In this document: piece after piece, positions 1 to 11,272 of the stretch
Layout: every line of letters starts with the position of its first letter
How positions within the stretch are numbered: position 1 is the first letter of the stretch
Source: a virus
Lineage: Duplodnaviria > Heunggongvirae > Uroviricota > Caudoviricetes
IMG/VR virus record: IMGVR_UViG_2690316311_000002
Length of the DNA stretch: 11,272 nucleotides
Reading direction: 5' to 3' (one strand)
Program-made: the position numbers and the translations under genes
The notes under the pieces: generated by a model
Database searches by the model: none
What the model was told of the DNA's origin: nothing
What the model saw: the letters and a program-made list of their open reading frames with translations, nothing else

Positions 1-9502: not shown

Positions 9503-9988
9503 CTACCTGATATTACTGCTACTGTTGCATGTTACCGTGTTTCCAAATCCTGAATTGCAGTTTGTATATGTGTCAACGCGTGTTGGGTAAGGTTGAGTTA
9601 TAACAGGCTGGCGCGCTTTTTGCTCGATCGCTTGCATTGTGTTTACAGCCTGATAATTCAATAAAGCCTGCTGGAATGCTTGGCTTTGTGCTATTTGTTG
9701 GGCTTGTTCTTGGCTTTGTAATTGAACATAAAGATTCTGAAGCTCAAGTCTTGCCTGTGCGTCACTTATCTTGCCTTCATCGACACCTTTCCCGAGCATC
9801 TTTGCAGCAAGGACATACAGCTTAGGTGTTGGTGCTGATGCCATGCGTGAGTCGTTCTTCACACTGGCATCAAGGCAATTAGCCATATCGCTAAGCTTTT
9901 GATAGCGTTGTTCGCAACTTGCTTGATAGTCACTTACTTTTGCGCATCCAACCAGCAGAAACGGGATAATTAACAGTGATTTTTTCAT
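9503..9988 (-). CDS. Predicted outer-membrane lipoprotein, uncharacterised accessory gene (candidate superinfection-exclusion or lysogenic-conversion factor)
   Basis: Start chosen at the internal ATG (9988..9986) rather than the track's upstream ATG, because AAGGAG lies about 10 nt upstream and the product then begins MKKSLLIIPFLLVGC: a basic n-region, hydrophobic core and lipobox L-V-G-C (signal peptidase II type). Residue +2 after the lipid Cys is Ala, not Asp, implying Lol sorting to the outer membrane in E. coli-type hosts. The mature part has a Gln-rich helical segment and four further Cys. Opposite strand to all structural genes. Confidence 0.7.
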   Translation of the reverse strand: MKKSLLIIPFLLVGCAKVSDYQASCEQRYQKLSDMANCLDASVKNDSRMASAPTPKLYVLAAKMLGKGVDEGKISDAQARLELQNLYVQLQSQEQAQQIAQSQAFQQALLNYQAVNTMQAIEQKARQPVITQPYPTRVDTYTNCNSGFGNTVTCNSSSNIR

Positions 9989-10058
9989 ATGGTTAACTCT
10001 CCTTAGTTTTTCACAGGATATCATGAAGGCAATGCCATTTTAGCCGGAAACTAGATTT

Positions 10059-10325
10059 CTATGTTTCCTTTTTATTATTGCTATACATGGTCTTAAGCGT
10101 TTCAAAAACCATTTTCTTAACCATATCAGATTGTTGTTCTGCCATACGCTCTGCATCATCAATGTAAACGGATGCAGAGCTTTGTTTAGCCAACGATTCT
10201 TCAATCGCTGCAATTATCTCTGAGTTCAGCGACCTGTTATTCATCTTCGCGCGCTGTTTAATTTTCGCGTGGAGTTCATGCGGAAGTCTCAAGTGAAACT
10301 GCGCCTCGTCGTATTTGCTGTACAT
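10059..10325 (-). CDS. mnt: Mnt-like ribbon-helix-helix transcriptional repressor (Arc/MetJ superfamily)
   Basis: Translation from the ATG at 10325..10323 gives MYSKYDEAQFHLRLPHELHAKIKQRAKMNNRSLNSEIIAAIEESL...DDAERMAEQQSDMVKKMVFETLKTMY, which aligns with P22 Mnt as I recall it (...FNFRMPMEVREKLKFRAEANGRSMNSELLQIVQDAL...DAERLADEQSELVKKMVFDTLKDLY). GAGG lies 8 nt upstream of this ATG; the track's longer start (10358) has no RBS and adds 11 residues absent from Mnt. Confidence 0.85.
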   Translation of the reverse strand: MYSKYDEAQFHLRLPHELHAKIKQRAKMNNRSLNSEIIAAIEESLAKQSSASVYIDDAERMAEQQSDMVKKMVFETLKTMYSNNKKET

Positions 10326-10446
10326 CCTTGATGCCTCACCAGTTGGGTGGAATGGCATCGTAACCTACTGGATAAATACTCAATAGTACCATTTCGGTAT
10401 GCAATCACATCATGGTTGCATCATATCATTCTTCTGGAGCAATGAA
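10326..10446. promoter_or_regulatory. Divergent intergenic region between mnt (leftward) and tailspike (rightward); presumed promoter/operator region
   Basis: 121-bp AT-rich spacer between divergent starts. Contains inverted repeats GATGCC-N18-GGCATC (10330..10359) and ATGCAA-N11-TTGCAT (10399..10421) and the tailspike RBS GGAG (10436..10439). No convincing sigma-70 -35/-10 pair could be fixed by eye, so exact promoter positions are not called. Confidence 0.4.
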
Positions 10447-11272
10447 ATGTCAGATATCACCGCAAATGTTGTGGTCAGCATGCCTTCGCAACTCTTCACT
10501 ATGTCTCGCTCTTTTAAAGCCGTAGCCAATGGAAAAATTTATATCGGTAAAATTGACACTGACCCGGTAAATCCAGAAAACCAGATTCAGGTTTATGTGG
10601 AAAACGAAGACGGTTCTCACGTTCCTGTTTCGCAACCAATCATCATTAACGCTGCTGGTTACCCTGTATATAACGGACAGATTGCCAAGTTCGTAACTGT
10701 GCAAGGCCATTCTATGGCTGTTTATGATGCATACGGTGCGCAGCAGTTCTATTTTCCGAATGTGCTAAAGTATGATCCAGATCAGTTTAAGGGCAATCTC
10801 CTGAGCGAAGATCACTCACTTGGCGACTCTCTAGTCATGCATAACCCACAGTTTGTCGATAGCACATCGACCATTCTCTCAAAAAAGCTAACTATCGACC
10901 TGAGGACGCTTACAGACTACGGGTTTGCTGAGGGAAACACCGGTGCTCAGAACAAAGCTGCATTTCAGAAGGCTATTGATGATGCTACGTTGCCAACTGA
11001 GATTGTTATACCAGAGGGGGCGTTCATTGTTGACCCTGGTATTACGATTAAGAATACTGTCACCATGATACGAGGTGCTGGCGCATATCAGTCCAGAATT
11101 TTCTCTACGGGTACAGCGGCACCGATAATCACGCAACAAGATGGGGTAATTACGTTCTGCGAGTTCAGGGACTTTGGTCTTGACGGAAATGGCTACGCAG
11201 CTAACGGCATCAGTCTTACTGAAGCCAACCACATTAAAATAGAAAATATTGACGTGGTTAATACTAATAACA
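10447..11272 (+). CDS. Tailspike protein (P22 gp9-like head-binding domain plus a divergent receptor-binding/catalytic domain), 5' partial, continues past the window
   Basis: Translation from the ATG at 10447 gives [97 protein letters not shown]...[10 protein letters not shown], closely matching the P22 tailspike N-terminus I recall ([59 protein letters not shown]...). GGAG lies 7 nt upstream. Absent from the ORF track only because it has no stop in the window. Confidence 0.9.

What the first reader, a model, noticed from the sequence alone, without database searches (positions are those of the whole stretch)
9503..9988. Uncharacterised outer-membrane lipoprotein gene inserted antisense between the ejection genes and the tailspike
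This is the only gene in the structural arm on the opposite strand, and it sits where P22 carries sieA/immI, a known hotspot for superinfection-exclusion cargo. The product has a clear lipobox (LLVGC) with Ala at +2, predicting an outer-membrane lipoprotein, followed by a Gln-rich helical segment and a C-terminal region with four Cys (possibly two disulfides). I do not recognise it as Bor, Cor, Lom, Llp or Rz1. An outer-membrane lipoprotein expressed from a P22-like prophage could block a secondary receptor or the trans-envelope channel formed by incoming ejection proteins, much as T5 Llp and Cor lipoproteins block FhuA. By eye the gene looks AT-richer than the flanking structural genes, but I did not compute this.
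Basis: partly seen in the sequence, partly recalled or inferred. Interest (0 to 1): 0.85.

Follow-up and report, generated by a model that had tools for sequence, protein, structure and literature searches.

The report
Uncharacterised prophage lipoprotein in the sieA slot
A P22-like prophage of E. coli O26 carries, exactly where phage P22 keeps its superinfection-exclusion gene sieA, a small gene for a predicted outer-membrane lipoprotein of a protein family nobody has studied; a near-identical copy is transcribed from a resting prophage, so it probably protects or modifies the host envelope, but its function is untested.

Summary
The gene is real: 9503-9988, minus strand, 161 aa, strong RBS, lipobox LLVG|C with Ala at +2, under purifying selection. 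The mnt repressor gene (10059-10325) is also on the minus strand. The four mature Cys form an N-terminal pair and a C-terminal pair.

The gene sits in the exact slot and orientation of P22 sieA but is unrelated to SieA. It matches only phrog_6067 (function unknown), with no Pfam, NCBIfam, PADLOC or PDB relative. The model shows a four-helix bundle next to the lipid anchor, a Gln-rich spacer of variable length, and a C-x8/9-C beta-hairpin.

Every Enterobacterales locus with readable flanks has it between gene 16 and the tailspike, often just downstream of mnt. A distant member overlaps the stop codon of a CI-like repressor in an unrelated temperate phage.

Published RNA-seq for the 96%-identical LF82/Gally ortholog shows prophage expression, about 4.5-fold above background in LB and higher in macrophages.

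The gene is in 186 of 5426 complete E. coli genomes; the two sieA types are in 35 and 21.

Best reading: a prophage-expressed envelope lipoprotein, most likely blocking phage DNA entry. That function is inferred, not shown.

The parts
9503..9988 (-). CDS of the lipoprotein precursor (161 aa plus stop; RefSeq WP_000749284, annotated 'hypothetical protein')
   Evidence: ORF and translation. RefSeq annotation in the 100%-identical O26 genome. Full-length match to phrog_6067, E 1.6e-110. dN/dS well below 1.
9997..10004 (-). Shine-Dalgarno sequence AAGGAGAG, 8 nt upstream of the ATG
   Evidence: Read directly from the sequence. It lies inside the block shared with phage Gally, 10005-9504.
9944..9988 (-). 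Signal peptide with lipobox (MKKSLLIIPFLLVG|C; Cys15 is the predicted acylated first residue of the mature protein)
   Evidence: PROSITE-style lipobox match. Conserved across the family, and +2 is never Asp.
9689..9943 (-). N-terminal helical-bundle domain (precursor residues 16-100), with conserved Cys25 and Cys38 and the KLYxLxA...ISDxxARxELQxxYV motif
9575..9688 (-). Gln-rich helical stalk and Pro-rich linker (residues 101-138), a spacer of variable length
   Evidence: 32% Gln over residues 85-125. Low to medium pLDDT. The distance from the KLY motif to Cys3 varies from 36 to 101 residues across the family, and there is no clear heptad pattern.
9506..9574 (-). C-terminal mini beta-hairpin (residues 139-161; T-x-C144-x9-C154-x7), an exchangeable module
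   Evidence: Cys3 and Cys4 are nearly invariant, with 8-9 residues between them. Two strands are predicted at pLDDT about 60. C-terminal types are decoupled from N-terminal identity.
9504..10005 (-). Extent of the mobile cassette (RBS plus CDS) shared with phage Gally at 94% DNA identity; the flanks on both sides are unrelated
   Evidence: blastn of the window against the Gally locus. Upstream regions are not conserved between loci.
10059..10325 (-). Mnt-type ribbon-helix-helix repressor gene, directly upstream on the same strand (70-bp gap); arc and ant are absent
   Evidence: Pfam Arc 1.1e-14 and Repressor_Mnt 3.9e-12. 47% identical to P22 Mnt and 90% to Sf101 Mnt. RefSeq calls it 'Arc family DNA-binding protein'.
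10425..10453 (-). Candidate sigma-70 promoter (CTGACA-17-AATGAT) upstream of mnt that could drive an mnt-lipoprotein transcript
   Evidence: Consensus scan only. Two sites were found in the region against 2.6 expected by chance, so this is weak.
7641..9488 (+). Ejection protein gp16, convergent with the lipoprotein gene (14 bp between the stop codons; no terminator-like hairpin found)
   Evidence: phrog_770, E 6e-279. P22 comparison. Terminator scan found none.
10447..11272 (+). Start of the tailspike gene (P22-type head-binding N-terminal domain), which runs off the window
   Evidence: Sequence. RefSeq 'phage tailspike protein'. tblastn across loci.

Best explanation
The gene encodes a prophage-expressed accessory ('moron') lipoprotein.

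Predicted biogenesis and structure:
- After signal peptidase II cleavage, the protein is lipidated at Cys15.
- Because +2 is Ala and never Asp, the Lol pathway should sort it to the inner leaflet of the outer membrane.
- A disulfide-stapled four-helix bundle sits right at the anchor.
- A Gln-rich spacer of variable length projects a small C-x8/9-C beta-hairpin into the periplasm.

Predicted expression: in the lysogen it is made together with, or next to, the lysogeny repressor Mnt.

Most likely function: superinfection exclusion at the DNA-entry step. It would interfere from the outer-membrane side with the trans-envelope conduit built by incoming ejection proteins (gp7, gp20, gp16), or with a host envelope component that conduit needs. 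That would make it a functional replacement for the inner-membrane protein SieA in the same genomic slot.

SHOWN: gene, lipobox, domain architecture, slot, cassette mobility, purifying selection, and transcription of the ortholog from a prophage.

INFERRED: outer-membrane location, disulfides, and the exclusion function and its target.
For: 1. Same slot and orientation as P22 sieA. SieA types A and B are absent from every lipoprotein-bearing locus held.
2. Every Enterobacterales-clade locus with readable flanks (about 20) has the gene between gene 16, convergent, and the tailspike.
3. It follows mnt by about 25 bp or less, or overlaps it, in at least six loci: L002, L019, L021, L024 and L040/41. 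In O104:H4 the order is mnt, a 104-aa ORF, then the lipoprotein.
4. A distant member (123 aa, phrog_6067 E 2.8e-17) overlaps the stop codon of a CI-like HTH repressor. That repressor is divergent from cro and replication genes in an unrelated temperate phage. Another member is adjacent to an integrase.
5. Ortholog LF82_138/GALLYPH_13 (PMC9928086, S1 Table):
   - LB: 70 normalised reads against a prophage median of 15.6. This is second only to the C2 repressor.
   - log2(fpkm+5): about 6.1 in LB, 8.6 in macrophages at 6 h, 10.3 in the MB1 samples.
   - The adjacent gp16 stays at 3.6-4.1 throughout.
6. It is a discrete RBS+CDS cassette with unrelated flanks, and its C-terminal module is exchangeable. 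Both are typical of accessory and arms-race genes.
7. The lipobox is conserved with no Asp at +2, and most members have four mature Cys. The AF2 architecture is given.
8. Established knowledge: several exclusion proteins are lipoproteins, namely T5 Llp, phi80/N15 Cor, TP-J34 Ltp and F TraT. SieA blocks the gp16/gp20 conduit (PMC10883804).
Against: - There is no functional data for any family member.
- There is no sequence or fold similarity to any known exclusion protein.
- The slot also holds cargo of unknown or different function, such as orf62 in phage L, or nothing, as in Sf101. Position alone is therefore weak evidence.
- Some distant family members lie in apparently chromosomal contexts, next to parE-like and oxyR-like genes and next to gltX. 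This hints at a cellular rather than anti-phage ancestral role.
- The protein does not co-vary with gp16: it is 96% identical in Gally, where gp16 is only 34% identical.
- In LB the ortholog fell just below the authors' 5-fold moron cut-off.
- No promoter or terminator was convincingly predicted inside the window's cassette.
Confidence: 0.4

Rival explanations
1. It is a lysogenic-conversion factor for host fitness or virulence, not phage defence. On this reading it is an envelope lipoprotein that helps the lysogen under host-imposed stress (macrophage, serum, envelope stress), in the manner of lambda Bor/Iss.
For: The ortholog is induced about 6-fold in macrophages at 6 h and about 16-fold in the MB1 samples relative to LB. 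The gene is carried by pathogenic lineages: EHEC O26, O104:H4 2011C-3493 and AIEC LF82. Chromosomal-looking contexts of distant members suggest a cellular role.
Against: The induction affects all five rightmost Gally genes on both strands, including mnt and the tailspike. It may therefore be regional derepression rather than dedicated regulation. In Enterobacterales the gene is seen only in P22-like prophages, always abutting gene 16. There is no similarity to Bor/Iss, Lom/PagC or TraT. It also occurs in non-pathogenic and environmental isolates.
Confidence: 0.28
2. It is a receptor-masking lipoprotein of the Llp/Cor type. It would bind the periplasmic face of a host outer-membrane protein, for example OmpA, OmpC or a TonB-dependent transporter. 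This would block adsorption or triggering by unrelated phages or colicins, rather than act on the P22-type ejection conduit.
For: The predicted outer-membrane inner-leaflet location is where Llp acts. Like Llp, it is a small, disulfide-containing lipoprotein. The variable C-terminal hairpin types could track variable host targets. Sf6 uses OmpA/OmpC as secondary receptors (own knowledge).
Against: There is no sequence relationship to Llp: the 8a60_B match covers the signal peptide only, E 0.13. Pfam shows no other Sie lipoprotein either. The fold is helical rather than Llp-like. The strict linkage to gene 16 is not explained.
Confidence: 0.15
3. It has a role in the phage's own lytic cycle or virion. 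Examples are a lysis or spanin-like component, or protection of progeny from re-adsorption to debris.
For: T5 Llp has been proposed to protect progeny. The gene lies within the late-gene arm.
Against: The gene is on the strand opposite the late operon. It is transcribed while the late genes are silent. It is absent from many fully functional P22-like phages such as P22, L and Sf101. It is not similar to Rz1.
Confidence: 0.05

Closest known systems
P22 SieA (superinfection exclusion A; types A, B and C; PMC10883804)
   Same: Identical genomic slot and orientation: immediately after, and convergent with, gene 16, and upstream of gene 9. Similar size (161 aa against 162-164 aa). Prophage-expressed. 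Envelope-located. Never seen together with it in the loci examined.
   Different: SieA is an integral inner-membrane protein with 3-4 transmembrane helices, no signal peptide, and the cytoplasmic motif FxRYPxEAxxFNK. This protein has one cleavable lipoprotein signal, no transmembrane segment in the mature part (maximum KD19 0.45) and no such motif. Profile-profile probability is 0.2%.
T5 Llp and phi80/N15 Cor (outer-membrane lipoproteins that block FhuA)
   Same: Small phage-encoded lipoproteins with outer-membrane sorting signals and disulfide(s). They act on the envelope to exclude phages.
   Different: No sequence similarity beyond the signal peptide. This protein is larger and two-module, with a helical bundle, a spacer and a hairpin. 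Llp is made early in a lytic infection. No FhuA link is known for P22-like phages.
Ltp of Streptococcus thermophilus phage TP-J34
   Same: A prophage-encoded, lipid-anchored, all-helical protein with a flexible linker, encoded in the lysogeny module. It blocks DNA injection by binding a protein ejected by the incoming phage. This is the closest analogue of the mechanism proposed here.
Lambda Bor/Iss and F-plasmid TraT
   Same: Outer-membrane lipoproteins encoded by mobile elements and expressed in the carrier state. They modify host surface properties: serum resistance for Bor/Iss and surface exclusion for TraT.
   Different: No Pfam match to Lambda_Bor or TraT at E <= 1. The architecture and genomic location are different.
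phrog_6067 (PHROGs v4, function unknown)
   Same: The window protein matches the whole profile (1-161 of 161, E 1.6e-110). All 34 diverse relatives tested match it as well.
   Different: The family has no annotation, no Pfam or NCBIfam model, and no characterised member. An exhaustive HMM search shows it is wider than the PHROG suggests: 242 representatives at 50% clustering.

Membership tests
Bacterial lipoproteins (signal peptidase II substrates) | N-terminal signal peptide with a positively charged n-region, a hydrophobic h-region and a lipobox [LVI][ASTVI][GAS]C | tested here: met
   MKKSLLIIPFLLVG|C matches the PROSITE PS51257-style pattern. So do 83/92 close and 111/142 distant relatives.
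Bacterial lipoproteins (signal peptidase II substrates) | Outer-membrane sorting: no Asp at +2 (the Lol avoidance signal in Enterobacterales) | tested here: met
   +2 is Ala in 77/83 close members and is never Asp in 194 members. Actual localisation is not testable with these tools.
Bacterial lipoproteins (signal peptidase II substrates) | Actual acylation and signal peptidase II cleavage (globomycin sensitivity, palmitate labelling) | not testable with these tools
   Requires experiment.
SieA (P22 superinfection exclusion A) | Located between genes 16 and 9 of a P22-like prophage, on the opposite strand to gene 16 | tested here: met
SieA (P22 superinfection exclusion A) | Three to four transmembrane helices and no cleavable signal peptide | tested here: not met
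   The only hydrophobic stretch is the signal peptide. The maximum Kyte-Doolittle 19-residue mean in the mature protein is 0.45.
SieA (P22 superinfection exclusion A) | Conserved motif FxRYPxEAxxFNK and sequence homology to types A, B or C | tested here: not met
   The motif is absent here. It is present in P22 SieA and in HS1 SieA. hhalign probability is 0.2%.
SieA (P22 superinfection exclusion A) | Blocks DNA injection by P22-like phages | not testable with these tools
   Requires plating, K+ efflux and DNA-entry assays.
Known phage or plasmid exclusion or conversion lipoproteins (Llp, Cor, Bor/Iss, Rz1, TraT, Ltp) | Sequence or fold homology to the family | tested here: not met
Moron (autonomously expressed prophage accessory gene) | A discrete insertion relative to related phages | tested here: met
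   Sf101 has 90%-identical mnt and no gene in the slot. Homology with Gally is limited to 10005-9504.
Moron (autonomously expressed prophage accessory gene) | Transcribed from the prophage while lytic genes are silent | tested here: met
   This comes from published RNA-seq of the 96%-identical ortholog, not of this strain. It is 4.5-fold above the prophage median in LB and higher in macrophages, while gp16 stays at background.
Moron (autonomously expressed prophage accessory gene) | Own promoter and terminator | tested here: inconclusive
   No consensus promoter was found in the 70-bp gap and no terminator-like hairpin. The upstream DNA is not conserved. In the window, transcription probably comes from the mnt promoter. 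In Gally the gene must have its own promoter, because an opposite-strand gene separates it from mnt and it is expressed more highly than mnt.
phrog_6067 | Full-length match to the profile | tested here: met
   E 1.6e-110, residues 1-161 of 161.

The most novel reading that the evidence does not exclude
This would be a new, widespread family of outer-membrane-anchored prophage lipoproteins and a second, structurally unrelated solution to P22-type superinfection exclusion. The helix bundle sits under the outer membrane. The tethered, disulfide-stapled C-terminal hairpin, which is swapped between alleles, captures or caps the ejection-protein conduit (gp7/gp20) as it emerges into the periplasm. 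In E. coli it would be the dominant exclusion gene at this slot: 186 genomes against 56 for sieA types A and B combined.
Probability: 0.25. Interest if true: 0.7.

Novelty: new variant of a known kind. Interest (0 to 1): 0.5.

Why it matters
- Only about a third of sequenced P22-like phages carry sieA (PMC10883804). What the others use at this slot is unknown.
- This gene is the commonest of the three slot occupants counted in complete E. coli genomes: 186 of 5426, against 35 for sieA type A and 21 for type B.
- Carriers include EHEC O26, the O104:H4 2011 outbreak strain and AIEC LF82.
- The LF82 ortholog is transcribed from a resting prophage and rises in macrophages.
- If it is an exclusion protein, it gives an outer-membrane-side handle on how the gp7/gp20/gp16 conduit is built. 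It would also matter for phage therapy and typing of these pathogens.
- If it is a host-fitness factor, it is an unrecognised lysogenic-conversion gene. The LF82 study narrowly classed Gally as having no morons.
- Either way, the assays already established for sieA can test it directly.

Tried and rejected
- SieA homology: rejected. hhalign probability is 0.2%, and there is no motif and no transmembrane helix.
- Known lipoprotein and exclusion families through Pfam, NCBIfam, PADLOC, and PDB sequence and profile searches: nothing found. The NCBIfam GspK hit (18.8 bits against a cut-off of 130) and the 'GspK' name on one Cronobacter entry come from the Gln-rich low-complexity helix.
- Fold searches:
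  - Foldseek against the PDB and BFVD gave nothing below E 0.1.
  - The afdb50 library was unavailable.
- Rfam and terminator or promoter scans of 9300-10600: nothing meaningful.
- Coiled-coil heptad check of the stalk: no register stands out.
- Co-variation with gp16: rejected.
- Plasmid carriage: essentially none. Of two records, one is a 1.4-Mb 'plasmid'.
- Wider context surveys:
  - The genome-contig scan gave only 5 loci.
  - Alignment A3 was too divergent for pattern scanning.
  - Two extra IMG/VR scans added nothing new.
- Literature searches by accession, locus tag and PHROG id: no paper mentions the protein. Topic searches found nothing on it. The LF82 CRISPRi preprint does not report on Gallyph_13.
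Full report
WHAT THE WINDOW IS

The window is the late (structural) arm of a P22-like (Lederbergvirus-type) prophage.
- It is 100% identical over the 1201-bp probe (9300-10500) to E. coli O26 chromosomes such as RM10386.
- The gene order is coat, gp4, gp10, needle gp26, gp14, then the three ejection proteins: gp7 (5536-6228; Pfam P22_gp7, 1.8e-134), gp20 (6238-7644; Inj_translocase, 1.4e-77) and gp16 (7641-9488; phrog_770).
- Two minus-strand genes follow: the finding's ORF and an mnt homolog.
- The tailspike then starts at 10447 on the plus strand and runs off the window.
- In the source genome an acyltransferase, intS and tRNA-Arg follow.

CHECK OF THE OBSERVATION

The ORF at 9503-9988 (minus strand, 161 aa) is real.
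- It has AAGGAGAG 8 nt before the ATG.
- RefSeq annotates exactly these coordinates as WP_000749284, 'hypothetical protein'.
- The 36-nt in-frame upstream extension to 10024 is not supported by any homolog.
- The precursor begins MKKSLLIIPFLLVG|CAK. This fits the lipoprotein pattern, as do 83/92 close and 111/142 distant relatives. None of them has Asp at +2, which is the inner-membrane retention signal.
- Pairwise dN/dS is 0.06 against Gally and 0.26 against O104:H4. In more distant pairs synonymous sites are saturated or nearly so, and where dS could be estimated dN/dS is 0.15-0.19. This indicates purifying selection on the protein.

Three details in the finding are wrong or weak.
- The mnt homolog (10059-10325; Pfam Arc 1.1e-14 and Repressor_Mnt 3.9e-12) is also on the minus strand.
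- The four mature Cys are two near the N-terminus (25, 38) and two near the C-terminus (144, 154).
- The gene's GC content (43.6%) is lower than the head and tail genes (49-52%) but not lower than its immediate neighbours.

ANATOMY OF THE PROTEIN

Two AlphaFold2 runs agree. The second used a 129-sequence alignment and reached a mean pLDDT of 81.
- Mature residues 1-90 form a confident helical bundle (pLDDT about 87-98) that starts two residues after the lipidated Cys. It contains the invariant Cys25/Cys38 pair.
- The last helix continues as a Gln-rich stalk (32% Gln over residues 85-125).
- A Pro-rich linker of low confidence follows.
- The chain ends in a two-stranded hairpin carrying Cys144 and Cys154 (pLDDT about 60).

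Across the family:
- The bundle motif KLYxLxA...G.ISDxxARxELQxxYV and the terminal T-x-C-x8/9-C-x1-7 hairpin are conserved.
- The spacer between them varies from 36 to 101 residues.
- Within the Enterobacterales clade the C-terminal 35 residues come in discrete types (...CNSSSNIR...CQSY...CNSSY) that are decoupled from the rest of the protein. P0021 is 72% identical in the N-terminal part and 94% in the C-terminal part. P0025 is 89% and 25%. The gene is therefore itself mosaic, with an exchangeable C-terminal module.

WHAT IT IS RELATED TO

- The only library match is phrog_6067, function unknown, over its full length.
- Pfam, NCBIfam, PADLOC and PDB sequence and profile searches give nothing meaningful, for this protein and for 33 diverse relatives.
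- A word-indexed search found 94 homologs, and all that carry a source name are from Enterobacterales.
- An exhaustive HMM search found 242 cluster representatives at E <= 1e-3, most of them 125-140 aa with the same architecture. This is a sizeable, unnamed family.

GENOMIC CONTEXT

P22 itself reads 16(+), sieA(-), orf59a(-), mnt(-), arc and ant(+), 9(+). sieA starts its reverse-strand ORF 22 bp after the gene 16 stop. In the window the lipoprotein gene takes precisely that place, 14 bp after the gene 16 stop.

It is not SieA.
- SieA is a 3-4-transmembrane-helix inner-membrane protein with the motif FxRYPxEAxxFNK (PMC10883804).
- I confirmed the motif in P22 SieA and in the E. coli HS1 type B protein.
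- It is absent here, the mature protein has no hydrophobic segment, and the profile comparison gives 0.2% probability.

The synteny is consistent.
- In every Enterobacterales-clade locus I could read with flanks, the gene lies between a convergent gene 16 and the tailspike. These loci cover Escherichia, Salmonella, Serratia, Yersinia, Providencia, Tatumella and Proteus, plus IMG/VR contigs.
- None of these loci contains sieA type A or B.
- Sf101, whose mnt is 90% identical, has an empty slot. Phage L has a different small ORF there.
- Against phage Gally, DNA homology is confined to 10005-9504, that is RBS plus CDS, at 94% identity with unrelated flanks. Gally's gp16 is only 34% identical.
- The gene therefore behaves as a discrete mobile cassette.

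LINK TO LYSOGENY REPRESSORS

- In most P22-like loci the gene is co-directional with, and downstream of, mnt. The gap is about 25 bp or less, or the genes overlap, in at least six loci.
- In O104:H4 the order is mnt, a 104-aa ORF, then the lipoprotein.
- In a distant P22-like metagenomic contig, the start of a member only 31% identical to the window protein overlaps the mnt stop.
- In an unrelated temperate phage (IMG/VR L022/L023), a 123-aa member overlaps the stop codon of a CI-like HTH repressor. That repressor is divergent from cro-like and replication genes. This is the position that rexAB holds in lambda.
- Other distant members sit next to integrases or an AlpA-like gene.
- Against a purely phage-borne picture, two short metagenomic contigs place members between housekeeping-type genes: parE-like and oxyR-like in one, gltX in the other.

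EXPRESSION

The 96%-identical ortholog in AIEC LF82 (LF82_138 = GALLYPH_13) has published RNA-seq values (PMC9928086, S1 Table).
- In overnight LB it gives 78 and 62 normalised reads against a prophage median of 15.6, about 4.5-fold above it.
- That makes it the second most expressed Gally gene after the C2 repressor. It falls just under the authors' 5-fold cut-off, which is why they reported Gally as moron-free.
- log2(fpkm+5) rises from about 6.1 in LB to 8.6 in THP-1 macrophages at 6 h, and to 10.3 in the samples labelled MB1.
- The convergent gp16 stays at 3.6-4.1 throughout.
- In Gally an opposite-strand gene separates the lipoprotein gene from mnt, and it is expressed more strongly than mnt in LB. 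There it must have its own promoter.
- In the window no consensus promoter is found in the 70-bp gap and the upstream DNA is not conserved between loci. Read-through from the mnt promoter is therefore the likelier source. This is inference.
- Caveat: all five rightmost Gally genes, on both strands, are induced in macrophages. This may be regional derepression.

PREVALENCE

- By DNA search the gene is in 186 of 5426 complete E. coli genomes, including O26, O104:H4 2011C-3493 and LF82.
- P22-type sieA is in 35 genomes and HS1-type sieA in 21.
- About 540 genomes match some part of the 9300-10500 probe.
- Among about 50,700 phage records, only five P22-like phages carry the gene.
- It is essentially absent from plasmids.

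INTERPRETATION

Shown:
- It is a conserved, selected, prophage-transcribed gene for a lipoprotein precursor with an outer-membrane-type sorting signal.
- It has a distinctive bundle-spacer-hairpin architecture.
- It moves as a cassette into the sieA slot of P22-like phages and into repressor operons elsewhere.

Inferred:
- It resides in the inner leaflet of the outer membrane.
- It forms two disulfides.
- It acts on the envelope for the benefit of the lysogen.

I commit to superinfection exclusion at the DNA-entry step as the most likely function (confidence about 0.4). The reasons are the slot equivalence with sieA, the apparent absence of both genes from the same locus, the lysogeny-operon linkage in two unrelated phage types, the precedent of lipoprotein exclusion factors, and the allelic C-terminal module.

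The main rival is a host-fitness or virulence conversion factor (about 0.28). The macrophage induction and the chromosomal relatives keep it alive. A receptor-masking role like that of Llp or Cor is a variant that cannot be excluded (about 0.15).

NOVELTY AND SCORE

The kind of element is known: prophage lipoprotein cargo that may exclude phages. The family, fold arrangement and slot usage are not described anywhere I could search. I rate it a new variant of a known kind. It is of moderate interest because it is common in important E. coli pathotypes and can be tested directly with assays that already exist for sieA.

Noticed in passing
window 10059-10446: An 'orphan' mnt. The Mnt-type repressor gene is present, but arc, ant and the sar antisense RNA of the P22 immI region are absent. 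Only about 120 bp separate mnt from the tailspike start. What Mnt represses here is unclear. Sf101 has the same arrangement.
   Followed up: partly
window 10092: There is a mosaic junction inside the 3' end of mnt. Homology to Sf101 at 97% identity runs from 10500 to 10092 and stops 33 nt before the mnt stop codon.
   Followed up: partly
window 10059-10358; phrog_795: PHROGs, and through it many RefSeq phage records, label Mnt homologs 'partition protein ATPase'. For an 83-99-aa ribbon-helix-helix repressor this looks like a propagated mis-annotation.
   Followed up: no
window 9489-9502: gp16 and the lipoprotein gene converge with only 14 bp between their stop codons, and no terminator-like hairpin was found. 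Late transcription that continues to the tailspike would be antisense to the lipoprotein and mnt mRNAs. That could shut the gene off during lytic growth. This is inference from P22 biology.
   Followed up: no
window 7641-9488 (gp16), especially 8700-9150: gp16 has a GC dip to 40% at 8700-9150. Residues 70-331 also match a PHROG labelled 'transglycosylase' (phrog_29864). gp16 is the most divergent structural gene between loci, at 31-34% identity where the lipoprotein is 55-96% identical.
   Followed up: no
L003 (phage Gally) 3447-3866; LF82_139 / GALLYPH_14: A 139-aa hypothetical gene lies on the opposite strand between mnt and the lipoprotein gene in Gally. It is even more strongly induced than the lipoprotein gene: log2 from about 5.5 in LB to about 11 in the MB1 samples. 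It is absent from the window. Function unknown.
   Followed up: no
L013 (O104:H4 2011C-3493) 4012-4326: A 104-aa hypothetical ORF (WP_000820795) is inserted between mnt and the lipoprotein gene on the same strand and overlaps the mnt stop. The three genes look like one operon.
   Followed up: no
L048 (E. coli HS) 40898-49001: A BREX-1 system (brxA, brxB, brxC, pglX) lies about 8 kb beyond the HS1 P22-like prophage, next to a type I methyltransferase (HsdM family) gene and IS elements.
   Followed up: no
L037 1383-1775 and L043 4980-5462 (metagenomic contigs): Distant family members lie in what look like ordinary chromosomal neighbourhoods: between parE-like and oxyR-like genes in one, and next to gltX in the other. 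The family may have a cellular origin outside phages.
   Followed up: partly

Follow-up and report, generated by a model that had tools for sequence, protein, structure and literature searches.

P22 Mnt is a textbook ribbon-helix-helix (RHH) repressor; to our knowledge, work on it has dealt only with its guarding of the antirepressor gene. Besides mnt, the P22 immI region has arc, sar, ant, and a strong promoter, Pant. The variable region has been named the "ant moron," and ST64T, ST104, and Para1 carry only mnt plus one unknown gene there (Villafane et al. 2008, PMC2629481). In 2020, the genome paper of phage L (PMC8022706) likewise described an mnt-only ant moron, left open whether it is a remnant or has a new function, and did not discuss an operator. 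In phages of this type (ST64T, ST104, and L; also ST160 and the E. coli phage Gally), mnt abuts the tailspike gene.

We analyzed a window of 11,272 nt from a P22-like prophage (Lederbergvirus) of E. coli O26; it holds the end of the late operon. Here too, mnt abuts the tailspike gene: it is the sole immI gene between the gene 16 homolog and the tailspike gene and is divergent from the latter. Judged by its sequence, the locus is an mnt-only ant moron of the kind already described, in a second specificity class beside ST64T/L. The similarity to P22 immI extends to the position of mnt between the gene 16 homolog and the tailspike gene, its orientation, both protein domains, and a homologous intergenic region with a dyad in register beside the Pmnt -35. 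In contrast to P22, the window is without arc, sar, and ant, its Pant is decayed, and no ant is under Mnt control. An earlier note on this DNA had presented the locus as a special remnant. Instead, a layout without arc and ant is common and has been published before; it is not a one-off remnant, and its mnt is under purifying selection.

The mnt Gene and Its Neighbors

Homology and domain content identify the ORF at 10059..10325 as a real, intact Mnt-type repressor gene (Table 1). It encodes 88 aa plus a stop, starts with MYSKYDEAQFHLRLP, and contains both Mnt-type domains. The product matched Arc (1.1e-14) and Repressor_Mnt (3.9e-12) in Pfam, the P22 Mnt structure 1mnt (dimer) across residues 6-78 (5.7e-19), and 1qey, the Mnt C-terminal tetramerization domain (1.2e-6). 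Pfam and 1mnt thus place an RHH DNA-binding domain of the Arc/Mnt type at the N terminus of the protein, and Pfam and 1qey place a coiled-coil tetramerization domain at its C terminus. The best reading of these matches is a functional RHH repressor that would form tetramers through its C-terminal domain. Window Mnt is 45-47% identical to P22 Mnt, and three of the four recognition-strand positions are changed: R2/H6/N8/R10 of P22 read Y/Q/H/R in the window. Two points of the earlier note, a clear Mnt homolog and an N-terminal beta-strand unlike that of P22, therefore stand.

Table 1. Features of the window around mnt, ordered by position
Feature	Position	Strand	Remarks
Final ejection-protein gene in the late operon, at the position of P22 gene 16	7641..9488	+	Left boundary of the "ant moron"
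161-aa lipoprotein gene	9503..9988	-	Lipobox LLVGC; same strand as mnt, 70 nt downstream
mnt homolog	10059..10325	-	RHH domain, then Mnt C-terminal tetramerization domain
Shine-Dalgarno GTGAGG of mnt	10334..10339	-	8 nt before ATG at 10325; direct reading
Pant relic, decayed	10352..10380	+	ATGGCA 10352-10357, then TAAATA (15 nt) or AATACT (17 nt)
Pmnt-equivalent, predicted	10357..10383	-	-35 TTGAGT 10383-10378, 15-nt spacer, -10 TACGAT 10362-10357
Candidate Mnt operator AGTACCATTTCGGTATG	10385..10401	.	Register of the annotated P22 mnt operator; arms TACC 10387-10390 and GGTA 10396-10399, center T10393
Second dyad/hairpin ATGCAATCA-CATCA-TGGTTGCAT	10399..10421	+	Tailspike leader
Tailspike ribosome-binding site GGAG	10436-10439	+	
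Tailspike gene, 5' part	10447..11272	+	Head-binding domain, then pectate-lyase-like region; runs off the window

PGAP annotates the same 267-nt CDS, with the same start codon, in identical E. coli O26 genomes, and in strain 2014C-3057 its product is named "Arc family DNA-binding protein." We also considered an extended 99-aa ORF from an in-frame start at 10358 and rejected it as unlikely because the ATG at 10325 aligns with the start in P22, L, and ST160, because the Shine-Dalgarno sequence sits 8 nt upstream of that ATG, and because members of the phage L class have no open frame at the corresponding upstream place. The alignments of classes 1 and 2 both show this Shine-Dalgarno sequence to be conserved.

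Many E. coli O26 chromosomes match the stretch from 9400 to 10700 at 100% identity. The gene order in 2014C-3057 is capsid, head-completion, and ejection genes, lipoprotein (-), mnt (-), tailspike (+), acyltransferase, intS, and a tRNA-Arg gene. The tailspike product matched Pfam Head_binding (5.2e-68) and is a phage tailspike protein according to PGAP; at the ejection-gene position, phage Gally has a gene annotated as an injection protein. Since the tailspike ATG lies at 10447, the gap between mnt and the tailspike gene is 121 bp, exactly as the earlier note had it, coordinates included. That note had also stated that the locus lacks arc and ant and had asked for ant-like genes to be sought elsewhere in the prophage. 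tblastn searches with P22 Arc and Ant over the window and ~64 kb covering the whole prophage agreed, with a best E value of 0.37 (3.1 for Ant), and PGAP annotates no antirepressor in the O26 prophage. The prophage has only one further regulator-like gene, of the Rha family, which is located between the lysis genes and the terminase.

The 161-aa lipoprotein occupies the slot held by sieA in P22 and could be a superinfection-exclusion or conversion gene. It contains four conserved Cys and belongs to phrog_6067, a family of unknown function; it has no Pfam family, PHROGs and NCBIfam were uninformative, and homologs in Escherichia, Serratia, Klebsiella, Yersinia, Morganella, and Pectobacterium are named hypothetical protein only. 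An AlphaFold model (mean pLDDT 64) predicts a helical bundle plus a C-terminal beta-hairpin, for which a fold search of the PDB returned no match. Between mnt and the lipoprotein gene, we found no terminator and no good separate promoter.

Two side observations concern annotation and the state of the prophage. The label "partition protein ATPase" is wrongly and widely given to Mnt homologs in RefSeq phage records and PHROGs (L002:2974-3267, PHROG 795/2685), although these are 83-88-aa RHH repressors without an ATPase domain. In the O26 strain NZ_CP027387.1 (L005:5719-6909 and L005:12808-13964), the prophage integrase has an internal stop, the early-left operon contains an IS600, and a number of early genes are pseudogenes; this prophage is probably defective, and its mnt-tailspike region is intact nonetheless.

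Recognition-Strand Classes and Selection

The mnt-plus-intergenic module is present in 269 of 5426 complete E. coli genomes (~5%), as well as in phages Sf101 and IME10. We surveyed 239 loci from IMG/VR scans, six species-representative genomes, and phage records; they are the matches listed, the closest relatives of three query proteins. The loci sort into three classes by recognition strand. First, the strand MYSKYDEAQFHLRLP (window, Sf101, and VSe13) occurs at about 88 loci, with the tailspike gene directly after mnt, mostly at 121 nt. Second, the strand MGRDDPQFNLRLP (L, ST160, and Gally) occurs at 68 loci, again with the tailspike gene directly after mnt. Third, the strand MARDDPHFNFRMP (P22) occurs at 83 loci, where ant follows mnt, almost always with arc. 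Because the loci are the closest relatives of three queries, sampling has partly shaped the classes, but not the link between class and layout. No locus with the window strand or the L strand among the 239 collected carries ant, and the exceptions to the window-class layout are a homing-endonuclease insert of the HNH/AP2 type or an insertion sequence, never arc or ant.

Within the window class, Sf101, IME10, and VSe13 share the window's recognition strand and operator, and their mnt abuts the tailspike gene. Mnt of Sf101 and IME10 is 90.5% identical to window Mnt, and a more distant mnt in the same layout is found in Gally, VSe13, L, and ST160. Unlike the window, Sf101 is without the lipoprotein gene, and VSe13 has another tailspike leader and a 17-nt promoter spacer. 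None of the Sf101, IME10, and VSe13 records annotates an orphan Mnt with an operator; in Sf101, the protein is called "partition protein ATPase." The ST64T/L type resembles the window in its decayed Pant, retained Pmnt, conserved operator, and purifying selection but differs in its strand MGRDDPQFNLRLP, its perfect GACCAC-N-GTGGTC operator, and a Mnt identity of 50-57%. A scan of species-representative genomes with a Mnt alignment gave 6 loci only, which include window-class members from Serratia and Citrobacter and P22-class members with arc and ant.

The orphan mnt genes are under purifying selection comparable to that on P22 mnt, with dN/dS about 0.12: 0.127 in the window class (37 alleles), 0.109 in the L class, and 0.084 in the P22 class. 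Truncation affects one window-class mnt ORF and two L-class ORFs, or 1 to 3% of loci, leaving ~97% intact.

Two arrangements deserve a description of their own. The HNH/AP2 insert (HNH_3 2.3e-20; ~180 aa; L040:2330-2869), found also in L032, L048, L063, and Kapi1 (L241:743-1243), lies between the mnt operator region and the tailspike gene, after the first 4-5 tailspike codons (MSDIT...); it is oriented opposite to the tailspike gene, and a fresh tailspike 5' end comes after it. In Serratia marcescens (L090), a strong terminator-like hairpin (AGCCAGC...GCTGGCTTTTTT) stands rightward of a window-class mnt and operator, 130-170 nt outward from mnt, and beyond this hairpin is a tail gene that lacks the head-binding domain of P22. 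Hence the mnt-operator module exists outside the classic tailspike junction too.

A Candidate Operator and Predicted Promoters in the 121-bp Spacer

The 121-bp spacer is homologous to the P22 mnt-arc control region, which contains Pmnt, Pant, the arc operator, and the mnt operator. Where P22 carries AGGTCCAC-G-GTGGACCT, the window has AGTACCAT-T-TCGGTATG, with arms centered on the same alignment column. This candidate operator is two-fold symmetric and sits beside the gene's own divergent promoter region, one to three bp upstream of the Pmnt-like -35. Its symmetry is weaker (4+4 bp): the arms are TACC/GGTA, compared with GTCCAC/GTGGAC in P22.

The dyads of the P22, L, and window classes all lie in the P22 mnt operator register, and each class has its own version: AGGTCCAC-G-GTGGACCT in P22, AAGACCAC-N-GTGGTC in the L class, and GTACC(A/G)T-T-T(N)GGTAT in the window class. 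In the last of these, 27 unique sequences show hardly any variation in the arms (TACC and GGTA) or in the Pmnt -10; the +/-2 positions vary, with symmetric variants included (TACCG-TTT-CGGTA and TACCA-TTT-TGGTA), and one arm carries a G-to-T change at five of 85 loci. Among 31 unique L-class sequences, the GACCAC/GTGGTC arms hardly vary, each of the four bases occurs at the center, and the flank on the tailspike side is replaced. Window-class homology ends just past GGTATG(C/T)AA, where several unrelated tailspike leaders are joined. As conservation collapses right beyond the conserved arms, the operator is inherited together with mnt and its recognition strand; the dyad travels with mnt in Salmonella (VSe13), Citrobacter, and Serratia contexts as well. 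These patterns suggest that window Mnt binds a single cognate dyad at 10385-10401. The different operator specificity proposed in the earlier note is likely on the same grounds, with TACC-N5-GGTA in place of GTCCAC-G-GTGGAC and co-inheritance with a changed strand.

The change of H6 to Q parallels a T-to-A change at one operator position in both the window and L classes. We considered a rule of one residue for one base and make no such claim, because Phlomobacter Mnt has Q at the same position and its operator reads ATCAC-G-GTGAT.

No second copy of the operator was found within 3 mismatches of the 17-mer in ~64 kb of prophage. With the 17-mer single-copy and the Rha-family gene without such a site, we rejected a remote operator target in the prophage. 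The earlier note had listed an antirepressor elsewhere in the prophage as a possible target; there is neither a second operator at this threshold nor an ant gene. Targets in other phages are a related idea. P22 Mnt represses the antirepressor promoter of superinfecting P22, and orphan Mnt might, in the same manner, provide immunity in trans against superinfecting relatives with the same operator. Purifying selection without a target in cis would fit this scheme. Among the loci collected, however, all those with the window strand or the L strand are without ant. A collection-wide scan for GTACCRTTTNGGTATG gave at least 120 matches; 52 of those listed adjoin mnt, the rest lie in unrelated contigs, and none of the matches listed is beside ant. 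We regard immunity in trans as quite unlikely.

One match of a different kind is worth recording. In an unrelated phage family (~54% GC), TGTGTACCGTTTCGGTATGTATATACAGCC occurs twice, 515 bp apart (L248:7579-7594 and 8094-8109); the family also includes L253, L279, L290, L314, and L330, and the copies are ~25 nt upstream of small genes. TGTGTACCGTTTCGGTATGTATATACAGCC contains the TACCG-TTT-CGGTA palindrome found in some window-class operators. No RHH or ant link was seen nearby, and we judged the resemblance coincidental.

We scored promoters with a rough sigma-70 PWM whose hexamer frequencies we supplied ourselves; it recovered both annotated P22 promoters as top matches (Pant 15.5 and Pmnt 13.1). 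P22 Pmnt (TTGAGA-17-TATCAT) aligns with TTGAGT-15-TACGAT in the window, and P22 Pant (TTGACA-17-TATATT) aligns with ATGGCA-15-TAAATA or ATGGCA-17-AATACT; the shared promoter spacer is 2 bp shorter in the window than in P22. The Pmnt-equivalent scored 8.0 and the Pant-equivalent 5.7, against a median best score of 7.6 for shuffled spacers. Across the orphan loci, the Pmnt-equivalent scored 8.0 to 10.5 and the best Pant-equivalent 5.2 to 5.7. The Pmnt -10 is invariant in the 27 unique class 1 sequences, whereas both orphan classes have a degraded Pant-equivalent, with no conservation of it from the window to VSe13. A promoter and terminator scan of 9350-10600 found no plus-strand promoter and no terminator. 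On these alignments and scores, a leftward Pmnt-like promoter is retained and the rightward Pant is decayed.

These results bear on a role for Mnt as a repressor of a Pant-derived rightward promoter reading into the tailspike gene, which would be silent in lysogens and give early synthesis after infection. The region is indeed homologous to Pant, a weak ATGGCA-17-AATACT promoter would start inside the operator, and the epsilon34 paper (PMC2629481) reported that the ant moron, and possibly Mnt and Arc, affect P22 tailspike levels. Nevertheless, the score of 5.7 is far from the 15.5 of P22 Pant and below the shuffle median, the scan found no promoter on the plus strand, VSe13 has the window's recognition strand without conserving the hexamers, and the L-class equivalent is without the critical -7 T. 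We therefore consider this role doubtful, and the earlier note, which had offered a rightward promoter into the tailspike gene as one option, is not borne out on this point.

Weaker still is the case for a decaying, functionless immI remnant, as the phage L paper (PMC8022706) allows. It would account for the loss of arc, ant, and Pant and for a dyad and promoter weaker than those of P22. Against it stand a dN/dS of about 0.12, an ORF intact in ~97% of loci, and operator arms and a Pmnt -10 that stay nearly invariant amid replaced flanks in E. coli, Salmonella, Citrobacter, and Serratia contexts. These conservation statistics count strongly against a remnant, which we hold to be highly improbable.

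The spacer also contains a second dyad (9+9; Table 1), 25 nt before the tailspike ATG. It is single copy within 3 mismatches (~64 kb), sits in the variable segment past the breakpoint of the mnt module, and has a natural T-to-C variant that makes the arms perfect (U.G to C-G, plus strand). The tailspike-leader RNA folds into a hairpin, with a whole-leader z of -1.85 in both the window and P22 and -0.03 in VSe13; in P22 and L, the corresponding site ahead of the tailspike ribosome-binding site holds another hairpin, which is GC-rich. On these z-scores, RNA structure in the leader was not convincing, and we set it aside.

Possible Roles of the Orphan Repressor

Our best explanation, to which we give roughly even chances, is that the locus is a functional, self-contained cassette of Mnt repressor and operator that the prophage expresses, probably along with the lipoprotein. 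After the loss of arc, ant, and sar, the remaining cassette would comprise Pmnt, the operator, and mnt, placed antisense inside the late operon just before the tailspike gene. A Mnt tetramer would occupy the dyad at 10385-10401, immediately upstream of the leftward Pmnt-like -35. Bound Mnt would most likely autoregulate the leftward transcript and silence any residual rightward initiation at the operator. In the window, the downstream lipoprotein gene is probably co-transcribed with mnt, and the tailspike would be expressed by read-through of the late operon. Homology, domains, the lack of arc and ant, a conserved operator and Pmnt, Pant decay, and purifying selection are direct observations; DNA binding at the dyad, the direction and sign of regulation, and co-transcription of the lipoprotein gene are what we infer from them.

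Several points weigh against this cassette. The dyad is weak (4+4 bp) and one arm is changed at 5/85 loci, and the Pmnt-equivalent has a 15-nt spacer and a score near the shuffle median. In vitro work on P22 is reported to show that Mnt stimulates Pmnt only indirectly, through shutting Pant. If the same holds here, the loss of Pant leaves the operator without an obvious job, and autoregulation alone would not account for the purifying selection. Of the targets suggested in the earlier note, the repressor's own promoter plus the downstream lipoprotein is the best fit to the sequence; the lipoprotein half does not generalize, since Sf101-type members are without that gene and its control cannot maintain mnt generally.

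Alternatively, a Mnt roadblock or head-on transcription from Pmnt might tune late-operon read-through to the tailspike gene. The operator lies on the sole path from the late operon to the tailspike gene, every orphan-class locus keeps mnt and the operator adjoining the tailspike gene, and a role of the moron in P22 tailspike dosage has been suggested (PMC2629481). This argument is purely positional, however. In the Serratia locus L090, mnt and the operator are followed by the terminator-like hairpin and a different tail gene, and blocked tailspike synthesis would be costly to the phage. Such tuning of read-through seems unlikely to us.

Two P22-like lineages keep mnt and a co-varying operator under purifying selection without an antirepressor, which argues for a second job for Mnt. 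To the question raised in the phage L paper (new function or remnant), we add the class-layout link, operator co-variation, purifying selection, and Pant decay; together, these argue for function rather than a remnant and answer the question in favor of function. More speculatively, orphan Mnt and its operator may be a conserved module whose own function is unrelated to antirepressor control, with at least two specificity classes distinct from P22, a proposal that we put forward only tentatively. That function could be tailspike dosage or timing, or some superinfection defense. This is an incremental step in a well-known system and not a new type of system. The three natural protein-operator pairs offer a possible small test set for DNA recognition by a beta-strand.

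A further variation on the P22 arrangement is seen in phage CUS-3 (L240:2211-2740), where two tandem mnt-like genes with the strands MARDDPHFNFRMP and MSDRKYKNPQVNLRLP lie upstream of ant. No arc is annotated in CUS-3, and a small RHH-like ORF is visible in its "boundary sequence."

Follow-up and report, generated by a model that had tools for sequence, protein, structure and literature searches.

Related tailspikes

The tailspikes of phages P22 (gp9), Sf6 (gp14) and HK620 (gp9) resemble the protein described here in their head-binding domain, genome position and overall build (head-binding domain, neck, β-helix, C-terminal domain), but their bodies have no detectable sequence similarity to its own and their target glycans are different. 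Two other proteins have a related body. The tail protein of Escherichia phage N7 (MH717096, Lederbergvirus) has the same architecture and length class and a homologous body; its gene is identical over gene nt 169–512, which cover the 3′ half of the head-binding domain and the neck, whereas identity falls to ~55–59% in the body beyond residue ~175. The specificity of N7 may differ from that of the present tailspike because of this low body identity. No paper turned up when the literature was searched for phage N7 and its accession.

The second relative is a Uetakevirus tailspike of 873 aa (E2865_Prophage_RBP in Pas et al.; P0031), encoded at L003:10001-12622 and L004:10001-12622. It is present in the same O26 genomes and shares the body from residue ~165 to ~693 (protein identity 93–94% to ~100%, DNA ~99%), but in place of the P22 head-binding domain it carries its own TSP1/gp66-type anchor (PF18668, ~279 residues), together with a diverged neck and a different 3′ end and terminator. 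The gene belongs to an epsilon15/phiV10-like prophage next to ppx/ppk, with a lone gtrA, holins and a GH19 endolysin after it.

The Lederbergvirus protein itself has been described. Pas et al. (2023, Virol J, PMC10408124) list RM10386_Prophage_RBP in Table S1 as Lederbergvirus, O26 and HGT (NZ_CP028126.1), use it as the representative of the O26 subtype, and pair it with a Uetakevirus prophage receptor-binding protein (RBP) as evidence for horizontal transfer; by their account neither prophage genus has conserved recombination motifs. Among the non-O157 serogroups of Shiga-toxin-producing E. coli, O26 is the leading one, and O26-specific receptor-binding modules are sought for detection phages, tailocins and typing, uses to which this protein has already been put.

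Identity of the tailspike gene

The window (the whole stretch of DNA analysed, 11,272 nt) contains on its forward strand an open reading frame that starts with ATG at 10447 and runs stop-free to the window end (275 codons, 826 nt). A Shine–Dalgarno-like GGAG at 10436–10439 (+), read from the sequence, lies 7 nt 5′ of the start codon; a scan for promoters and terminators around the gene start gave nothing above shuffled expectation. Over these 826 nt, many E. coli O26 genomes carry a chromosomal gene with 100% identity, among them RM10386 and the reference O26:H11 strain 11368, in both of which the gene is annotated as encoding a phage tailspike protein of 707 aa (WP_001280420.1). The first 275 residues of that protein equal the window translation, and RefSeq gives the same accession for RM10386 locus tag I3U_RS19900; the window protein is thus RM10386_Prophage_RBP, with no sequence difference. 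Since the protein is itself the O26 representative, it also falls within the subtype as defined by at least 30% identity over at least 60% coverage to that representative. The window end cuts the gene; the full gene, with the remainder up to residue 707, lies at L001:12001-14124.

Three features place the protein in the P22-like (gene 9) tailspike family: a PF09008 N-terminus, a position at the end of a P22-type late operon (beyond the ejection-protein genes and an immI-like region), and a C-terminal body with a right-handed parallel β-helix. Window 10447–11272 is very probably the 5′ 39% of the tailspike gene, equivalent to P22 gene 9, of a Lederbergvirus prophage of E. coli O26, and we hold the explanation as a whole, including mosaic origin and O26 binding, with the same high confidence. 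The earlier interpretation of the gene as a mosaic tailspike is therefore supported, and the observation behind it confirmed, its matches not being due to chance; the mosaic build and O26 specificity of exactly this protein were already published, and what we add is the map of its junctions.

Residues 1–113 (10447–10785, +) form the head-binding, or particle-attachment, domain, as the preliminary description had proposed from the sequence. They match the Pfam profile Head_binding (PF09008) from position 1 to 113 of 113 (E=5.2e-68; 226.9 bits against a cutoff of 24), and solved tailspike N-termini in the PDB are matched for both P22 (E=3e-52; 87/114 residues identical, 76%) and Sf6 (E=3.5e-68; 104/114, 91%). 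The P22 alignments end at residue 115, corresponding to nt ~10790, in agreement with the point at which divergence from the P22 endorhamnosidase had been placed. The neck, or linker, follows (residues 114–167; 10786–10947, +) and marks where homology to tailspikes with other types of anchor begins. In the family alignment (A1) all anchor types can be aligned from residue ~114–118, at LRxDLxS...GxSLV; the other anchors found in the family of this body are PF18668 (in two sizes), the T7-type PF03906, and unassigned anchors of 250–390 residues. Amino-acid identity in the neck is 100% to phage N7 and 10–55% to the Uetakevirus copy. In the assembled particle residues 1–113 would dock the spike, presumably a trimer, onto the phage tail, with ~114–167 serving as the neck.

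Recombination junctions

The tailspike gene has at least three junctions: the family-wide one at residue ~114, a recent crossover at window 10946–10958, and a third ~40 nt before the stop codon. The module-swap point had previously been set at nt ~10790, and this position stands as the family-wide junction; the crossover that gave this gene its O26 body is ~160 nt downstream of it, at 10946–10958. Pairwise DNA alignment with the N7 tail protein gene gives a zero-mismatch tract from 10615 to 10958 (+; gene nt 169–512), beyond which, from gene nt 513 on, identity drops to ~60%. Against the Uetakevirus tailspike gene the pattern is reversed: the two sequences are unrelated up to gene nt ~450, dense mismatches end at nt 499, and only 4 mismatches occur in nt 500–720 (the end of the tabulated range). 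Identity to the Uetakevirus copy in 30-nt segments is 93–100% up to gene nt 900, and the last 500 nt of the gene are near-identical up to ~40 nt before the stop; past this point the two sequences are unrelated, and remain so downstream. The end of N7 identity and the start of Uetakevirus identity together delimit a crossover zone at 10946–10958 (+), codons 167–171 (AQNKA).

The gene is a recombinant. It has the 5′ part up to gene nt 512 in common with phage N7, and the body (gene nt ~500 to ~2085), at ~99% DNA identity, in common with the tailspike that these O26 strains also carry in their Uetakevirus (epsilon15/phiV10-like) prophage; a third source supplied the ~40 nt at its end together with the Acyl_transf_3 gene downstream. 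The crossover falls inside the very motif that had been quoted as pectate-lyase-type, and its site is the cap helix of the β-helix, the most conserved block of the family. This mapping is a new, small detail added to the picture of Pas et al. For engineering, it points to residue ~168 as a natural place to join modules, one already tried by evolution; the published chimera has its joint at residue 120 (PMC12737597), and published delineations put the end of the anchor at 126.

A separate stretch of similarity links the 3′ ends of the two relatives. N7 (L005:5530-5680) and the Uetakevirus tailspike gene (L003:12520-12670), the bodies of which are only ~55% identical, have in common a block of ~150 nt with ~84–100% identity that takes in a terminator hairpin (AAAAAAGAGAGGGAAATATCCCTCTCTT) and the ~100 nt at the end of the gene. 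By its sequence this block may be a 3′ exchange handle. The present gene is without it and runs instead into the acyltransferase gene.

Fold of the body and candidate catalytic residues

The O26-type receptor-binding body begins at residue 168, with residues 168–275 (10948–11272, +) inside the window, as delineated by Uetakevirus identity, Pfam Beta_helix (PF13229) and an AlphaFold model. The motif that the preliminary description considered typical of pectate-lyase-fold depolymerases was located at residues 157–201 (10915–11049, +), which from the translation, Pfam and the model comprise the cap helix and first rungs of the β-helix. The corresponding Pfam match is weak (Pect-lyase_RHGA_epim, PF12708, residues 156–220; E=2e-4) and below threshold, at 21.6 bits against a cutoff of 27. 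Residues 157–201 are the most conserved block of the family, with N169, A172, P189 and G191 invariant. A check for a β-helix fold on the full gene, as had been recommended, gave concordant results from two sources: the full-length protein scores above the PF13229 threshold (35.3 against 25.9 bits), and an AlphaFold2 model agrees. This model was computed as a monomer with 23 homologues and with a query (P0001) one residue off the window protein. It has a pLDDT of ~90 over residues 150–707, which are arranged as a long β-helix followed by C-terminal β-sandwich domains, with a helix at 166–178 and strands after it. Residues 1–148 have a pLDDT below 50, because few alignment rows carry the head-binding domain, and were ignored in the model; the identity of that domain is taken from sequence. 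The body accordingly folds as a pectate-lyase-like right-handed β-helix, with the parallel helix spanning residues ~150–500 and the β-sandwich domains ~520–707.

As a side observation, the last ~55 residues (651–707; L001:13951-14121; …PTSGFWDIGERVINSAPASGQPKAWTC…) are 44–49% identical to tail proteins of unrelated phages, namely a ‘pectate lyase superfamily protein’ of Caudoviricetes sp. and proteins of Bacillus phage C30-1 and Enterobacter phage fGh-Ecl02. These matches suggest a widely shared C-terminal module.

We propose that the β-helix is the part at which the O26 O-antigen is bound and, most likely, cut. E345, E368 and D388 are invariant across the 23 homologues, down to 26% identity, and are spaced 20–23 residues apart, or about one helix rung. 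Judged by this conservation, they are the likeliest candidates for the catalytic carboxylates, and the spike, assembled as a putative trimer, would act as an endoglycosidase on the O26 repeat. A binding-only module, comparable to the adhesin PfbA, would instead recognize the O26 O-antigen and leave it intact. We regard such a role as unlikely: invariant carboxylates on successive rungs are the catalytic pattern of β-helix glycosidases, and the characterized P22-like tailspikes (P22, Sf6 and HK620) are, to our knowledge, all endoglycosidases.

Specificity for O26

The preliminary description had left the target glycan open; it can be named as O26 from the published subtype representative and from a chimeric phage, and our own genome count agrees. 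In the chimeric phage RBP-CBA120-9 (Viruses 2025, PMC12737597), residues 1–168 of CBA120 TSP3 were joined to residues 120–707 of the RM10386 tailspike. On O26:H11 strain BAA-2196 this phage gave 3,978,650 RLU/s, compared with 58–101 for phages without the O26 module on the same strain, and on O77, O78, O103 and Salmonella it gave 82–110 RLU/s. Its luciferase signal on O26 was obtained, yet it formed neither plaques nor spots (PMC12737597). A tailocin carrying the 93–94% identical Uetakevirus copy was active only weakly. The donor of the chimera is given as I3U_RS19900 in the legend to Figure 1 of PMC12737597 and as WP_038987731.1 in its Table 2; a cluster look-up did not reconcile the latter with WP_001280420.1, the protein that agrees with the donor range 120–707 and the label ‘Lederbergvirus’. 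That residues 120–707 recognize O26 cells has been shown experimentally in the literature, and the O-antigen itself as the receptor rests on correlation with serogroup.

To this correlation we add a count across 5,426 complete E. coli genomes. DNA of the distal domain was found in 105 of them, every match having at least 99% identity, and a probe for the O26 wzx gene, with its recall confirmed from the annotation at each matched site, was positive in 108. Among the matches listed, 44 genomes were common to both sets, where 42.5 would be expected if one set were nested in the other and 0.85 if the two were independent (P~1e-74); the relation between the sets is derived by a sampling argument from these listed subsets, and not from the full intersection. 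The domain-positive genomes are essentially the O26 wzx-positive set, with occurrence confined to O26 hosts, and the prophage is present in nearly all E. coli O26 strains. The domain DNA occurs at 140 places in the 105 genomes, with up to 3 per genome: many O26 strains have the body in 2–3 copies, of which some at least are on a Uetakevirus chassis. Among 50,697 phage genomes, a tblastn search with the body returned only N7 and three short C-terminal matches, and the O26 body itself was in no sequenced free phage of that collection.

The link to O26 might alternatively reflect clonal descent within the O26:H11 lineage, with another surface structure of that lineage as the receptor. Most complete O26 genomes do belong to one STEC lineage, and the luciferase data on O26 come from O26:H11 strains only and include no O-antigen mutant (PMC12737597). 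However, the same body occurs in these strains on two unrelated chassis, Lederbergvirus and Uetakevirus, which argues for selection by the receptor over simple inheritance. O26 wzx-positive genomes of atypical size also exist (4.8–5.0 Mb; chicken, goat), and one of these, the chicken isolate FDN-24, carries the domain. Moreover, O-antigen or capsule is the target of all characterized P22-like β-helix tailspikes. Clonal descent is therefore quite improbable as the explanation, and we retain the O26 O-antigen as the receptor.

Class of enzyme

The top structural neighbours of the body include lyases and epimerases (AlgE4, RbmB and alginate lyases), and a polysaccharide lyase could be suspected on these grounds. 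The glycoside hydrolases GH110, GH28 and GH87 have equal structural scores, however, so that the fold does not tell lyase from hydrolase; the bodies of the P22, Sf6 and HK620 tailspikes are not the closest structural neighbours. The chemistry of the substrate is more informative. The O26 O-antigen repeat reportedly (Manca et al. 1996) consists of L-Rha, L-FucNAc and D-GlcNAc, with no uronic acid. A literature search for the structure of the repeat unit gave indirect support only, in the form of a mention of the α-L-Rha transferase WbuA (PMC6519341), which partially supports the presence of rhamnose. Since β-elimination needs a uronic acid, and the repeat as reported, and as partly supported, has none, a lyase is very improbable.

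A P22- or Sf6-type endorhamnosidase with merely ordinary divergence, the reading against which the mosaic interpretation had been set, is just as improbable and already contradicted: phmmer does carry the Sf6 gp14 alignment to residue 255, through a weakly similar cap motif (DFGV..DNYQAIQNAID), and the L-rhamnose reported in the O26 O-antigen would make some endorhamnosidase activity possible, but residues 114–707 have no sequence-detectable solved relative, the best phmmer match against the PDB having E=0.98, with unrelated proteins returned and the P22, Sf6 and HK620 bodies not matched. A family profile searched against the PDB likewise matched anchors and necks only, with nothing informative for the catalytic part.

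Returning to the endoglycosidase, a more far-reaching proposal may be formulated in two parts: (i) the β-helix body (residues ~150–500), for which no homologue is solved or characterised biochemically, would be the founding member of an uncharacterised family of glycoside hydrolases acting on the O26 repeat through E345, E368 and D388, and (ii) the cap-helix motif and the 3′ end/terminator block would be the handles by which Lederbergvirus and Uetakevirus prophages recombine. We put this forward tentatively, as the two parts taken jointly are somewhat more doubtful than credible.

Prophage surroundings

Upstream of the tailspike gene lies a P22-type late region with genes for coat, gp4, gp10, needle, DNA-transfer and three ejection proteins. 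Downstream, the order is tailspike, a gene for an Acyl_transf_3 membrane acyltransferase, intS, and the tRNA-Arg gene beside yfdC that is the attachment site at which the prophage is integrated. The acyltransferase gene (PF01757; 380 aa) is intact and lies just past the window end, at L001:14195-15337; its phage relatives have at most 36% identity, and phage N7 has no such gene downstream of its tail gene. Its location between tailspike and intS is the position of Oac in Sf6, and the order tailspike, acyltransferase, integrase resembles that of Sf6. By this analogy the gene is probably an Oac-like gene for lysogenic conversion by O-antigen modification, and may O-acetylate the O26 antigen in lysogens.

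A gene for a Mnt-type repressor (Pfam Arc and Repressor_Mnt; 10059–10358, −) is directly upstream of the tailspike gene and divergently transcribed; N7 differs in having an arc/ant pair at the corresponding place, which is absent here.

The window opens with 127 nt from the end of an IS3-family insertion sequence, and the junction at 127/128 falls at codon ~60 of the scaffold gene. The reverse complement of this part resembles an inverted repeat and the start of orfA of the IS629/IS1203 type. The insertion sequence part matches 3,672 of the 5,426 E. coli genomes, and the exact junction with the scaffold gene was in no complete genome of that collection. With its scaffold gene broken by this element, the prophage of the strain from which the window comes is probably defective.

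An open reading frame of 173 aa at 9503–10024 (−) begins with a lipoprotein-like signal (MKKSLLIIPFLLVGC); a Pfam search with it gave no match, and a role as moron or exclusion gene is conceivable. Window and strain 11368 differ by a single SNP, at nt 9961, which lies within this reading frame, and the protein accessions of RM10386 and 11368 differ there.
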